Positions 1 through 64,000 of a stretch of 64,000 nt of DNA are shown one piece after another; the stretch's first letter is position 1, and each line of letters begins with the position of its first letter. This DNA is from Vicinamibacterales bacterium (GTDB lineage Bacteria; Acidobacteriota; Vicinamibacteria; Vicinamibacterales; 2-12-FULL-66-21), in the NCBI GenBank assembly GCA_036257535.1, contig DATAFJ010000169.1, positions 4,846 to 68,845 of the forward strand, written 5' to 3'. The position numbers and the translations under genes were made by a program. Below the pieces are notes generated by a model. The model did not search any database. It was not told where the DNA came from and worked only from the letters and a program-made list of their open reading frames with translations.

Positions 1-803
1 TGCGCATTGAACGTGCTCTGTATGGAGAGCGTCCGACAACAGACTACGGTCTCTTTCAATTGGTATTGGGGCGCGCGCTTGCCAATGCTCGCCGCTATAA
101 GGAAGCGGAGAAGGAACTGAGTCAGGCGAATCAGATTCTGGCGGCCACGCTCAAGCCGGATGATTTCAACGCCCGCCTCGCGCCCGGGGCCTGGGGGTAC
201 GTGCTGACCCGCGTCGGGCGTTTGGACGAGGCGGACGCGATCTTTGCGCGGCTGCTCTCGCGACCCTTCAGCCAGCCGCTGGAAGAGGCCCACACGAAGC
301 AGCGCCTGGGCATCCTGCGAAGCGCACAGAGACGTCATGCCGAGGCGCAGACGCTGCTTCGCGAAGCGGCGGCGTTCTTCTCCAAGCTGCCGCTGGCGAC
401 GAATCACGCGGTGACACTCGCGGCGCTCGGCGAGGCTCAAATCGAAGCGGGGCTGGCGACTGAAGCTCTCGACTGTTTGAGTAAGGCAAAAAGCCTGTTC
501 GAGAAGCTGCAGCCGTCCATGTCGCCCGATCGCGCTGATGTGCTCGTCAGCCTCGCCCGCGGTCAGCTTGCGGTTGGCCGGACTGAGGAGGCGGTCGCGT
601 CGGCAGATCAGGCCGCGGCGTTCTGGAGGTCCTTCGACCCGGCTAACCGCAGTGCCGGCATCGCGCTGCTGTGGCACGCACGCGCGTTGCAGGCAGCCGG
701 TCGTCAGCCGGAGGCGGCTGAAATCCTGCGGCAGGCCGGCGCCATTCTCGCTACCAAAGGACTGCCGGCCGAACGCTCGTTGCTCGAACGGACCGAGCGG
801 TAG
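1..803 (+). CDS. TPR-like repeat protein, C-terminal part (5' end lies outside the window)
   Basis: The frame of ORF 60..803 stays open back to the window edge. The peptide is Ala/Leu/Arg/Glu-rich with repeated helix-hairpin segments (EAEKELSQANQILAA, EEAVASADQAAAFW, PEAAEILRQAGAIL) typical of TPR tails. Confidence 0.55.
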   Translation, partial: RIERALYGERPTTDYGLFQLVLGRALANARRYKEAEKELSQANQILAATLKPDDFNARLAPGAWGYVLTRVGRLDEADAIFARLLSRPFSQPLEEAHTKQRLGILRSAQRRHAEAQTLLREAAAFFSKLPLATNHAVTLAALGEAQIEAGLATEALDCLSKAKSLFEKLQPSMSPDRADVLVSLARGQLAVGRTEEAVASADQAAAFWRSFDPANRSAGIALLWHARALQAAGRQPEAAEILRQAGAILATKGLPAERSLLERTER

Positions 804-834
804 GCGAAACGCACGGCCCGCCGCTGACGAGCGC

Positions 835-2196
835 CTACTTCGCGACCCGCCGGCGTCGAGCCCACAGTCCCGCGAGGCCGCTGCCGAGGAGAAGAACGGT
901 GGCCGGCTCAGGGACCGGCGCCGGCGTGAACTCGTAGTCGAGAGCTTCGAAGCCATACGAGCCGTCGGTGCGTCGCAGGTTCATGCGCACCCGTCCCTCT
1001 CCCTCGAGGTCGACCTGGAACAGCGGGTCTCCTATCGGGACGTCCAGGAAACCGGCGACTCGGCCGCTGAAACTGAACGGCCCGATCAACCTAACCAGTT
1101 CTCCGCCGTCGGGGACGGCGAAGGCGGGCGCGTCGAAGGTGAACGTGCCCCTCAGCGCGAGGCTGCCTGGTCCCGCCGGATTGCCGAAGGTCACGCCGCG
1201 GATGGTTGCATTGACCTGCCCGAGATCGAAGTAACGCAGCTCGCTGCCGAAGACCGTGCCCAAGTCGACCGGCGTGCCTGGATCGCAGGGACCGCAGGTA
1301 AACGCGCCGGACGTCGCTATGGCCGGAAAGAGGCCCTGGAGAACGAACTCGTCGCCTCGAAATCCGTAGAGCGGCGGATCGCCGGTTTCGAAACCAATAC
1401 CACCCTGTCGGATGACGATGGTGTCGGCGCGCGCTACGGCCGGTGTCGCCGCTGCGATCGCCAGGAAAATGATAGCGGCTGTTGCGCGAGGAATTGGGCC
1501 GCGAACTGCCTTGCGTCGCCGGCGAACCAACACTCCCGCCAGGCCACCGCCGACGAGCAGCAGCGTCCCCGGCTCTGGAACTGGCGCGGGCGACGGCGAG
1601 AACCCGTATCCCAAGTGCACAAAACCGATAAGGCCCTCGTCGCCGCCGCCGAGATGCAGTCGTCCCTGACCTTGGCCCGTAAGGTCAAGCTGAAACAGCG
1701 GCTCGCCAAATGGTGAGCCGTTTCTGAAGCCAGCAATTTGGGCGGTGAACGCAAAAGGAAAGTCCAGGTGCGACACAGATCCATCCGCCGCGGGCAGCCG
1801 GACGGCCGGCGCGTCGAACGTGGCCGTTCCCCGAAGCTCCAGCGGAAACTCGAGGTTTGGCCCCCAATCGTAGACCGTCCCAGCGACGGTCCCGACGGCG
1901 ATGCCGAGGTAGAAGTCTTGGGGCTCGCTACCGAAAACGGTACCGATGTCTACGAGGGTGCCTGGCGCGCATCCCGTCACATCGCAGGCTCGGAACCCCG
2001 ACGTTGCGATCGCGGGGTGGAGAATCGCCAGGTCGACGTCGTCACCCCGCAGGAACATGTCCGGCGGATCGCCCGTATCGAGCCTGGCACCGCCGTCTTG
2101 AATGACGATGGTGTCGGCCCGTACACTTCCCGGCAGCGCCGCCGCGAAGGCCAGAACGGCAACCGTAACGCTCAGCAGGGGGCGACGCATAGCCAT
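835..2196 (-). CDS. PEP-CTERM sorting-domain protein, in-frame tandem fusion of two paralogous modules
   Basis: N-terminal signal peptide MAMRRPLLSVTVAVLAFAAALPGSVRA. There are two VPEP-TM-Arg cluster motifs: VPEPGTLLLVGGGLAGVLVRRRRK at aa 206-229 and VPEPATVLLLGSGLAGLWARRRR at the C-terminus. Both halves start ADTIVI..GG...TGDPP...AIATSG...GTVFGSE. Confidence 0.8.
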   Translation of the reverse strand: MAMRRPLLSVTVAVLAFAAALPGSVRADTIVIQDGGARLDTGDPPDMFLRGDDVDLAILHPAIATSGFRACDVTGCAPGTLVDIGTVFGSEPQDFYLGIAVGTVAGTVYDWGPNLEFPLELRGTATFDAPAVRLPAADGSVSHLDFPFAFTAQIAGFRNGSPFGEPLFQLDLTGQGQGRLHLGGGDEGLIGFVHLGYGFSPSPAPVPEPGTLLLVGGGLAGVLVRRRRKAVRGPIPRATAAIIFLAIAAATPAVARADTIVIRQGGIGFETGDPPLYGFRGDEFVLQGLFPAIATSGAFTCGPCDPGTPVDLGTVFGSELRYFDLGQVNATIRGVTFGNPAGPGSLALRGTFTFDAPAFAVPDGGELVRLIGPFSFSGRVAGFLDVPIGDPLFQVDLEGEGRVRMNLRRTDGSYGFEALDYEFTPAPVPEPATVLLLGSGLAGLWARRRRVAK

Positions 2197-2448
2197 CCTC
2201 CTCCCAGACTCGGCAGGTATTTGCTCTGGTTCGCTTCGGCGGGGCCTCCTTCGGTCAGCGCTTTACCACTCGCGGCGAGGCCGATTCGAGTCGTGCAGCC
2301 GGCATGCCACGGGCCAGACTCGGCGCAGAACGCCGGGGTCGCGGACGCGCCAGCTGCACGAACCGCCGTCCTCTGGAGGAGCGTGCCGGGCCGATGCCTT
2401 GTCTGCGCATCTCCCGTCGATTAGACTTCCGGCCCGCACGGTTGCTTC

Positions 2449-4833
2449 ATGAACCTCGAGCCGGGGACGCTTTTGTCCCACTACCGGTTGATCGAGAAGG
2501 TCGGCCAGGGCGGGATGGGTGTGGTCTATCGGGCATTCGACACCCACCTCGAGCGCGAGGTCGCCCTGAAGTTCCTGCCTGAGGAGTTCGCTGCCGACCC
2601 TGACCGTCTCGCTCGCTTCATCCGGGAAGCGAAGACAATCGCCGCGCTAAATCATCCGAACATCGTCGGTATCCACTCGGTCGAAGAAGAACGCGGCGTC
2701 CGCTTCATCACGATGGAGTTCGTACGCGGCAAGACGCTGAAGCAGCTCATCCCGCGAAAGGGCCTATCGACTAAGGAGCTGCTCGCGCTCGCGGTTCCGA
2801 TGGTCGAAGCAGTGAGTGTGGCACACGAACAGGGCATCACCCATCGCGATTTGAAGCCCGACAACATCATGATCACCCCCGATGGCCGGGTGAAGATTCT
2901 CGACCTCGGACTCGCAATCACAAAACCGCTGGAGCCGGCGACGGCTCAAAGCGAGGTGACGACTTCAACTGATGAAGTGGGGCTGATGATCGGCACGGCA
3001 GCTTACATGTCGCCGGAGCAGATCGAAGGCCGGCGGGTGGACCACCGCGCCGACATCTTCGCCCTCGGAGTGATCCTCTACGAGATGGCGACCGGTCAGC
3101 GGCCGTTCAAAGGCAGCTCGAGCCTCCAGGTCATTTCGTCGATCTTGCACGACACCCCGGTCCCCATGAGCGAGCTTAACCCGTTGCATCCTCATGAGCT
3201 CGATCGCGTCGTCCGGCACAGCCTGGCAAAGGATCGGGAACGGCGGTATCAGACGGCGAAGGATGTCCGAAACGATCTCGACGAACTAAAGCGGGAGCTG
3301 GACTCTGGCGTGAGCCCGGTTGTGGGGTCCGTCCGGCCACCGGCGACTCGCCGAGCTGCATACGTGCTGGCCTTCGGCCTGATCGTCGCTGTTGTCGGAA
3401 TACTCTCGGTGGCAGAGCTCAGGAATACTTGGGGTGGCCGAGCGGTGGCCAAACGGAATTCCATTGCCATCCTCCCGCTGAAAAACCTGAGCGCTGATCA
3501 GGAGAACGAGTACTTCAGCGACGGCGTCACCGAAGACATCGCGGCGCAGCTTGCCAAGGTGGGGGAGCTGCGTATCATCGCCGGGGCGTCTGCGGCGCGC
3601 TACAGGGATCGACGTAAGAGCCCGATTGAGCTCGGCTCCACGCTGGGCGTTGCAACTGTGCTCGACGGCAGCGTACGCCGCGCCGGCGATCGGGTGCGCA
3701 TCGTCAGTCAGCTTCTCGATGTGAGGACCGGCGAGCAGTTGTGGTCCGAAACCTACGACCGCGAGCTGAAGGACATCTTCGCGATTCAGGCGGATGTCGC
3801 CCGGCAGATCGCCATCGCGCTCACCGGCGAACTGTCGTCCGCGGATGCAGCGCGGCTGCATCCCCGGCGGCCGCAAGACCTCGACGCCTTTGATCTCTAC
3901 CTGCGGGGACGGTACTACTGGAACATGCGGTCGAGCGACAGCCTGAAGCGCAGCATCCAGTACTTCCAGGAGGCCATCGAGCGCGATCCGGATTACGCCC
4001 TTGCATACGCCGGCCTGGCCGACGCCTACAACCTTCTCGGCGTGTACGGTGTGGTTCCGCGCGGCGAGGCTGGAGCCCGCGCCAGCGCCGCTGCATCGAA
4101 GGCTCTCGCCCTCGATGAGTCGTTGGCCGAAGCGCACGCCTCGCTTGCGCTGGTGCACCAGGAACGGTTCGAGTGGGATGCCGCCGAGCGGGGTTTCAGG
4201 CGTGCGCTCGAGCTGAAGCCAAGCTACGCCACCGCGCATCACTGGTATGCGGCTTATCTCGCAGGCCGCGGACGTTCCCCCGAGGCGCTGACCGAGATTC
4301 GACGGGCGCTCGCGCTGGACCCGTTGTCGATCAGCATCAACTCTGAGCTGGCGGCGATCCTGATTCTCGCGCGCCGTTTCGACGAAGCGATCGGCCAGGT
4401 CGAGGGGAGCCTGGAATTAGACCCTTCGTTCGGTCGTGCGCACATGGTCCTGGCCGAAGCGTATGCCCATAAAGGCGCATACGACCGGGCGCTCGAAGAA
4501 GCCGAACGCGCGGTGGCGCTCGACGGGCGAACCACGGAGCTGCGCGCAAATGTCGGCTACGTTCTGGCGCTGGCAGGCCGAGACGCCGAAGCAGAGAAAA
4601 TTGCCTTCGAGCTCGCCAAGCTGCATGAAAAGAGGGAAGATGGCGCGGCCGGAGCTGTCGCCACCGTTTACGCGGGTCTCGGCCTGAACGATCGCGCGTT
4701 CGAGTGGCTCGATCGCGCGCGTGAGCAGCGGGATCCCGTGATCGGCTCGCTGCAGGCGGATCCCAGGTTCGACAGCCTTCGATCGGATCCCCGGTTTGCA
4801 CGATTTCTCCGGGAAGTCGGTCTCGCGCCTTAG
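2449..4833 (+). CDS. Ser/Thr protein kinase with TM segment, TolB-N-like domain and TPR repeats
   Basis: Hanks kinase motifs [36 protein letters not shown] helix [18 protein letters not shown] follows, then the [23 protein letters not shown] module and a TPR-rich C-terminus. Confidence 0.9.
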
Positions 4834-4866
4834 GCCACGCCGCTCGCACATCTCGAGGAGGAAACG

Positions 4867-5226
4867 ATGAGCGACAACCTGCACAAGTTCCTGATTGCTC
4901 TCGCATCGGATCCCGACCTGATGGATCGGTTCGAGGCAGACCCCCGCGGTGAGCTCAACAAGGCGGGTCTTACTTCAACAGAGAAGGCCGCCGTCCTAAC
5001 GCACGACCCGGCGGAACTTCGCACCGCGCTCGGGAACTCTCCTACCGCGGACGTTCTGACCCGCGTGTTGAAGCACCCGAGAAGGAGAAGAAAGGCTAGA
5101 AAGGCCGCGCGGAAAGTTGTGAGGAAGATGAGGAAGGCGCGAAGGAAGACCCGTCGGAGCGTCCGGAAGGCACCGCGGAAGCAGAGGGCATACGGCCGCC
5201 GGGCACGCGCGAGGGCGAAGGTCTGA
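4867..5226 (+). CDS. Putative split-borosin precursor: helical clasp/borosin-binding-like domain plus Arg/Lys-rich tail
   Basis: Strong SD (GAGGAGGA) lies 6 nt before the ATG. The N-terminus MSDNLHKFLIALASDPDLMDRFEADPRGELNKAGLTSTEKAAVLTHDPAELRTAL resembles the clasp region preceding the core in OphMA. The last 48 aa are 58 percent R/K with no acidic residue. The stop overlaps the start region of the adjacent methyltransferase. Confidence 0.6.
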   Translation: MSDNLHKFLIALASDPDLMDRFEADPRGELNKAGLTSTEKAAVLTHDPAELRTALGNSPTADVLTRVLKHPRRRRKARKAARKVVRKMRKARRKTRRSVRKAPRKQRAYGRRARARAKV

Positions 5227-6020
5227 TCACCAAAGCGGGGAGCCCGCGCCGCGGATCCCTGATCGTTGTCGGCACCGGCATCAACCTCATCGGCCAGACG
5301 ACGCTCGAGGCTGTGGCGTGTATGCAGCGCGCCGAAAAACTGCTTTATTTGGTGGGCCAGCCGTCGACCGCAATCTGGCTCAGGGAGCTCAACCCTACAG
5401 CATGCACGCTCGACGACTGTTATGCCCTTGGGAAGCCGCGCGAGCAGGCCTACCGCGAGATGACGAGGCGGATCCTCTCTGAGGTCCGTGCGGGCTTCCG
5501 CGTCTGCGCTGCGTTTTACGGCCATCCCGGCGTTCTCGTCGACGCGACGCACGACGCGATTCGACGAGCGCGCCGGGAAGGCTTTCCGGCCAGGATGCTC
5601 CCAGGTGTTTCCGCCGACGGATGCCTATTCGCCGATCTCGGAATTGATCCGGGCGAGCATGGTTGCCAGAGCTTCGAGGCCACCGACTTTCTCGCGTCGC
5701 ACCGGCGGTTCGATTCTTCGAGCGGTCTGATTCTGTGGCAGGTAGGTGTGCTGGGCGAGGGCAGCATTCGTAAGGCGATGGCGTGTCGATCGGAGCGTCT
5801 CCGAGTGCTGACCAGTGTCCTCCGCCGGCACTATGCAATGGACCACCGGGTCGTGTTGTACGAAGCCGCTCAGTACCCGGTATGCAATCCGATCATCAAG
5901 CGGATGGCCCTGTCCAAGCTGTCGCAGACTACCGTCCTGCCCATGGCGACCCTGTACGTTCCCCCAAAGCGGCCGCGGCCGCTCGACCCGAAGATCATGC
6001 GGTGGTTGGACGAGGACTGA
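5223..6020 (+). CDS. Borosin-type peptide alpha-N-methyltransferase homolog (tetrapyrrole-methylase fold, SAM-dependent); start codon non-canonical or uncertain
   Basis: In-frame translation from 5223 gives [44 protein letters not shown] ... [15 protein letters not shown] ... [21 protein letters not shown] ... FEATDFL ... [10 protein letters not shown]. These match the OphMA/SonM-type signature as I remember it. The first canonical start (GTG 5313) would delete the GTGI SAM-binding loop. Confidence 0.75.
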   Translation: [265 protein letters not shown]

Positions 6021-6050
6021 GGTGTCTACGGCCCGGTCTGGGGCGCAGGC

Positions 6051-6674
6051 TCACCCCAAGATCCTTCGCAGCTCACCTCCGCCCATGCCGGTGTTGTACG
6101 GCGGCGTGTCCGGCTCGAACTCCTTGCCGCGCGCGAGCGCGCCGACGGGAACCGGATCGAAGCCGGCGTCTTTGACGAGACCGGCCACAATCCCCAGCGC
6201 GTCGGGATCGTCGCTCGCGAGCGGAATGCCGACCTGGTCGCCCTTGCGATGGGCCTCGCTTCCGAGCGTCTTGTAATACACGGTGTTGAACGCCTTCACC
6301 CACCTCACGTTCGGAAACATGGCAGCTGCCCACGCAGCGCTGCCGCCGCGATGGGCAGTGGCCTGACGCGCGATATCTCCGTCACGACGCTCGTACGCGT
6401 TCCCCGTGTCCATTACGATCTTGCCGGTTAGGACTGACGCGAGATCGCGCGCGAGGTCGGGAATCGCCTTGAGCGGTACCGTCAGCATCACGACGTCGCC
6501 GAACGCGGCGGCTTCCATCGGAGTGCCCGCTGACGCACGCGGACCGATCTCGTGGACGAGCGGCTTCAGCTGGTCGGGGTGACGTGAGGCGAGGCGTACC
6601 TCGTGCCCGGCATCGGCCCACAGCTTTGCCAGCGTGGATCCGATCATTCCTGCGCCGACAATTCCTATACGCAT
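6051..6674 (-). CDS. NADPH-dependent F420 reductase-like / NAD(P)-binding oxidoreductase
   Basis: Rossmann N-terminus MRIGIVGAGMIGSTLAKLWADAGHEV. Size (207 aa) and the ...VKAFNT... segment are typical of COG2085 dinucleotide-binding enzymes. Confidence 0.65.
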   Translation of the reverse strand: MRIGIVGAGMIGSTLAKLWADAGHEVRLASRHPDQLKPLVHEIGPRASAGTPMEAAAFGDVVMLTVPLKAIPDLARDLASVLTGKIVMDTGNAYERRDGDIARQATAHRGGSAAWAAAMFPNVRWVKAFNTVYYKTLGSEAHRKGDQVGIPLASDDPDALGIVAGLVKDAGFDPVPVGALARGKEFEPDTPPYNTGMGGGELRRILG

Positions 6675-6753
6675 AATCCTCTATGACCGCCGATGCGCGG
6701 TGAGGGATCCCTGCATGAGCTTTGATTCCGGCGAGCGCCGCTATGATCGAAGC

Positions 6754-7128
6754 ATGTTGAAAGACGCACCGATCGTTCCATACATACCGGCGAAGGACGT
6801 CGCGCGAGCGCGCACGTTCTACGAAGAAAAGGTCGGCCTCGTGCCGCGTGAAGAGGTGGCTGGAGGCGTCGTGTACGAGTGCGGCAAGGGGTCGTGGGTC
6901 TTCCTTTATCCGACCCCCGGCGCCGGTACGTCGAAGGCGAGTCAGGCGTTCTGGCAGGTCGCGGACGTCGAGGCTGAGGTCGCGCAGCTGAAAGCCAGGG
7001 GCGTGGTCTTCGAGGAGTACGACAGGCCCGGTCTCAAGACGGTCAACGGCATCATGACGGCCGGGAACAACAAGGCCGCATGGTTCAAGGACCCAGAGGG
7101 AAACATCATGGCGATCATTCAACTCTAG
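6754..7128 (+). CDS. VOC (glyoxalase/bleomycin-resistance/dioxygenase) family protein
   Basis: MLKDAPIVPYIPAKDVARARTFYEEKVGL ... AWFKDPEGNIMAIIQL is a typical VOC beta-alpha-beta-beta-beta module. An ATG at 6754 is chosen over the longer ORF-track start at 6634, which overlaps the upstream gene. Confidence 0.7.
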   Translation: MLKDAPIVPYIPAKDVARARTFYEEKVGLVPREEVAGGVVYECGKGSWVFLYPTPGAGTSKASQAFWQVADVEAEVAQLKARGVVFEEYDRPGLKTVNGIMTAGNNKAAWFKDPEGNIMAIIQL

Positions 7129-7131
7129 CGC

Positions 7132-8313
7132 ATGCGCACCGCGACCCTCATCGCCACGACTCTTCTCGTCGCGCAGGCTGTTGTTTCACCGCCGATCCAC
7201 CGCTTCGATGGCACGCCGGTTTCCGCCGGGCTGATCGACACGGAAGCGCGGCGGATGATGGCTGATGCCAGGGTGCAGGGCCTCGCAATGGCGGCCGTCG
7301 ACGATGGGAAAGTCGTGTTCGTGCGGGCGTGGGGACATCGCAACGTCGAGAAGAAGCTGCCGCTCGAGATCGACACGATCATGTACGGCGCGTCGCTCAC
7401 GAAGTTCGCGTTCGCCTACATGGTGATGCAGCTCGTGGATGAGGGGAAGATCGATCTCGATCGGTCGATCGCCGACTACCTGCCGAAACCGCTGCCGGAG
7501 TATGAATTCTACGCTGCACTCAGCACCGACGAGCGGTGGCGCAAGTTGACGGCGCGCATCCTGCTGAGCCACACCAGCGGCCTCGCCAACTTCGCGTTCC
7601 TCGAGCCGGACGACGAGAAGATGCGGCTCCACTTCGATCCCGGCAGCCGCTACGCGTATTCGGGCGAAGGCTACATCCTGATGCAGTTCGTCCTGGAAAC
7701 CGGCCTCGGCCTCAAGCTCGGGGACGAGATGCAGCGCCGCGTGTTCGATCGTTTCAGGATGACGCGCACCGCCATGATGTGGCGTGAGGACTTCGCCGGC
7801 AATCTCGCCGACGGTTACGGCGGAGACGGCTCTTTCGAGGCGCACAGCCGCCGGAGCCGGCCTCGCGCCGCGGGATCGATGGACACCACGATCGACGACT
7901 TCGCGAAGTTCCTCGCCGGTTTCGTTCGCGGCGAAGGTCTGTCGGCTCGCTCGCGCGCCGAGATGGTCAAGCCGCAGATTCCGATCGCGACACCGAGTCA
8001 GTTCCCGACCTTCCTCGAGACCTCCTCGCCTGCGATGCAGGCGATCAAGCTGTCGGCCGGCCTTGGCGTGATCACGTTCGAGGGTCCGTATGGACGCGCC
8101 TTTTTCAAGGGTGGACACAACGACACGACCGGGAACCAGGCAATCTGCGTCGAGACAACCAGGCGATGCGTGCTGTACCTCGCAAACGACGTGCGTGCGG
8201 AGAGTCTCTATCAGCGGTTGACGGAGGCGACGCTCGGCGATCCGGGGATGCCATGGTCGTGGGAGGGATACAAGCCCTACGAGGTTCGAACAGGTTCGAA
8301 TAGGTTCGATTAG
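7132..8313 (+). CDS. Serine hydrolase, beta-lactamase/PBP family
   Basis: Signal-like N-terminus and the S-x-x-K motif in GASLTKFAFAYMVMQLVDEGKIDLD. The last 10 codons are encoded by a decamer repeat. Confidence 0.8.
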   Translation: MRTATLIATTLLVAQAVVSPPIHRFDGTPVSAGLIDTEARRMMADARVQGLAMAAVDDGKVVFVRAWGHRNVEKKLPLEIDTIMYGASLTKFAFAYMVMQLVDEGKIDLDRSIADYLPKPLPEYEFYAALSTDERWRKLTARILLSHTSGLANFAFLEPDDEKMRLHFDPGSRYAYSGEGYILMQFVLETGLGLKLGDEMQRRVFDRFRMTRTAMMWREDFAGNLADGYGGDGSFEAHSRRSRPRAAGSMDTTIDDFAKFLAGFVRGEGLSARSRAEMVKPQIPIATPSQFPTFLETSSPAMQAIKLSAGLGVITFEGPYGRAFFKGGHNDTTGNQAICVETTRRCVLYLANDVRAESLYQRLTEATLGDPGMPWSWEGYKPYEVRTGSNRFD

Positions 8314-8320
8314 GTTCGAA
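8281..8320. repeat. Four tandem decamers NAGGTTCGAW
   Basis: gaggttcgaa caggttcgaa taggttcgat taggttcgaa read directly. They span the stop codon (8311..8313) of the hydrolase gene, between convergent genes. Confidence 0.9.
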
Positions 8321-8325
8321 AGGGG

Positions 8326-10452
8326 TCACGGCTGACGGCGGTCGAGAAACGCTCGCAACGATTCCACAGCCCGTCGGTTGTCGGCAGCTGCCTCTCGAAC
8401 CACGGGCGGCACGGCAGGCTCGTCGGCCGTTTCGGGCCAGTGATTCCGGATCTGCTTCCTCTGCGCAGCGGTGAGATGCCACGACAGCGGCTGGTCGTCG
8501 CTCAAGCGAAACGTGAAGTGCCCGAGGTCGACGTCGTAGTCGCTCTTCCACACCTTTTGAACGAGCGTCAGCTCGACCTGGTTGCGGGCCAGCTGTGAAG
8601 TGGCCCGCATCCGCAACAGCGTCTCGATTGGCGCGCTGACGGTACGGGCAAGCGTGTCGCGCTTCAAGTCCGGGAGCGGTCCCTGGTCGATCATTCCGCT
8701 GGCGCGAATCTCGACGAGCGCAATCTTCGTCGCCGCCCGTCCCCGCCTCCGCAGCCATTCATTCACCACGTCCAGCGCGCTGACGATGCCGGAGTTGTCG
8801 TAGTAGCCGCCATCAACCGCGCGGAACACGCGTCCGGTGAAATCGGGCGCGACGTCCGGACGCGAGTGAGGAGACACGTACGGAAATGTCGCCGACAGGC
8901 GCGCGGCGGTGACGAGCTTCAGATCCCTGCCGGGCAGCATCTCGGCCAGATCGCGGCGCCCGCTGGCCTGTCGGGGTTCGATCGTCACGGGCGACAGGAT
9001 CAACCGCTCTCCGGTTTCCTGCACCGTCGCGTTGAAGAGTGCGATCGGCCGCCAACCGGCGCGGATGCCATCCGTCCACGCGCCCAGCGTTCGATTGCTG
9101 TCGGCAAGGTGCGTTCCCCATCGCTGCTCGAGCGCCCACCCGCGATCCCAGATTCCCAGCAACCGGCCGAGATACGTGCGATGCACGTCGAGGAACGCGA
9201 ATCCCCAGACCGCGGCCGACAGGCTGGACTCTCCACTCGCGGCCACGACCTCCTCCATCATGGGCACCGATCCGTCCGTGAAACCGTCCACGTAGTACAG
9301 CGATCCAACGGCGCCGCCCGAGACGGCGCTGATGAGCGTGACCTGCTCGTGAAAGCCGGGGATCTCCTGCCCGAGCCGCTGGAAGACGTGCGTGGTCCAC
9401 AGCGACGCGGTGATCCCGCCGCCGCTCGCCGCCACGATCACGAGCGTGCCCGCGTCCTTTGCCACGCGCGCCGCGAGCGCGGCTCGTGAATCCAGTCGTG
9501 CGTTGCGCCATTCGCTCACGGGATAGCGATGATCGAACGGGCGCAGGATCGTCCACACCACGAGCGTCGTCACGATGAGCGGGATCGTGGGTATGCGAAG
9601 CCGGTCGCACATGAACGCAACGAACCCGAGCACCCAGACGAGAACCATGAAGAGGGCGATCAGGTAGGCCAGCGCGGGAATCGACCACGTGAACGGATCC
9701 CAGGATTCCACGTTGGCGGTCTGGCTCCACGGCTTTGCCAGAAAGCCTGTGCCGAGGAAGATCGCGATGGCGAACATACCGAACAAGAGCGCGCGCCAGT
9801 GCAGGACTCGGTAGGCGGCCAGGTACTTGGAGTGGTCGAAGCTTCGCGGCGCGTAGAGCGTTCCGTACGGGGTGTAACTGAGTATCCATTCCGGGATGAT
9901 TCGCGGCGGCGGGATCAGGGCGAAGGCGGAACCGAGCAGCCGCGCCGCGACAGCGGCCGCCACGCCGCCAGCCACCGCCTTCACCACGCCCGCGCGCGAC
10001 GCGTCGGCCCCTCCGAAGAGCGTCCACATGAGCGGCAGCACGAGGAGCAGGCTCGCCGTCGCGCGCCCTGGCGTGACGACGCTCGTGTCGAGTTGCGGGT
10101 GCGTGTACGCGCCGGTCTTCCAGTTCTCGTGATCGTCGCCGTCGATGAGGAGGCCGACGCGCAGCGGCGTCGACACCCAGATCACGCGCCTGGTGTATTC
10201 GATGGACCACGCACACAGGCAGGCGTAAAAGATCACGATCGCGATCCCGCGCCAGTCCAGTTGGAAGAGGTTGCCAAGGATCGCCGGCGCTTTCCACGGC
10301 GCAATCAACGGAAATGCCAGGAAGGCCAGGCCGAGAACCAGCGGATACCGGACGAAGAAAAGATATTGAGGAAGGTATTTGAGTCGCGTCCGCGGGTCAG
10401 CGACGATGTCCCTGAAAGACCGGCGTCGCCGTGCCGGTGGCGTCCCGCTCAC
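8326..10452 (-). CDS. Patatin-like phospholipase fused to an N-terminal polytopic membrane domain
   Basis: About 330 aa of multiple hydrophobic helices come first. Then SGGGITAS (oxyanion loop), ISAVSGGAVGS (G-x-S-x-G-like nucleophile elbow) and AVDGGYYDNSG (catalytic Asp motif). Confidence 0.7.
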   Translation of the reverse strand: MSGTPPARRRRSFRDIVADPRTRLKYLPQYLFFVRYPLVLGLAFLAFPLIAPWKAPAILGNLFQLDWRGIAIVIFYACLCAWSIEYTRRVIWVSTPLRVGLLIDGDDHENWKTGAYTHPQLDTSVVTPGRATASLLLVLPLMWTLFGGADASRAGVVKAVAGGVAAAVAARLLGSAFALIPPPRIIPEWILSYTPYGTLYAPRSFDHSKYLAAYRVLHWRALLFGMFAIAIFLGTGFLAKPWSQTANVESWDPFTWSIPALAYLIALFMVLVWVLGFVAFMCDRLRIPTIPLIVTTLVVWTILRPFDHRYPVSEWRNARLDSRAALAARVAKDAGTLVIVAASGGGITASLWTTHVFQRLGQEIPGFHEQVTLISAVSGGAVGSLYYVDGFTDGSVPMMEEVVAASGESSLSAAVWGFAFLDVHRTYLGRLLGIWDRGWALEQRWGTHLADSNRTLGAWTDGIRAGWRPIALFNATVQETGERLILSPVTIEPRQASGRRDLAEMLPGRDLKLVTAARLSATFPYVSPHSRPDVAPDFTGRVFRAVDGGYYDNSGIVSALDVVNEWLRRRGRAATKIALVEIRASGMIDQGPLPDLKRDTLARTVSAPIETLLRMRATSQLARNQVELTLVQKVWKSDYDVDLGHFTFRLSDDQPLSWHLTAAQRKQIRNHWPETADEPAVPPVVREAAADNRRAVESLRAFLDRRQP

Positions 10453-10474
10453 GCGCGCAGTATGGCAGATTCTC

Positions 10475-12394
10475 CTACAGTCCCAGACGGTTCGACAGGA
10501 GACACAGGCTCGTCATCCACATGAGCAGCGCGTCGGCGCGGCCGCGGCCGGCTGCGTCCATCGAGGGCACACTGTCGAGAAGCCTTGTCACCTTCGCGCG
10601 ATCGTAGATGCCCGGGCCGTCGAGCGCGCGGCTGCGCAGCGTGTCCTGGAGGAACGCATACAGCCTGCCATCCTGCTGAATCGTAGCCGGCGGCGACATG
10701 AACGGGTGCTTCTGACGGGTGTAGACCGCGTCGGTCAGCACGTCCTTCGCCGCCTCGCGCAGGACGTACTTCTCGGTCATGCCCCTGATCTTCATCGAGA
10801 CCGGCATGCGCGCCGCCTCTTCGACGACGTGATGGTCGAGGCAGGGGAGCCTGCCCTCGACCGAGTGCGCCATCTCCATGCGATCGCCCAGGTTGCTCAA
10901 GATGTAATTGGGCAGCATCGTCTTGCCCCAGATGTAGAGCGCCTGGTTCACGGGATGGCGACCCGCAAGCTGCCGTTCCACGTCGAGACAACTCAGCATC
11001 ACGCGGAACGTATCGCGATCCGAAAAGGCCTCCCGGAAGCCGTCGTCTGCGACGCGGAGGAGGCCGGCGCCGATCTGAGCCCAGCCCTCAAGATTCGACG
11101 GAACGAACCCGAGAATGTGCTGAACGCTGTCGAGCGCGGTCGATCCCTGCGGCAGGAGCGTGCCGGCCGACACGCGGTTGGCGCCGTCGAGCTCTGCGAG
11201 AAGCTGCGCCTTGACGGCCGGGTCCAGGCCATTGCTCCCATACAGCAGGAGATCGCGGCGGAAATGCGGATAGCCGGCGAAGATCTCATCGCTCCCTTCG
11301 CCGGTCAGCACGACCTTGATCCCGGAGTCGCGGACGGCGCGGCTCAGAAGAAACTTGGCGATGGCGTGCGCGTTCGCAAACGGCCGCTCCGCGTGGTAGA
11401 TCGCGTCGCTGAAGTGGTCGGCCATGTGCTCGGAGCGCACGTCGATGCGGCAGAACTCGGCGCCGGACTTCCTTGCCTGATCGCGGGCGAGGTCTCCCTC
11501 GTCGTAGTCGGCGTGATCGAACGACAGCGTGTAGGCGCGCAGCGGACGCGGCGAAAGCCGCGACGCGACACCGATGACGGCGCACGAGTCGATGCCGCCG
11601 CTCAGGTAGCACGCGACCGGCACGTCGGCGCGCAACCGAAGCCGGACTGCCTCCTCGAACGAGTGCTTCAGCCGCTCGATCCACTCGCGTCCGTCGTCCG
11701 TGGACTCCGTCCGGTCGGCCGTGGGGTAGTCCCAGTCCCAATACGGGATCACGCGAACGTGCTCGCCGTCGGTCAGGAGGTAACTGGCGGGCGGCAGCTG
11801 ATAGATCCCGGCGAAGAGCGATCGGTCGGGCGGATGGGACACGAAGTGGACGTCGAACAGCGTTTCCCGATCCCAGCGGATCGGCACGCCCAGCTCGGCG
11901 AGCGCCTTGACCTCCGAGGCGAGGTAGAACGTCCCGTCGTGGACGGTGTAGTAGAGCGGCTTGATCCCGAACCGATCCCGCGCCGCGAAGAGCTGGCCAT
12001 CCCGCGCGTCCCAGATGGCGAACGCGAACTCGCCTCTCAGCGAGTGAAGGGAGCGCGCGCCGCGATCCTCGAAGAGATGCAGCGCGATCTCGCTGTCCGA
12101 GCGCGTGCGGAACACGTGCCCCTCACGCTCGAGCTCGCAGCGGATCCGCTCGAAATCGTACAGCTCGCCATTCGCGACGATGCGGAGGCGCTCGTCTTCA
12201 TTGGCGATCGGCTGATCGCCGGTCGTGAGATCAATGATGCTCAGCCGAGCGTGGCCCAGCGCCGCGCGGCCGTTCGGAGCGGTCCACACGTGCTGCGAGT
12301 CGGGGCCGCGGTGGCGCAGCCGCCCGGTGGCGCGACGGACCGCCGTCGCATCGATTCCGCCCTGCTTCGAAACGGCTGCAACGATTCCACACAT
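10475..12394 (-). CDS. asnB: Asparagine synthase (glutamine-hydrolysing), long AsnB-type amidotransferase
   Basis: Start chosen at MCGIVAAV (Ntn Cys2 nucleophile). Motifs include LRHRGPD, GELYDF and SGGIDS (PP-loop). Length 639 aa. Confidence 0.9.
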   Translation of the reverse strand: MCGIVAAVSKQGGIDATAVRRATGRLRHRGPDSQHVWTAPNGRAALGHARLSIIDLTTGDQPIANEDERLRIVANGELYDFERIRCELEREGHVFRTRSDSEIALHLFEDRGARSLHSLRGEFAFAIWDARDGQLFAARDRFGIKPLYYTVHDGTFYLASEVKALAELGVPIRWDRETLFDVHFVSHPPDRSLFAGIYQLPPASYLLTDGEHVRVIPYWDWDYPTADRTESTDDGREWIERLKHSFEEAVRLRLRADVPVACYLSGGIDSCAVIGVASRLSPRPLRAYTLSFDHADYDEGDLARDQARKSGAEFCRIDVRSEHMADHFSDAIYHAERPFANAHAIAKFLLSRAVRDSGIKVVLTGEGSDEIFAGYPHFRRDLLLYGSNGLDPAVKAQLLAELDGANRVSAGTLLPQGSTALDSVQHILGFVPSNLEGWAQIGAGLLRVADDGFREAFSDRDTFRVMLSCLDVERQLAGRHPVNQALYIWGKTMLPNYILSNLGDRMEMAHSVEGRLPCLDHHVVEEAARMPVSMKIRGMTEKYVLREAAKDVLTDAVYTRQKHPFMSPPATIQQDGRLYAFLQDTLRSRALDGPGIYDRAKVTRLLDSVPSMDAAGRGRADALLMWMTSLCLLSNRLGL

Positions 12395-12396
12395 GG

Positions 12397-12939
12397 CTAG
12401 AAAGACACCCACACGAGGAAGGGATCGTCGACGCGGACCACCGACTCCTGCCGATGCTGCCTCATGTATTCCCTTCGGATGAAATCGATGTTCCTGCTGC
12501 TCGTCTTATGTCGTTCGACGGGATACAACAGAACGAGAACGAACGACTCCTCCTTGACGATCACGTCGTCCTCTCCCCTGAACTGACCCTGAGCCTTGAT
12601 GACGGTCAGCCCGTCCGGAAACAGGGGCGTCACAGTATCGTCTACAAACCGGGCGAACTCCTGTTCCGACACGGCGCCGTCCGGCCTGGCCGTGCCGAAG
12701 TACAGCTCAGTTCTGGCGAAGGCCAGGGCGCTGCCGCGCTGTCCCTGCGGCGCGCGGCGCCGGACGATCGGCTGATCCGGCCGGCGAACGTCGAGCTGCC
12801 GCACCGCGTAGACCTTCGAAACGGGGACCACCTGGGGGCTGAGATCGGGTCGTGCAGCGCACGCCGTTCCGAGCGTGAGCGCGACCATGACGGCTGCGGA
12901 TCGAACGATCATCAGAAACGGACAGCCTACGTGTTTCAT
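12397..12939 (-). CDS. DUF3574-like lipoprotein
   Basis: Lipobox LTLGTAC, then TELYFGTARPDGAVSEQEFARFVDDTVTPLFPDGLTVIKAQGQF, as I remember for DUF3574. Its stop is 2 nt from the asnB start, so they probably form an operon. Confidence 0.55.
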   Translation of the reverse strand: MKHVGCPFLMIVRSAAVMVALTLGTACAARPDLSPQVVPVSKVYAVRQLDVRRPDQPIVRRRAPQGQRGSALAFARTELYFGTARPDGAVSEQEFARFVDDTVTPLFPDGLTVIKAQGQFRGEDDVIVKEESFVLVLLYPVERHKTSSRNIDFIRREYMRQHRQESVVRVDDPFLVWVSF

Positions 12940-12974
12940 GGCTGTGAGTCGTCAGAGAACGGTTAAAGTTCCGT

Positions 12975-14930
12975 ATGCGAAACGCCGGAATCGTCGGCTG
13001 TTCGGTTCTGCTTCTCGCCGCGGGGGCTGGAGGTCAGCAGCACGGCGACTGGGTGGCCTATGGCCGCGACGCCGGTGGCGAGCGCTATTCGCCGCTCGAC
13101 GCAATCAACCGCGGCAACGTGGCATCGCTCGAGGTGGCCTGGACGTTCCGTACTGGCGATGCGTATGAACCGAAGCGCGGCCGACCGACGGCGTTCGAGG
13201 CCACGCCGCTCCATGTCGACGGCACGCTGTATCTGAGCACGCCGGTCGGGCGCGTGATCGCGCTGGACCCGGTGACCGGCCGGCAGCGCTGGGCCTTCGA
13301 CGGCAAGGCGCCGCGCGATATGGGCTACGGCGACTTCGCGAGCCGAGGCGTGTCCGCGTGGCCTCTCGACTCTTCGTCGACCCCCGCCCGGAGCGGCGCA
13401 CGCCGCATCTTCATCGCCACGATCGACGCGAGGCTCATCGCAATCGACGCGAAAACGGGCCTGCCGGTTCCGACGTTCGGCGAGAACGGCACGGTCGATC
13501 TCCGCAAGGGCCTGCGCATCGCCCCGAAGGGATTTGCAGATTACGAGGTCACGTCGCCGCCCGCCGTCATCGGAGACACCGTCGTCGTTGGATCTGCGGT
13601 GCAGGACAACGCATACACGGCTGAGCCGAGCGGCGAGGTCCGCGGCTTCGATGCGGTGACCGGGAAGCTGAAGTGGAGCTGGGACCCGATTCCGCAGGAT
13701 CCGTCGGCCGTGGGCGCCGACACCTGGAAGAACAACAGCGCAGCAGAAACCGGTGCGGCTAACGCGTGGTCGGTGATCGTCGCCGATCCCGCCAGGAACC
13801 TCGTGTTCGTGCCGACCGGCAGCGCGAGCCCCGACTACTACGGCGGCGAACGGCTCGGCGCGAACCTCTTCTCCAATTCGGTCGTCGCACTCCGCGCCGA
13901 CACGGGCGAGCGCGTCTGGCACTTTCAGACGGTCCATCACGATCTGTGGGACTACGACGTTGCGTCGCCGCCGATTCTGTTCGAGTGGAGCAAGGATGGC
14001 CGGACCGTTCCAGCGGTCGCCGTCGCGTCGAAGACCGGCCACCTGTTCATACTCGACCGCGAGACGGGGAAGCCGCTCATCCCCGTCGAGGAGCGTCCCG
14101 TTCCGAAGAGCGATGTCCCCGGTGAGGAAGCATCGCCAACGCAGCCGTTCCCGGCGGCGCCGCGCGCGCTCGCGCGTACATCGCTCAGGGCGGAAGAGGC
14201 GTGGGGCGCGACCGAAGAGGACCGCGCGTGGTGCCGCGATCGCATCGGCACGCTGCGAACCGGCGGCTTCTTCACGCCGCCGTCGCTTGGGGGCACGCTC
14301 GTCATCCCCGGCAACGTCGGCGGCATGGCGTGGGGTGGCATGGCGCACGACCGCGCGAGTCATCTCTTGATAATGCCGGTGAACAATCTCGCCGCCGAGG
14401 TCCGGCTGATCGCACGCGGTGACGTGGACGCCGAGCGAAACGCAGGGCGGCTCAGCGGCGACTTCGAGTACGCGCCGCAGCAGGGCACGGGGTACGCGCT
14501 CGTGCGGCGCCTGCTCCTCGGTCCAAAGACGACGCTTCCGTGCACGCCGCCGCCGTGGGGCACGCTTGCCGCCGTCAACGCGTCGACCGGCGAAGTCGTC
14601 TGGCAAGTTCCGCTCGGTCAGTTTCCCGGAACGGAAAAACTGCCGGGTGCGGCAGAGTGGGGCTCGATCGCGCTCGGCGGACCGATTGCGACGGCGGGAG
14701 GGCTCGTCTTCACCGCCGGCACTCTCGAGGCGGCAATGTACGCGTTCGACGTGCGGACCGGCAGGCGCCTATGGAAGGGGACGCTGCCGACGAGCGCTCG
14801 CGCGACGCCGATGACGTATCTCGGCGCCGACGGCCGTCAATACGTCGTCATCTCCGCCGGCGGCCACGGCGTGCAGATCGGGCCTCCGCTCGGCGATCAC
14901 GTCGTTGCGTTCGCGTTGCCGAAGAGATAG
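12975..14930 (+). CDS. PQQ-dependent dehydrogenase (quinoprotein glucose/sugar dehydrogenase family)
   Basis: Signal peptide, then GDWVAYGRDAGGERYSPLDAINRGNVASLEVAW and repeated propeller W-motifs. Length 651 aa. Confidence 0.85.
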   Translation: MRNAGIVGCSVLLLAAGAGGQQHGDWVAYGRDAGGERYSPLDAINRGNVASLEVAWTFRTGDAYEPKRGRPTAFEATPLHVDGTLYLSTPVGRVIALDPVTGRQRWAFDGKAPRDMGYGDFASRGVSAWPLDSSSTPARSGARRIFIATIDARLIAIDAKTGLPVPTFGENGTVDLRKGLRIAPKGFADYEVTSPPAVIGDTVVVGSAVQDNAYTAEPSGEVRGFDAVTGKLKWSWDPIPQDPSAVGADTWKNNSAAETGAANAWSVIVADPARNLVFVPTGSASPDYYGGERLGANLFSNSVVALRADTGERVWHFQTVHHDLWDYDVASPPILFEWSKDGRTVPAVAVASKTGHLFILDRETGKPLIPVEERPVPKSDVPGEEASPTQPFPAAPRALARTSLRAEEAWGATEEDRAWCRDRIGTLRTGGFFTPPSLGGTLVIPGNVGGMAWGGMAHDRASHLLIMPVNNLAAEVRLIARGDVDAERNAGRLSGDFEYAPQQGTGYALVRRLLLGPKTTLPCTPPPWGTLAAVNASTGEVVWQVPLGQFPGTEKLPGAAEWGSIALGGPIATAGGLVFTAGTLEAAMYAFDVRTGRRLWKGTLPTSARATPMTYLGADGRQYVVISAGGHGVQIGPPLGDHVVAFALPKR

Positions 14931-14934
14931 CAGC

Positions 14935-15498
14935 ATGGCTATCGAACCCGCATCGGCCGAAGGCAGATCCGAGCTTGTCGCGCGTCGTGCGACGACGCTG
15001 CTGCTGACGGGGCGGCCGGGCGTCGGAAAGACGACGGTCGTGCGGAAGGTTGCCGACAAGCTCCGACGAAAACCGGACGGCTTCTACACGGAGGAAGTGC
15101 GCGAGGGCCGCACGCGACGCGGGTTCCGCGCGGTCACGTTCGCGGGCGACACGCGGATCATCGCCGACATCGATTTCGGGCCGCCGCGCGTCGGTCGGTA
15201 TGGAGTGGACGTCGAGGCGATCGACCAGCTCGCCGCCACGACCCTCCGGCGCCGCGGCGCCATGCTCTTCGCCGTCGACGAGATCGGGAAGATGGAGTGC
15301 ATGTCCCCCCGTTTCGTCGAGGCCATGCAGGAACTTCTCGACGAGGGCCGCATCGTCGTCGCCACCGTCGGCGAGCGAGGCACGGGCTTCATCGCGGCGG
15401 TCAAAAGGCGTCCGGATGCGGAGCTGTGGGAGATCACGCGGGCAGCGCGAGACGATATGCCGTCGCGTGTCCTCGCCTGGCTCGCAGAGCGGATGTAG
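14935..15498 (+). CDS. P-loop NTPase (THEP1/COG1618-like)
   Basis: Walker A LLLTGRPGVGKTT and Walker B-like LFAVDEIGKME. Length 187 aa, with an ATG 5 nt after the PQQ-dehydrogenase stop. Confidence 0.65.
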   Translation: MAIEPASAEGRSELVARRATTLLLTGRPGVGKTTVVRKVADKLRRKPDGFYTEEVREGRTRRGFRAVTFAGDTRIIADIDFGPPRVGRYGVDVEAIDQLAATTLRRRGAMLFAVDEIGKMECMSPRFVEAMQELLDEGRIVVATVGERGTGFIAAVKRRPDAELWEITRAARDDMPSRVLAWLAERM

Positions 15499-15511
15499 CG
15501 ACTGCCGTCCG

Positions 15512-15691
15512 CTATAGAGATGCGCCGGCGACCGACAGCTCCGAACCGGTGACGTTCGAGCGCGCGAGCCGCCTCTCGTACATCCGGATCCAGATCCTGG
15601 CCGATTCGCGGAGCGCCTCGTTCTCCCGCGCGAGGCGCGAGAGCTCAGCCTGCAGGCCGGCCTGCTCCTCCTGTGGGTGCACTGCGTTCAT
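15512..15691 (-). CDS. Small coiled-coil hypothetical protein (59 aa, below the ORF-track cut-off)
   Basis: My own translation is MNAVHPQEEQAGLQAELSRLARENEALRESARIWIRMYERRLARSNVTGSELSVAGASL. A GAGGT sits 7 nt upstream of the ATG, and third-position G/C is high as in neighbouring genes. Confidence 0.35.
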   Translation of the reverse strand: MNAVHPQEEQAGLQAELSRLARENEALRESARIWIRMYERRLARSNVTGSELSVAGASL

Positions 15692-15804
15692 GGGATGACC
15701 TCTACGGTGTTCCCAGTTTCATCACCGCACGTCACAAGGAGACGACGCTGCGGTGACGCCGGCGCAAACCTGCGCGAACCGCCTGGTGTGGAGACGCGGC
15801 GCGG

Positions 15805-16224
15805 TTAGTGCGTTGCCGGGAACGGCAGCGTATCCTGCGCGTCGAACTCGTCGAGGAGGACGATCGGCAGCTCGAACGGCATCCGCGGCGCGTACTTCTC
15901 GCGCGCCTGATCGAGCGAGATGAGGATCTGCTCCGCGAGCCAGCCTGGAGACACGACGCGCGCCAGCGGGCCGAAGCTGAGGATCCAGCTCTGGAGGGCA
16001 TGGCTGGCGGCCACATCGAGCACGACGCGCACGGTGCCGTCGACTTGCGGCTGAAGCTGCTGGCTCGGGTGCCACTCGCGCGCGCGAACGTAGTCGGCGA
16101 TGCTGGCGTCGAACTCGATCGCCACACGAATCGGCACACCGTTTCCCGCGGCGTCAAGCGCCTGAGGAATCTGCCACCGACCGACGTCTGCGCTCGCGGG
16201 CATGTGCCTGATGTATCGGCACAC
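15805..16224 (-). pseudogene. Remnant of a YafY/WYL-family regulator (only the C-terminal WCX-like part)
   Basis: VAIEFDASIADYVRAREWHPSQQLQPQVDGTVRVVLDVAASHALQSWILSFGPLARVVSPGWL matches the WHPSQ/...FGp...V..P C-terminal domain of HTH-WYL-WCX regulators. The HTH and WYL barrel are absent, and the upstream neighbour ends only 24 nt away. Confidence 0.45.
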
Positions 16225-16247
16225 GATTCGCGTTCGTTAGGTCTGCG

Positions 16248-17177
16248 TCACTTCACCCGCGTCGTTACGCTGAAGAGGCGCAGGTTCGAATAGATCGCCA
16301 TGCCCTCGACGTACATGGGCCAGTCGGTCTCGGCGCCCGATTCCGGCAGGGCGTACCACTCCCACATGCGGCTCGGGACGAGGACGTCGAGACGCTCGTG
16401 ACGCTCATAGGTGACGTCGATGGCGCCGCGCATCGTGTACCGCCCGTCGAGATCCAGCCGCGTATTCAGCACGGCCCCGGCGGCATCGATGCACGCGCGT
16501 CCGCTCAGCGGCACGTCGTAGCCGCGCCGCGACTTTACGATCGTCGGCCGGGCCGATTCTTTGAAGGTTACGATGCGGCACGCACCCGCGCCGGAGTCGT
16601 CCATGTCGCCGGCGCGGAACGCCAGCCGCTGGTGATTTCTCGCGTGAAGCAGAAAGAGTCCGGTCGTGGGCAGGTTGATGTCCCGATAGAACCGCCCAAG
16701 GTTCCATTCAGCGCTGGCCTCGTTGATGCGTCGGAGCTGGCGCTGGCTGTCATCGTTCTGATCGAGAAAAAGATCCCGCAGACGCTCGTCCCGGTTTCGT
16801 CGCGAGCCGCCGTTTACCTCGAACGTGTCGCGAAACGCCGTCCAGATCTGGTTCGGCAGCTGGACGAGTAGGACGTCCGACCGCGTCTGGCGCCGTTGCT
16901 TGACGATGACGTCGGGCCGCACCGCCGCGATGTCGTCCGCCCACGCGAGGTGCCCGCGATCCGGTTCCTTCGGCGGTCCCGAGAATCGCTTGATGATCTG
17001 GACGTAGCGCTCTTCGACGACCGCGGTCGATATGGAGCGCTCGAATCGATCGACGTAGTCAGCCGCGCGAGTGAGCAGGACATCGACCGGGATCGACGCC
17101 GGGGACGGAGCGGGCGTCTGCGCCAGGAGCCGGACGGCAGGCGCCGCCACCACGCATGCGAGGAGCCAGCGCTTCAT
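16248..17177 (-). CDS. Secreted hypothetical protein
   Basis: Signal peptide MKRWLLACVVAAPAVRLLAQ. The 309-aa ORF has coding-like composition. I recognise no family. Confidence 0.6.
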   Translation of the reverse strand: MKRWLLACVVAAPAVRLLAQTPAPSPASIPVDVLLTRAADYVDRFERSISTAVVEERYVQIIKRFSGPPKEPDRGHLAWADDIAAVRPDVIVKQRRQTRSDVLLVQLPNQIWTAFRDTFEVNGGSRRNRDERLRDLFLDQNDDSQRQLRRINEASAEWNLGRFYRDINLPTTGLFLLHARNHQRLAFRAGDMDDSGAGACRIVTFKESARPTIVKSRRGYDVPLSGRACIDAAGAVLNTRLDLDGRYTMRGAIDVTYERHERLDVLVPSRMWEWYALPESGAETDWPMYVEGMAIYSNLRLFSVTTRVK

Positions 17178-17201
17178 GTGGTCCTAAGTTACTATGAGGG
17201 G

Positions 17202-17609
17202 ATGCCCCTCGACGAACGATCGATGTTCATGGAAAAGGCCGAGACCCGGCCCGGACGCTATCAGTGTCCAAAGTGCCGGCGAACCAACGAATACAGCATT
17301 CGGTGGGTCAAGCGATCGCGGAAAGACCGCCTTCCGGCCGGCGCAGACGAGGGCGACCGCGCCAGGTTCGCAAAGCTGCGCGACCATCTGCTCCGGCTGG
17401 ACGACGAAGTGACGTGCAAGACGTGCGGCAAGAAGTTCGAGATCCCGTCGCAGCACTCGCTCATGTTCGTTGACCAGTTGTCGGGCCTGCCGAACGACGA
17501 AGAGCTCGAGCGGGAGATCGACGCCGCGGCGGGGGAGCCGGAAGCCCCACGCGATACCAGGCCGGCGCTGCCGCCGCGATTCACGCGAAAACCGAGCGGC
17601 TGGAAATAG
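17202..17609 (+). CDS. Zinc-ribbon hypothetical protein
   Basis: ATG preceded by GAGGGG. There are two CxxC pairs (CPKCRR ... CKTCGK) and an acidic/proline-rich tail. Confidence 0.55.
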   Translation: MPLDERSMFMEKAETRPGRYQCPKCRRTNEYSIRWVKRSRKDRLPAGADEGDRARFAKLRDHLLRLDDEVTCKTCGKKFEIPSQHSLMFVDQLSGLPNDEELEREIDAAAGEPEAPRDTRPALPPRFTRKPSGWK

Positions 17610-17649
17610 GTCAGAAACTTAGCCAGCCCGTTCCCCGTAGACTGTCTCG

Positions 17650-18726
17650 ATGAAGCGGATGGTCGCGGGTGCGGCGGCTCTCGCATGTTTTCTCACGGCC
17701 CAGCCCATTCCGGCCCAGGCGTGCACGACGTTCTGCGTCAAGGCCGGCGACTCGGTGCTGTTCGGTCGCAACTACGACTTCGAGATCGGCGGGGGCGCCC
17801 TCTTCGTCAACACCCGCGGCCTGAAGAAGCGGGGCTTCGCGCCCAACGGACCCGAGTGGGCTGCCGCGTACGGCAGCGTGACCTTCAACCAGTTCGGCCG
17901 CGACTTTCCGATGGGCGGCATGAACGAGAAGGGCCTCGTCGTCGAGCTGGCCTGGCTCGACGTGACAGAGTACCCCGCGCCGGACAACCGCGCCGAGCTC
18001 GGCGTGCTGGAATGGATTCAGTATCAGCTCGACACGGCCGCGACCGTCGCCGACGTCGTCAAGAGCAACGCCGCCGTTCGCATCTCCGGCGTCGCGCCGC
18101 TCCACTACCTGGTGAGCGACCCGACCGGAGCCGCCGCGACGATCGAGTTTCTCGGTGGGCGACTGGTTGTACACACAAACGAGTCACTGCCTGTGACCGT
18201 GCTCGCGAATACGAGCTACGAAGACTCGCTTCGCTTCTGGCGCCGGAAGGGAGAATCCAGCCTGCCGCGCGGATCCGGATCTGAGGCGCGCTTTGCGCGC
18301 ACCGCAACGCAACTTGGAACGATGACCGGAGTCTCCGGGCGGCAGGCGATCGACCGTGCGTTCTCAATCCTCGGCAACGTAGCTCAACGCTCGACGCGAT
18401 GGTCCATCGTGTACGATCAGACCGCGCAGATCGTGTACTTCCGCACGGACACGCATCACGATGTACGCCTCCTGCAGACGTCCGCGCTGAATTTCTCGTG
18501 CAGCGGACCCGTGCGGCTCGTCGACCTCGACCTGAAGGCAGGCGGCGACATCTCGGCTCACCTTGTTCCATACTCGGCGGAGGCCAACCAGCTGCTCGTC
18601 AACAAGAACTATCGAGCGAGCTCGGTGACGCGCCGTACTCCGCCGTCCGAGATCCAGGCCATTGCCGATCATCCGGCATTGGCAACCTGTTCATCAAAAG
18701 AATCCGCGCCAGATCGCGTCGATTGA
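17650..18726 (+). CDS. Linear amide C-N hydrolase, choloylglycine hydrolase/penicillin V acylase (Ntn) family
   Basis: The signal peptide ends ...PAQA followed by CTTFCV, the N-terminal Cys nucleophile exposed after cleavage. Then RNYDF and typical family size. Confidence 0.75.
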   Translation: MKRMVAGAAALACFLTAQPIPAQACTTFCVKAGDSVLFGRNYDFEIGGGALFVNTRGLKKRGFAPNGPEWAAAYGSVTFNQFGRDFPMGGMNEKGLVVELAWLDVTEYPAPDNRAELGVLEWIQYQLDTAATVADVVKSNAAVRISGVAPLHYLVSDPTGAAATIEFLGGRLVVHTNESLPVTVLANTSYEDSLRFWRRKGESSLPRGSGSEARFARTATQLGTMTGVSGRQAIDRAFSILGNVAQRSTRWSIVYDQTAQIVYFRTDTHHDVRLLQTSALNFSCSGPVRLVDLDLKAGGDISAHLVPYSAEANQLLVNKNYRASSVTRRTPPSEIQAIADHPALATCSSKESAPDRVD

Positions 18727-19656
18727 CGCGTGGACGAGCGCCGCGGCCATCAGGCCGCCGCTCTGCAAGTACGCCCGGCCGTAGAAGAAACCCGCGATCG
18801 TAGCGAGCAGGACGTAGCGCCAGTCAGGATGCGCACCGTTGTTCAGATGTGCGAGACCGAACACGACGGACGTGACGACGAGCGCACGGCCGGAATGGCC
18901 CCAGGTCTTCTGCAGAAAGTTCTGAATCAGGCCGCGGAAGAGCAGCTCCTCGGGAACCGCAATCGTGAGGAAGATCGCGAGAAATGAAAAAGCAAAGCTC
19001 GCGGCGCCGGTATCCGGATTGAACCGGACGAAACCTGTCGCGAGACCGAGCGGGATCACGAATGCGAGGCAGATCGCGAGGTTGATCGCGTAGGCCGACA
19101 GGTCGCTCCAGCCCAGCCGAAATCGATACCCGACTCCACCGAGTCGCCGGAAGGCGACGAAAAGCAGCAGCGCCAGATCGACGGCAAGGACGACGTTCAG
19201 CGTGTACGCCGCGCCTCCCTCCGGCCACGACCAGACGTCGCGGAACAGACGAAAGTCGAGCGGCAGCCACAGCGCGAGAATCGCGAGCGCGTCGGCCCAG
19301 GTCAGGCGCGACTTGAACGCGAGCAGGAGTGCCGGCCCGAGGACGAACACCGTCAGCTTCAGCGCAGCGTAGGTCGTGAAAGCTCCTGTCCCAAAAGCGT
19401 AGATGGCGTAAGGAACGAGCAAGAGCGCCGCTGCTCCGAGGAGTCGGCCGGGACGACGATCGAGCCAGGCCCCGAGCCGCTCGAAAAAGTCAGAGAGCCC
19501 CCCAAGAAAGTACGGGATGAGAAGGAGGAACAGCGTGAAGACAGTGGCCGCGAAAGGCAGGCCGCCATGGCCGCGTTCGAGGAGCAGCCGGCCGGCCGCG
19601 AGAGCAGTGCCGGCGGCAAGCGCAACGCTGACTAACGATCGGGTCGGAAACGCCAA
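18694..19656 (-). CDS. CPBP family intramembrane glutamic endopeptidase (CAAX protease-like)
   Basis: Polytopic membrane protein with EELLFRGLIQ and FGLAHLNN motifs. Its 3' end overlaps the convergent gene by 33 nt. Confidence 0.8.
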   Translation of the reverse strand: MAFPTRSLVSVALAAGTALAAGRLLLERGHGGLPFAATVFTLFLLLIPYFLGGLSDFFERLGAWLDRRPGRLLGAAALLLVPYAIYAFGTGAFTTYAALKLTVFVLGPALLLAFKSRLTWADALAILALWLPLDFRLFRDVWSWPEGGAAYTLNVVLAVDLALLLFVAFRRLGGVGYRFRLGWSDLSAYAINLAICLAFVIPLGLATGFVRFNPDTGAASFAFSFLAIFLTIAVPEELLFRGLIQNFLQKTWGHSGRALVVTSVVFGLAHLNNGAHPDWRYVLLATIAGFFYGRAYLQSGGLMAAALVHASIDAIWRGFF

Positions 19657-19682
19657 GCCCGGATCTTACTATCGGGGTACTA

Positions 19683-20906
19683 TCAGGCCGTCGGACGTGC
19701 CGCCCCCATGAGGCGCTCGAGATTCTCGGCGTTGAAGAACGCCTCCTTCGGGACGAGACCCTGGCGCGCCCGGAAGAACTGATTCGTGGCCTCCTGGTTT
19801 CCCCGCAGCGCCGCACGCAGCCGATAAACCTCCTCCGGCAATGGAAGGAACCGTGCCGCCGCCAAATTCTCGTGGAAGTCGGGCGTCGTCGCCTCGTTGC
19901 GGCGCGACTCGTACTCTGAGAGGCCGCCGTACAGCGGCCGTCGATATGTGAAGCAGGCGTCGAGCGCCGTGGTCAGAAGCTCCGCGTCGCGGAAGGCGTC
20001 GCAGATCCCGAGCGCCAGAAACGGATCCTTGTGAACGCCTGCATCGCCAACGAGGGCCCAGCCGAGTCCGTACGGCTTGCGGAAGAAGTTGGGAAGGTCG
20101 GCGCACCCGGCGAACCGTTCCTCTCGATGTCCATTCCGCACGCGCTCCGACAGGTCCGGAATGGCATCGATGACCGACATGAAATGGAGTTCGATGCTCG
20201 CCCTCACCGCGTGGAAGCACTGAATGCGCCAAGCGACGAAGATCCCGAAGAGCCCGTCGTTCGTCGGGAAACAAAAGACCGCGTTGTTTGGCCTGACATA
20301 CACGCTCAACCCACGATCGGGAACGCCACTCCAGTACGACCAGTACCAGCAGGTGACCGGGGGGACAGCGTGGTATTCCGGCGCGCCGACGAAGTCGGCA
20401 AGCTGCGAGTGACGGCCGTCGGCGCCGATGACGATCGCGGCCCGTTCGCTGACGACGGCGCCGTCTGCCCGTGCCCGGCCGCGAATGCCGGTGACGCGAT
20501 CGCCATCTGTCGTGAAGCCATCAACGCTGAAGGACGTTCTGATTTCGACGCCCGCTTCGACGGCCGCATCGACGAGCACCTCGTCTAGAACTGATCAGCG
20601 CGGGCCGTACCCGAGCGCCACGCCGTCCACGCAGAGCTCTTCACCTGCCAGCGGAAAATCGCCCGCATCCCACGTCATGGTGGTCACGGCGGGACAGTTG
20701 GTCGACGCGACGCGGTCCAGCAGTCCCCAGCGCGCCAGATAGCGCGGCCCGAGCCGATGAATGTAATGGCCGTGCGGGATATCGCTTGGAAACGTCGCAC
20801 GGTCCACGAGGAGTACTCTGTAGCCCTTGCGAGCGAGCAGCATCGCGGTCGGCGCGCCGGCGCAGCGCGCACCGATGACGATCGCGTCGTAACTGTTCCG
20901 CGTCAT
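19683..20906 (-). pseudogene. FAD-dependent oxidoreductase/monooxygenase interrupted by an in-frame TGA
   Basis: The N-part has DAIVIGARCAGAPTAMLLARKGYRVLLVD (GxGxxG) and ends ...LGYGPR-TGA. The same frame continues SVLDEVLVDAAVEAGVEIR...IGADGRHS. The whole span is 1224 nt (408 codons) in one frame. Confidence 0.75.
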
Positions 20907-20922
20907 GGCTGGCCCTCCAGCA

Positions 20923-20987
20923 GAAAAGGGGACGGTCACCTTTTTCAGCATTCAGAAATCTCGAGAAAGGTGACAGTCCCCTTTTTC
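20923..20987. repeat. Palindromic element GAAAAGGGGACGGTCACCTTTTTC / GAGAAAGGTGACAGTCCCCTTTTTC (bidirectional terminator-like)
   Basis: Inverted arms read directly with a 16-nt loop. The core GGGGACNGTCACCTTT is shared with the element at 45951..46020. Confidence 0.85.
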
Positions 20988-20988
20988 C

Positions 20989-21816
20989 TCAGTGCTGCGG
21001 CCTCGGCTCTCCGTACAGGAAGTCGTCCATCATGACGATGTCGCGCCGGCGGGTGTCGTTGCGTCCAGGCGCCTTGTTGCCGGTCGTGATCTTCACGCGC
21101 GCGATCTTCGCGTCTTTGAAAACGATGCCGAAGAACGACAGGCTCGCATCGCCGGGCGACGCGGGGACGATGCCGCGGTAGATGACGTCGTAGTTCTCAT
21201 CGACGTACTCGATGACCGTGGCGTCGCGCTCACGATGCCAGCTGCGCTTGTCATCCTCCTGCTCGTCAACGTCGGAGAAGACGGCGCCGAACCCGGTGGT
21301 CCGCGCCGGGACGTTCGTTCCGCCCGGCACGAAGAACTCGACCTCGGTCTCGTTGCTGCCGACCGGGCTGAAGAACCGCACAGGGCTGAACGGCTGGAAG
21401 ATCGTCGCGTAGGTCGGATTGCCGAACGTCGACACGAGGCCGTCGAGAGGCGCCTGCACGAAGCCGGATCCGGGCGTCGTGATGTTGGCGCCGCGGCTGT
21501 TGAGAAATACGGTGAAGGGGGTAGGGCCGGGCGACGTGGCGGTCGAGCCGCCGCCGTCCCAGTTGATCTCGCGCCGGCCTTCGGCGAGCGGCCCGGGCGC
21601 GTTGCCGTTGTTGACCGCGCCGAGCGCGGCTCGGTACTGGTCGACCGTGGACTGAATGGACGCCGGATTCGGGCCGGCTGCCTGGAAGACGACGGGTCGA
21701 ACGAACCGCTTGAAATCGTGGCCCTGCAAGTCGGCCGTGCCGAGAAGGGCGGCCGAGGTCACGAACACTGCAGCAACCACACCATCGAGAACTGTGAACG
21801 AACGCTGCTTCCTCAC
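20989..21816 (-). CDS. Secreted hypothetical protein
   Basis: A GTG start gives VRKQRSFTVLDGVVAAVFVTSAALLG, which looks like a signal anchor. The ORF could extend to the TTG at 21879. No recognised family. Confidence 0.55.
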   Translation of the reverse strand: MRKQRSFTVLDGVVAAVFVTSAALLGTADLQGHDFKRFVRPVVFQAAGPNPASIQSTVDQYRAALGAVNNGNAPGPLAEGRREINWDGGGSTATSPGPTPFTVFLNSRGANITTPGSGFVQAPLDGLVSTFGNPTYATIFQPFSPVRFFSPVGSNETEVEFFVPGGTNVPARTTGFGAVFSDVDEQEDDKRSWHRERDATVIEYVDENYDVIYRGIVPASPGDASLSFFGIVFKDAKIARVKITTGNKAPGRNDTRRRDIVMMDDFLYGEPRPQH

Positions 21817-21931
21817 TGTTACTTCTGCCTTTCGCGAGAGCGGATTGTTTTCCCGGGGGGCAAACCCGGACTCTAACAATCCGCCGCCGATCGAATCATT
21901 CGGAAGGCGTTAGAAACGCGTGAGGAATCGG

Positions 21932-23635
21932 TTACCGGACGGCGAAGAGGGGCCGCGCCTTGTCGCCTGACACGAGCGCGTGCCGGCCGCGGTCGCTGAA
22001 CTGCAGCTTCGATCCGGCGACAAGGTCCACCACTGTACGGGAGACCAGGACCTCTCCCTGGCGCGCGAGCGCGGCGATGCGCTGAGCGGCTTCGGCTACC
22101 GGTCCTTCGCCGGCGCCGCGCAGCCGATCGCACTCGCCGGTGTGGAGGCCGAGGCCGAGCGTCACGCCGAGGCGAGCTCCTTCGTCCGCGATGCGGCGGC
22201 CGCATCGGATCGCCCGTGCCGGACCGTCGAACGCGGCGAACACGCGGCCGCCCGACTGTTCGACGTCGCGCCCGTTGAAGAGCTGCGCCTCAGCGGACAC
22301 GAGCGCCTGCACGCGCTCGATGTCGGATGCCGCGGCGGCAGACTCCGCGTCACCGATCGCCGTACAGAGAATCGTGGCCAGCACCTGGCTCGATTCGCCG
22401 CGCGCGAGCGTGCCGGAGAGAAACCGCTCGATCTCGTCGAGGAGCACGTCCTGATCGCCGACGAAGGGCAGATGGTCGTCGCCGGGGAGCTCAACGAATT
22501 GGGCGCTCGGGATCTGGCTCGCGACGTAGCGACCCTCTTCGACGAGAAGGCAGCGGTCGCCGGTGCGGTGCAGGACGAGCGTCGGAACCTGGATCGTCGG
22601 CAGCACGTGGCGCACGTCGATCTGCGCGTTCATCCGCGTGAGCGCCACGGCCGCCGCGGGGCTCGCGCCCATGCGGAGGTACGTCGCCCACCAGTCGCGG
22701 AACGCAGGATCGCCGGCCGCGCTCGGCGCGCGCAGTTCGACGCCGACGGGACCGCCCCAGCGCTCGAGGATCTCGCGGCAGAACGTCTCCCGCTCCTCGT
22801 GTGTCGGCGCCCACGGATAGTCGTCGGCGAACAGCCGGCGCGCGTAGGTACCGATCATGATGAGCGCTTCCGTCTTCTCCGGATACGTAGCGGCAAACAG
22901 GCTGCACATCGGCCCGCCTTCCGACACGCCCAGGAGCACCGCGCGGCGCGAGCCGGCCGCCGTCATCACCGCACGCACGTCGTCCATCCGCTCTTCGAGC
23001 GTCGGCAGTTCGGCGATCCGATCCGACAGGCCCGTGCCGCGCTTGTCGAACAGAATCAGGCGGGAGAAGCCGGCAAGCCGCCGCAGAAACCGCGCGAACG
23101 ACGGCTCGTGCCAGAAGTACTCCAGGTGCGACACCCAGCCCATCACGAACACGAGATCGATCGGCCCTGTGCCGAGCACCTGATACGCGATGTTCACGTC
23201 GCCGCTGTGCGCGTAGTGGACCGGAAGGTGAGCGGCCGTTGACGACGGCTGAGGAACGCCTGGCGCCGGCGCTGACGCCGGAGGCGATTCCAGAACATCG
23301 GCGATGAACCGGTACCCGCGTCGATGTGCCGTCTCGATGATCCGCGGGCTGCGGGCATCGTCTCCGAGGGCCCGGCGGATTTCGCTGACGCAGACTTTCA
23401 GCGCGCCATCGCCGAGAAAGACGCCCGGCCACACGGCGCCGAGCAGTTCGTCCTTACTGATGAGCTGCCCCGGCCGTGAGGCCAGATACTCGAGGACCGC
23501 CAGCGCTTTCGGCGTCAGCGGGATTGGCCCCGATTGTCCGTTCAGGCGACCCGTCGAGAGATCCAGCTGGAAGCGATCGAAGGCAAACCGGCGTTCCAAG
23601 ATGTCCCCGTGTACCCAGGGAGAGCGGCCCCACAA
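21932..23635 (-). CDS. Three-domain regulator: OmpR/CadC-type winged-helix + alpha/beta hydrolase + degenerate class III nucleotidyl cyclase domain
   Basis: N-terminus FDRFQLDLSTGRL...LTPKALAVLEYL...ELLGAVWPG...VCVSEIRRAL...ETAHRRGYRF (trans_reg_C). The middle part has LVFVMGWVSHLE...GVSEGG (hydrolase elbow). The C-terminus VLATILCTAIGDAES...GGRVFAAFDGPARAIRCG...GLHTGEC is cyclase-like. Confidence 0.8.
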   Translation of the reverse strand: MWGRSPWVHGDILERRFAFDRFQLDLSTGRLNGQSGPIPLTPKALAVLEYLASRPGQLISKDELLGAVWPGVFLGDGALKVCVSEIRRALGDDARSPRIIETAHRRGYRFIADVLESPPASAPAPGVPQPSSTAAHLPVHYAHSGDVNIAYQVLGTGPIDLVFVMGWVSHLEYFWHEPSFARFLRRLAGFSRLILFDKRGTGLSDRIAELPTLEERMDDVRAVMTAAGSRRAVLLGVSEGGPMCSLFAATYPEKTEALIMIGTYARRLFADDYPWAPTHEERETFCREILERWGGPVGVELRAPSAAGDPAFRDWWATYLRMGASPAAAVALTRMNAQIDVRHVLPTIQVPTLVLHRTGDRCLLVEEGRYVASQIPSAQFVELPGDDHLPFVGDQDVLLDEIERFLSGTLARGESSQVLATILCTAIGDAESAAAASDIERVQALVSAEAQLFNGRDVEQSGGRVFAAFDGPARAIRCGRRIADEGARLGVTLGLGLHTGECDRLRGAGEGPVAEAAQRIAALARQGEVLVSRTVVDLVAGSKLQFSDRGRHALVSGDKARPLFAVR

Positions 23636-23694
23636 TGGTCGCCCAACTCTAGCGTGTGTGTGAAGACCCTTCGATCAGGTAGCATCGGTGCCAA

Positions 23695-25212
23695 ATGGAC
23701 GAGGTCGATCGGCGCGAATTTCTCAAGCGCACCGGCGCCGCGGCGGCGTTCGGCGCGCTGGCGGGGGAGGACGTGGCGGCATCGGACGCGGATTTGTGCT
23801 TCAGGAGCGCAAGGGAGATCGCCGGGCTCGTTCGCGCGCGCAAGATCTCGGCGCGCGACGTCATGGCGGCGCACCTTGCGCAGATCGTGCGCGTGAACCC
23901 AAAGGTGAACGCGATCGTCGCGAAGCTGCCTGACGAGCGGTGTCTCGCGCTCGCGGACGCCGCCGATCGCCTCGCAGCGAAGGGTGGAGATCAGCCGCCG
24001 CTTTTCGGCCTTCCCATCGCTATCAAGGATCTCCAGCCGGCGGCCGGGTTCCGCTTCACGCGGGGATCGCCGATCTATAAGGATACGGTCGCCGAGGAGG
24101 ACTCGGTGCTCGTCGCGCGCCTGCGGCGCGCAGGCGCCATCGTGATCGGCAAGACGAACACACCCGAGTTCGGCATGGGTTCTCACACCTATAACAAGGT
24201 GTACGGGACCACGTTCAATCCCTACGATCTGACGAAGAGCGCCGGCGGCTCGAGCGGCGGCGCCGGGGCCGCGCTCGCGACGGGCATGCTGCCCATCGCC
24301 GACGGCAGCGACCTCGGCGGATCGCTCCGCAACCCCGCAAACTTCAACAACATCGTCGCGCTGAGGCCCACGGTCGGCCTCGTGCCGAATGCGCCGAGCG
24401 CGTTTCCGTTCCTCGGCTTCAGCGTGAATGGACCGATGGCGCGGTCGGTGGCCGACACGGCCTTCCTGCTCAGCGTCATGGCAGGCGCCGATCCCCGCGA
24501 TCCCGGCTGCTATCCATCGGATCCGTCCTCGTTCGCCAGGCCGCTCGATCGGCGCTTCCAGGGGACGCGCGTCGCCTGGTGTCCCGACCTTGGCGGGCTG
24601 CCGCTCGACTCGCGCGTGCGCGCGGTGCTCGACTCGCAGCGCAAGACGTTCGAGGCGCTCGGTTGCGTCGTCGAAGAGGCGTGTCCCGATCTGACGGGTG
24701 CCGACGACATCTTTCTCACGATCCGCCGCTGGCGGACGGCGGCCGCCCTTGGACCGATCCTCGACACACACCGCGCCGAGTTGAAGCCGGAGGCGGTTGG
24801 AGAAATCGAAGCGGGGCTCGCTGTCACCGCCGCCGACGTGGCGAACGCGCTGATGCGCCATGGAGAGCTGATGGACCGGGTGCGCCGGTTCCAGGAGAAA
24901 CACGAGTTCATTCTCTGTGCGGTCAACCAGGTGCCGCCGTTCGATGCCACGCTCGACTGGCCGAAACAGATCGACGGCGTCAGGATGGATCACTACGTCG
25001 CGTGGATGAAATCGGCGTACTGGATCACGACGACCTTCTGCCCGGCTATTTCTGTGCCGGCGGGCTTCACGCCGGAGGGGCTGCCGGTCGGCATCCAGAT
25101 CGTCGGGCGATATCGAGACGACTTTGCCGTGCTTCAAATCGGGCACGCATACGAGCAGGCCACGAAGTTCGGCAGCAGGCGGCCGGCGATTGCCGGCGCG
25201 CAGTCCGGATGA
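23695..25212 (+). CDS. Amidase (amidase-signature family), Tat-signal
   Basis: Twin-arginine leader MDEVDRREFLKRTGAAAAFGALAG and the AS signature GGSSGGAGAALATG. Confidence 0.9.
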   Translation: MDEVDRREFLKRTGAAAAFGALAGEDVAASDADLCFRSAREIAGLVRARKISARDVMAAHLAQIVRVNPKVNAIVAKLPDERCLALADAADRLAAKGGDQPPLFGLPIAIKDLQPAAGFRFTRGSPIYKDTVAEEDSVLVARLRRAGAIVIGKTNTPEFGMGSHTYNKVYGTTFNPYDLTKSAGGSSGGAGAALATGMLPIADGSDLGGSLRNPANFNNIVALRPTVGLVPNAPSAFPFLGFSVNGPMARSVADTAFLLSVMAGADPRDPGCYPSDPSSFARPLDRRFQGTRVAWCPDLGGLPLDSRVRAVLDSQRKTFEALGCVVEEACPDLTGADDIFLTIRRWRTAAALGPILDTHRAELKPEAVGEIEAGLAVTAADVANALMRHGELMDRVRRFQEKHEFILCAVNQVPPFDATLDWPKQIDGVRMDHYVAWMKSAYWITTTFCPAISVPAGFTPEGLPVGIQIVGRYRDDFAVLQIGHAYEQATKFGSRRPAIAGAQSG

Positions 25213-25925
25213 TTGTCCGCCCGTCGGCGGCGACGCAGCTCCTCATCACGCAACCTGACCATGCGGCGCTGGCAGGCCGCATCATGCGCCAGTGGCGAGC
25301 GGGAGGGTTTCCCGAGGCGCCGCGGCGCGACTGGATCCTGCTCGCCGTCGAAGAACACGACAACGGCTGGCGCGAAGTAGACGCGGCGCCGATCCGGGAC
25401 GAGGCGACGGGGCGTCTCCATGACTTCGTGACGGCGCCGGATGCGATCCGCCGCGGCGTCTGGCCGCGCGCGGTCGAGCGACTCGCCGCCACTCCTTACA
25501 CCGCCGCGCTCGTCGCCCAGCATGCCGCTCACGTTTACGGCCGCTACCGCGGCGATCCGGCCTGGGCGGCGTTCTTCGTCGAGATGGAAGCGTCCCGCGA
25601 TCGCCACCTTCGCGCCGCGGGATCGATCCCCTTCGACGAATTCCTGCGCGAGTACTTCTACGTTCGAATCGGCGATCTGCTGTCGCTGGCCTTCTGTACT
25701 GGATGGTCCGAGGTGCAGGCCGACGTGCCGGGCTACGAGATACGGCTCGACCAGGGTCGCGTGACGATCGCGCCGGACCCGTTCGAGGGCCGCGAGGTTC
25801 GGCTGGAGGTCAAAGCGCGAGAACTGCCGAACCGGCCGTTCGGATCGATATTGGAGGCCGAGGCGGCGTTCGCCGCCGCGCGAAGCGTCATCGTTCGCGG
25901 CGTGGCGGTGGGAACGAACTCCTAA
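25209..25925 (+). CDS. DUF3891-like protein
   Basis: ATGA start/stop overlap with the amidase. LLITQPDHAALAGRIMRQW...EEHDNGWRE resembles DUF3891 as I remember it. Confidence 0.5.
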   Translation: MIVRPSAATQLLITQPDHAALAGRIMRQWRAGGFPEAPRRDWILLAVEEHDNGWREVDAAPIRDEATGRLHDFVTAPDAIRRGVWPRAVERLAATPYTAALVAQHAAHVYGRYRGDPAWAAFFVEMEASRDRHLRAAGSIPFDEFLREYFYVRIGDLLSLAFCTGWSEVQADVPGYEIRLDQGRVTIAPDPFEGREVRLEVKARELPNRPFGSILEAEAAFAAARSVIVRGVAVGTNS

Positions 25926-25945
25926 ACACAGAGCTCAGGTCCGCG

Positions 25946-25966
25946 TAGCCGCGTACTCCGCGGCTA
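25946..25966 (+). terminator. Short GC hairpin after the DUF3891 gene
   Basis: TAGCCGCG-tactc-CGCGGCTA is followed by ATTGTTTCC. The T-tract is weak, so this is only a candidate. Confidence 0.3.
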
Positions 25967-26128
25967 ATTGTTTCCAAATTGTTTCCGCGGCATGGGACGA
26001 AACACGGGACGAGCGACGGAACCGTCCGCGGCCAGCCATGCGCGACCCTGTGATGACCCATGCGCGCTTGTGATAAGTCGCGTACTTGCGGTGACGGATG
26101 TAAGATACGCGCCACCCAGGAGGGGAGA

Positions 26129-29100
26129 ATGAGGTTCGCGATCGCCCTTATCGTCGCACTGCTCCTGCCGGCAGGCGCCGCCGCTCAATCGGCCGATGCC
26201 ACCCTGACCGGAACCATCAAGGACTCCAGCGGCGCCGTCGTCCCCGGCGTCACCATCACGGCCCGCAACACGGGCACCAACGAAACACGAACGGCGGTCA
26301 CGAGCGCAGAGGGGCTCTACCGCATCACGAACCTGCCGCGCGGCCCGTACGAAGTAAAGGCGGAGCTGCAAAGCTTCAAGACGATCACGCAGTCGGACGT
26401 GCTACTCACCGTCGGCGACACCGTGCGGCTCGATTTCTTGATGGAGCTCGGCGCGTTGTCGGAAGTAGTCACGGTCGAATCGCAGGCGTCGCTCATCAAC
26501 ACGGAAGAGGGACGCATTTCGAGCCTCGTCGACGAGAAGCGCGTCGCGGAGCTGCCGCTGAACGGCCGGAACGTGTTCCAGCTGATCGAGCTGCAGCCGG
26601 GCGCGGTCGGCAATCCCGGCAACGCGGTGCTTGGCGGCTCGGCGGGCGGCAACTCCGCGTTCGTCAACGGCCAGCGGAACCGCGCGAACAACTTCCTGCT
26701 CGACGGCACCGATAACAACGATCAGTTCACGGCAGGGCGGCCCGCCGTCAATCCGAACGTCGACGTGATCCAGGAGTTCCGGATCTCGTCCAACAACTTC
26801 TCCGCCGAGTTCGGACGCAACAGCGCCTCCGTCGTGAACGTCGTCACCAAGTCCGGCACGAACACAGTGCACGGCACCGTGTACGAGTTCCTGCGGAACG
26901 ACGCGCTCGACGCGCGGACGGTCTTCGCCGTGAAAGTCGACCCCCTGAAGTTCAACCAGTTCGGCGCGACGACGGGCGGTCCGATCTTCCGCGACCGGAC
27001 GTTCTTCTTCGCGTCGTACGAGGGCCTGCGCCTCACGCGGGGCGTCACGCTGGTTCGCACGGTTGAGACGCCGGAGTTCCGTCAGCTCGTCGCGCAGCGG
27101 TTCCCGAACTCGATCGCGAACTTCCTGTTCCAGAACTTCCCGTCGCCGAACCCGACGAGCAACATCCGCGATACCGGTCAGCCGGTGTCGGGTCTGCAGA
27201 CGCAGAGCTCGCTCAACGATCCGAACGTGGCGGGCAATCCGAACTACACCCGGGCGGGCGCGCTCTTCACCAACAGCGCCCAGGCGCGGCCGGACGGCAG
27301 TCCGGACATCGGCACGGCGAACATTCCGCTCAGCGAAAAGACCGACGGCGATCAGCTCAGTTTTCGAATCGACCAGGAGCTGACGTCGAACCAGCGGCTG
27401 CTCGGCCGCTATCTCTGGGACGACCGCCTGACGGACGACAAGCAGACGATCGTCCGGGACGGCTTCAACCAGCCGATTTCCGAGAAGGGACAGAACTTCA
27501 CCGCCGCCCACACGTGGATTGTCAACAGCAGCACGGTGAACGAAGCGAAATTCGGCATTTCGTGGCGCGAGCGCGGCCTGACGGCAATCAACGAAGGGGT
27601 GCCGAACATCGCGTTTGACGACGGGCTGATTAGTTTCGGCAATCTGCCGACGAACCCGGCCGTGTTCGCCCAGTACACGTTCCACTGGGTCGACACGGTG
27701 TCGATGAATCTCGGCAATCACGGCATCAAGTTCGGGGGCGAGATCCGGCACGTCCGCGACAACTCCGACTTCGCGGTGCGCCGGGGCGGCTACCGGTTCT
27801 TCAGCATCCACGACTTCGCGCAGGACGAGGTGCAGTCGGTCGACATTCTCGGCATCAACCCTGGCACCGGCCTCATCGAGCCCAACATCCGGAACTTCCG
27901 CTTCTGGGAGAGCGGCATGTTCGTCCAGGATGACTGGAAAATCCGGCCGAACCTCACGCTGAATCTGGGGATCAGGCACGAATGGTACGGCCGTCCGTCC
28001 GAGAAGAACGGGCTGTTGACGAACCTGATCCTCGGTCCCGGCGACGACATCTTCGCGCAGATTGCGACGGGGACGGTCGGCCGGGTCGATCAGGTGGTCC
28101 CCAACGACTTCAACAACTTCGCGCCGCGGCTGGGCGCCTCCTGGGATCCGCGGGGCGACGGCAAGTACGTCTTCCGGGGCGGATGGGGCATGGCCTACGA
28201 GCGACTGTTCAACAACTCGATCACGAACATCCGCTTCAATCCGCCGGACTATTCGTTTACGGTCGCTTCGCCCGTGTTCGTGGCGGCGCACGCGCGCGTC
28301 CCGATTGCGTACGGGCCTCGGAACCCCGACGGATCGGTTCGGAACGAGGCGATCACGATCGAGGGAGAGAACAACAACATCGGCGTTCAGGATGGCCTGG
28401 GGATCGTCGGCAACATCATCGGGTGGAACTCGGCGTTCGGTAACTCGCAGCAGTCGCTGCGCGTGCCCGACCCGAACACGAAGGACGCATTCACCTACAA
28501 CTGGTTCGTCGGCGGCCAGACCGAGCTGATGTGGAACATGGTGTTCGAGGCGAACTACGTCGGCAACATCGGCCGCAACTTCGGCCGGTTGGTCGACTAC
28601 AACACCCTCCGCGGGGACCTCTTCGACGGCCGGCTCGATCGCCTGAACCCCGGCTTCGGCGGCATCAACTTCCGGGCGATGCTCGCGCACACCGAGTACC
28701 ACGGCGGGCAGTTCCAGCTGAACCGGCGGTTCTCGAAGGGCTACTCGTGGCAGGTGTCGTACACCGTCGGCAAGGCGAAGGACAACGGTTCGGACGTCCA
28801 GGTGGCGGGCGGCCCGGTCGACGCGCGCGACCTCGAGCTCGAGTTTTCCGTCTCCGACTTCGACGTGAGGCACCGCTTCGTCGCCAACTGGCTCTGGGAG
28901 CTGCCGTTCTTCAGGAACACGACCGGTGTGAAACACGCACTGCTGGGCGGCTGGCAGCTCAACGGGATCACCGCGCTCCAGAGCGGGTTCCCCTTCAGCG
29001 TCACCACGAACCGCGCGTTCGGCGCCGGCGGCGACTTCAACGGCGACGGCGTGCGGAACGACCGGCCGAACCAGCCGTCGTTCGGCACGGACATCAATGC

Positions 29101-29413
29101 CGAGACGCAGGACTATATCGACGGAGTGTTCACGGCGTCGGATTTCCCCATTACGGGGTTCATCATCGGCGACCTGCCGCGGAACGCCTATCGCGGTCCC
29201 GGCTACGCGAGCACCGACCTGTCGATCTTCAAGGACTTCGTGCTGCCGTGGGGAAGCGACACGCGGCTGCAGTTCCGGTGGGAGGTGTTCAACGTCTTCA
29301 ACCGGGTCAACCTGCGGCTGCCGCAGGGCAACCTCGCGTCGCCGCAGTTCGGCCGCTCGACGCAGGCGTTCGCGGCGAGAGAGATGCAATTTGCGCTGAA
29401 GCTGATCTTCTAG
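26129..29413 (+). CDS. TonB-dependent-receptor-like outer-membrane protein with N-terminal CarboxypepD_reg domain
   Basis: AGGAGGGGAGA precedes the ATG. Signal peptide, then TLTGTIKDSSGAVVPGVTITARNTGTNETRTAVTSAEGLYRITNLPRGPYEV, a plug-like region and a long beta-barrel ending ...FALKLIF. Confidence 0.9.
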   Translation: MRFAIALIVALLLPAGAAAQSADATLTGTIKDSSGAVVPGVTITARNTGTNETRTAVTSAEGLYRITNLPRGPYEVKAELQSFKTITQSDVLLTVGDTVRLDFLMELGALSEVVTVESQASLINTEEGRISSLVDEKRVAELPLNGRNVFQLIELQPGAVGNPGNAVLGGSAGGNSAFVNGQRNRANNFLLDGTDNNDQFTAGRPAVNPNVDVIQEFRISSNNFSAEFGRNSASVVNVVTKSGTNTVHGTVYEFLRNDALDARTVFAVKVDPLKFNQFGATTGGPIFRDRTFFFASYEGLRLTRGVTLVRTVETPEFRQLVAQRFPNSIANFLFQNFPSPNPTSNIRDTGQPVSGLQTQSSLNDPNVAGNPNYTRAGALFTNSAQARPDGSPDIGTANIPLSEKTDGDQLSFRIDQELTSNQRLLGRYLWDDRLTDDKQTIVRDGFNQPISEKGQNFTAAHTWIVNSSTVNEAKFGISWRERGLTAINEGVPNIAFDDGLISFGNLPTNPAVFAQYTFHWVDTVSMNLGNHGIKFGGEIRHVRDNSDFAVRRGGYRFFSIHDFAQDEVQSVDILGINPGTGLIEPNIRNFRFWESGMFVQDDWKIRPNLTLNLGIRHEWYGRPSEKNGLLTNLILGPGDDIFAQIATGTVGRVDQVVPNDFNNFAPRLGASWDPRGDGKYVFRGGWGMAYERLFNNSITNIRFNPPDYSFTVASPVFVAAHARVPIAYGPRNPDGSVRNEAITIEGENNNIGVQDGLGIVGNIIGWNSAFGNSQQSLRVPDPNTKDAFTYNWFVGGQTELMWNMVFEANYVGNIGRNFGRLVDYNTLRGDLFDGRLDRLNPGFGGINFRAMLAHTEYHGGQFQLNRRFSKGYSWQVSYTVGKAKDNGSDVQVAGGPVDARDLELEFSVSDFDVRHRFVANWLWELPFFRNTTGVKHALLGGWQLNGITALQSGFPFSVTTNRAFGAGGDFNGDGVRNDRPNQPSFGTDINAETQDYIDGVFTASDFPITGFIIGDLPRNAYRGPGYASTDLSIFKDFVLPWGSDTRLQFRWEVFNVFNRVNLRLPQGNLASPQFGRSTQAFAAREMQFALKLIF

Positions 29414-29420
29414 CAATCTG

Positions 29421-29497
29421 ATGCCCGATGCCGAATGCCGAATGCCGAAAAGCGACCTCCAGGCCGTTTTGGGCATTTTGCATTCGGCATTGGGCAT
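29421..29497. repeat. Imperfect 31-bp hairpin built from GAATGCC-type heptamers
   Basis: The left arm atgcccgatgccgaatgccgaatgccgaaaa pairs with the right arm ttttgggcattttgcattcggcattgggcat (4 mismatches). It lies between the receptor stop and the sulfatase-like gene and overlaps that gene's first codons. Confidence 0.85.
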
Positions 29498-31371
29498 TAG
29501 CAGCGGCGGCACTAGTGTCGGCGGCGTGTGCGGCGGAGCAGCCGCCGACGCAGCCGAGGTCGATCGTTCTCGTCACGATCGACACGCTGCGCGCCGATGC
29601 GATCGGTAAGGGAACGCCGGCGCTCGAGCGGCTTCGCGCCGAATCAATCGACTTCACACAGGCGATCACGGTGGCGCCACTGACGCTGCCGTCGCACGCG
29701 TCGCTTTTCACGGGCCTGTTTCCGCCGGCCCACGGCGCGCGCGACAACCATCTCTTCACGCTCGCGGAGGGCATCCCAACCTACACAGAGATGTTGAAGT
29801 CGGCTGGTCATGCGACCGGCGCGTTCGTTGGCTCGATCGTGCTCGGCAAGCGCTACGGGCTGGCGCGCGGGTTCGGCGAGTACGACGATCAGGTCACCGG
29901 GCCCGAGCGGTCCGGCGCCGACACCGTCGCCCGGGCGTCGGCGTGGCTGTCTCGCGCCCGTGAGCCCTTCTTCGTGTGGCTGCATCTGTTCGAGCCGCAC
30001 GCGCCGTACACGAGCGGCAGTTACGCGGGTGACGTGGCCGAGGCGGATCGGCACACGGGACAGCTCCTCGACGCCGTGCGCGCGCGCGGAATGTGGGATC
30101 GCGCCGTGGTCAGCGTCACGTCGGACCACGGCGAAGCGCTCGGCGATCACGGCGAGGCGACGCATGGATTCTTCATCTACGATTCGACGCTGCGGATTCC
30201 GTGGCTGCTTCGGGCGCCGGGCGTCACCCCGACCCGCTACCCTCACCAGGTCCGCATCATCGACATCATGCCGACGACGATGGCGGTTGCAGGGGCGAGT
30301 CGTGTGAACGCCGGCGGCGTCGTCACCGCCGTGACCGCCGTGGACGCCGTCGACGTCAGCGCACACGTCGCCGGCCAGACGGATCCCACGCTCGAGGCGT
30401 ACGCCGAAACGCTGCTCCCGAAGCATCAGTTCAACTGGAGCGGCCTGCGCGCGTTGAGGACCGCCCAGTTCAAGTACATCGACGCGCCGCGGCCCGAGCT
30501 GTACGACCTCGAGAAAGATCCGGCGGAGCGTACGAGCGACGTCGGGGCCGCAGCGGGCCGGGTCACCGCGGGGAAGCTCGTACTGGCCGCGATCGACCGC
30601 CGCAGCAGGCAGGCCACACGCGGACCGGCCGCCGATAACGCGTTGTCGGACGCGTTTCTCTCGCTCGGCTACATCGGCTACGCGCCGCCGCCGTCGACGG
30701 GCGAGGCCGCGCTTGCCGATCCAAAGGACAAGGTTGGCGTCTATCGTCTCGTGATGCGCGCGATCGAGGAGTCGGAGCGCGGCGACCGCGCCCGGGCGCT
30801 CGCGACGCTGGCCGACGCCGCGAAGCAGGATCCCGACGTCGCCCAGACGCACTTCCTGGCGGCGTCGATCCTGGGCCAGGAGGGCCGGTTTCGCGAAGCC
30901 GCGGCCGCTCTCGAGCGCACGCTGGCGCTCAATCCGCGCTACACGGCCGCGCGATTCAAGCTCGCGCTGGCGCGGCTCCGTCTCCGCGACCACGCCGCCG
31001 CCGAGCGCGAGCTGGATCTCGTATTGAAGGACGAGCCGGACAACGTCCGCGCGATCCACAATCTGGCCGCGGTGGCGTACTCGCGAGGCGACCTGGCTCG
31101 CGCCGAGACGCTCGAGCGGCGTGCGGTCCAGATCGACGCCAGCTACGTCGAGGCGTGGAACACGCTCGGCGCCATCCACATCGTCCGCCGCGAGGCGGCG
31201 CCGGCGCTCGAGGCGCTCAAGCGCGCCACGGCGCTCGCGCCGCGGAACGCCCAGGCGTTCGCGAACCTCGCGCTCGCGTACCGGCTGGCTGGCGACATCA
31301 GCGCGGCAGACGCCGCGGCGGCTCAGGCATGCACGCTGGACCGCAGATTCTGTTCTGGTGCGGCACGATGA
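29428..31371 (+). CDS. Sulfatase-like hydrolase/transferase (alkaline-phosphatase superfamily, Thr nucleophile) fused to TPR repeats
   Basis: IVLVTIDTLRADAIG and APLTLPSHASLFTG (Thr in the nucleophile position) with SDHGEALGDHGE. The C-terminal 200 aa are TPR-like. The lipobox-like sequence is LVSAAC. Confidence 0.8.
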   Translation: MPNAECRKATSRPFWAFCIRHWALAAAALVSAACAAEQPPTQPRSIVLVTIDTLRADAIGKGTPALERLRAESIDFTQAITVAPLTLPSHASLFTGLFPPAHGARDNHLFTLAEGIPTYTEMLKSAGHATGAFVGSIVLGKRYGLARGFGEYDDQVTGPERSGADTVARASAWLSRAREPFFVWLHLFEPHAPYTSGSYAGDVAEADRHTGQLLDAVRARGMWDRAVVSVTSDHGEALGDHGEATHGFFIYDSTLRIPWLLRAPGVTPTRYPHQVRIIDIMPTTMAVAGASRVNAGGVVTAVTAVDAVDVSAHVAGQTDPTLEAYAETLLPKHQFNWSGLRALRTAQFKYIDAPRPELYDLEKDPAERTSDVGAAAGRVTAGKLVLAAIDRRSRQATRGPAADNALSDAFLSLGYIGYAPPPSTGEAALADPKDKVGVYRLVMRAIEESERGDRARALATLADAAKQDPDVAQTHFLAASILGQEGRFREAAAALERTLALNPRYTAARFKLALARLRLRDHAAAERELDLVLKDEPDNVRAIHNLAAVAYSRGDLARAETLERRAVQIDASYVEAWNTLGAIHIVRREAAPALEALKRATALAPRNAQAFANLALAYRLAGDISAADAAAAQACTLDRRFCSGAAR

Positions 31372-31458
31372 TTCAGAATGCGGTGCAGGTCACGAAGATC
31401 TTGCGAGCCACGGATTACGCGGATCGGCACGCCGACGCCGCGCATCGCGCGGCGCTCG

Positions 31459-31530
31459 AAGGCACGACGCCACGGACGTGAGCCGGTTACACGATGGCTC
31501 AGCTCACGTCCGCGGCGTCGTGCCTTTTAG
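31459..31530 (+). terminator. Strong hairpin with T-tract downstream of the sulfatase-like gene
   Basis: AAGGCACGACGCCACGGACGTGAGC (31459..31483) pairs with GCTCACGTCCGCGGCGTCGTGCCTT (31502..31526) with 1 mismatch. The T-tract ends at 31528. Confidence 0.55.
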
Positions 31531-31597
31531 CCTGGCCCAGGCTTCGCCTGGGCCGTCGGCGTGCCGATACGCGGATAAGATCCTGCGCATTCTGAAT

Positions 31598-31639
31598 CCG
31601 TGTAATCCGTGGCTAACGAGATCCGCGTAATCCGCGGCT
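31598..31639 (+). promoter_or_regulatory. Two direct copies of the 17-mer CCG(C/T)GTAATCCG(C/T)GGCT just upstream of the BNR gene RBS
   Basis: Copies lie at 31598..31614 and 31623..31639, spaced 25 nt start to start. The last ends 20 nt before the ATG at 31659. A third inverted copy is at 31406..31422 and a variant at 25949..25965. Confidence 0.3.
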
Positions 31640-31658
31640 TGAATACAAGAGGACTGCC

Positions 31659-34600
31659 ATGCGACGAATCGTCCTGATCGTTGTTTCCGTCACTCTGTGG
31701 CTCGCGTCCTCGCCGTCCGCGGCCAGGAACGATCGGCCGCCCACGCCACTCGACGGCCTCGAGTGGCGGCACATCGGTCCCGCGGCCTTCGGCGGCCGGA
31801 TAGACGATGTCGAGGCGGTGGAGTCGAACCCGAAGATCATCTTCGTCGGGACGGCCTCGGGCGGCATCTTCAAGACCGTCAACGGCGGCACGACGTGGAT
31901 GCCGGTGTTCGACCGCGACGGCGGCTCGCTCTCGATTGGCGACGTCGCGATCGCGCCGTCCGATCCGAACATCATCTGGGCGGGATCAGGCGAGCCGAAC
32001 AACCGGCAGAGCTCGTCGTGGGGCGACGGCGTCTACCGATCGATCGACGGCGGCGAGACGTGGACGAACGTCGGCCTGCGCGACAGTCACCACATCGGCC
32101 GCGTGGTGATTCACCCGCGCGATCCGAACACGGTCTACGTGGCGGCTCTCGGTCACCTGTGGGGACCGAACGATGAACGCGGCCTCTATCGCACGCGCGA
32201 CGCCGGCCGCACATGGCAGCAGGTGCTCAAGATCGACGCCGACACGGGCGTCGTCGATGTTGCGCTGGACCGCGACGGCAGGACGCTTTTTGCCGCCGCG
32301 TACCAGCGGCGGCGGCGCGGCTGGGGCTTCGTCGGAGGCGGCACCGGCAGCGGCCTCTACCGTTCCCTCGACGCCGGCGACACGTGGCAGAAGCTTGAAG
32401 AAGGACTGCCCAAGGGCGTCGTCGGCCGCATCGGCGTCGAGATCTCGCGCAGCAATCCAGACATCGTCTACGCGGTTATCGAGCACAAGGAGGGCGGCGT
32501 TTTCCGATCGGAGGATCGCGGCAACACCTGGACGAAGCAGAGCTCGACGAATCAGCGTCCGATGTACTACAGCCAGATCAGGATCGATCCGCGGAACCCC
32601 AACAAGATCTGGATGCTCGCGTCGCCGCTGTTTCTCTCGATCGACGCCGGCAAGACGTTCACGACCAAAGGCACCGGCGATCGCATCCACGTGGATCATC
32701 ACGGCCTCTGGATCGACCCATCCGATCCGGACCATCTGATCCTCGGCAACGACGGCGGTCTGTACGTATCGCAGGACGGCAGCCGCACCTGGCACTTCGT
32801 CGACAACCTGCCGATCGGTCAGTACTACGACATCAGCATCGACAACCGCGATCCGTACTGGGTCTACGGCGGCACGCAGGACAACGGCACATGGGCGCTT
32901 CCGAGCCGGACGTTCAGCTCGCTCGGCATCGCGAACCCCGACGTCGTCAATATCGCCTATGGCGACGGCTTTTACACTCAGCCCGATCCACGCGACGCGC
33001 GCGTGGTCTACGCAAACTCCCAGAATGGCCGCACGTACCTCGTGGACTCAGATACGCGGGAGGAGAAGGGCATTCGCCCAGTTCCGACGGACCCCAAGGA
33101 AACGTATCGCTTCAACTGGAGCACGCCCATGCTCCTGTCGCCGACGAATCCCGACGTCGTTTATTACGGCGGCAACAAGCTGTTCCGGACGAGCGACCGC
33201 GGCATGAAGTGGGAAGTCATCAGCCCGGACCTCACGCGAAATCAGGAGTGGAAAAAGCTGCCGGGCTTCTTCGCGCGCGGCGGCGAGCGCAACGAGGACA
33301 CGCTCTCGCGAGACGACGGCGTCGGCGATTTCGGGACGATTACGGCTATCGGCGAGTCACCCCTGAAAGCGGGCATTCTCTACGTGGGCACGGACGACGG
33401 GAACGTGCAGATGTCGCCGGACGGCGGGAAATCGTGGCAGAACCTGACGTCGAAATTCCGGCTACCCGGAGCGCGATGGGTCAGCCGCGCCGTCGCGTCA
33501 CGCCACGGCGAGCGGACCGCATACGTCGCGTTCGACGGCCATCAAGACGACGACTTCAAGCCGTACCTGTTCCGGACGACCGACGGCGGCGACTCGTGGT
33601 CGTCGATTGTCGGCGACCTGCCGGACGGCATGGTGATCAACGCGTTCGAGGAACATCCGCGCCGTCCGGACCTGCTCTTCGCCGGTACGGAGTTCGGGCT
33701 GTACTACACGCTCGACGGCGGCAAGCACTGGACACTCGCCGCGGGCAACCTCCCGCGCGTGCCGGTCGACGACATCGTCATCAGCGCGAAAGACAACGAT
33801 CTGATCCTCGGCACGCACGGGCGAAGCATCATCATCCTCGACGACATGTCGGTGCTGGAGCAGTCGACTCCGGCGATCATGACGTCCGACGTGCATGTGT
33901 TCGCTTCACGGCCGGCGATTCAGTTCTACGAGCACCGCATGCTGCCGACCCCCGGAGCGTCGGAGTTCTCCGGGCCGAACCCGCCGTACGGCGCGACAAT
34001 CACGTACTACCTGAAGGATGCTCCGCCGGCGCCAAAACCGGAGACGAAAGCGGAGGAGAAAAAGCCGACCGGCACGTCAGGCACGACCGACCAATCCGAC
34101 CCGGCAAAGCCGCCGGCGCCGCCTCCGCCGCGGCCGACGGTCAAGATCACCATCACCGCACCGGACGGATCGGTCGTCCGCGAGCTCGAAGGACCGGATC
34201 GCAAGGGCATGAACCGCGTCGGGTGGGACCTCCGGTATCCGCTCGCCTTCAAAGTCGAGGAGAGCGACGAAGGCTGGTTCGGTCCGCCGAAGGGGCCGTT
34301 CGTGATGCCCGGCACCTACACGGTGAAGCTGAAGGCGCGCGGGCGCGAGGTGAACGCGCCAGTCGAGGTTCGCAGCGATTCACGCGTCAAGACAACCACG
34401 GAAGGCCTGCAGGCCAGGCACACCGCGGCGCGCACCGCGGCGGAGCTGCAGCGCGCGTTCGTCGAGGGCGCATTGCTCATGCGCGACGCCGGCCGCCGGT
34501 TCGACGAGCTCGAGAAGCGCGTCAAGGAGAGCAACCACAAAGAGCCGCTGGTCGCCGAGACGGCGAAGACGATGGCGGACCTGCGCGAGAAGTTCAAGTC

Positions 34601-34841
34601 TGGCTGGGACGGGCCTCGATTCAAGATCTTCGATCTGGCCGGCCAGCTGCAGGCCTCGACCTCGGCGCCCACCGAGGCGCAGCTCAGAACCGTCGATCAA
34701 CTCACGGCGGACCTGAGCGCGAACGTGGCGAAGCTCAACGCGTTCGTCGAGCGCGATCTCCCGGAGCTCGAGCGCCGGCTGGCAGCCACAGGGCTCGACA
34801 AGCCAGCGCTGAAACCGGTGGCGCCGCCCAAGAAGCCCTGA
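31659..34841 (+). CDS. BNR/Asp-box repeat protein (sortilin/VPS10-like glycosyl-hydrolase-like beta-propellers)
   Basis: Signal peptide and many S-x-D-x-G-x-T-W boxes (KTVNGGTTW, RSIDGGETW, RTRDAGRTW, RSLDAGDTW, RSEDRGNTW, ...). Length 1060 aa. Confidence 0.85.
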   Translation: MRRIVLIVVSVTLWLASSPSAARNDRPPTPLDGLEWRHIGPAAFGGRIDDVEAVESNPKIIFVGTASGGIFKTVNGGTTWMPVFDRDGGSLSIGDVAIAPSDPNIIWAGSGEPNNRQSSSWGDGVYRSIDGGETWTNVGLRDSHHIGRVVIHPRDPNTVYVAALGHLWGPNDERGLYRTRDAGRTWQQVLKIDADTGVVDVALDRDGRTLFAAAYQRRRRGWGFVGGGTGSGLYRSLDAGDTWQKLEEGLPKGVVGRIGVEISRSNPDIVYAVIEHKEGGVFRSEDRGNTWTKQSSTNQRPMYYSQIRIDPRNPNKIWMLASPLFLSIDAGKTFTTKGTGDRIHVDHHGLWIDPSDPDHLILGNDGGLYVSQDGSRTWHFVDNLPIGQYYDISIDNRDPYWVYGGTQDNGTWALPSRTFSSLGIANPDVVNIAYGDGFYTQPDPRDARVVYANSQNGRTYLVDSDTREEKGIRPVPTDPKETYRFNWSTPMLLSPTNPDVVYYGGNKLFRTSDRGMKWEVISPDLTRNQEWKKLPGFFARGGERNEDTLSRDDGVGDFGTITAIGESPLKAGILYVGTDDGNVQMSPDGGKSWQNLTSKFRLPGARWVSRAVASRHGERTAYVAFDGHQDDDFKPYLFRTTDGGDSWSSIVGDLPDGMVINAFEEHPRRPDLLFAGTEFGLYYTLDGGKHWTLAAGNLPRVPVDDIVISAKDNDLILGTHGRSIIILDDMSVLEQSTPAIMTSDVHVFASRPAIQFYEHRMLPTPGASEFSGPNPPYGATITYYLKDAPPAPKPETKAEEKKPTGTSGTTDQSDPAKPPAPPPPRPTVKITITAPDGSVVRELEGPDRKGMNRVGWDLRYPLAFKVEESDEGWFGPPKGPFVMPGTYTVKLKARGREVNAPVEVRSDSRVKTTTEGLQARHTAARTAAELQRAFVEGALLMRDAGRRFDELEKRVKESNHKEPLVAETAKTMADLREKFKSGWDGPRFKIFDLAGQLQASTSAPTEAQLRTVDQLTADLSANVAKLNAFVERDLPELERRLAATGLDKPALKPVAPPKKP

Positions 34842-34995
34842 GTGCAAATGACCTCGACAAAATTGCCCGGGCCATTCCAAAACTGGCAGCCCCAATTTCG
34901 TATCGGCGTTCTTCTGGGACCAGAAGCCGCTCGGCCAGACCGGGTTTCCCGACTGGGATGAGAAACAACTGGCGAGCTACAACCGAATCGCGACG

Positions 34996-35880
34996 GTGGG
35001 TGCTGCGCAGTGCGCTCGTGACGATCACTACGACGCCATCACCACGACCTATCAGCTTTACGCCCGCACGGGCACGCTGACGCACCTTGTGAACGCGCGT
35101 CGGTGGGCACTGCACCACCGGCGGGATCAGATCAATCTGTCCGGGCCCGACATCGGACATCCGCGATATCCGAGCCAGTACCTGAACAACACTCGTTACA
35201 CGTTTCCCCAGGGGCTGATCCAGGACTACTTCATGTTCGGCGACGAGCAGGCCCGTCAGGCCTCCGCCATCGTCGTCGACAACTTCTACCTGCCGCATGC
35301 AGAGAGCTGGTACTACAAGGCGCCAAACACGCGCGGGTTCTGGACCGAGCGCGAGGCGGCGTTTTCGCTCATCGGCATCATGGCGCACTACGAGGGCACC
35401 GGGAACGCGGTGTACTTGAACAAGGTCCGCGACCGCGTGGCGTCGCTCCGCCGGATGCAGGTGGACAACGGCGGCAGGGCGCGGGTCCACAACCTGTACG
35501 ACCACGATCCGTCCGAGGGATGCGGGCAGCCGGACTACGGCAGCTCGCCGTGGATGTCCGGGCTGCTGCTCGAGGCGATCATCAAGTACCACAAGCTCAC
35601 GAACGATCCGCTTGCCCGCGAATCTATCCTGATGGCGGTCGACGACCTTCGCGCTCGATATCTGGCGACCGGCGACTACGCCTACCGGCTCACCGGCGCC
35701 CAGGTCTATCGCACGCTTGGGACGAGCCTCTTCAACACATCCGTCGAAAACGGCGTGACTGCCAGCCACAAGCACTACGACCAGCAGTTCCGCAGCAGCG
35801 GCCACTTCCCGGCATACCTCTCGGGCCCGGCCGCTCCGCCTCCGCCCTCCGCTCCCGCCAACCTTCGGGTCGTCCGATAG
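34996..35880 (+). CDS. Hypothetical protein, probably a fragment truncated at both ends
   Basis: The first canonical start is a GTG at 34996. The frame is open with protein-like sequence from 34852 (SAFFWDQKPLGQTGFPDWDEKQLASYNR) without any start. The C-terminus stops right after a PPPPSAPANLRVV linker that normally opens an Fn3 domain. Confidence 0.4.
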   Translation: MGAAQCARDDHYDAITTTYQLYARTGTLTHLVNARRWALHHRRDQINLSGPDIGHPRYPSQYLNNTRYTFPQGLIQDYFMFGDEQARQASAIVVDNFYLPHAESWYYKAPNTRGFWTEREAAFSLIGIMAHYEGTGNAVYLNKVRDRVASLRRMQVDNGGRARVHNLYDHDPSEGCGQPDYGSSPWMSGLLLEAIIKYHKLTNDPLARESILMAVDDLRARYLATGDYAYRLTGAQVYRTLGTSLFNTSVENGVTASHKHYDQQFRSSGHFPAYLSGPAAPPPPSAPANLRVVR

Positions 35881-35927
35881 AACGGGAAAGGTTCAACGAT
35901 TTGGTCCGGTTTGGCGTCTAATGCCGC

Positions 35928-38372
35928 ATGCGGGCCATCTGGCAGGACGTGCGGTACGGATTCCGGGGGCTTTACAAGCAGCCCGGCTTCACCGCGCTGG
36001 CGGTGCTGACGCTGGCGCTCGGGATCGGCGCCGCCACCACGATGTACAGCGCGATCCACAACATCCTGATCGATCCGTATCCATTTCCGGACGTGGATCG
36101 CTTCGTCACTGTCCAGATCCACGACTCGAGCCGCGCCCGGCCGGGCGGCAGGATTTTCTTCCAGGTGCCCGAGTTCCTCGACCTGCAGGAGCAGAATCAC
36201 GTCTTCGAGGAGGTGATCGGGGGAGCGCCTGAAGATGTCTTGCAGAAGACGAATGAGGGCACCGAACAGTTCGTCGGCGGCGCCGTGACGGCCAACAACT
36301 TTCAGTTCCTGGGCGTCCCGGCGCTGATGGGACGGGGACTCGTACCGGACGATGCGAAGCCGGGAGCGCCGCCGGTGTTCGTCATGTCCTACAAGATGTG
36401 GACCGGTCGATACAACCAGGATCCCGGAGTGCTGGGCCGGACGTTCGTGCTGAACGGCGTTCCCACCATCTGCGTCGGCGTCATGCCCCAGCGGTTTCAC
36501 AAGCTCGCGGCCGACCTGTATCGTCCCATCGTCCTGAGCCGCGCCGATCCGCAGGTGAACCGCCGGTTCTTCATGTTCCAGGCGAGGCTGAAGCGCGGGG
36601 TGACCAAGGAGCAGGCGAGCGCGGACGTCGACGTCATCGTGCGCCGGCTGTCCGAGATCTACCCGCAGAACTACCCGAAGCAGTTCACCGTGCGCGTCCT
36701 CGGCTGGGCTGAGAGCATCGTGGGTCAATTCCAGACGACGCTCTATACGCTGGCGGCGGCGGTCGCGCTGCTCCTGCTGATCGCGTGCAGCAACGTCGCC
36801 AACATGCTGCTGGCGCGCGGCGCGGCGCGGGAGCGCGAGATGGCGATCAGGTTGTCGCTCGGCGCCAGCCGGTCGCGCGTCGTGCGGCAGCTCCTCGTCG
36901 AGAGCCTGCTCCTGGCCGGTCTGGGCGCGCTCATCGGGTGCGTGTTCGCCTATGGCGGCATCAAGGTGCTCGTGCAGCTGATGCCCGAGGGGTTGGTACC
37001 GCGGGAGGCGCAAATCCGTCTGAACACTCCGGTTTTGATCTTCAGTGTGGCCGCGGCCATCTGGACGGCCCTGATCTTCGGTCTCGTGCCCGCGCTTCAA
37101 ACGGCGCGGCGTGACATGGTCGAGCCGTTAAAGAGCTCGGGGAAGGGCACAGGCGGGGGATTCCAGCGCGCGTGGCTGCGCAACGCGCTGGTCGTCGCCG
37201 AAGTGGCGCTCGCGCTGATGCTGGTGGCGGGGGCGGGGCTGCTGATGCGCAGCTTCGTCAACCTGCAGCGGATGGATCTCGGCCTGAACCCCGAGAGGGT
37301 CGTTACCGCGCGCGTGCCGCTGCCGCGGGATCGCAACACGCTGGCCGACAAGAAGCAATTCTTCGAGGCCCTGCTCCCGCGCCTGCAGGCGCTGCCCGGC
37401 GTGGTTGCGGCGACGGCGACCTCCACGCTCCCGCCATACGGCGGCATCAACTCCACGATCGAGATTCCGGGCCAGTCGGTCGTCGAACAGCGCCGTTCCC
37501 TGCTGCAACTGGTAAGCGAGGGCTATTTTCAGACGCTCGGTTTGCGCCTGATACGCGGGCGGTTGCTTTCGAGAGACGAGGTCACGGACGCGCGGCGGGT
37601 TGCCGTGGTGAACCAGACGCTGGTGGATCGCTTCTTCGGCGCTGCCGATGGATCGGTTGGCGATCCCATCGGGCAGCGAATCAAGTTCACGTTTCTCGAG
37701 ACGCCACCAGGGGGCTCGGTCGAGAATCCTGTTTTCGAGATCGTCGGCGTGATCGCCGACGCGATGAACCAGGGCCTGCAGGATCCGCTCATGCCGGAGG
37801 CCTTCGTCCCGTACACCACGACCGGCGTGTTCGAGCGGGGAGTGCTCGTGAAAACGGCGACCGATCCCGCGGCGATGGTGAACAGCATCCGGCGGGAGAT
37901 CTGGGCCGTTGACCGCAACGTGGCGGTGACGAACGCCGGGACGCTCACCGAGTTCCTGAAGCGGTTCTCGTACGCGGAGCCGCGCCTCGGCCTCGTGCTG
38001 CTGGGCATCTTCGCCGGCCTGGGATTGCTGCTCGTCGGGGTCGGCGTCTACAGCGTCATCGCGTACACGGTTTCGCGCCAGACGCAGGAAATTGGCATTC
38101 GCATGGCGCTCGGCGCGCGCCAGATCGATGTGCTGGGCCTCGTCGTCCGAATGGGCCTGCGGCTGCTGGCCCTCGGCGTGGGCGTGGGCTTTCTGGCGAG
38201 CCTCGGCGTCACGCGCGTGCTGTCTTATCAGCTGACGGGGATCTCGCCACGCGATCCCCTCACGCTGGTCATCGCAATTGGAGTGATGCTGCTGGCCGGT
38301 CTCGCGGCGTGCTACTTCCCGGCGCGCCGCGCGATAAAAGTCGACCCGATGGTGGCGCTCAGATACGAGTAG
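35928..38372 (+). CDS. ADOP-family duplicated FtsX/MacB-like ABC transporter permease
   Basis: MRAIWQDVRYGFRGLYKQPGFTALAVLTLALGIGAATTMYS is the hallmark N-terminus. There are two MacB_PCD/FtsX halves, and the protein ends ...KVDPMVALRYE. Confidence 0.9.
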   Translation: MRAIWQDVRYGFRGLYKQPGFTALAVLTLALGIGAATTMYSAIHNILIDPYPFPDVDRFVTVQIHDSSRARPGGRIFFQVPEFLDLQEQNHVFEEVIGGAPEDVLQKTNEGTEQFVGGAVTANNFQFLGVPALMGRGLVPDDAKPGAPPVFVMSYKMWTGRYNQDPGVLGRTFVLNGVPTICVGVMPQRFHKLAADLYRPIVLSRADPQVNRRFFMFQARLKRGVTKEQASADVDVIVRRLSEIYPQNYPKQFTVRVLGWAESIVGQFQTTLYTLAAAVALLLLIACSNVANMLLARGAAREREMAIRLSLGASRSRVVRQLLVESLLLAGLGALIGCVFAYGGIKVLVQLMPEGLVPREAQIRLNTPVLIFSVAAAIWTALIFGLVPALQTARRDMVEPLKSSGKGTGGGFQRAWLRNALVVAEVALALMLVAGAGLLMRSFVNLQRMDLGLNPERVVTARVPLPRDRNTLADKKQFFEALLPRLQALPGVVAATATSTLPPYGGINSTIEIPGQSVVEQRRSLLQLVSEGYFQTLGLRLIRGRLLSRDEVTDARRVAVVNQTLVDRFFGAADGSVGDPIGQRIKFTFLETPPGGSVENPVFEIVGVIADAMNQGLQDPLMPEAFVPYTTTGVFERGVLVKTATDPAAMVNSIRREIWAVDRNVAVTNAGTLTEFLKRFSYAEPRLGLVLLGIFAGLGLLLVGVGVYSVIAYTVSRQTQEIGIRMALGARQIDVLGLVVRMGLRLLALGVGVGFLASLGVTRVLSYQLTGISPRDPLTLVIAIGVMLLAGLAACYFPARRAIKVDPMVALRYE

Positions 38373-38474
38373 CAGGCCAAGCGGATGCCGTTATCGACGG
38401 CGTCCCTACCCGCTGAGCTATTCGCAACCGAGCACGAAGAACGCGCACGACGGACGACGATGATTTCGGCGGAG

Positions 38475-38786
38475 TCAGCTCGTGGAGGGACCTCGCCGTA
38501 ACTTGTCGAGCTTGGAGTCGCGCTCCGACGTCAGTCGCTCGCGATCCCGCCGGTACTCCTCCTCGAGGGCGGCGAGCGCTTCGGGATCGAACGTCTTCCG
38601 AAGCGTGGACTGGTGCAGCACCTCCTGCTCGGCGAGCTTGGCCTCGTAGAAGTTCCGCAGATCCGCGAGCGCGGTCCGCTCCTCATCAGTCAGCCGGCGC
38701 TCCTCGATCCCCGCCTCCGCATCAGCCTTCTTGAGCCGCTCCATCGCGAGCTCGTATGCGGACTTCAAAGGCTTGTCGTCCCCCAT
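38475..38786 (-). CDS. Small charged coiled-coil hypothetical protein
   Basis: ATG at 38786 with GGAGACGG upstream. The peptide is MGDDKPLKSAYELAMERLKKADAEAG...EEEYRRDRERL. The upstream part of the longer ORF is Arg/Cys-rich and non-coding-like. Confidence 0.5.
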   Translation of the reverse strand: MGDDKPLKSAYELAMERLKKADAEAGIEERRLTDEERTALADLRNFYEAKLAEQEVLHQSTLRKTFDPEALAALEEEYRRDRERLTSERDSKLDKLRRGPSTS

Positions 38787-39180
38787 GGATTCCGTCTCCG
38801 ACCTGATGTTACCTCGGGGGCAACGGAAGCGTGGACTTTGGCTGCAGGAGGGAGGAGCACGGCGCCGACAAATGCGCTCGGCAGCCCATTCTGCCCAGCG
38901 TTCCCCCAAACGTCGGCGCCGGGCGAAGCGGCGCAGCCGCGAAGGCGGGCCTATCGAGACGCGACAGCGGCGGCGGAGTCTGTTGCTGCGCGAAGGATTC
39001 GATGCGCTGACGCGCGGCTCACGCCGGACGCTTCGGCCTGGCGGCGCACCGTCATCGGCCGCTCGACGGGGGCATCGCCGCGAGCGTCAGGAGAACGTGC
39101 GCGGCGCGCGGGACAAATTGATCGCGCTCTACGAGGCCGCGCGGCAGCCGGAGCTGGCAGCGAGGTATCGGGAGCGGTAG

Positions 39181-39245
39181 CAAAAAGGTGTCAGGTACTA
39201 TTTCCGCTCGACGGGGCGTCGGACAAGGTACCTGACACCTTTTTG
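39181..39245. repeat. Perfect 18-bp inverted repeat CAAAAAGGTGTCAGGTAC ... GTACCTGACACCTTTTTG
   Basis: Read directly, with a 29-nt loop. It overlaps the last codons of the 2OG-oxygenase gene. The A-tract/T-tract flanks make it look like a bidirectional terminator. Confidence 0.85.
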
Positions 39246-40207
39246 CGCAGATCGGGGAAGACCTTCGACACCTTGGCGAGGATGTAGTCGCCATACGTGC
39301 CGGTGAACTCGTGCACGCTGGCGCCGTCCCAGCGATCTGTCTTGTCGTCGATGATCTCGGCGCCGGGACGGATCGGACGTACCTCCGCGTCGAAGCCCGG
39401 ATCGAAGAAGAAGGGAAACGAGAGACGGGCCCGGCCGCCCGGGTTCAGCACACGGTGCGGCGTCGAGCGATAGAAGCCTCCCGTCATGCGATCGAGCATG
39501 TCGCCGATATTGCAGACAAACGCACCCGCGAGCGGCGGCGCGTCGATCCAGGTCGAAGGTCCGGCCGGCACCTTCACTTGCAGCCCGCCGACGTCGTCCT
39601 GCTTCAGGATCGTCAGCAGTCCATAGTCGGTGTGCTCGCCGACACCCCACTCCGGTTCGGCGCGCCTGGGCTCGACGGCCGGGTAGTTGAAGATGCGGAA
39701 GAGCACGAGCGGATCGCTCGTGTACCGGTCGTGGAAATACGTCTCGCCGAGACCGAGGCTAAGGCCAAAAAGCTCCATGATCCGGTGTCCGAGGCGAGTC
39801 ATCGCGGCCATGTAGTCGAGCACGGTCTCGCGAAATCGCGGGACGTCCGGGAAGAGATTCTGGCCGTGCAGCGGCGTGGCGGCCACGACGCGAGGATGAT
39901 CCTCGGGCAGCTCGGCGCCGAAGTACAGCCCTTCCTTGAGGTCCGGCTTTCCCTTCGTCAGCTCTCCTCGAACTGGAAAATAGCCGCGCCATGCCGCGCC
40001 GCCGAGCTCCATCCGAATGGCCATCTTCCGCTCGACCGGCTGCGCGAAGAACTGCCGGCTGAGCGCCTCGAGCCGATCCTGCAGATCGACGTCGACGCCG
40101 TGGCCGACGATGTAGAAGAAGCCGGCCCGACGGCAGGCGTCGCGAATGGCATCCGCGGCGCGGTGCTTGTCGCCGCTCAGATCGATGACGGGTAGCTCTG
40201 ACTTCAC
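39191..40207 (-). CDS. 2-oxoglutarate/Fe(II)-dependent oxygenase (isopenicillin N synthase family)
   Basis: PVIDLS...ACRRAGFFYIVGHGV (DIOX_N), HTDYGLLTIL (HxD) and YRSTPHRV (distal His/Arg). Confidence 0.85.
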   Translation of the reverse strand: MKSELPVIDLSGDKHRAADAIRDACRRAGFFYIVGHGVDVDLQDRLEALSRQFFAQPVERKMAIRMELGGAAWRGYFPVRGELTKGKPDLKEGLYFGAELPEDHPRVVAATPLHGQNLFPDVPRFRETVLDYMAAMTRLGHRIMELFGLSLGLGETYFHDRYTSDPLVLFRIFNYPAVEPRRAEPEWGVGEHTDYGLLTILKQDDVGGLQVKVPAGPSTWIDAPPLAGAFVCNIGDMLDRMTGGFYRSTPHRVLNPGGRARLSFPFFFDPGFDAEVRPIRPGAEIIDDKTDRWDGASVHEFTGTYGDYILAKVSKVFPDLRKKVSGTLSDAPSSGNST

Positions 40208-40492
40208 AGTCTGATCCTGGCGTGTGGATGGCGTCGAAGCAGTTTACAGAATATCGAAACAGAGGGTGAGGTGGTCGGCGAACGCCGACTCAGGGTCGCG
40301 CCGCTTCGGTGCGAAGCCGGAACGTGCGCGGAGCGAGTCTTCCGCGTTGACTTCGGTCCCGATAGTCAACCGCGCGGGCGGGAGGGCTGCGAGCGGCGCG
40401 CACGTTCCCGGCGCGATGCCCTGTGGAGGCAGCCGACGACCTCGCCCTCTGCCAAAGGCGCAAGAGTACAATACGTGCACAAGGCAGGAAGC

Positions 40493-41020
40493 ATGCACGA
40501 CGAAACGCTTCGCGAGATTCTCGAGCGCAACGCCAAGGCAGTTGCGCTGCGTCCGGCAGTCGGCCTGCACACCGGCAAGACGACCGCCCGCCTGAAGCCG
40601 GGGCTCGAGTGCCAGGTCGAGGACGGCGCGTGGAAGCTGACCGTTGGCATCGGCGAGAAGTCGGGCGGATCGAACGCGGGCCCGAGTCCTGGCGTGCTCG
40701 GCCGCGGCGCGCTCGCCAGCTGCCTGGCGATCGGCTATGCCATGTGGGCCGCGCGCCTTGGCGTGCCTCTCGAGTCGGTCGAAGTGGAGGTGCAGGCGGA
40801 CTACGACAGCCGCGGCGAGCTCGGCGTCTCGGACGATGTTCCGCCCGGGTATACACAGGTCCGCTACATCGTCACCGTCGCGAGCAGCGCCTCCGAGTCA
40901 GACGTCCGTCGAGTGATCGACACCGGCGACAAGTACAGCCCTTACCGCGATGTCTTTGCGCGCGGGAACGACGTCCGCCGTGAGCTGCGGATCGTAACGA
41001 CCACGGAACACCGTGCCTAG
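40493..41020 (+). CDS. OsmC family protein
   Basis: The 175-aa product from the ATG at 40493 has GGSNAGPSPGVLGRGALASCLAIGY and ...TGDKYSPYRDV, typical of OsmC/Ohr-like proteins. The longer ORF-track start lies in Arg-rich non-coding-like sequence. Confidence 0.7.
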   Translation: MHDETLREILERNAKAVALRPAVGLHTGKTTARLKPGLECQVEDGAWKLTVGIGEKSGGSNAGPSPGVLGRGALASCLAIGYAMWAARLGVPLESVEVEVQADYDSRGELGVSDDVPPGYTQVRYIVTVASSASESDVRRVIDTGDKYSPYRDVFARGNDVRRELRIVTTTEHRA

Positions 41021-41164
41021 GCCATCGTGCGACACGCTGGCGAGAATGCCGATCGAGGCCGGTGCAACGGCGGCGCGCACGGCGCGCCCGCGAGGGAGCG
41101 GAGCGGGGCGTAGGGGTCCCCGCGAGCAACCGAGCCGGGGTTCGGGGCGGAGCCCCGTTTAAGA

Positions 41165-42013
41165 ATGGAGGCTCGGCTCCAGCGGCGCGTTCAGCGGTAC
41201 GGGTGGGACAAGGCGGCCGCGTACTACGAACGCTACTGGCAGCGTCAGCTCGCACCGGCGCAGGATCGCCTGATCGAGCTCGCGGCGCTCGAGCCGGGGA
41301 TGCGCGTCCTCGACGTCGCTTGTGGAACGGGGCTGGTAACGTTCCGGGCGGCCGAGATCGTCGGGCCTTCAGGAGCGGTCCTCGCGACCGACATCTCCGA
41401 CGAGATGGTGAAATCCCTGTCGAGCGAAGCGGCGCGACGCGGGCATGCGAACGTGACCGCGCGGAGAATGGACGCCGAAGCGCTTGAGGCGCCCGATGCC
41501 TCGTTCGACGTCGTGTTGTGCGCGCTTGGCCTGATGTACGTGCCGGAACCGGTGACGGCACTGCGCGAGATGCATCGCGTCCTCGCGCCCGGCGGCCGCG
41601 CCGTTGCGGCCGTCTGGGGTGCGCGCGACAGGTGCGGCTGGGCCGACATCTTTCCGATCGTCGAGTCGCGCGTGCAGTCCGACGTCTGTCCGATGTTCTT
41701 CCGGCTTGGCACGGGGGACCAGCTGCGCCACGCGTTCGAAGCGGCTGGGTTCGCAGACATCAGGGCCGACAGATTGTCGTCCGTCCTGCGCTACGAGTCG
41801 GACGAGGAGGCCTGCGGCGCCGCGTTTGCGGGCGGGCCCGTCGCGCTGGCGTACTCGAGGTTCGACGGACCGACGCGCGACAGCGCCCATGCCGAGTACC
41901 TCGCGTCGATTCGCCCCTGGAAGAGCGCGACTGGATACGACGTGCCGGGCGAGTTCATCGTGGCGGCGGGCCAATCCCATCCAACCAATCCGGCGTCGAC
42001 CGCGTCCTACTAG
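41165..42013 (+). CDS. Class I SAM-dependent methyltransferase
   Basis: Motif I VLDVACGTGLVT, post-I ATDISDEM and motif II FDVVLCALGLMYV. Confidence 0.85.
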   Translation: MEARLQRRVQRYGWDKAAAYYERYWQRQLAPAQDRLIELAALEPGMRVLDVACGTGLVTFRAAEIVGPSGAVLATDISDEMVKSLSSEAARRGHANVTARRMDAEALEAPDASFDVVLCALGLMYVPEPVTALREMHRVLAPGGRAVAAVWGARDRCGWADIFPIVESRVQSDVCPMFFRLGTGDQLRHAFEAAGFADIRADRLSSVLRYESDEEACGAAFAGGPVALAYSRFDGPTRDSAHAEYLASIRPWKSATGYDVPGEFIVAAGQSHPTNPASTASY

Positions 42014-42015
42014 TG

Positions 42016-42588
42016 ATGACCGAACAACTTCGCCGGCAGATTGCCGCGCTTTTCATTGCGGTCCTGGCCGGCGTGTCATCCGCCGCACAGACCGAGCCAG
42101 GCCGTACCGAATCCAGCTCTGCCAGCGCCGCTGCGGCGACCACCCAGATCGACATCGACAACTTCGGGCGCGTCAGCCCGACCTACTATCGAGGCGCCCA
42201 ACCCGACGGTTCCGATTACTCCGACCTCGCGGCAATTGGTGTCAAGACCCTGATCAACCTGACGAGCGACGATGCCAGTGCCGATGAGCCGGCGATGGCG
42301 AAGAAGAGCGGCCTGAAGTACGTGCAGATCCCGATGACCACGCACGAGCCGCCGACGGCCGACACGCTCGCCCGCTTCCTCCAGATCGTCGACGACCCCG
42401 CCAACCAGCCGGTGTTCGTTCACTGCGTGGGCGGCCGGCATCGCACTGGCGTGATGACGGCGGCCTACCGGATGTCACGACATGGCTGGACGGCGGATCA
42501 GGCCTTCAGGGAGATGAAGCAGTTCAAGTTCGGGGCCGATTTCCTGCATCCCGAATTCAAAAAGTTCGTCTACGACTTCGGAAGCTAA
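42016..42588 (+). CDS. Secreted protein-tyrosine/dual-specificity phosphatase-like protein
   Basis: Signal peptide and the CX5R P-loop VHCVGGRHRTG. Confidence 0.8.
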   Translation: MTEQLRRQIAALFIAVLAGVSSAAQTEPGRTESSSASAAAATTQIDIDNFGRVSPTYYRGAQPDGSDYSDLAAIGVKTLINLTSDDASADEPAMAKKSGLKYVQIPMTTHEPPTADTLARFLQIVDDPANQPVFVHCVGGRHRTGVMTAAYRMSRHGWTADQAFREMKQFKFGADFLHPEFKKFVYDFGS

Positions 42589-43460
42589 TCAAACAACTTC
42601 GTGGCCACCGCCGAGTAGTCGCGCTCCGCGCCGCCGTCGGCGACGAGCTCGTCGACGAGCCGGCGCACGAGCGTCGTCACGGGCGATGCCGCCCCGTACT
42701 CGCGAAGCGTGTCGGCGGCTATCCGCATGTCCTTCTGGTACAGCTTCGTCCGGAAGCCCGGCTTGTAGTTTTCCTGCAGGATTCGGTCGCCGTGGACTTC
42801 GAGCACGCGGCTCGCGGCGAAGCCGCCGAGGAGAGCCGACCGCATCTTCGCGGCATCGAGGCCGGCGCGGCGCGCAAGCCCGAACGCCTCTCCCACCGCC
42901 GCGAGCGTGCCGCCGATCACGAGCTGGTTGCAGACCTTGCAGAGCTGACCCGTTCCCGACGGGCCGATGTGAATGATGCGCTCCGGATTACCCATCGCCT
43001 CGAGAATGGGACGCGCGGCCGCGAACGCCTCGGCGTCTCCGCCAACCATGATCGAGAGCGTCGCGCTTTGAGCGCCGATCTCGCCGCCGCTCACCGGCGC
43101 GTCGAGCATCGATGCGCCGCGCGCCGCCGCCCTTCCAGCCAGCCGGCGCGCAACCGCGGGCGCGATGCTGCTGCACTCGATCAGAAGGGATCCGCGTTGA
43201 AGCTCGCCGAACACACCGCCCGATCCTTCCATCACTGATTCGACATCAGGCGAATCGGGCAGCATCGTCACAATACGGAACGCCCGGCGCGCGACGTCTG
43301 CCGGCGACGCCGCCGGCTCGGCGCCGGCCGAGACGAGATCCTGCACGGGTCCAGGGCTCCTGCTGTGGACGACGAGCGGAAAGCCGCGCTTGAGGAGGTT
43401 GTGTGCCATGGGACGTCCCATGACGCCCAGGCCGATGAAGCCGACTGTCGTTTCAGGCAT
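42585..43460 (-). CDS. NAD(P)-dependent oxidoreductase, 3-hydroxyisobutyrate/tartronate-semialdehyde reductase family
   Basis: VGFIGLGVMGRPMAHNLLKRGF plus a conserved ...DAPVSGG... segment. Length 291 aa. Confidence 0.85.
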   Translation of the reverse strand: MPETTVGFIGLGVMGRPMAHNLLKRGFPLVVHSRSPGPVQDLVSAGAEPAASPADVARRAFRIVTMLPDSPDVESVMEGSGGVFGELQRGSLLIECSSIAPAVARRLAGRAAARGASMLDAPVSGGEIGAQSATLSIMVGGDAEAFAAARPILEAMGNPERIIHIGPSGTGQLCKVCNQLVIGGTLAAVGEAFGLARRAGLDAAKMRSALLGGFAASRVLEVHGDRILQENYKPGFRTKLYQKDMRIAADTLREYGAASPVTTLVRRLVDELVADGGAERDYSAVATKLFD

Positions 43461-43508
43461 GGTGAGTGAGTAAACCCCGCGAATCAGGCGTCGGCGCTCC
43501 GGCGTCGG

Positions 43509-44531
43509 CTACCGTGACGATGCTGGACTGAACTTCGGCGCGACGAGTATGCGCTTCGGGCCTCCGGCACGTTCGAACTGGATGTTCGCGAGCACTTTCC
43601 GTGCGGCGACGTCGATGGCGGCCACGGCGTCGGAGTACCAGAGGCTGACGAAGAGGACCCTGCCGTCGGGCCGCATCGTGAACCAGTGCGGGAAGTGGCC
43701 GACCTGTATCTTGGCCACTTCCTGCATGTCCGACAGCCGGACGACGCGAACGAGGTCGTTGATGCAGTCGGTCACCCACAGCTCCTGCTCGTCGGGAGAG
43801 AGCTGAAGAGCATGGGTATAGGTGTCGAGATAGGGCTGCGGCACGCCGTCGGGAAGCTTGCCGAGCTCTACGCGCCGCGTCACCTTTCTCGTCGCGGGAT
43901 CGACCACGACGAACCCGAGGAGGTTCGACAGCGCGACGTAAAGCGTCCGGCCGTCACGCGAGATCTCGATGGGACGCACTCCGTCGTCGGTCTGAATTCG
44001 AGGCAGAGACGCGTGCGTCGCCGGATCGATCACCTCGATGGATCGCCCGTACTGTGCGCCGACGTACACGCGCGAGCCGTCAGCCGACGTGTACGCGTCG
44101 TGCGGCCCGTTGTCTGACGGCAGGGACTTCACCAGCTTCAACGGGTCCAGCTGCACGACGTCGATCCGGTGTTCGCCTCTCATCGGAACGTACGCGTAGC
44201 GGCCGTCCTTCGACAGCGTCATCTGGTTCGGATCTTTTCCGAGCGGCAGTCGCGCGACAGTCTCACCCCGCGCAACATCGACGACCTGGAAATTCCCGAC
44301 GCGATCGCTCGTGAGGTAGACCTTTGACCCATCGGCCGACGCCGCGAGACCGTGCGGCTTCGGATCGACTTTGATTCGTCGGATTTCCTTGAATGCGTAG
44401 GCGTCGACCTCCACGAGTACGTCGCTGTCGCCGAGCGTGACCCAGAGGGTGACGTCCCCGGCGGCCTGCGGTCCGGCTGAAGCCGGGCACCACAGGAGGG
44501 CGAAGAGTGCGACGACGCTCGCTCGAAGCAT
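43509..44531 (-). CDS. YVTN-family beta-propeller repeat protein, secreted
   Basis: Start at MLRASVVALFALLWCPASA, with GGGAGG upstream. Repeated ...PHGLAASADGSKVYLTS / LSKDGRYAYVP / SADGSRVYVG / SRDGRTLYVA blades follow. Confidence 0.75.
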   Translation of the reverse strand: MLRASVVALFALLWCPASAGPQAAGDVTLWVTLGDSDVLVEVDAYAFKEIRRIKVDPKPHGLAASADGSKVYLTSDRVGNFQVVDVARGETVARLPLGKDPNQMTLSKDGRYAYVPMRGEHRIDVVQLDPLKLVKSLPSDNGPHDAYTSADGSRVYVGAQYGRSIEVIDPATHASLPRIQTDDGVRPIEISRDGRTLYVALSNLLGFVVVDPATRKVTRRVELGKLPDGVPQPYLDTYTHALQLSPDEQELWVTDCINDLVRVVRLSDMQEVAKIQVGHFPHWFTMRPDGRVLFVSLWYSDAVAAIDVAARKVLANIQFERAGGPKRILVAPKFSPASSR

Positions 44532-44548
44532 GAGGCCTCCCGGTGCCG

Positions 44549-45969
44549 TCAATTCGTTCCGACCGCCTCGACGGCGAGGCGGAGCGCTTCGTTCGTGGCC
44601 TTGCGCGCGGCCGGGCCGGCGCCGCGGAAGTGTCCCATGCGGACGATCACGAGCTGGTGCGAGGGGACGATGAAGACGCTCTGGCCGCCTGCGCCAGCCA
44701 TGTAATACGCGTCTCTCGGCAGGTTCCAGTCGCCTTCGCCGTTGATCCAGAAGAAGCCGCCGTAGATCGGACGCTTCCATGCGGGAGCCGGCGTGCTGAC
44801 GAACTTCGACCAGCCCTCCGGGAGGATTCGCGTGCCCTGCCACATGCCGTCCTGAAGATAGAGCAGACCGAGGCGAGCCCAGTTGCGCGCCGTTCCGTAG
44901 TCGTAGCCCGTCAGCAGGAAGTTGCCGTAGGGATCCGTTTCGAGCACCTGCCGCCGGATGCCAATGCGATCGAAGAGGGCGCGCTGCGGCCAGGTCAAGT
45001 ACTCCTGTCCTCGGCGCGTGACCGCCTGCTTGATGAGATAGCCGATCGTCAGCGGATCGCAGTTCCGGTAGCGCCCTTCGGTGTTGGGCGGGAACTGGGG
45101 CGGACGATTGATCGAGTAGTCGAACGCATTGACCGCGCCCGTGTAGATGAACATGTGATCCGGATAGCCCTTGTCCTCGGTGTAGTCCGGATCTTGCCCG
45201 GCGATGAAGCGCAGGCCGGCGCTCATGCGGAGGAGATCGATGTTCCGGATCTTCGATCGGGGATCATCCGGCGATTGCCAGGCGGCGACGGGTGCAGGCT
45301 GCTCGAGCGTGTAGGTGCCGTCCTTGACAAGCAGGGCAAAGAGGGTGGCCGTGATGCTCTTGCCCATCGACCAGCTCTCGAGCTGCGTGTCCTTCGTAAT
45401 GCCCGTCATGTACCGCTCGGCGACGATTTTCCCTTGTAGAGCACGACGAAGGCTGCCGTGAGTGTGTCGGCATCCGCAAAGGCCGCGTCGAGGGCGGCTG
45501 TCATCTTCGCCGCATCCAGTCCTGAGGGCTTCGACGCGTCGCCCGGAGCATCGCCCATGGGCCAGGGTTGCGACATCGCATCTGGCAGCGTCGTCTTCAC
45601 CGGCACCGGCGTGAAATGGATGCCCGGTTTGTCCTTCGCGTGGATGATGCAGCCCTGATCGTCGTAGAACTTTGCCTCGCGGGTAATGCCGTCGAGCGTC
45701 ATGCGCACGGCCTGACGCTCGCGATCCACGGTCCACGTGACTTTCTCAGCGAGGTTCCCGGGCAGCATGAACGCGCCGCTGTTCCTCACGGCTTCGTTGG
45801 GATCGCGGCCGGAGACGAAGATTGCCGAGCAGGTCACCTTCGCGTAGCCGGCTAAACCAAGCTCGACCGGAGTGCCGCTCGGTGCGTAGGCGGATGGGGG
45901 ACGCGCTGGCTGAAGGCCGAGCGTCGAGACGGTGACGCCCAGCGCCGCCGCGAAAAAGGGGACAGTCAC
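44549..45969 (-). pseudogene. Serine hydrolase (beta-lactamase family) with a 1-nt frame disruption at G_GGA_AAA
   Basis: The upstream frame ends ...AAFVVLYKGKSSPSGT*. The -1 frame continues GKIVAERYMTGITKDTQLESWSMGKSITATL (S-x-x-K). The span is 1421 nt (3n+2). The junction lies in the run GGGAAAA at 45427..45433. Confidence 0.75.
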
Positions 45970-46020
45970 CTTTTTCTTTGGGACCAGAGTTGACAGAAAA
46001 AGGTGACTGTCCCCTTTTCC
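45951..46020. repeat. Palindromic element, 23-bp perfect stem AAAAGGGGACAGTCACCTTTTTC / GAAAAAGGTGACTGTCCCCTTTT
   Basis: Read directly, with a 19-nt loop. It has the same core as 20923..20987. The left arm supplies the GTG start and first codons (MTVPFF) of the downstream hydrolase ORF. Confidence 0.9.
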
Positions 46021-46055
46021 CGGCGGCGATTCATGGCCGCCCAGTATAGTGCGGC

Positions 46056-46934
46056 TCAGCGCGATACGCTCGTCGCGGCTACCTCGCGGCGCACGATGAC
46101 GCCGGAATCGACGGTCTTGCCGTTCTCGTCGATCGTCTGGAAGAACATCTCGTCCCCCGCGATCTCGATCAACATGAACGTGTACCCGTCATCGAATCCC
46201 TTCGCCGTCATTCCCGTCGTGCCGATGTTGCCGCGCCTCAGTTTCGCCGCGCTGCCGGTAATGATGTAGTGGATGCCGTTCTGCGGCTTCAGGCGCTCGT
46301 AGAAATGTTCGTGGCCGGTGAAGACGACGTCGACGCCGTGCTTCAGGAAGAGCGGCTCAACCTGCTCGCGGAGCTCCACGTGCGAACCGTGCTTTTCGCC
46401 CGACGAGTAGATCGGATGATGGAAGAAGGCAATCTTCCAGTCCGAGTCGCTCCCCGCGAGCTCTTTGGCGAGCCAGTCGAACTGCGTCTTGTCGAGATAG
46501 TTGCTGTCGAGCGCGAAGAACCTGACGGTCGCCTTCGGCGCCTTGAACGAGTAGAACCGCTCGCCGTTCATGTTGAAGAGCTTGTAGAAGCGCTGGTTCG
46601 GATCGTCGTGGTTGCCGAGCGCGGCGTAGAACAGTACTCCGGCATCGAGGAGCGGTTTGTAGGGCCGCTCGAACTTATCCGCGTAATCCGATGCCCGCTC
46701 GCTGCCGTACAGGTTGTCGCCAAGCATGAGCGCGAACTCGAACGGGAACACCTTGTGGAACGCCGCAAGCTGTTTAGCCACTTTGAGCTGCGCAGACCCG
46801 CCGGTGCCGCTGTCGCCGATGACCGCGAAGCGGACCGAGCCCTCTTTCATCGGGAGCGTGAGGTGCTGGCCGCTCAACGGGCCGGCCAGGCCTGTCATGC
46901 CGAGTACGAGCACCGCTGCAATCCACCGAGCCAT
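46056..46934 (-). CDS. Metallophosphoesterase (purple-acid-phosphatase-like)
   Basis: Signal peptide and motifs GDSGTG, GDNLY, GNHD, GHEHFYER. Confidence 0.85.
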   Translation of the reverse strand: MARWIAAVLVLGMTGLAGPLSGQHLTLPMKEGSVRFAVIGDSGTGGSAQLKVAKQLAAFHKVFPFEFALMLGDNLYGSERASDYADKFERPYKPLLDAGVLFYAALGNHDDPNQRFYKLFNMNGERFYSFKAPKATVRFFALDSNYLDKTQFDWLAKELAGSDSDWKIAFFHHPIYSSGEKHGSHVELREQVEPLFLKHGVDVVFTGHEHFYERLKPQNGIHYIITGSAAKLRRGNIGTTGMTAKGFDDGYTFMLIEIAGDEMFFQTIDENGKTVDSGVIVRREVAATSVSR

Positions 46935-46947
46935 GGCCTTCGTTCTC

Positions 46948-47511
46948 CTACCGAATTGCGTTGGGGATGTAGTCCACGATGAGGTTCGCGTGCACGTCGC
47001 GCAGAATCAGGGTTCTCCCGACGATGCGGTACTCGAGCTCCTCGGGCAGTTTGGGAAGCCTTGCGAGCAGGTTCGGAGGCACCGTCGGCAGTGGCTCGTT
47101 CGCCGGGTAGCGCGCGTTGATCTTGAGCACCACCGCGGCGGGCGCATCCTCGTTGATTTCCGCCTTCGTCTCCGCTCCTTCTTTCCCTTTCAGCTCCGGA
47201 TACATCAGACGGCGGAACAATGCCCGGCCTTCAGGCGTGAAAATCTCGCCTGGCTTCGCGGTCTTCCGCGCGGCGCCGATCTTTGCGGCCAGCGCCTCTT
47301 CGTGCGCCTTGATTTCCTCGGGCTCCGCCTTGTCTTTGAGCTTCGGGGCGTCGCCCTCCGCTTCCTCGTGGAGCTTCATGTAGGCGTCGATGCGCGCCTG
47401 AAACTCTTTCAGCGTTTTCGCATCGGTGTTGACCCGCTCCTGGCCGAAAACCGGTTGGCCGACGGCCAGACTCAGCGTCGCGATGCATAACAGCCGGTTC
47501 AGCTTCGACAT
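46948..47511 (-). CDS. Secreted hypothetical protein
   Basis: Signal peptide MSKLNRLLCIATLSLAVGQPVFG, then a Lys/Glu-rich helical region. No family recognised. Confidence 0.6.
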   Translation of the reverse strand: MSKLNRLLCIATLSLAVGQPVFGQERVNTDAKTLKEFQARIDAYMKLHEEAEGDAPKLKDKAEPEEIKAHEEALAAKIGAARKTAKPGEIFTPEGRALFRRLMYPELKGKEGAETKAEINEDAPAAVVLKINARYPANEPLPTVPPNLLARLPKLPEELEYRIVGRTLILRDVHANLIVDYIPNAIR

Positions 47512-47603
47512 ACCTCTGTCGAAGGTTCACGATCTGTGCCGTTCGGTGGACGTCCGGTGGGAACGCTCCGCGGTGAGCTCGACTGTTTGGAAAGGCTCGA
47601 AGA

Positions 47604-48137
47604 TCAGGAGCGGCGACGGAGGACGGCGAGATGTTCGCGGACTTCGGCGCGAGCGTTGATGAAGTCGGAGTGCTCGATCTTCAGCTCGCGGCTGATGCGC
47701 CGGATCTCGTTGTCTTCCCGCACCTCGACCGAGAGATCGGCCGCGGAAACGGCGAAGAGGCACCGCATCAGTGCGAGCCGCTCCTCATGGGAGGCGAGGC
47801 TCGCGAACTCGCGCGCCACGGCAAGGTTGTGCGTTCCGCCGAAACGCCGGAACTCATCGATTGCGAGCGTGACGGCGGCCGTTGCCTCGTCGGCCCGAAG
47901 TCCCGACTCCTCGGAGACGAACTGGATCATCAGCCGCTTCTCTTCGTCGCTGACCTTGTGGTCGGCGCCGGCCACGCGGCCGAGAAGGTACGCGAATGCG
48001 GCCACGTATCGCGCGCGGCGCTCGTCCAGCCTGTCCAGGATGGCGACGACGGAATCAAGAACCTCCGCGTCGTCCGCTCGATCGACGCCCGCTCTGTCGA
48101 TGCCGAGCCAGCCGAGAACGTCCCAGCCCTGTCCCAT
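47604..48137 (-). CDS. TerB-like (tellurite-resistance TerB family) protein
   Basis: Only the 3' 177 codons of the 814-aa antisense ORF look coding: [10 protein letters not shown]...[31 protein letters not shown]...[36 protein letters not shown]. Confidence 0.55.
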
Positions 48138-48194
48138 CCGGGCATTCTTGCACGACCCGCCGGGCCGGCGTTTCCATATAATTTCTGGCGCAGC

Positions 48195-51002
48195 ATGATC
48201 GGCCAGACGGTCGGCCATTATCGCATCGTCGAAGAGCTCGGCGGCGGTGGCATGGGCGTGGTGTACCGCGGGGAAGATATCCGGCTCGGGCGGCCGGTGG
48301 CGCTGAAGTTCCTGCCGCCCGCTCTGTCGCGCGACCCGTCGGCCGCGGAGCGGTTCCAGCGCGAAGCGCGCGCCGCGTCGTCGCTGAACCATCCCAACAT
48401 CTGCACGTTGTACGATGCCGGTGAGCACGACGGCCGCCAGTTCCTGGTCATGGAGCTCCTCGAAGGCCGGACGCTGGCGGGCGTCATCGGCGATCGCCCG
48501 CTGGAGATCACCCGCGCCCTCGACCTCGCGATCGAGATCGCCGACGCGCTCGACGCCGCGCACTCGCGAGGCATCGTCCATCGCGACATCAAGCCGGCGA
48601 ACATCTTCGTCACCGACCGCGGCCACGCGAAGATCCTCGACTTCGGCCTCGCGAAGCTTTCCGGTACGGGGCAGCCGACGCTCGATCAGCCGACCACCAC
48701 AGATGTCGGGCTCCTGACGACGCCCGGGACGACGCTGGGAACGATCGCGTATATGTCGCCGGAGCAGGCGCGCGGCGAGGAAGTGGATGCGCGCAGCGAC
48801 CTGTTCTCGTTCGGCGTCGTTCTGTACGAAATGATCACTGGACGCCGGCCGTTCGAGGGCCGCACGCCGATCGCCGTAGCCGACGCAATCCTGAACGCCT
48901 CTCCGCCGCCTCCGCGCGCAGTCGACTCCGCGATTCCGCCGGACCTCGATCACGTCGTCATGCGGCTGCTCGACAAGGATCGCGAGCTTCGGTATCAGCG
49001 CGCCGCGGATCTGCGCGCCGAGTTGAAGCGCGTCCGCCGCGACACCGATCCGTCCGCGTCCGGCATACGCGACGAGGCGCGATCGGGACGGTCCCGTGGC
49101 GCCTCGCCGCGCCCGAGCCGCTGGCGCCGGCCTGCGTGGATTGCCGCGGTGCTGGCTGGCGTTGTGCTCGGCGGCGTGTACTTTCTCGCGCCCCGCACTC
49201 CGGCGCTCGCCGCCGAGGACGAGATCCTCGTCGCTGATGTGGCGAACGCGACGGGGCAATCGGTCTTCGACGACACGCTTCGGCAGGTGCTCGTCGTCCA
49301 GCTTCAACAGTCGCCGTACCTCAACGTCGTCTCGCAGGACCGCGTGCGCGAGACGCTGCGCTTCATGGGACGGCCGTCGGGAGACCGGCTCACGGGCAGC
49401 GTCGCGAGGGAGGTGTGTGAGCGGCTGAACGTCAAGGCCATGCTCGAGGGGTCGATCGCGCCGCTCGGCAGCCAGTACGTCCTGACGCTCAACGCGGTCA
49501 ACTGCGCCACGGGCGACACGCTGGCGAGCCGCCAGTCGCAGGTCTCGAAGCCGGAGGACGCGCTCGGCGCGATAGGCGACGGTGCGTGGTCGATGCGCCG
49601 CGATCTCGGGGAGTCGCTCGCGTCGATTCGCAAGTTCGAGGTTCCCGTCGCGCGCGCGACGACCGGTTCGCTCGACGCGCTCAAGGCGTTTACGACGGGC
49701 GCGCGCCTGTTCAATGAATCGCAGTTCCAGCAGTCCATCGGGCACTTCGAGCGGGCTGTCGCGATCGATCCGTCGTTCGCGATGGCGTACGCGCAGATGG
49801 CGACGGCCCACGGCAACCTGGGGGACAACGAGCGGTCGCGCGAGCTTGCCGCGAAGGCCTGGGCGCTCCGCGACCGCGTCAGCGAGCGCGAGCGGTTCTA
49901 CATCGAGTCGCGCTACTACTCGGCCGGGACCGGCGAGATTGAGAAAGCGCTGCAGGTCTACGAGGTCTGGGCGGATGTCTATCCGCGCGACGTCGCGCCG
50001 CGCAACAACGTCGGCGTCTATGCCGCCATGCTCGGGCGGTTCGAACAATCACTCGAGGCGTATCTCGAGGCGCGCCGGATCGCCCCGAAGAACGCCTCCT
50101 CGGCCGCCAACATCGCGTGGGGCTACCTGCATTTGAACCGCATCGACGAGGCCGCGAAGGCGGCCGACGCAGCCCTTAAGTGGTTCCCGAACAGTCTGAC
50201 CGCGAAGCAGGCACGGCTCGTCGCGGCCGAGTTGACGGCCGACAATGTGCGTGTGGAATCGATGCTCGCGACCGCCCATGCGGCAGGGGACATCGAGATG
50301 GTCCACGCGGGGATGACCGGGGCCATCTTTGCCGGACGCATGGAGGCGGCCCGCGACTACGGGGCCGAAGAACAGCGGATGCTGGCCGGCGCGCGGCCGG
50401 CGCACCGGGCCGAGGCGTCGCTCGAGCTGGCGATCGCCGAGTGGTTCTACGGGTTGCACGCGCAGGCCCGCGGCCGGTTGGCGGACGCGGCGGCGCTCCT
50501 GTCGGACGAGACTGCATCGCCGGGAGCGCCCACGGTCCTCGCGTTGATTGGCGATGTCCCTCGCGCTCAACGCATCATGCGGGTGCTCGACCGGAACTGG
50601 CCGAACGGCACGATGGTGCAGGGCGTGTGGCTGCCGATGGCGCGGTCGGCAATCGCGCTCTCACAGGGTCGGGCGGGTGAGGCGGTCGCGGCAATCGCGC
50701 CGGCAGAGCCGTACGAGCGCGGCGTCCACTTCGTCTCGCTCGTCCGCGGCTTGGCTCTGATGGCTCTCGGGGAGCACCGCGCGGCGGCCGACGCGTTCCG
50801 TCGCGCGCGCGAGCGCAGGACGCAGATGCCGAGCTCGGTGAACCCGATCGCATCGCTCTCGTTCGCCCGGGCGCTCGCGGCCTCCGGCGACGCCGTCGGC
50901 GCGCGCGAGGCCTACCTGTACTTTTTCGAGCTGTGGAAGCGCGCCGACGAGGACCTCCCCATCCTGGTCGAGGCGCGCAAGGAATTCGACGCACTCAAGT
51001 AG
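48195..51002 (+). CDS. Ser/Thr protein kinase with TM segment, TolB-N-like domain and TPR repeats
   Basis: Start [24 protein letters not shown]. Motifs [16 protein letters not shown] and YMSPEQ, TM helix [17 protein letters not shown], then [11 protein letters not shown]...DDTLRQVL and TPRs. Confidence 0.9.
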
Positions 51003-51011
51003 ACTGGCGCT

Positions 51012-54000
51012 ATGGACCTCAGGCGGGGCGATCGTCTGCGGCAGTACGAGATCGACGCGGTGCTCGGCGCCGGCGGCATGGGGACTGTGTACCGCGCGTT
51101 CGACGCCCGCTTGCAGCGCCCCGTCGCCATCAAGGTGATCCACGCGCAGTCCGATCCCGACGCGCCCGCGCGCATGATGGCCGAAGCGCGGTCGGCGTCG
51201 GCGCTCAACCATCCCAATATTTGTACGATCCACGAAGTCGGCGAGGACCGCGACTGCACGTTCATCGTGATGGAGCACGTCGAAGGCAGTCCGCTCAGCG
51301 ATCTGATGGCCGCCGGTCCGACGCCGTCCGCGAAGGCGCTCCAGCTCGCGCTGCAGATCGCGAGCGCCGTCGCGCACGCGCACGAGCGGGGCGTCGTTCA
51401 CGGCGACCTGAAGTCAGCGAACGTGCTGCTGACCGTTTCGAGCCTGATCAAGGTCGTTGATTTCGGCCTCGCGCGGCGACCGGCGCAGGACGATGCGGCG
51501 ACAGAGACCGGCTACGCACGCGGGACGCCGTACGCGATGGCTCCCGAACAGCTGCGCGGCGCTTCCGCCGATACGCGCAGCGACGTCTGGGCGATCGGCG
51601 TGCTGCTCCAGGAGCTCGCCAGCGGCGCGAAGCCGTTCGAGCGCGCGACGGTGCCCGAAGTGATGGCCGCGATCCTGACGGAACCGCCGTCGCCGCCTCC
51701 GCCTCACGTCGACCCCGCACTGCGCCGCATCATCGAGCGCTGTCTGGCACGCGATCCCGCCGACCGCTACCAGCGCGCGGGCGAGGTGCTCGCCGCGCTC
51801 GAGGCGATCACGGCACGGGAGTTGCCGCGGATCCGCACGGCTGAGTGGCGCGCCGCGTACGACGCCGGCCTGGATTCGACGTCCACGGCAATTCCGCTGC
51901 CGCCGGCACTTGCCGCGACGGCCGCGAGCCCGGTTCCACTCGTCGGACGCCGCGGCGACCTCGACGCGATCCGGGCGGCATGGACGCGCGCGCGCGAGGG
52001 CCGGCGCCAGCTCGTGCTCATTGGCGGCGAGGCAGGAATCGGCAAGACGCGGCTCGTGGGGGAGTTCGCGCGCTCGGTGGGCGTCGAGGGCATCGCCTTG
52101 CTCGGCCGCTCGGAGCAGGAAGCGCTCGTGCCGTACCAGCCGTTCGTCGAGGCGCTCGAGTGGTACGCGCGCGAGTGTCCCGGCGGTCTCCTCGAGGCGC
52201 AGATCGCCGATGTCGAAGGTGTTCGCGAGCTCGCTCACCTCGTACCGGCGCTCGGTCGGAGAGTCGCGATACCGGGCGAGCGCGTCGAATCGAACGCGGA
52301 AGGGCAGCGATATCGCCTGTTCGAAGCCACCGCGGCGCTCCTTTCCGCCATCGCACGATTCCGCCCGCTGCTCATCGTCCTCGAAGATCTGCACTGGGCC
52401 GACCGGTCCACACTCCTCATGCTGCGTCACCTGTTCCGGTCGTCGCACGAGGCGGCGTTGTGCCTGGTGGCGACGTACCGCGAGACCGATCTCGGCCGCA
52501 CGCACCCGCTCGCCGAGATCCTGGCAGATCTGCGGCGCGATGACGGCGTCGTGCGCGTCGGCCTGCGAGGACTGAACGAAGGACAGGTGGACGAGCTCAT
52601 CACGCGCTGGATCGGGCGCGGCAGCCCTGCGTCGCTCACGCGCATCGTCTCGGAAAACACGGATGGCAATCCGTTCTTCATCGGAGAGGTCCTTCGTCAC
52701 CTCGGTGAGACCGGCGCGCTGACGCATTTCGAGAGCGGGAAGTCGTCAGGCCGCCGCACCGAATTCGGCCTGCCGGAAGGCGTGCGCGAGGTGATCGGGC
52801 GCCGGCTCGCGAGGCTCAGCGAGGCGTGCAACCGCGTTCTCGGTCTGGCGGCCGTCGTCGGCCGCGAGTTCGACCTGCCGGTGCTCCAGGCGCTCGGCGA
52901 TCTGTCCGAGGACCGCCTGCTGGACGTGCTCGACGAGGCGCTCGAGGCCCGGCTCGTGCATGAAGCGCCGGGCGCCGCCGGCCGTTACACCTTCACGCAC
53001 GCACTCGTCCGCGAGACGCTCTACGGAGAGCTCACGGCCGCACGGCGCGCACGGCAGCACCGGCTGGTAGCCGAGACGCTCGAGCGGCTGGCGACGCCCG
53101 GCCAGGAGCCGCTCGCCGATCTCGCGTATCACTACGCGCACGCGGCCTCCGCCGCCGATGCCGAGAAGGCCGTGTCGTATGCAGTCCGCGCGGCCGAGCG
53201 CGCCTCGGCGGCGTTCGCGCTCGAAGAGGCGGCGCGGTTCTACGAAGTCGCGCTCCAGGCTCTGGACCTCCTGCCGGATGGCCCCGCGCTCGGCGAGCGC
53301 CGGCTCGATCTGCACTTCCGGCGCGGCCGCGCGTTCGTCGACCTGGGCCAGTGGGAACCGGCCCGGAAGGAGTTCGAGGCGGCGCTTCCGCTTCTCGACC
53401 CGGAAAAAGCGGCGCAGCGCGCCGAGCTGCTCGGCCTGCTGGCGAACTGCGCGTTCTGGATGCTCGATACGCCCGCCGTCCGGCGCTACGCCGGCGAGGA
53501 GCTGACAATCGGCGAGTCGCTCGGCCGTGACGATCTCGCCGCCGACGCGATGTCCTGGATCGCCGGCGTCATGAACGCCGACGGGGACGTGGCTGGCGCG
53601 GCCGAGGTCGACCGGAAGGCGATGGCGCGCATCGGCGGTCCAAAGACGTTCGGCCTGACCCGCGCGGTGATCACGCTGTACCATCTCGGCCGCGTCGAGG
53701 AAGCTCTCGAGCGTGCACGCGAGGCGGTCGAAGCCTCCGCCGGCACCCCAAACCCGAACTTCCGCGTGTACGCGTTGCAGCACCTCGGAATCAGTCTCGG
53801 CGCCAACGGCCGGTATGCTGAAGCCCTGCGGATCTTCGCCGAGATGCGCGAGGTCGGGAAGCGCTACGGCGTTCTGCCGATGACCGCGCGCGGCATCTCG
53901 ATGTCGGCCGGTGTCTACATGGCGCTCGGCGATTACGCGCGCGCCGAGGCCATTTCGCGGGAGGCGCGCGATCTCGCGCGCCGCGTCGCGTTTCCTCCGC

Positions 54001-54527
54001 CGCTCGTCAGCGCCGGCCTCGACCTCTTGTTCGTGTTTGCACGCACGCGGGAGCCTGGCCGCGCCGACGCGATCGTCGACGACGTGGCCGCGGCCGCCTC
54101 CGCCGCGAGCGGCTGGCACGGATGGCTCTGGCGGCTGCGCCTGAACGAGGCGCTCGCCGAGCTCGCACTCGCCAGGGGCGACTGGAATGGCGCAATCGCG
54201 TCGGCATCCGAGTGCATCGCCGACAGCCAGGCGCGGACCAGACCGAAGTACGAAGTGCTCGGCCTCGTGACGCGGGCGAAAGGCCGCCACGCCCTCCACG
54301 ACGTCGCCGGCGCTCGCACCGACGCCGCACGCGCCGTCGATCTGGCGCGGGCGCTCCGCGATCCGGCCGTCTCGTTGAGCGCGCTGAACACGCTGATCGG
54401 GATCGACGGCAGCGACCAGCTCGCCGCCGAGGCGCGGTCCTGCGTCGACCACATCCTCGCAAACGTGGACGATTCGGAACTGCGCGACAGGTTCCTCGCG
54501 GCCCAGGCGGCCAGCGTGGCGCGATAG
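51012..54527 (+). CDS. Non-RD Ser/Thr kinase fused to a STAND-type AAA ATPase and TPR array
   Basis: GAGGMGTVY and VAIK, HGDLKSANVLL (HGD rather than HRD) and DFGLAR. Then the P-loop LIGGEAGIGKTRL, LIVLEDLHWAD and a long TPR-like C-terminus. Confidence 0.9.
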   Translation: MDLRRGDRLRQYEIDAVLGAGGMGTVYRAFDARLQRPVAIKVIHAQSDPDAPARMMAEARSASALNHPNICTIHEVGEDRDCTFIVMEHVEGSPLSDLMAAGPTPSAKALQLALQIASAVAHAHERGVVHGDLKSANVLLTVSSLIKVVDFGLARRPAQDDAATETGYARGTPYAMAPEQLRGASADTRSDVWAIGVLLQELASGAKPFERATVPEVMAAILTEPPSPPPPHVDPALRRIIERCLARDPADRYQRAGEVLAALEAITARELPRIRTAEWRAAYDAGLDSTSTAIPLPPALAATAASPVPLVGRRGDLDAIRAAWTRAREGRRQLVLIGGEAGIGKTRLVGEFARSVGVEGIALLGRSEQEALVPYQPFVEALEWYARECPGGLLEAQIADVEGVRELAHLVPALGRRVAIPGERVESNAEGQRYRLFEATAALLSAIARFRPLLIVLEDLHWADRSTLLMLRHLFRSSHEAALCLVATYRETDLGRTHPLAEILADLRRDDGVVRVGLRGLNEGQVDELITRWIGRGSPASLTRIVSENTDGNPFFIGEVLRHLGETGALTHFESGKSSGRRTEFGLPEGVREVIGRRLARLSEACNRVLGLAAVVGREFDLPVLQALGDLSEDRLLDVLDEALEARLVHEAPGAAGRYTFTHALVRETLYGELTAARRARQHRLVAETLERLATPGQEPLADLAYHYAHAASAADAEKAVSYAVRAAERASAAFALEEAARFYEVALQALDLLPDGPALGERRLDLHFRRGRAFVDLGQWEPARKEFEAALPLLDPEKAAQRAELLGLLANCAFWMLDTPAVRRYAGEELTIGESLGRDDLAADAMSWIAGVMNADGDVAGAAEVDRKAMARIGGPKTFGLTRAVITLYHLGRVEEALERAREAVEASAGTPNPNFRVYALQHLGISLGANGRYAEALRIFAEMREVGKRYGVLPMTARGISMSAGVYMALGDYARAEAISREARDLARRVAFPPPLVSAGLDLLFVFARTREPGRADAIVDDVAAAASAASGWHGWLWRLRLNEALAELALARGDWNGAIASASECIADSQARTRPKYEVLGLVTRAKGRHALHDVAGARTDAARAVDLARALRDPAVSLSALNTLIGIDGSDQLAAEARSCVDHILANVDDSELRDRFLAAQAASVAR

Positions 54528-54568
54528 CCGGCTCGGTTACTATCTGCCTGTTCTCAGGAGCTCCACGC

Positions 54569-57500
54569 ATGCTGAATCGCGGCCTCGCTCGTCTTGCGGC
54601 TGTCGTCCTCGCCATAGGCGCCTTCACGGTGTTCGCGCAGACTCCCCCGGAAGACGAGAAGAAGAAGGATCCTCCCTGGGACACGACGAACGCGCGGGGG
54701 ACGACGAGAGAGATCGAGTTCACCACGAGCGAAGGGACGTGGATGTCCGTCGATCTGTCGCCCGACGGCCGCTGGATCGTGTTCGATCTCCTCGCGCACG
54801 TGTACCGCATGCCGGTCGAGGGGGGCGAGGCGCAGTGCCTCACGCAGGACAGCGGCGCGGCGCTGAACTTCCACCCGCGGATCTCACCAGACGGAAAGCT
54901 GATCGCGTTCGTATCCGATCGCAAAGGCCAGAACAACCTGTGGGTGATGAACGCCGACGGATCTGATCCGCGGCAGGTGCAGAACGATCGCGACGCGCGC
55001 GCCTTCGAGCCAGCCTGGACGCGCGACGGCGAGTTCATCGCCATTCGACGGCAGAACCTGAGGCCCAATGTCGGGCCGGCCGGCACGGGTCTCTGGATGT
55101 TCCATCGTGACGGCGGTGAGGGCGTCGAACTGACGGGACGCGAGCAGGCCGGCGCGACCTGGCCCGCCTTCTCGCACGACGGCAAGTCCATGTACTTCTC
55201 CGCCAGCGACGGGCAGCCGGCCTGGTCCGGCCGCCGCGACATGCTGTCCGGTGCGTTCCAGATCCGCCGGCTCGAGCGCCGCACGGGTGAAGTGGCGGAC
55301 GTGACCGCCGGGTCGAACGCCCAGCAGAACCGCGGGTCGAGCGGCGGCGGCATCGCTCCGGAGCCGTCGCCTGACGGTCGATACCTCGCGTTCGCGCGGC
55401 GCATCGCCGACGGAACGATCTCGTACAAGGGCCACAAGTTCGGCCCGCGCACGGCGCTGTGGGTTCGCGAGCTCGCCACGGGCCGCGAGCGGCTCCTCAT
55501 GGATCCGATCGAAGTGGACATGGGCGAGGGGATGAAGACCTGGCGCGTCCTGCCGGGCTACGCCTGGTCGCGCGACGCGAAGTCGATCGTGATTGCTCAG
55601 GGCGGGAAGATCCGGCGGGTCGATGTCGCAACTGGCGACGTCTCGACGATCCCGTTCACCGCGCACGTGAAGCGGACGCTGTCCGAGATGGCGTACAAAC
55701 CGATCGACGTGCCGGACGGCGCGTTCGACGTCAAGTTCGCGCGCTGGCAGACGGCGTCACCCGACGGAAAGCGGATCGCGTTTCAAGCCGTAGGACGAAT
55801 CTGGCTGATGGATGCGGGGACGGCTGGTTCTTCTCCTTCCACGCCGCGTCGTCTGACGACCGACGCCTTCGGTAAGCCGGCGGGCTTCCTGACGGATCGA
55901 TTCGAGTTCGCGCCCGCCTGGTCGCCCGACGGCAAGGTCATCGCGTTTACCACGTGGAACGAGAAAGAGCACGGCCACCTCTGGAAGGTCGCGGTTGGCG
56001 CAACGCCGGCCATCCCGCAGCAGCTCACGCCAGTCGCCGGTGAGTTCGTCAACCCCGTGTGGAGCCCGGACGGGTCGTGGCTCGTCGTGTCGCGCGGCGC
56101 GGGCGAGACCTTCAGGGGGAGAAATCTCACGCACAACCCCTGGTTCGAGCTCGTTCGCGTGAGCGCCAACGGCGGCGAGCCGGAATCGATCACGCGCGTC
56201 GAGGGGACGTCGGGGCGACGGCAGATCGTTCGAGCTGCGTTTGGTCCCGACGGCCGCATCTTCTACCCCGAACAGCAGGAAGAGCGGTCTTCGACGCCCG
56301 GCCAGCAGCCGGACCGGGTTACGCATCTGAAGTCGGTCCGGCCCGACGGCAGCGACAAGCGCACACACCTGATCTTCGAATACTCCGACGAGCTCGTACC
56401 GTCGCCCGACGGCAAGTGGGTCGCGTTCGAAGAAGGCGATAACGTTTACGTGACGCCGTTTCCGCTCGAGGGCACCGGCACGTCGCCGGTGAAGCTCGAA
56501 AAGCGGCGCGGCAAGCTGCCGGTGATCCAGGTCAGCAAGGAGGGCGGCCTCTTCCCGCGCTGGCGCGACACTCGAACGATCGAATACGGCAGTGGTCCTC
56601 GCCACTTCATCTACAACCTCGATTCGAAGAAGACCGACGAGACCCAGATCAAGCTGTCGGTCCCACGCCGCGTCCCGAAGGGCTCGATCGCGCTCACGGG
56701 CGCCCGGATCGTCACGCTTGAGAAGAAGCAGGTCATCGAGAGCGGCACGATCGTCGTCACCCACGGGCGCATAGCTTGCGTGGGACAGTGCTCGACCTCC
56801 GGCATCGAGCGCGTGGTGGACGTGAAGGGGAAGACGATCATCCCCGGCTTCATCGACATGCACGCCCACCACTATCGCGAGCATGCGGGCATCCTGCCGT
56901 CACGGAGCTCGGAGACCGCGATCTACCTCGCGTACGGTGTTACGACGAATCTCGACAACTCGATGTGGTCGCAGAACATCTTTCCGGCGGCGGAGCTGAT
57001 CGACGCCGGGTTGATGATCGGGCCCCGCACGTACAGCACGGGCGATCCGCTGTACCGCGGCGACGGCCCGCGGCAGAACGAGATCTCGAGCTATGAGGTG
57101 GCCGAGCAGAACATTGCGCGGCTCCAGTCGTGGGGAGCGGTGTCGATCAAGCAGTATCTGCAACCGCGCCGAGACCAGCGGCAGTGGATTTCCGACATCG
57201 CGCGGAAGAAGGGCCTGATGGTCACGGCCGAAGGCGACTCGGTCGAATACAACCTGAGCATGATTGTGGACGGCCAGACGGCGTTCGAGCACCCGATGAG
57301 CTACATGCCGCTTTATCAGGATGCCGCGACGTTCTTCGGCCAGGCGAAGGCGGTCTACTCCCCGACGTTCATCGTCGGGGGCTCCGGCGCCTGGAACGAA
57401 GAGTTTTTCTGGCAGGAGAGCGACACCTGGAAGGACGAAAAGATGCGGCGGTGGCAGCCGTGGCGGCAGCTCATCCCGCACGCGCGCCGGCACGTCACCC

Positions 57501-57973
57501 GCCCGGTGACCGACTACAGCTACCCGCTCATCGCGCAGGGGCTCGCCGACATCATCGAGCGCGGAGGCTTCGGCGCGATCGGCTCGCACGGCCAGCAGCA
57601 CGGCATCGGGTCGCACTGGGAGGTCTGGATGGCGGCCTCGGCGATGGGACCGATGGGTGCGCTCGAGCTCGCGACCGTGCACGGCGCGCACTTTCTCGGA
57701 GCGTCGAAAGACCTTGGTACGCTGACACAGGGCAAGCTGGGCGACCTCGTGGTGCTCAACTCGAACCCGCTGCAAAACATCCGCAACACGACGGACATTC
57801 TGTACGTCATGAAAGGCGGGATCCTCTACGACGCTGCCACGCTGGACGAAATCTGGCCGGAGAAGCGTCCTTTCGGCGACTACTACTGGGTCGAGCCCGA
57901 CTCGCTCAAGACCGACGATCGGCCGATCGACTATCACGACAAACGCAAGACCACTACTTCGGTGAGGAAATAG
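54569..57973 (+). CDS. Amidohydrolase-family protein with N-terminal TolB-like (PD40) beta-propellers
   Basis: AGGAG before the ATG and a signal peptide. Repeated SPDG(R/K)xIAF blades are followed by IIPGFIDMHAHH, the metal-binding start of the amidohydrolase TIM barrel. Confidence 0.85.
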   Translation: MLNRGLARLAAVVLAIGAFTVFAQTPPEDEKKKDPPWDTTNARGTTREIEFTTSEGTWMSVDLSPDGRWIVFDLLAHVYRMPVEGGEAQCLTQDSGAALNFHPRISPDGKLIAFVSDRKGQNNLWVMNADGSDPRQVQNDRDARAFEPAWTRDGEFIAIRRQNLRPNVGPAGTGLWMFHRDGGEGVELTGREQAGATWPAFSHDGKSMYFSASDGQPAWSGRRDMLSGAFQIRRLERRTGEVADVTAGSNAQQNRGSSGGGIAPEPSPDGRYLAFARRIADGTISYKGHKFGPRTALWVRELATGRERLLMDPIEVDMGEGMKTWRVLPGYAWSRDAKSIVIAQGGKIRRVDVATGDVSTIPFTAHVKRTLSEMAYKPIDVPDGAFDVKFARWQTASPDGKRIAFQAVGRIWLMDAGTAGSSPSTPRRLTTDAFGKPAGFLTDRFEFAPAWSPDGKVIAFTTWNEKEHGHLWKVAVGATPAIPQQLTPVAGEFVNPVWSPDGSWLVVSRGAGETFRGRNLTHNPWFELVRVSANGGEPESITRVEGTSGRRQIVRAAFGPDGRIFYPEQQEERSSTPGQQPDRVTHLKSVRPDGSDKRTHLIFEYSDELVPSPDGKWVAFEEGDNVYVTPFPLEGTGTSPVKLEKRRGKLPVIQVSKEGGLFPRWRDTRTIEYGSGPRHFIYNLDSKKTDETQIKLSVPRRVPKGSIALTGARIVTLEKKQVIESGTIVVTHGRIACVGQCSTSGIERVVDVKGKTIIPGFIDMHAHHYREHAGILPSRSSETAIYLAYGVTTNLDNSMWSQNIFPAAELIDAGLMIGPRTYSTGDPLYRGDGPRQNEISSYEVAEQNIARLQSWGAVSIKQYLQPRRDQRQWISDIARKKGLMVTAEGDSVEYNLSMIVDGQTAFEHPMSYMPLYQDAATFFGQAKAVYSPTFIVGGSGAWNEEFFWQESDTWKDEKMRRWQPWRQLIPHARRHVTRPVTDYSYPLIAQGLADIIERGGFGAIGSHGQQHGIGSHWEVWMAASAMGPMGALELATVHGAHFLGASKDLGTLTQGKLGDLVVLNSNPLQNIRNTTDILYVMKGGILYDAATLDEIWPEKRPFGDYYWVEPDSLKTDDRPIDYHDKRKTTTSVRK

Positions 57974-58427
57974 ACGGACGAACCAGAACCGTTCAGGAAC
58001 CATTCAGAACCGTTCGGGGTTCAGGGTTCAAGGGTGGTTCAGGGCGGCGGGTTCGGGGTTCGAGGTGCGGGGTTCGGGTTGAACCCCGCCCTGGAACTCC
58101 TCCCCTGGAACCCCGAACCTCCCTTGAACCGTGCACCCTGAACCCCGAACCGTTCTGGTTCTGCTTCTGGTTCACATTCACTTCAGCTACGTCTGTGAGG
58201 AAATAGACGGACGAACCAGAACCGTTCAGGAACCATTCAGAACCGTTCGGGGTTTCAAGGTTCAGGGTTCAAGGGTGGTTCAGGGTGGCGGGTTCGGGGT
58301 TCGAGGTGCGGGGTTCGGGTTGAACCCCGCCCTGGAACTTCTCCCCTGGAACCCCGAACCTCCCTTGAACCGTGCACCCTGAACCCCGAACCGTTCTAGT
58401 TCTGGTTCTGTTCACATTCACTTCAGC
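57962..58427. repeat. Tandem duplication (2 copies, period 233 bp) of a convergent intergenic region including both gene 3' ends
   Basis: gtgaggaaatagacggacgaaccagaaccgttcagg... recurs at 57962 and 58195. Each copy ends ...ttcacattcacttcagc (58187 and 58427). The copies differ by a 7-bp insertion and a few substitutions. Confidence 0.9.
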
Positions 58428-59176
58428 GCTTTTTGTATGGCTGCTTCCGCGAGCGGCCCCATGATCGCGTAGCCTTTCGCGTTCGGGTGCAGGTCGTCCT
58501 CGCTGAGCTCCGTTCGAAGGAGACCCGACGCGTCGGTCATCGCCGAGAAGTAGTCCAGGTACACGTAGCCGTTGGTGGCCGCGTACGACTTCACCCAGTC
58601 GTTGAGCGCCTTAATCCGATCCATCGGCCGCCGCGTCGTCTGCGGCGGTGCGGGGTCTCCCGGCTTGTGGTGATACGCGCTCACCGGCAGCACGCTCGCA
58701 AGCACTACCCGGATTCCGTTCGCCTTCGCGAGCTCGCTCATCGACGCGAGATTCGCCTGGATTTCTTCGTTCGTCATCGGCCCGGTGTTCCCCGCGATAT
58801 CGTTGGTGCCCGCGAGGATGACGACCGCCTTCGGCTTCAGATCGATCACGTCGGGGCGGAAACGCACGAGCATCTGCGGCGTCGTCTGGGCGCTGATACC
58901 GCGGTCCACGTAGGGCCTGCCCGGAAAGAACCCGCCGAAGTGCGGCTGCTGCCAGAGGTCGGTGATCGAGTCGCCCATGAAGACGACGCGGGCCTCAGCG
59001 GCGGCCGGCGGCGGCAGCTGGCGATTCGCGTCGCGGTAGCGACCGAGTTGCGCCCAGTCGCGCAGCCGGGCGTCCTGCGTCATGACGTCGGTGAACGCCC
59101 GGGCGACCTCGGGGCAGTTGGGAAGTTCTGACGAAGCGGGCGTCTGCAGCAGGAGGACGAGGAGAAGAGGGGTCAT
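58418..59176 (-). CDS. SGNH/GDSL hydrolase
   Basis: Signal peptide, VVFMGDSITDLW (block I), GTNDI (block III) and DDLHPNAKGY (block V). Confidence 0.85.
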   Translation of the reverse strand: MTPLLLVLLLQTPASSELPNCPEVARAFTDVMTQDARLRDWAQLGRYRDANRQLPPPAAAEARVVFMGDSITDLWQQPHFGGFFPGRPYVDRGISAQTTPQMLVRFRPDVIDLKPKAVVILAGTNDIAGNTGPMTNEEIQANLASMSELAKANGIRVVLASVLPVSAYHHKPGDPAPPQTTRRPMDRIKALNDWVKSYAATNGYVYLDYFSAMTDASGLLRTELSEDDLHPNAKGYAIMGPLAEAAIQKALK

Positions 59177-59237
59177 GTCGCGCCGAATGATACACGGGGC
59201 CAGGGCCCCCTCCGAACCCTGGCCCCACCGGAGGCGT

Positions 59238-59810
59238 CTAGCTACACGTTGATCCGACGACTTTGATTGACCGAGCGGCGAGCCTGTCGTCGACGCGCCG
59301 TCCGCTCACCTGCACGGTCTGACCGACGTGTTGACGCAGGGCGAGCGTCCCGGCCGGCCGGACTTCGAGCTTGCCCGACTTCTTCGTGACGAACATCGTC
59401 TTCCAGTTGCGTGACTGCGGCACGTTCGCTCCGCCGACCTCGGTCAGCACGAGCCTTCGCCCGTCGTCTTCGCTGCGCAGGCAGCCAACGTAGGTCGAGT
59501 CGAGCGCCGGCTTCGCGTCCGTGCGCGACAGCTTCGAGGCGACCGCGAGCGGCTCGTAGGACGCCGATGCCTGGATGGTCTTCGACGGAGCGCTCTCGCG
59601 CTTCGGCGTCGTCGATCGATTCGACATCGCCGCGACGATTGCGATCACCGCGAGCATGGCCACCACCGTTGCCGTCAGCAGGCCGATGCCAGCCATGGTG
59701 TCATGCGACGATTCCCGCGTCTTCGTCGATCCCGAGGGCGCTGCCTCGCGGCTGCGCAGGCTTCCGACGTGCTTTACCGACTTCGTCTTCGAGCGTCGTT
59801 TCGTCGTCAT
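59238..59810 (-). CDS. Membrane-anchored hypothetical protein
   Basis: AGGAG before the ATG. A basic N-terminus is followed by a single TM helix, GIGLLTATVVAMLAVIAIVAAM, and a C-terminal domain of about 100 aa. No family recognised. Confidence 0.55.
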   Translation of the reverse strand: MTTKRRSKTKSVKHVGSLRSREAAPSGSTKTRESSHDTMAGIGLLTATVVAMLAVIAIVAAMSNRSTTPKRESAPSKTIQASASYEPLAVASKLSRTDAKPALDSTYVGCLRSEDDGRRLVLTEVGGANVPQSRNWKTMFVTKKSGKLEVRPAGTLALRQHVGQTVQVSGRRVDDRLAARSIKVVGSTCS

Positions 59811-59825
59811 AGTGGCTCCTGGAAA

Positions 59826-59874
59826 TCAGAATTCGGAATTCAGAATGCAGAATTCAGAATTCGACGTTCAGAAG
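59826..59874. repeat. Seven tandem heptamers (TCAGAAT consensus)
   Basis: TCAGAAT TCGGAAT TCAGAAT GCAGAAT TCAGAAT TCGACGT TCAGAAG read directly in the divergent promoter region between 59810 and 60031. Confidence 0.9.
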
Positions 59875-60030
59875 CCCGAAGATCATTCAGAATGGCTGCC
59901 GTCTTTGGCCCGTCCGCGCAAGCCGTGGGCCGGCGTGCGGTTAGCGAGAACCGTAATTCGACGCGTGGCGGTCCGACGCGCGATTTTGCGTGGCGGAATT
60001 GCAGGAGTGTGATTTCATGAGCCGCCGATC

Positions 60031-62442
60031 GTGAAGCGCAGAACCTTTCTTCAAACGGTTCCTGTCGCGGCGTTGCTCGGGCGTGCCCGCCTGCGCTCGC
60101 AGATTTCCACGCGCCCCACCGATCCGGCTCCGCACGTGAGTCCCGATCTGTTGACGCAGACGTGGAGCGCACGATGGATCGCGGTGCCCGGCTCATCGGC
60201 GTTCGACTACGGCGTCCATCATTTCCGCCGTACGTTCGATCTGGCCGTCGAGCCGCTCTCGTTCGTCGTCCACGTGAGCGCCGACAATCGCTATCAGCTT
60301 TTCGTGAACGGCGAGCGTGTCGTGTGGGGACCGGCGCGATCCGACCTGAATCGCTGGCGGTTCGAGACAGTCGATATCGCGCGCCACCTGCGCGCCGGGC
60401 GAAACGTCGTCGCGGCCCTGGTCTGGAACTTCGGAGAATACGCGCCAGAGGCGCAGGTCACACACCGCACCGCGTTCATTCTTCAAGGGAATTCCGAGAG
60501 CGAGCGCGTGATCGACACGAACGACAAGTGGAAGTGCATGAGGAATCCCGCGTATTGGCCGCTGCACTATTCGCACGCGCAGATGCGCGGCTACTTCGTT
60601 GCCGGTCCCGCGGACAGCGTGGATGGCGCGCAGTATCCGTGGGGCTGGGCCGACCCGGCGCTCGACGATGGGATGTGGGCGGCGGGGGAGAGCGATCCGC
60701 GATGGAGCGGCGCGCCGCGGGAGGTCATCGACGCGCCGAATCGATGGCTCCTTGTTCCCCGGACGCTGCCACTGATGGAAGAGACGCCTCAGCGGCTGGC
60801 GGCGGTGCGTCTTGCAAGCGGCACGACTGTCCCGTCGAGTTTTCCGCGCGAGCCCTCGTCATTCACGGTGCCGCCGAACACTCGCGCGCGGCTGCTTCTG
60901 GATCAATCGCATCTCACGACGGCGTATCCGGAACTCGTGGTCTCGGGCGGCACCGCGGCGGTGATCCGTCTCGGCTACGCGGAGTCGCTGTTCGCGGATC
61001 CGTCGAAGGGTGTCGCGAAGGGGAACCGGAACGACGTCGAAGGCAAGACGTTCGTTGGGTACTACGACACGTTCACCAGCGATGGCGGTGTGCGCCGGCT
61101 GTACCGCCCGCTCTGGTGGCGAACGTACCGCTACATCGATCTCGACATTCAGACGAAGACCGAGCCGCTCACGGTGGAGGACCTTCGCGGCGTCTACACC
61201 GGCTATCCCTTTCAAATGAAGGCGCGGTTCGAAGGCTCCGACCGGCTGTCGAAGATGCTCGAGATCGGCTGGCGCACGGCGCGGCTCTGCGCGCATGAGA
61301 CCTATATGGACTGCCCGTACTACGAGCAGCTCCAGTACGCCGGCGATACGCGCATCCAGGCGCTCGTTTCGTACTACAACGCCGGCGACGCCCGCCTCGC
61401 GCGGAACGCGATCGCACAGCTGAACGACTCGAGGACGGCCGAGGGAGCGACGATGAGCCGTGCGCCGACGCGGCAGCAGCAGTACATCCCGCCGTTCTCG
61501 CTCTGGTGGATCGGCATGGTCCACGACTACTGGCGCTATGTGAACGACCCGGAGTTCGTGCGCGAGATGCTGCCGGGCGTCCGCGCGGTACTGGGGTTCT
61601 TCGCCCGCTATCAGAGATCGAACGGATCGCTCGCCCCACTGCCGTGGTGGAATTTCGTCGACTGGGCCTGGAAGAACCGCGGAATTCCGCCGATGGTCGC
61701 CGGCGGTTCCTCGGCGGCAATCGATCTCCAGCTTTTGCTCGCGCTCGACTGGGCCGCCGATCTCGAGGAAGCGCTCGGGTCGAAGACGCGTGCCGCGGAG
61801 TGCCGCGCGTCAGCGACGGCGCTGCGCACGACGATCCGCCAGCTGTATTGGGACTCGTCGCGGCTGCTCGTCGCCGACACGCCGCGCAAGGTTGAATACT
61901 CGCAGCACGCGAACGCGCTGGCTGTTCTCGCGCGCGTAGTCGACGGCGAAGACGCCCGGGCGCTCGTGGGCCGGACACTGAAGGATGGCTCGCTCACGCA
62001 GTGCACGTTCTACTTCCGTCACTACCTGCACTCGGCCGTCAACCAGGTCGGCGAAGGGGACCGCTATCCCGATCTGCTCACAGCGTGGGACGACATGCTC
62101 GCGCGCGGGCTCACCACGTGGGCGGAGAACCCGGAGCCGACGCGATCCGACTGCCACGCCTGGAGCGCGAGCCCGAACTTCGAGATTTTCCGCACCGTGC
62201 TCGGGATCGATTCCGCGGCGCCGGGCTTCAGGCGCGTCAGCATCCGGCCGTTTCTCGGCAAGCTCGCGCGCGTGTCAGGCACGATTCCCCACCCGGCGGG
62301 TGAGGTCTCGGTCAGCTTGGCGTTGAGTGCGGATGGAAAACTGTCGGCGGAGGTTTCCCTGCCGCCGAACGTGACGGGCGAGTTTATCTGGCGGGGACAG
62401 CGACGGGAATTGAAAGGGGGTCAGACAGAGTTTGCGGTCTGA
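60031..62442 (+). CDS. Glycoside hydrolase family 78-like (alpha-L-rhamnosidase family) protein
   Basis: Tat-like leader [41 protein letters not shown] is the characteristic start of the six-hairpin catalytic domain. Confidence 0.8.
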
Positions 62443-62459
62443 CCCCCTCGCGCCTAGAA

Positions 62460-64000
62460 CTAGAAGATAAACCTCAGGCTCAACTGGATGTCACGCCGGT
62501 CGTCGCTCTTGGTCGTGATGCGTCCGAAGTTGGCGTTGTTCGGATCCGCGTAACCCAGCTCACCCGCGAGCTGGTTGGTCTGCGCGCCCCTCTGCGCTCC
62601 CGTGCTCAAACCAAGGTTCGGATGGTTCGGGAAGTTGAAGAACTCCGCCCGGAACTGCAGCCTGCGCATCCCGCCCAGGTTGAAGTTCTTGAAGAGCGCG
62701 ATGTCCCACTGCTGCTGCCCCGGGTTGTAGATGACGTTCTTCGGCGCGTTGCCGAACGTGCCGGCGGCCGGCGCCGCGAACGCAGCCGGGTTGAACCAGA
62801 AGTTGTCGTCGCGCCCCGCGCCCTCGGAGAACTGACCGTTGGCGCCCGCCTTCGGATCGCCGACGAGATCGAACGGCTGGCCGAAGCCGCCGTCGCCGAC
62901 GCCGGCGATGTCGTTCGTTCGGATGACGGAGAACGGCGTTCCGGTCCGCATGAACGTCGCGCCGGAGATCTGCCAGCCGCCGAGCAGGTTCTTCATGAGC
63001 GTGTTCTGCTCGCGCCAGAAGGGCAGATCGTAGATGTAGTAGAAGTTCAGCGAGTGGCGGCGGTCGTAGTTCGACGGACCCCAGAAGCCGGTGTCGTCGT
63101 AGGTGTTCCACACGACGTTCCGCTTGTCGCTGCCGTTGTCTTCGGACTTGCCGACCGTGTACGCGATGCCGACCTTCAGGCCGTTGCTGTAGCGCCGGTC
63201 TGCGCTGATCTGGAGGCTGTTGTACAACGACCGCGCGGCGTTCTCCGAGATGCGGATGACGCCATACCCCAGGAACGGCCGCAACGCGGCGATGTTCGCA
63301 TCAGGATTCGCCTGAATCGTCCCCGGCTGCAGCTGGTTGAGATTGCGCTCCCGCTGCAGGTAGAGACCCCTGCGGCCGACGTAGGTCACGTCGAGAACGA
63401 AGCCGTACGGAATCTCCCGTGCGGCGCCGATCGCCCACATGTACGAGGTCGGGTGCTTGAACACGACGTCCTGCGCCTGCATCGCGAACGGCAGGTCGGT
63501 CGACGCGCCCGCGCCGCCGCCGGGGTTGTCCACGCTGCCGTTGGACACGGTCACCATCGGCTGGAACGGCGGGTTGCCGCCGAGGATCGTCGAGTCGTTG
63601 AGCGTCACGCGGTTGTGGAAAACGCCGGCGCTCGCGCGAACCGTCGTCTTGTCGTTCACCGAGTACGCGACGCCGAGCCGCGGCTCAATGACGTTGTAGT
63701 GCATCTCAGAAAAGCCGCGCGGCTCGCCCTGGAAGAGCGCCTGGACGCTCGGGTCTGACGCGACGCCGAGATCGTTCCCCTCGCCCTCGAACCCGTCGCC
63801 CGGCAGCACGATGCCGTTGTAGCGGTCGCCTCCGACGAGCCGGCCGGTCGCCGGGTTGATGACCGCCGCGCGCGACGGATCGTAGAAGCGCTGATCGAAG
63901 TTCGCTATGTTGTTCGTCGTCGAGTACCAGGGCGGCCAGAAGACCCAGCGAATGCCGCCTTCGACGGTAAGGTCGGAAGTCGGTCTCCACGAGTCCTGGA
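62460..64000 (-). CDS. TonB-dependent-receptor-like outer-membrane beta-barrel, C-terminal part (5' end outside window)
   Basis: The frame stays open from 63809 to the window edge (...WYSTTNNIANFDQRFYDPSRAAVINPATGRLVGGDRYNGIVLPGDGFEG...). The protein ends ...IQLSLRFIF with the terminal aromatic residue. Confidence 0.85.
   Translation of the reverse strand, partial: QDSWRPTSDLTVEGGIRWVFWPPWYSTTNNIANFDQRFYDPSRAAVINPATGRLVGGDRYNGIVLPGDGFEGEGNDLGVASDPSVQALFQGEPRGFSEMHYNVIEPRLGVAYSVNDKTTVRASAGVFHNRVTLNDSTILGGNPPFQPMVTVSNGSVDNPGGGAGASTDLPFAMQAQDVVFKHPTSYMWAIGAAREIPYGFVLDVTYVGRRGLYLQRERNLNQLQPGTIQANPDANIAALRPFLGYGVIRISENAARSLYNSLQISADRRYSNGLKVGIAYTVGKSEDNGSDKRNVVWNTYDDTGFWGPSNYDRRHSLNFYYIYDLPFWREQNTLMKNLLGGWQISGATFMRTGTPFSVIRTNDIAGVGDGGFGQPFDLVGDPKAGANGQFSEGAGRDDNFWFNPAAFAAPAAGTFGNAPKNVIYNPGQQQWDIALFKNFNLGGMRRLQFRAEFFNFPNHPNLGLSTGAQRGAQTNQLAGELGYADPNNANFGRITTKSDDRRDIQLSLRFIF

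What the first reader, a model, noticed from the sequence alone, without database searches (positions are those of the whole stretch)
5080..5226. Protamine-like Arg/Lys tail where a hydrophobic borosin core would be expected, encoded with atypical AGR codons
Seen in sequence: the last 48 residues of the small protein are RRRRKARKAARKVVRKMRKARRKTRRSVRKAPRKQRAYGRRARARAKV. They contain 19 R and 9 K, no D or E, and a loose xRKx four-residue periodicity. Ten of the 19 Arg codons are AGA/AGG, although the surrounding genes use almost only CGN. This gives a purine-rich tract on the coding strand. Frame 2 has a stop (5057..5059) and frame 0 has a TAG (5097..5099), so this is the only frame that stays open through 5057..5099. 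Known borosin cores are hydrophobic (Val/Ile/Gly-rich). Here the only such stretch is TADVLTRVL, just before the tail. Inference: the tail could be a polycationic cargo or follower, acting in cell penetration, as an antimicrobial, or in nucleic-acid binding. It could also be a solubilising or targeting module. Backbone N-methylation of, or next to, an Arg-rich peptide would be a new chemotype.
Basis: partly seen in the sequence, partly recalled or inferred. Interest (0 to 1): 0.6.

Follow-up and report, generated by a model that had tools for sequence, protein, structure and literature searches.

The report
Polycationic tail on a borosin precursor
The Arg/Lys tail is a real, conserved add-on to a SonA-type partner protein of a peptide-backbone N-methyltransferase, and it marks a large soil-bacterial subfamily, absent from the borosin papers I could read, in which enzyme, substrate and a neighbouring membrane kinase have evolved together.

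Summary
ORF 4867..5226 (+) ends in 48 residues with 19 R, 9 K and no D/E. Ten of the 19 Arg codons are AGR, against about 10% in neighbouring genes.

It is neither a frame artefact nor an assembly artefact. The sequence is identical in an independent soil assembly, and dozens of homologues directly upstream of orthologous methyltransferases carry equally basic tails.

The protein has three parts:
- a SonA-like five-helix borosin-binding domain (residues 1-55);
- a short hydrophobic motif in the register of SonA's methylated core (about residues 61-68);
- the tail, which starts where SonA ends.

Its stop overlaps a CTG start (CTGA) of a borosin alpha-N-methyltransferase with intact active-site residues.

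Basic-tailed partners define one well-supported methyltransferase clade. These enzymes have become cationic (median net charge +8, against -6 elsewhere). Every locus with enough upstream DNA carries a Ser/Thr kinase-TM-TPR gene. The profile finds 233 clusters at E<=1e-10; 122 of the best 150 have basic tails.

The AGR codons are best read as traces of Lys (AAR) to Arg (AGR) exchange.

Most likely the short motif is methylated and the tail is a polycationic cargo or follower that acts by charge. This mirrors the anionic C-terminal peptide of Shewanella SamA1. What the tail does remains inferred. I rate it a new variant of a known kind.

The parts
2449..4833 (+). Ser/Thr protein kinase - transmembrane segment - TPR ectodomain gene. 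It lies directly upstream and is a conserved member of the module.
   Evidence: Pfam Pkinase 1.3e-48 plus several TPR families. A homologue sits directly upstream of the small ORF in 39 of 50 clade loci, which is every locus with enough upstream DNA, and in 16 of 114 loci outside the clade. The closest relative has the same gene order.
4855..4861 (+). Shine-Dalgarno-like GAGGAGG, 5 nt before the ATG of the small ORF
   Evidence: Read directly from the sequence.
4867..5226 (+). Small ORF of 119 aa plus TGA: a SonA-type borosin precursor/partner protein with a polycationic tail
   Evidence: Profile against PDB SonA E = 2.4e-10. Homologues lie upstream of orthologous methyltransferases.
4867..5031 (+). 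Borosin-binding domain (BBD), residues 1-55, a five-helix bundle
   Evidence: AlphaFold2 pLDDT 89-97 with helices 3-14, 16-24, 26-32, 37-45 and 48-54. The top Foldseek PDB hits are all SonA, with TM (target) 0.88 and rmsd 1.0-1.3 A. Pfam LigA 7.8e-5.
5047..5070 (+). Putative core, residues 61-68 (ADVLTRVL). L64 and R66 are in the register of SonA L63 and I65, the methylated residues.
   Evidence: The register comes from the HMM alignment to SonA, extended without gaps. The SonA methylation sites are from PMC8429565. A conserved L/M occupies this position in the sub-group motif (A/P)(A/V)DH(L/M)T. Methylation itself is inferred.
5080..5223 (+). Polycationic tail, residues 72-119 (19 R, 9 K, no D/E): low-confidence or disordered, with amphipathic-helix periodicity
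   Evidence: Composition is conserved in the homologues.
5223..5226 (+). CTGA: a CTG start of the methyltransferase overlapping the TGA stop of the small ORF (translational coupling)
   Evidence: The methyltransferase frame has no ATG/GTG/TTG before the GSLIVVGTGI motif. The N-termini of homologues (M/L) align to this codon. At the same place the clade shows GTGA in 7 loci, TTGA in 2, ATGA in 1 and TGATG in 4.
5223..6020 (+). Borosin-type peptide alpha-N-methyltransferase, 265 aa plus stop
   Evidence: SonM E = 3.7e-58 and OphMA about 1e-53. Pfam TP_methylase 6.7e-15. The equivalents of SonM Y58, R67, Y71, Y93, E146, W166 and Q167 are conserved, and F99 is replaced by L (with PMC8429565). Net charge is +10.

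Best explanation
SHOWN
- ORF 4867..5226 is a genuine gene for a SonA-type partner/precursor of a split borosin system.
- It has a five-helix borosin-binding domain, then a short hydrophobic motif in the position of SonA's methylated core, then a 48-residue polycationic extension that begins where SonA ends.
- It is translationally coupled (CTGA) to a borosin alpha-N-methyltransferase whose active-site residues are intact.
- It sits behind a membrane Ser/Thr kinase with a TPR ectodomain.
- The tail is the hallmark of a whole clade of such modules. Its charge and lack of acidic residues are conserved. Its sequence, length and Lys/Arg ratio are not.

INFERRED
- The methyltransferase dimer docks on the binding domain and N-methylates one or a few backbone amides in the ADVLTRVL segment (L64 is the best candidate).
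- The tail is not the recognition element. It is the cargo or follower and works through charge by binding polyanions (nucleic acid, anionic membrane or polyphosphate).
- It may act while attached, or after a methylation-licensed proteolytic release like that of the Shewanella amazonensis SamA1 C-terminal peptide.
- The enzyme's switch to a positive surface is an adaptation to a +25 substrate. Either it avoids non-productive sticking or it shares a polyanionic scaffold with the substrate.
- The AGR codons are traces of Lys (AAR) to Arg (AGR) exchange in a lineage that has become unusually Arg-rich.
For: Methyltransferase: homologous to SonM and OphMA with catalytic residues conserved.

N-domain: it is the SonA BBD by profile (E = 2.4e-10), by AlphaFold2 model and by fold search.

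Register: SonA residue n corresponds to window residue n+1. SonA L63/I65 therefore fall on L64/R66, and the SonA C-terminus falls on the first tail residue.

Homologues:
- 43 basic-tailed small ORFs lie directly upstream of methyltransferase homologues on the same strand.
- One methyltransferase clade (SH-aLRT 99, 45 rows) holds 33 of the 36 basic-partner rows. Its members without a detected partner are mostly on truncated contigs.
- 233 clusters (50% identity) match the profile at E<=1e-10, and 122 of the best 150 have basic tails. Their last 25 residues are 50% K+R and 1% D+E.

Coupling: NTGA or TGATG overlaps are common in the clade.

Enzyme charge: median +8 in the clade against -6 elsewhere (p = 1e-20). 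Acidobacteriota enzymes outside the clade are negative. Independent basic-partner groups are at 0 to +4.

Kinase: present upstream in all clade loci with enough upstream DNA.

Codons: AGR is enriched in homologue tails (23% against 8%, p = 6e-9). A related strain in a metatranscriptome differs in the tail by two AAG>AGG (K>R) changes, one synonymous AGG>AGA, and M>V, T>A and P>A, with no indels.

Sequence: identical in independent assemblies.

Precedent: SamA1 carries a single N-methyl next to its binding domain, which licenses cleavage and release of a highly charged (anionic), unmethylated C-terminal peptide (bioRxiv 10.1101/2024.01.09.574750).
Against: - No methylation, cleavage or binding was measured. 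The methylation site rests on a gapless extrapolation a few residues past the end of the HMM alignment.
- No protease or exporter is conserved in the neighbourhood.
- No pepsin-like PF00026 gene was found in the 92.6%-complete genome, although the control genomes were also silent. Release and export are therefore unsupported.
- A cationic enzyme argues against the tail docking on the enzyme, but it does not identify the tail's target.
- The RNA evidence is two 151-nt pieces from a related strain in one small library, and DNA carry-over cannot be excluded.
- This tail is more Arg-rich, more hydrophobic and more helix-prone than the family norm, so family-level inferences may not transfer fully.
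Confidence: 0.6

Rival explanations
1. The tail, or the hydrophobic residues inside it, is itself the substrate. The methyltransferase would walk N-to-C from the ADVLTRVL motif into the RKxxRK region and produce a backbone-N-methylated Arg/Lys-rich peptide, which would be a new chemotype.
For: - Borosin enzymes act iteratively from N to C, and some install tens of consecutive methylations or methylate charged (Asp/Glu) residues (bioRxiv 10.1101/2021.12.24.474128).
- Unmethylated SonA core binds as a helix (PMC8429565), and this tail has helical periodicity.
- One sub-group repeats a short GIM motif between Lys runs (L093, L096, L099, L100). Another has many PIIQ/KPVVR repeats before its Lys tail (L118, L124).
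Against: - Most family tails are Gly/Pro/Lys-rich with only 3% hydrophobic residues and no helix propensity.
- The SonM position-i pocket is described as large and hydrophobic.
- In the closest precedent the charged C-terminal peptide is not methylated.
Confidence: 0.12
2. This is not a natural-product precursor. It would be an intracellular signalling adaptor, with the polybasic tail anchoring the small protein (and the bound enzyme) to the anionic inner membrane or the nucleoid. The adjacent Ser/Thr kinase would control it, for example by an electrostatic switch of the MARCKS kind.
For: - The kinase-TM-TPR gene is strictly syntenic.
- No protease or exporter is conserved.
- The enzyme is also cationic.
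- Split borosin enzymes elsewhere are linked or fused to membrane GGDEF-TPR signalling proteins.
- Family tails contain Ser/Thr.
Against: - There is no evidence of phosphorylation.
- This particular tail has only one Ser and one Thr.
- Synteny with a kinase could equally reflect transcriptional or regulatory coupling of a secreted product.
Confidence: 0.15
3. The tail is only a handling module. It would keep the precursor soluble or speed substrate exchange on the enzyme, with no target of its own.
For: The sequence is not conserved, only the charge. Enzyme charge covaries with it, as expected if the tail mainly interacts with, or must be repelled by, the enzyme.
Against: The core here is short and not very hydrophobic, so 48 residues and a net charge of +25 are far more than solubility needs. 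Classical hydrophobic-core relatives manage without such tails.
Confidence: 0.1
4. The tail is an artefact. The true reading would shift into frame 0 (acidic, running into the methyltransferase) and give a BBD-core-enzyme fusion of the 'type 0' kind, through a sequencing error or programmed frameshift.
For: Frame 0 is open from 5100 into the methyltransferase and reads as an acidic linker. The methyltransferase lacks a canonical start. N-terminal BBD fusions exist.
Against: - Frame 0 has TAG at 5097..5099.
- The sequence is identical in independent assemblies.
- Homologues have separate genes with their own starts, and the relative frame varies across loci (29, 10 and 3 loci in the three possible frames).
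- Basic tails are conserved as protein.
- The variant strain shows charge-preserving substitutions and no indels.
Confidence: 0.03

Closest known systems
SonA/SonM, type IV split borosin of Shewanella oneidensis (PDB 7LTC, 7LTE; PMC8429565)
   Same: A separate small precursor with a five-helix borosin-binding domain, followed by a short core. An adjacent, co-directional TP_methylase-fold alpha-N-methyltransferase with the same catalytic Tyr/Arg/Tyr set. Sequence-level and fold-level homology for both proteins.
   Different: SonA ends 6 residues after its second methylated residue, whereas this protein continues for 48 polycationic residues. The enzyme here is cationic (+10). The neighbouring gene is a Ser/Thr kinase-TPR rather than a GGDEF protein. 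The core motif is different.
SamA1/SamM1/SamP of Shewanella amazonensis (bioRxiv 10.1101/2024.01.09.574750)
   Same: A BBD-fused precursor with a methylated hydrophobic residue right after the domain, followed by a long, highly charged, low-complexity C-terminal peptide. There, that peptide is the released and unmethylated part.
   Different: The charge is opposite (anionic there, cationic here). The pepsin-like maturase was not found in this genome. Release is not shown here.
Type 0 fused borosins (BBD and core N-terminal to the methyltransferase)
   Same: The order BBD - core - methyltransferase along the DNA.
   Different: Here there are two genes with an overlapping stop and start. A stop codon blocks the fusion frame, and homologues confirm two genes.
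Histone-H1-like or protamine-like polybasic tails of bacterial proteins (for example the Lys/Ala/Pro repeats of nucleoid-associated or PHA-granule proteins; from my own knowledge)
   Same: Composition. Family tails are K/A/P/G/S/T-rich, and some are literal AKKAP repeats (L126). They have strong positive charge and no acidic residues, and are probably disordered.
   Different: No sequence-family match. The tail is attached to a borosin-binding domain and paired with a backbone N-methyltransferase. DNA binding has not been tested.

Membership tests
Split borosin system (type IV-like) | Methyltransferase belongs to the borosin alpha-N-methyltransferase branch of the TP_methylase fold | tested here: met
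   SonM E = 3.7e-58 and OphMA/dbOphMA 1e-53 to 2e-56, against 8e-4 for a uroporphyrin methylase.
Split borosin system (type IV-like) | Active-site residues (SonM Y58, R67, Y71; SAM-contact Y93; lock residues F99, W166) | tested here: met
   The alignment to SonM shows Y, R, Y, Y and W conserved, with F99 replaced by Leu. The roles of these residues are from PMC8429565.
Split borosin system (type IV-like) | Separate precursor carrying a borosin-binding domain (five-helix bundle) | tested here: met
   Profile against SonA E = 2.4e-10. AlphaFold2 five-helix bundle with pLDDT 89-97. Foldseek top hits are SonA with TM 0.88.
Split borosin system (type IV-like) | Precursor and methyltransferase genes adjacent and co-transcribed | tested here: met
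   CTGA stop/start overlap, and the same arrangement in 43 homologous loci.
Split borosin system (type IV-like) | Core peptide directly C-terminal to the binding domain, with hydrophobic residues at the methylated positions | tested here: inconclusive
   ADVLTRVL is in the SonA core register, and L64 aligns to SonA L63. The register is extrapolated, and R66 sits at the I65-equivalent position.
Split borosin system (type IV-like) | Backbone alpha-N-methylation of the precursor demonstrated | not testable with these tools
   Needs co-expression and MS/MS.
Type 0 fused borosin | BBD, core and methyltransferase in one polypeptide | tested here: not met
   TAG at 5097..5099 in the fusion frame. Homologues have separate genes and variable relative frames.
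SamA1-type precursor (methylation-licensed release of a charged C-terminal peptide) | Long, highly charged C-terminal peptide after the methylated residue | tested here: met
   48 residues, 28 of them K/R, starting 8 residues after L64. The charge sign is opposite to SamA1.
SamA1-type precursor (methylation-licensed release of a charged C-terminal peptide) | Pepsin-like A1 peptidase (PF00026) in the cluster or genome | tested here: not met
   No PF00026 match in the own genome, which is 92.6% complete. The control genomes were also silent, so this negative is weak. No protease is conserved next to the module.
Protamine / histone-H1-like proteins | Match to a protamine or H1-type family model | tested here: not met
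   Pfam and NCBIfam scans of the whole ORF return only LigA/IniB-N/NHLP-type hits to the N-domain. The resemblance is compositional only.

The most novel reading that the evidence does not exclude
A large soil-bacterial clade may use borosin backbone N-methylation not to build a hydrophobic natural product but as a switch on a polycationic small protein. Under a membrane Ser/Thr kinase, methylation next to the binding domain would license release or activation of a +25 peptide that condenses nucleic acids or attacks anionic membranes. This would be the cationic mirror image of the SamA1 system, with an enzyme that has re-evolved a positive surface to handle its substrate.
Probability: 0.25. 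Interest if true: 0.75.

Novelty: new variant of a known kind. Interest (0 to 1): 0.6.

Why it matters
Borosins are the only ribosomal route to backbone N-methylated peptides. For nearly all bacterial split borosins the final product and its biology are unknown.

This locus represents a coherent sub-family of at least about 120 clusters at 50% identity among the best matches. It has three co-evolving traits that the borosin papers I could read do not mention: a polycationic C-terminal peptide, a charge-inverted methyltransferase, and an obligatory Ser/Thr kinase-TPR neighbour.

It gives a defined, testable case for three questions:
- whether N-methylation serves as a maturation signal for charged peptides in general, since the only precedent is anionic;
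- whether cationic N-methylated peptides exist in nature;
- why split borosin modules keep associating with membrane signalling proteins.

It also shows that automatic gene calling truncates the enzyme here because of its CTG start.

Tried and rejected
1. Frame artefact or fusion with the methyltransferase: rejected. A stop lies in the fusion frame, independent assemblies are identical, and homologues have two genes with variable relative frames.

2. Word-indexed homologue search with the whole small protein: it found only the protein itself. Homologues appeared only after I fetched loci around methyltransferase relatives and searched them with the N-domain, and later by full hmmsearch.

3. 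Family scans for the tail (protamine, H1 and others): nothing beyond N-domain hits.

4. The tail docks on an acidic enzyme surface: rejected, because clade enzymes are cationic.

5. The positive enzyme charge is a lineage (proteome) effect: rejected, because Acidobacteriota enzymes outside the clade are negative.

6. A conserved protease or exporter next to the module: none found. Downstream there is only an SPFH/Band 7 gene in about 10 loci and sometimes a second kinase.

7. A pepsin-like maturase in the genome: none, but the negative is weak.

8. The closest relative's locus (83% identical enzyme, with a 92-aa small ORF): its DNA could not be fetched.

9. Literature search for basic, lysine, kinase or Acidobacteria in borosin papers: no mention. 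Papers in subscription journals were not searchable.

Full report
OBSERVATION

The region reads as described. ORF 4867..5226 (+) encodes 119 residues. The last 48 (nt 5080..5223) contain 19 Arg, 9 Lys and no acidic residue.

Ten of the 19 Arg codons are AGA/AGG. Seven neighbouring genes use AGR for 9.7% of Arg codons (binomial p = 2.9e-6).

The two other + frames are closed. Frame 2 has TGA at 5057..5059 and two further stops inside the tract. Frame 0 has TAG at 5097..5099.

The basic residues are periodic at lags 4 and 7, which are reached by 0.08% and 0.1% of shuffles. The hydrophobic moment peaks only at 100 degrees (0.79, against 0.39 or less at other angles). The maximum over 18 residues is 0.83, reached by 1.35% of shuffles. 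The periodicity is therefore that of an amphipathic alpha-helix. AlphaFold2 draws a helix at residues 74-98, but with low confidence (pLDDT about 52).

Among 41,732 six-frame ORFs of the genome, 22 have a comparably basic 48-mer. Twenty of these are Lys-free Arg runs typical of off-frame GC-rich DNA. Only this ORF and one unrelated small ORF on contig C197 also contain Lys.

Positions 4800..5400 are identical and gap-free in contigs of two soil metagenome runs from different studies.

WHAT THE TWO GENES ARE

The downstream protein is a borosin alpha-N-methyltransferase. It matches SonM at E = 3.7e-58 and OphMA-type enzymes at 1e-53 to 2e-56, whereas a tetrapyrrole methylase scores only 8e-4. 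The residues that PMC8429565 shows to matter in SonM (Y58, R67, Y71, Y93, E146, W166, Q167) are all conserved. F99 is replaced by Leu.

The N-terminal 55 residues of the small ORF are a borosin-binding domain, on three lines of evidence:
- A profile of the family hits SonA at E = 2.4e-10.
- AlphaFold2 gives a five-helix bundle with pLDDT 89-97.
- All top Foldseek hits in the PDB are SonA chains (TM normalised to the target 0.88, rmsd 1.0-1.3 A, 31-33% identity), followed by the OphMA clasp and LigA.

In the register of that alignment, SonA residue n corresponds to residue n+1 here. SonA's methylated L63 and I65 therefore fall on L64 and R66 of ADVLTRVL. SonA's C-terminus (residue 71) falls on R72, the first residue of the tail. 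The tail does not replace the core. It is appended to a complete SonA-like precursor. The last few positions of this register are a gapless extrapolation and count as inference.

GENE BOUNDARY

The methyltransferase frame has no ATG, GTG or TTG upstream of the essential GSLIVVGTGI motif. Gene callers consequently truncated it to 232 aa (P0002).

Homologues start with M or L at the position of CTG 5223. That codon overlaps the TGA of the small ORF, giving CTGA. In the clade the same junction reads GTGA in 7 loci, TTGA in 2, ATGA in 1 and TGATG in 4. This is the ordinary signature of translational coupling, here with a weak CTG start.

Frame 0 across the tail reads as an acidic linker that runs into the enzyme. 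That raised the possibility of a frameshifted 'type 0' fusion. I reject it for three reasons:
- The fusion frame contains TAG at 5097..5099.
- Independent assemblies give the identical sequence.
- The relative frame of the two genes varies among homologues, with 29, 10 and 3 loci in the three possible frames.

THE TAIL IS A FAMILY FEATURE

A word-indexed search with the small protein found only the protein itself. I therefore fetched 160 loci around methyltransferase relatives and loci from relatives of the genome, and searched them with the N-domain.

Binding-domain ORFs fall into two kinds:
- Classical precursors have short hydrophobic ends (GCCMLVFI, FVTVVFISVVFD, IVTIIFVSVILD and the like).
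- 43 ORFs, all directly upstream of and co-directional with the enzyme, end in K/R-rich tails.

In a maximum-likelihood tree of 156 enzymes, 33 of the 36 basic-partner rows fall in one clade of 45 rows (SH-aLRT 99). Most of the remaining clade members lie on contigs truncated upstream. Small independent groups (L118/L124, L121) acquired basic tails separately.

A full hmmsearch of 1.84 billion representatives found 233 clusters at E<=1e-10. Of the best 150, 122 have basic tails. Their last 25 residues average 50% K+R, 1% D+E, 43% G/A/P/S/T and 3% hydrophobic residues.

Sequence and length are not conserved (mean column identity 29% in A2). The window's protein is an extreme member:
- Its net charge is +25, against a median of +12.
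- Its Arg share is 0.67, against a median of 0.28-0.32.
- It is unusually helix-prone.

Between domain and tail, sub-groups carry different short motifs. The window belongs to the (A/P)(A/V)DH(L/M)T group, with a conserved L/M at the position equivalent to SonA L63.

CODONS

Homologue tails use AGR for 23% of Arg codons, against 8% in their own methyltransferase genes (Fisher p = 6e-9). Their Lys codons are mostly AAG.

A metatranscriptome holds two 151-nt pieces of a closely related strain covering only the small ORF (4872..5022 and 5068..5218). In the tail this strain differs by:
- AAG>AGG at 5102 and at 5180 (both K>R);
- AGG>AGA at 5145 (synonymous);
- M>V, T>A and P>A.

There are no indels. 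The AGR codons are therefore best explained as traces of single-transition Lys/Arg exchange under selection for charge. They are not evidence of foreign DNA or of another frame. The same pieces are modest evidence of transcription. There are only two of them, and DNA carry-over cannot be excluded.

CO-EVOLVING PARTNERS

Clade enzymes are cationic. Their median net charge is +8 (interquartile range 5-10; the window's enzyme is +10), against -6 for all others (Mann-Whitney p = 1e-20).

This is not a lineage effect. Acidobacteriota enzymes outside the clade range from -13 to 0, apart from L006 at +6. The independent basic-partner groups are at 0 to +4. The shift is concentrated in enzyme residues 189-209 and 226-260.

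A Pkinase-TM-TPR gene lies directly upstream of the small ORF in 39 of 50 clade loci. The other eleven lack a detected upstream homologue: ten have under 500 nt of DNA ahead of the enzyme, and L089's enzyme match is split in two, so its start is uncertain. The kinase also lies upstream in 16 of 114 loci outside the clade, mainly Thermoanaerobaculia, whose precursors are also Lys-containing. The closest relative (enzyme 83% identical) has the same three genes.

No protease or exporter is conserved. Downstream there is an SPFH/Band 7 gene in about ten loci and occasionally a second kinase.

MECHANISM

What is shown is the anatomy above. What follows is inference.

By homology with SonM/SonA, the enzyme dimer binds the five-helix domain and methylates backbone amides of the short hydrophobic segment. 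L64 is the best candidate.

The tail lies beyond the part that SonA places in the active site, and only its charge is conserved. It is therefore most likely a cargo or follower that acts electrostatically on polyanions.

The closest precedent is SamA1 of Shewanella amazonensis. There, a single N-methyl on F52, next to the binding domain, is required for a pepsin-like peptidase to release a long, unmethylated, strongly anionic C-terminal peptide. The present family looks like its cationic mirror image. However, no PF00026 peptidase was found in this genome. That negative is weak, because the control genomes were also silent.

The cationic enzyme excludes simple docking of the tail on the enzyme. 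It fits two alternatives, which I cannot separate: avoidance of non-productive sticking to a +25 substrate, or joint residence on a polyanionic scaffold.

The rival readings (methylation of the tail itself, a kinase-controlled membrane or nucleoid adaptor, a mere solubility module, and a frame artefact) are listed with their tests.

COMPARISON AND NOVELTY

Both proteins meet the sequence and fold criteria of a type IV-like split borosin pair. Methylation itself cannot be tested here.

The borosin papers I could read define types 0 to XI by architecture and core. They contain no mention of basic or lysine-rich tails, of kinases or of Acidobacteria. Subscription papers were not searchable, so prior description cannot be fully excluded.

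I rate the finding a new variant of a known kind: a polycationic-tailed, kinase-linked, charge-inverted sub-family of split borosins, of which this locus is an unusually Arg-rich member.

Noticed in passing
window 5223-5325: The methyltransferase has no canonical start codon, and public gene calls truncate it to 232 aa, starting at ATG 5322 and losing the SAM-binding GSLIVVGTGI motif. The real start is most likely CTG 5223, overlapping the upstream stop.
   Followed up: yes
G000 contig C197:11929-12237 (-), outside the window: A second small polybasic ORF in the same genome, about 93 aa. Its N-terminal part reads MAKKRSARGKKKAGKRKGGRGRKSTKAARKTRKTARKASRKAKTGGRKKK..., and its C-terminal end is acidic and Pro-rich. 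It is unrelated to the borosin-binding domain. It is the only other Lys-containing polybasic 48-mer among the genome's six-frame ORFs.
   Followed up: no
L093:628-945, L096:2097-2441, L099:2085-2441, L100:2106-2426: A sub-group of basic-tailed precursors repeats a short G(N/K)GIM motif two or three times between Lys runs (for example ...NGTGIMTRE...GNGIMKKKKKRPGKGIMKKKKRP...). This may be a multi-core layout with polybasic spacers.
   Followed up: no
L118:1765-2370, L124:545-1147: An independent lineage has precursors of about 200 aa. A binding domain is followed by many PIIQ/KPVVR-type hydrophobic repeats and then a long Lys-rich tail. Their enzymes are near-neutral to positive (0 and +3).
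   Followed up: partly
L043:2126-2986, L061:2240-2995: Acidobacteriaceae precursors with more than ten tandem (A/T)(L/I)IWAQ-type repeats after the binding domain. They look like multi-core precursors of the type V/VI kind.
   Followed up: no
L053:1014-1481: A precursor with two tandem copies of binding domain plus core (…AYIIVWPWR… and …GIYIVWPWR…) in one ORF.
   Followed up: no
L143:3282-4715 (-) and about 9 other clade loci: An SPFH/Band 7 family gene lies convergent, just downstream of the methyltransferase, in roughly ten clade loci. It is not present in the window.
   Followed up: partly
window 4872-5218 (run X22): In a small metatranscriptome, the only pieces mapping to 4700..6100 lie on the small ORF and none lie on the kinase or the methyltransferase. 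They come from a strain 93-98% identical to the window.
   Followed up: partly
L024, L025, L031, L033, L041, L047, L048, L062, L153, L160: In Thermoanaerobaculia-type loci the same kinase-TPR gene precedes the methyltransferase, but the binding-domain precursors are encoded on the opposite strand between them. They end in Lys plus Ile/Val motifs (for example ...AAIIKSFLATIIQTAVPPKKKK).
   Followed up: no
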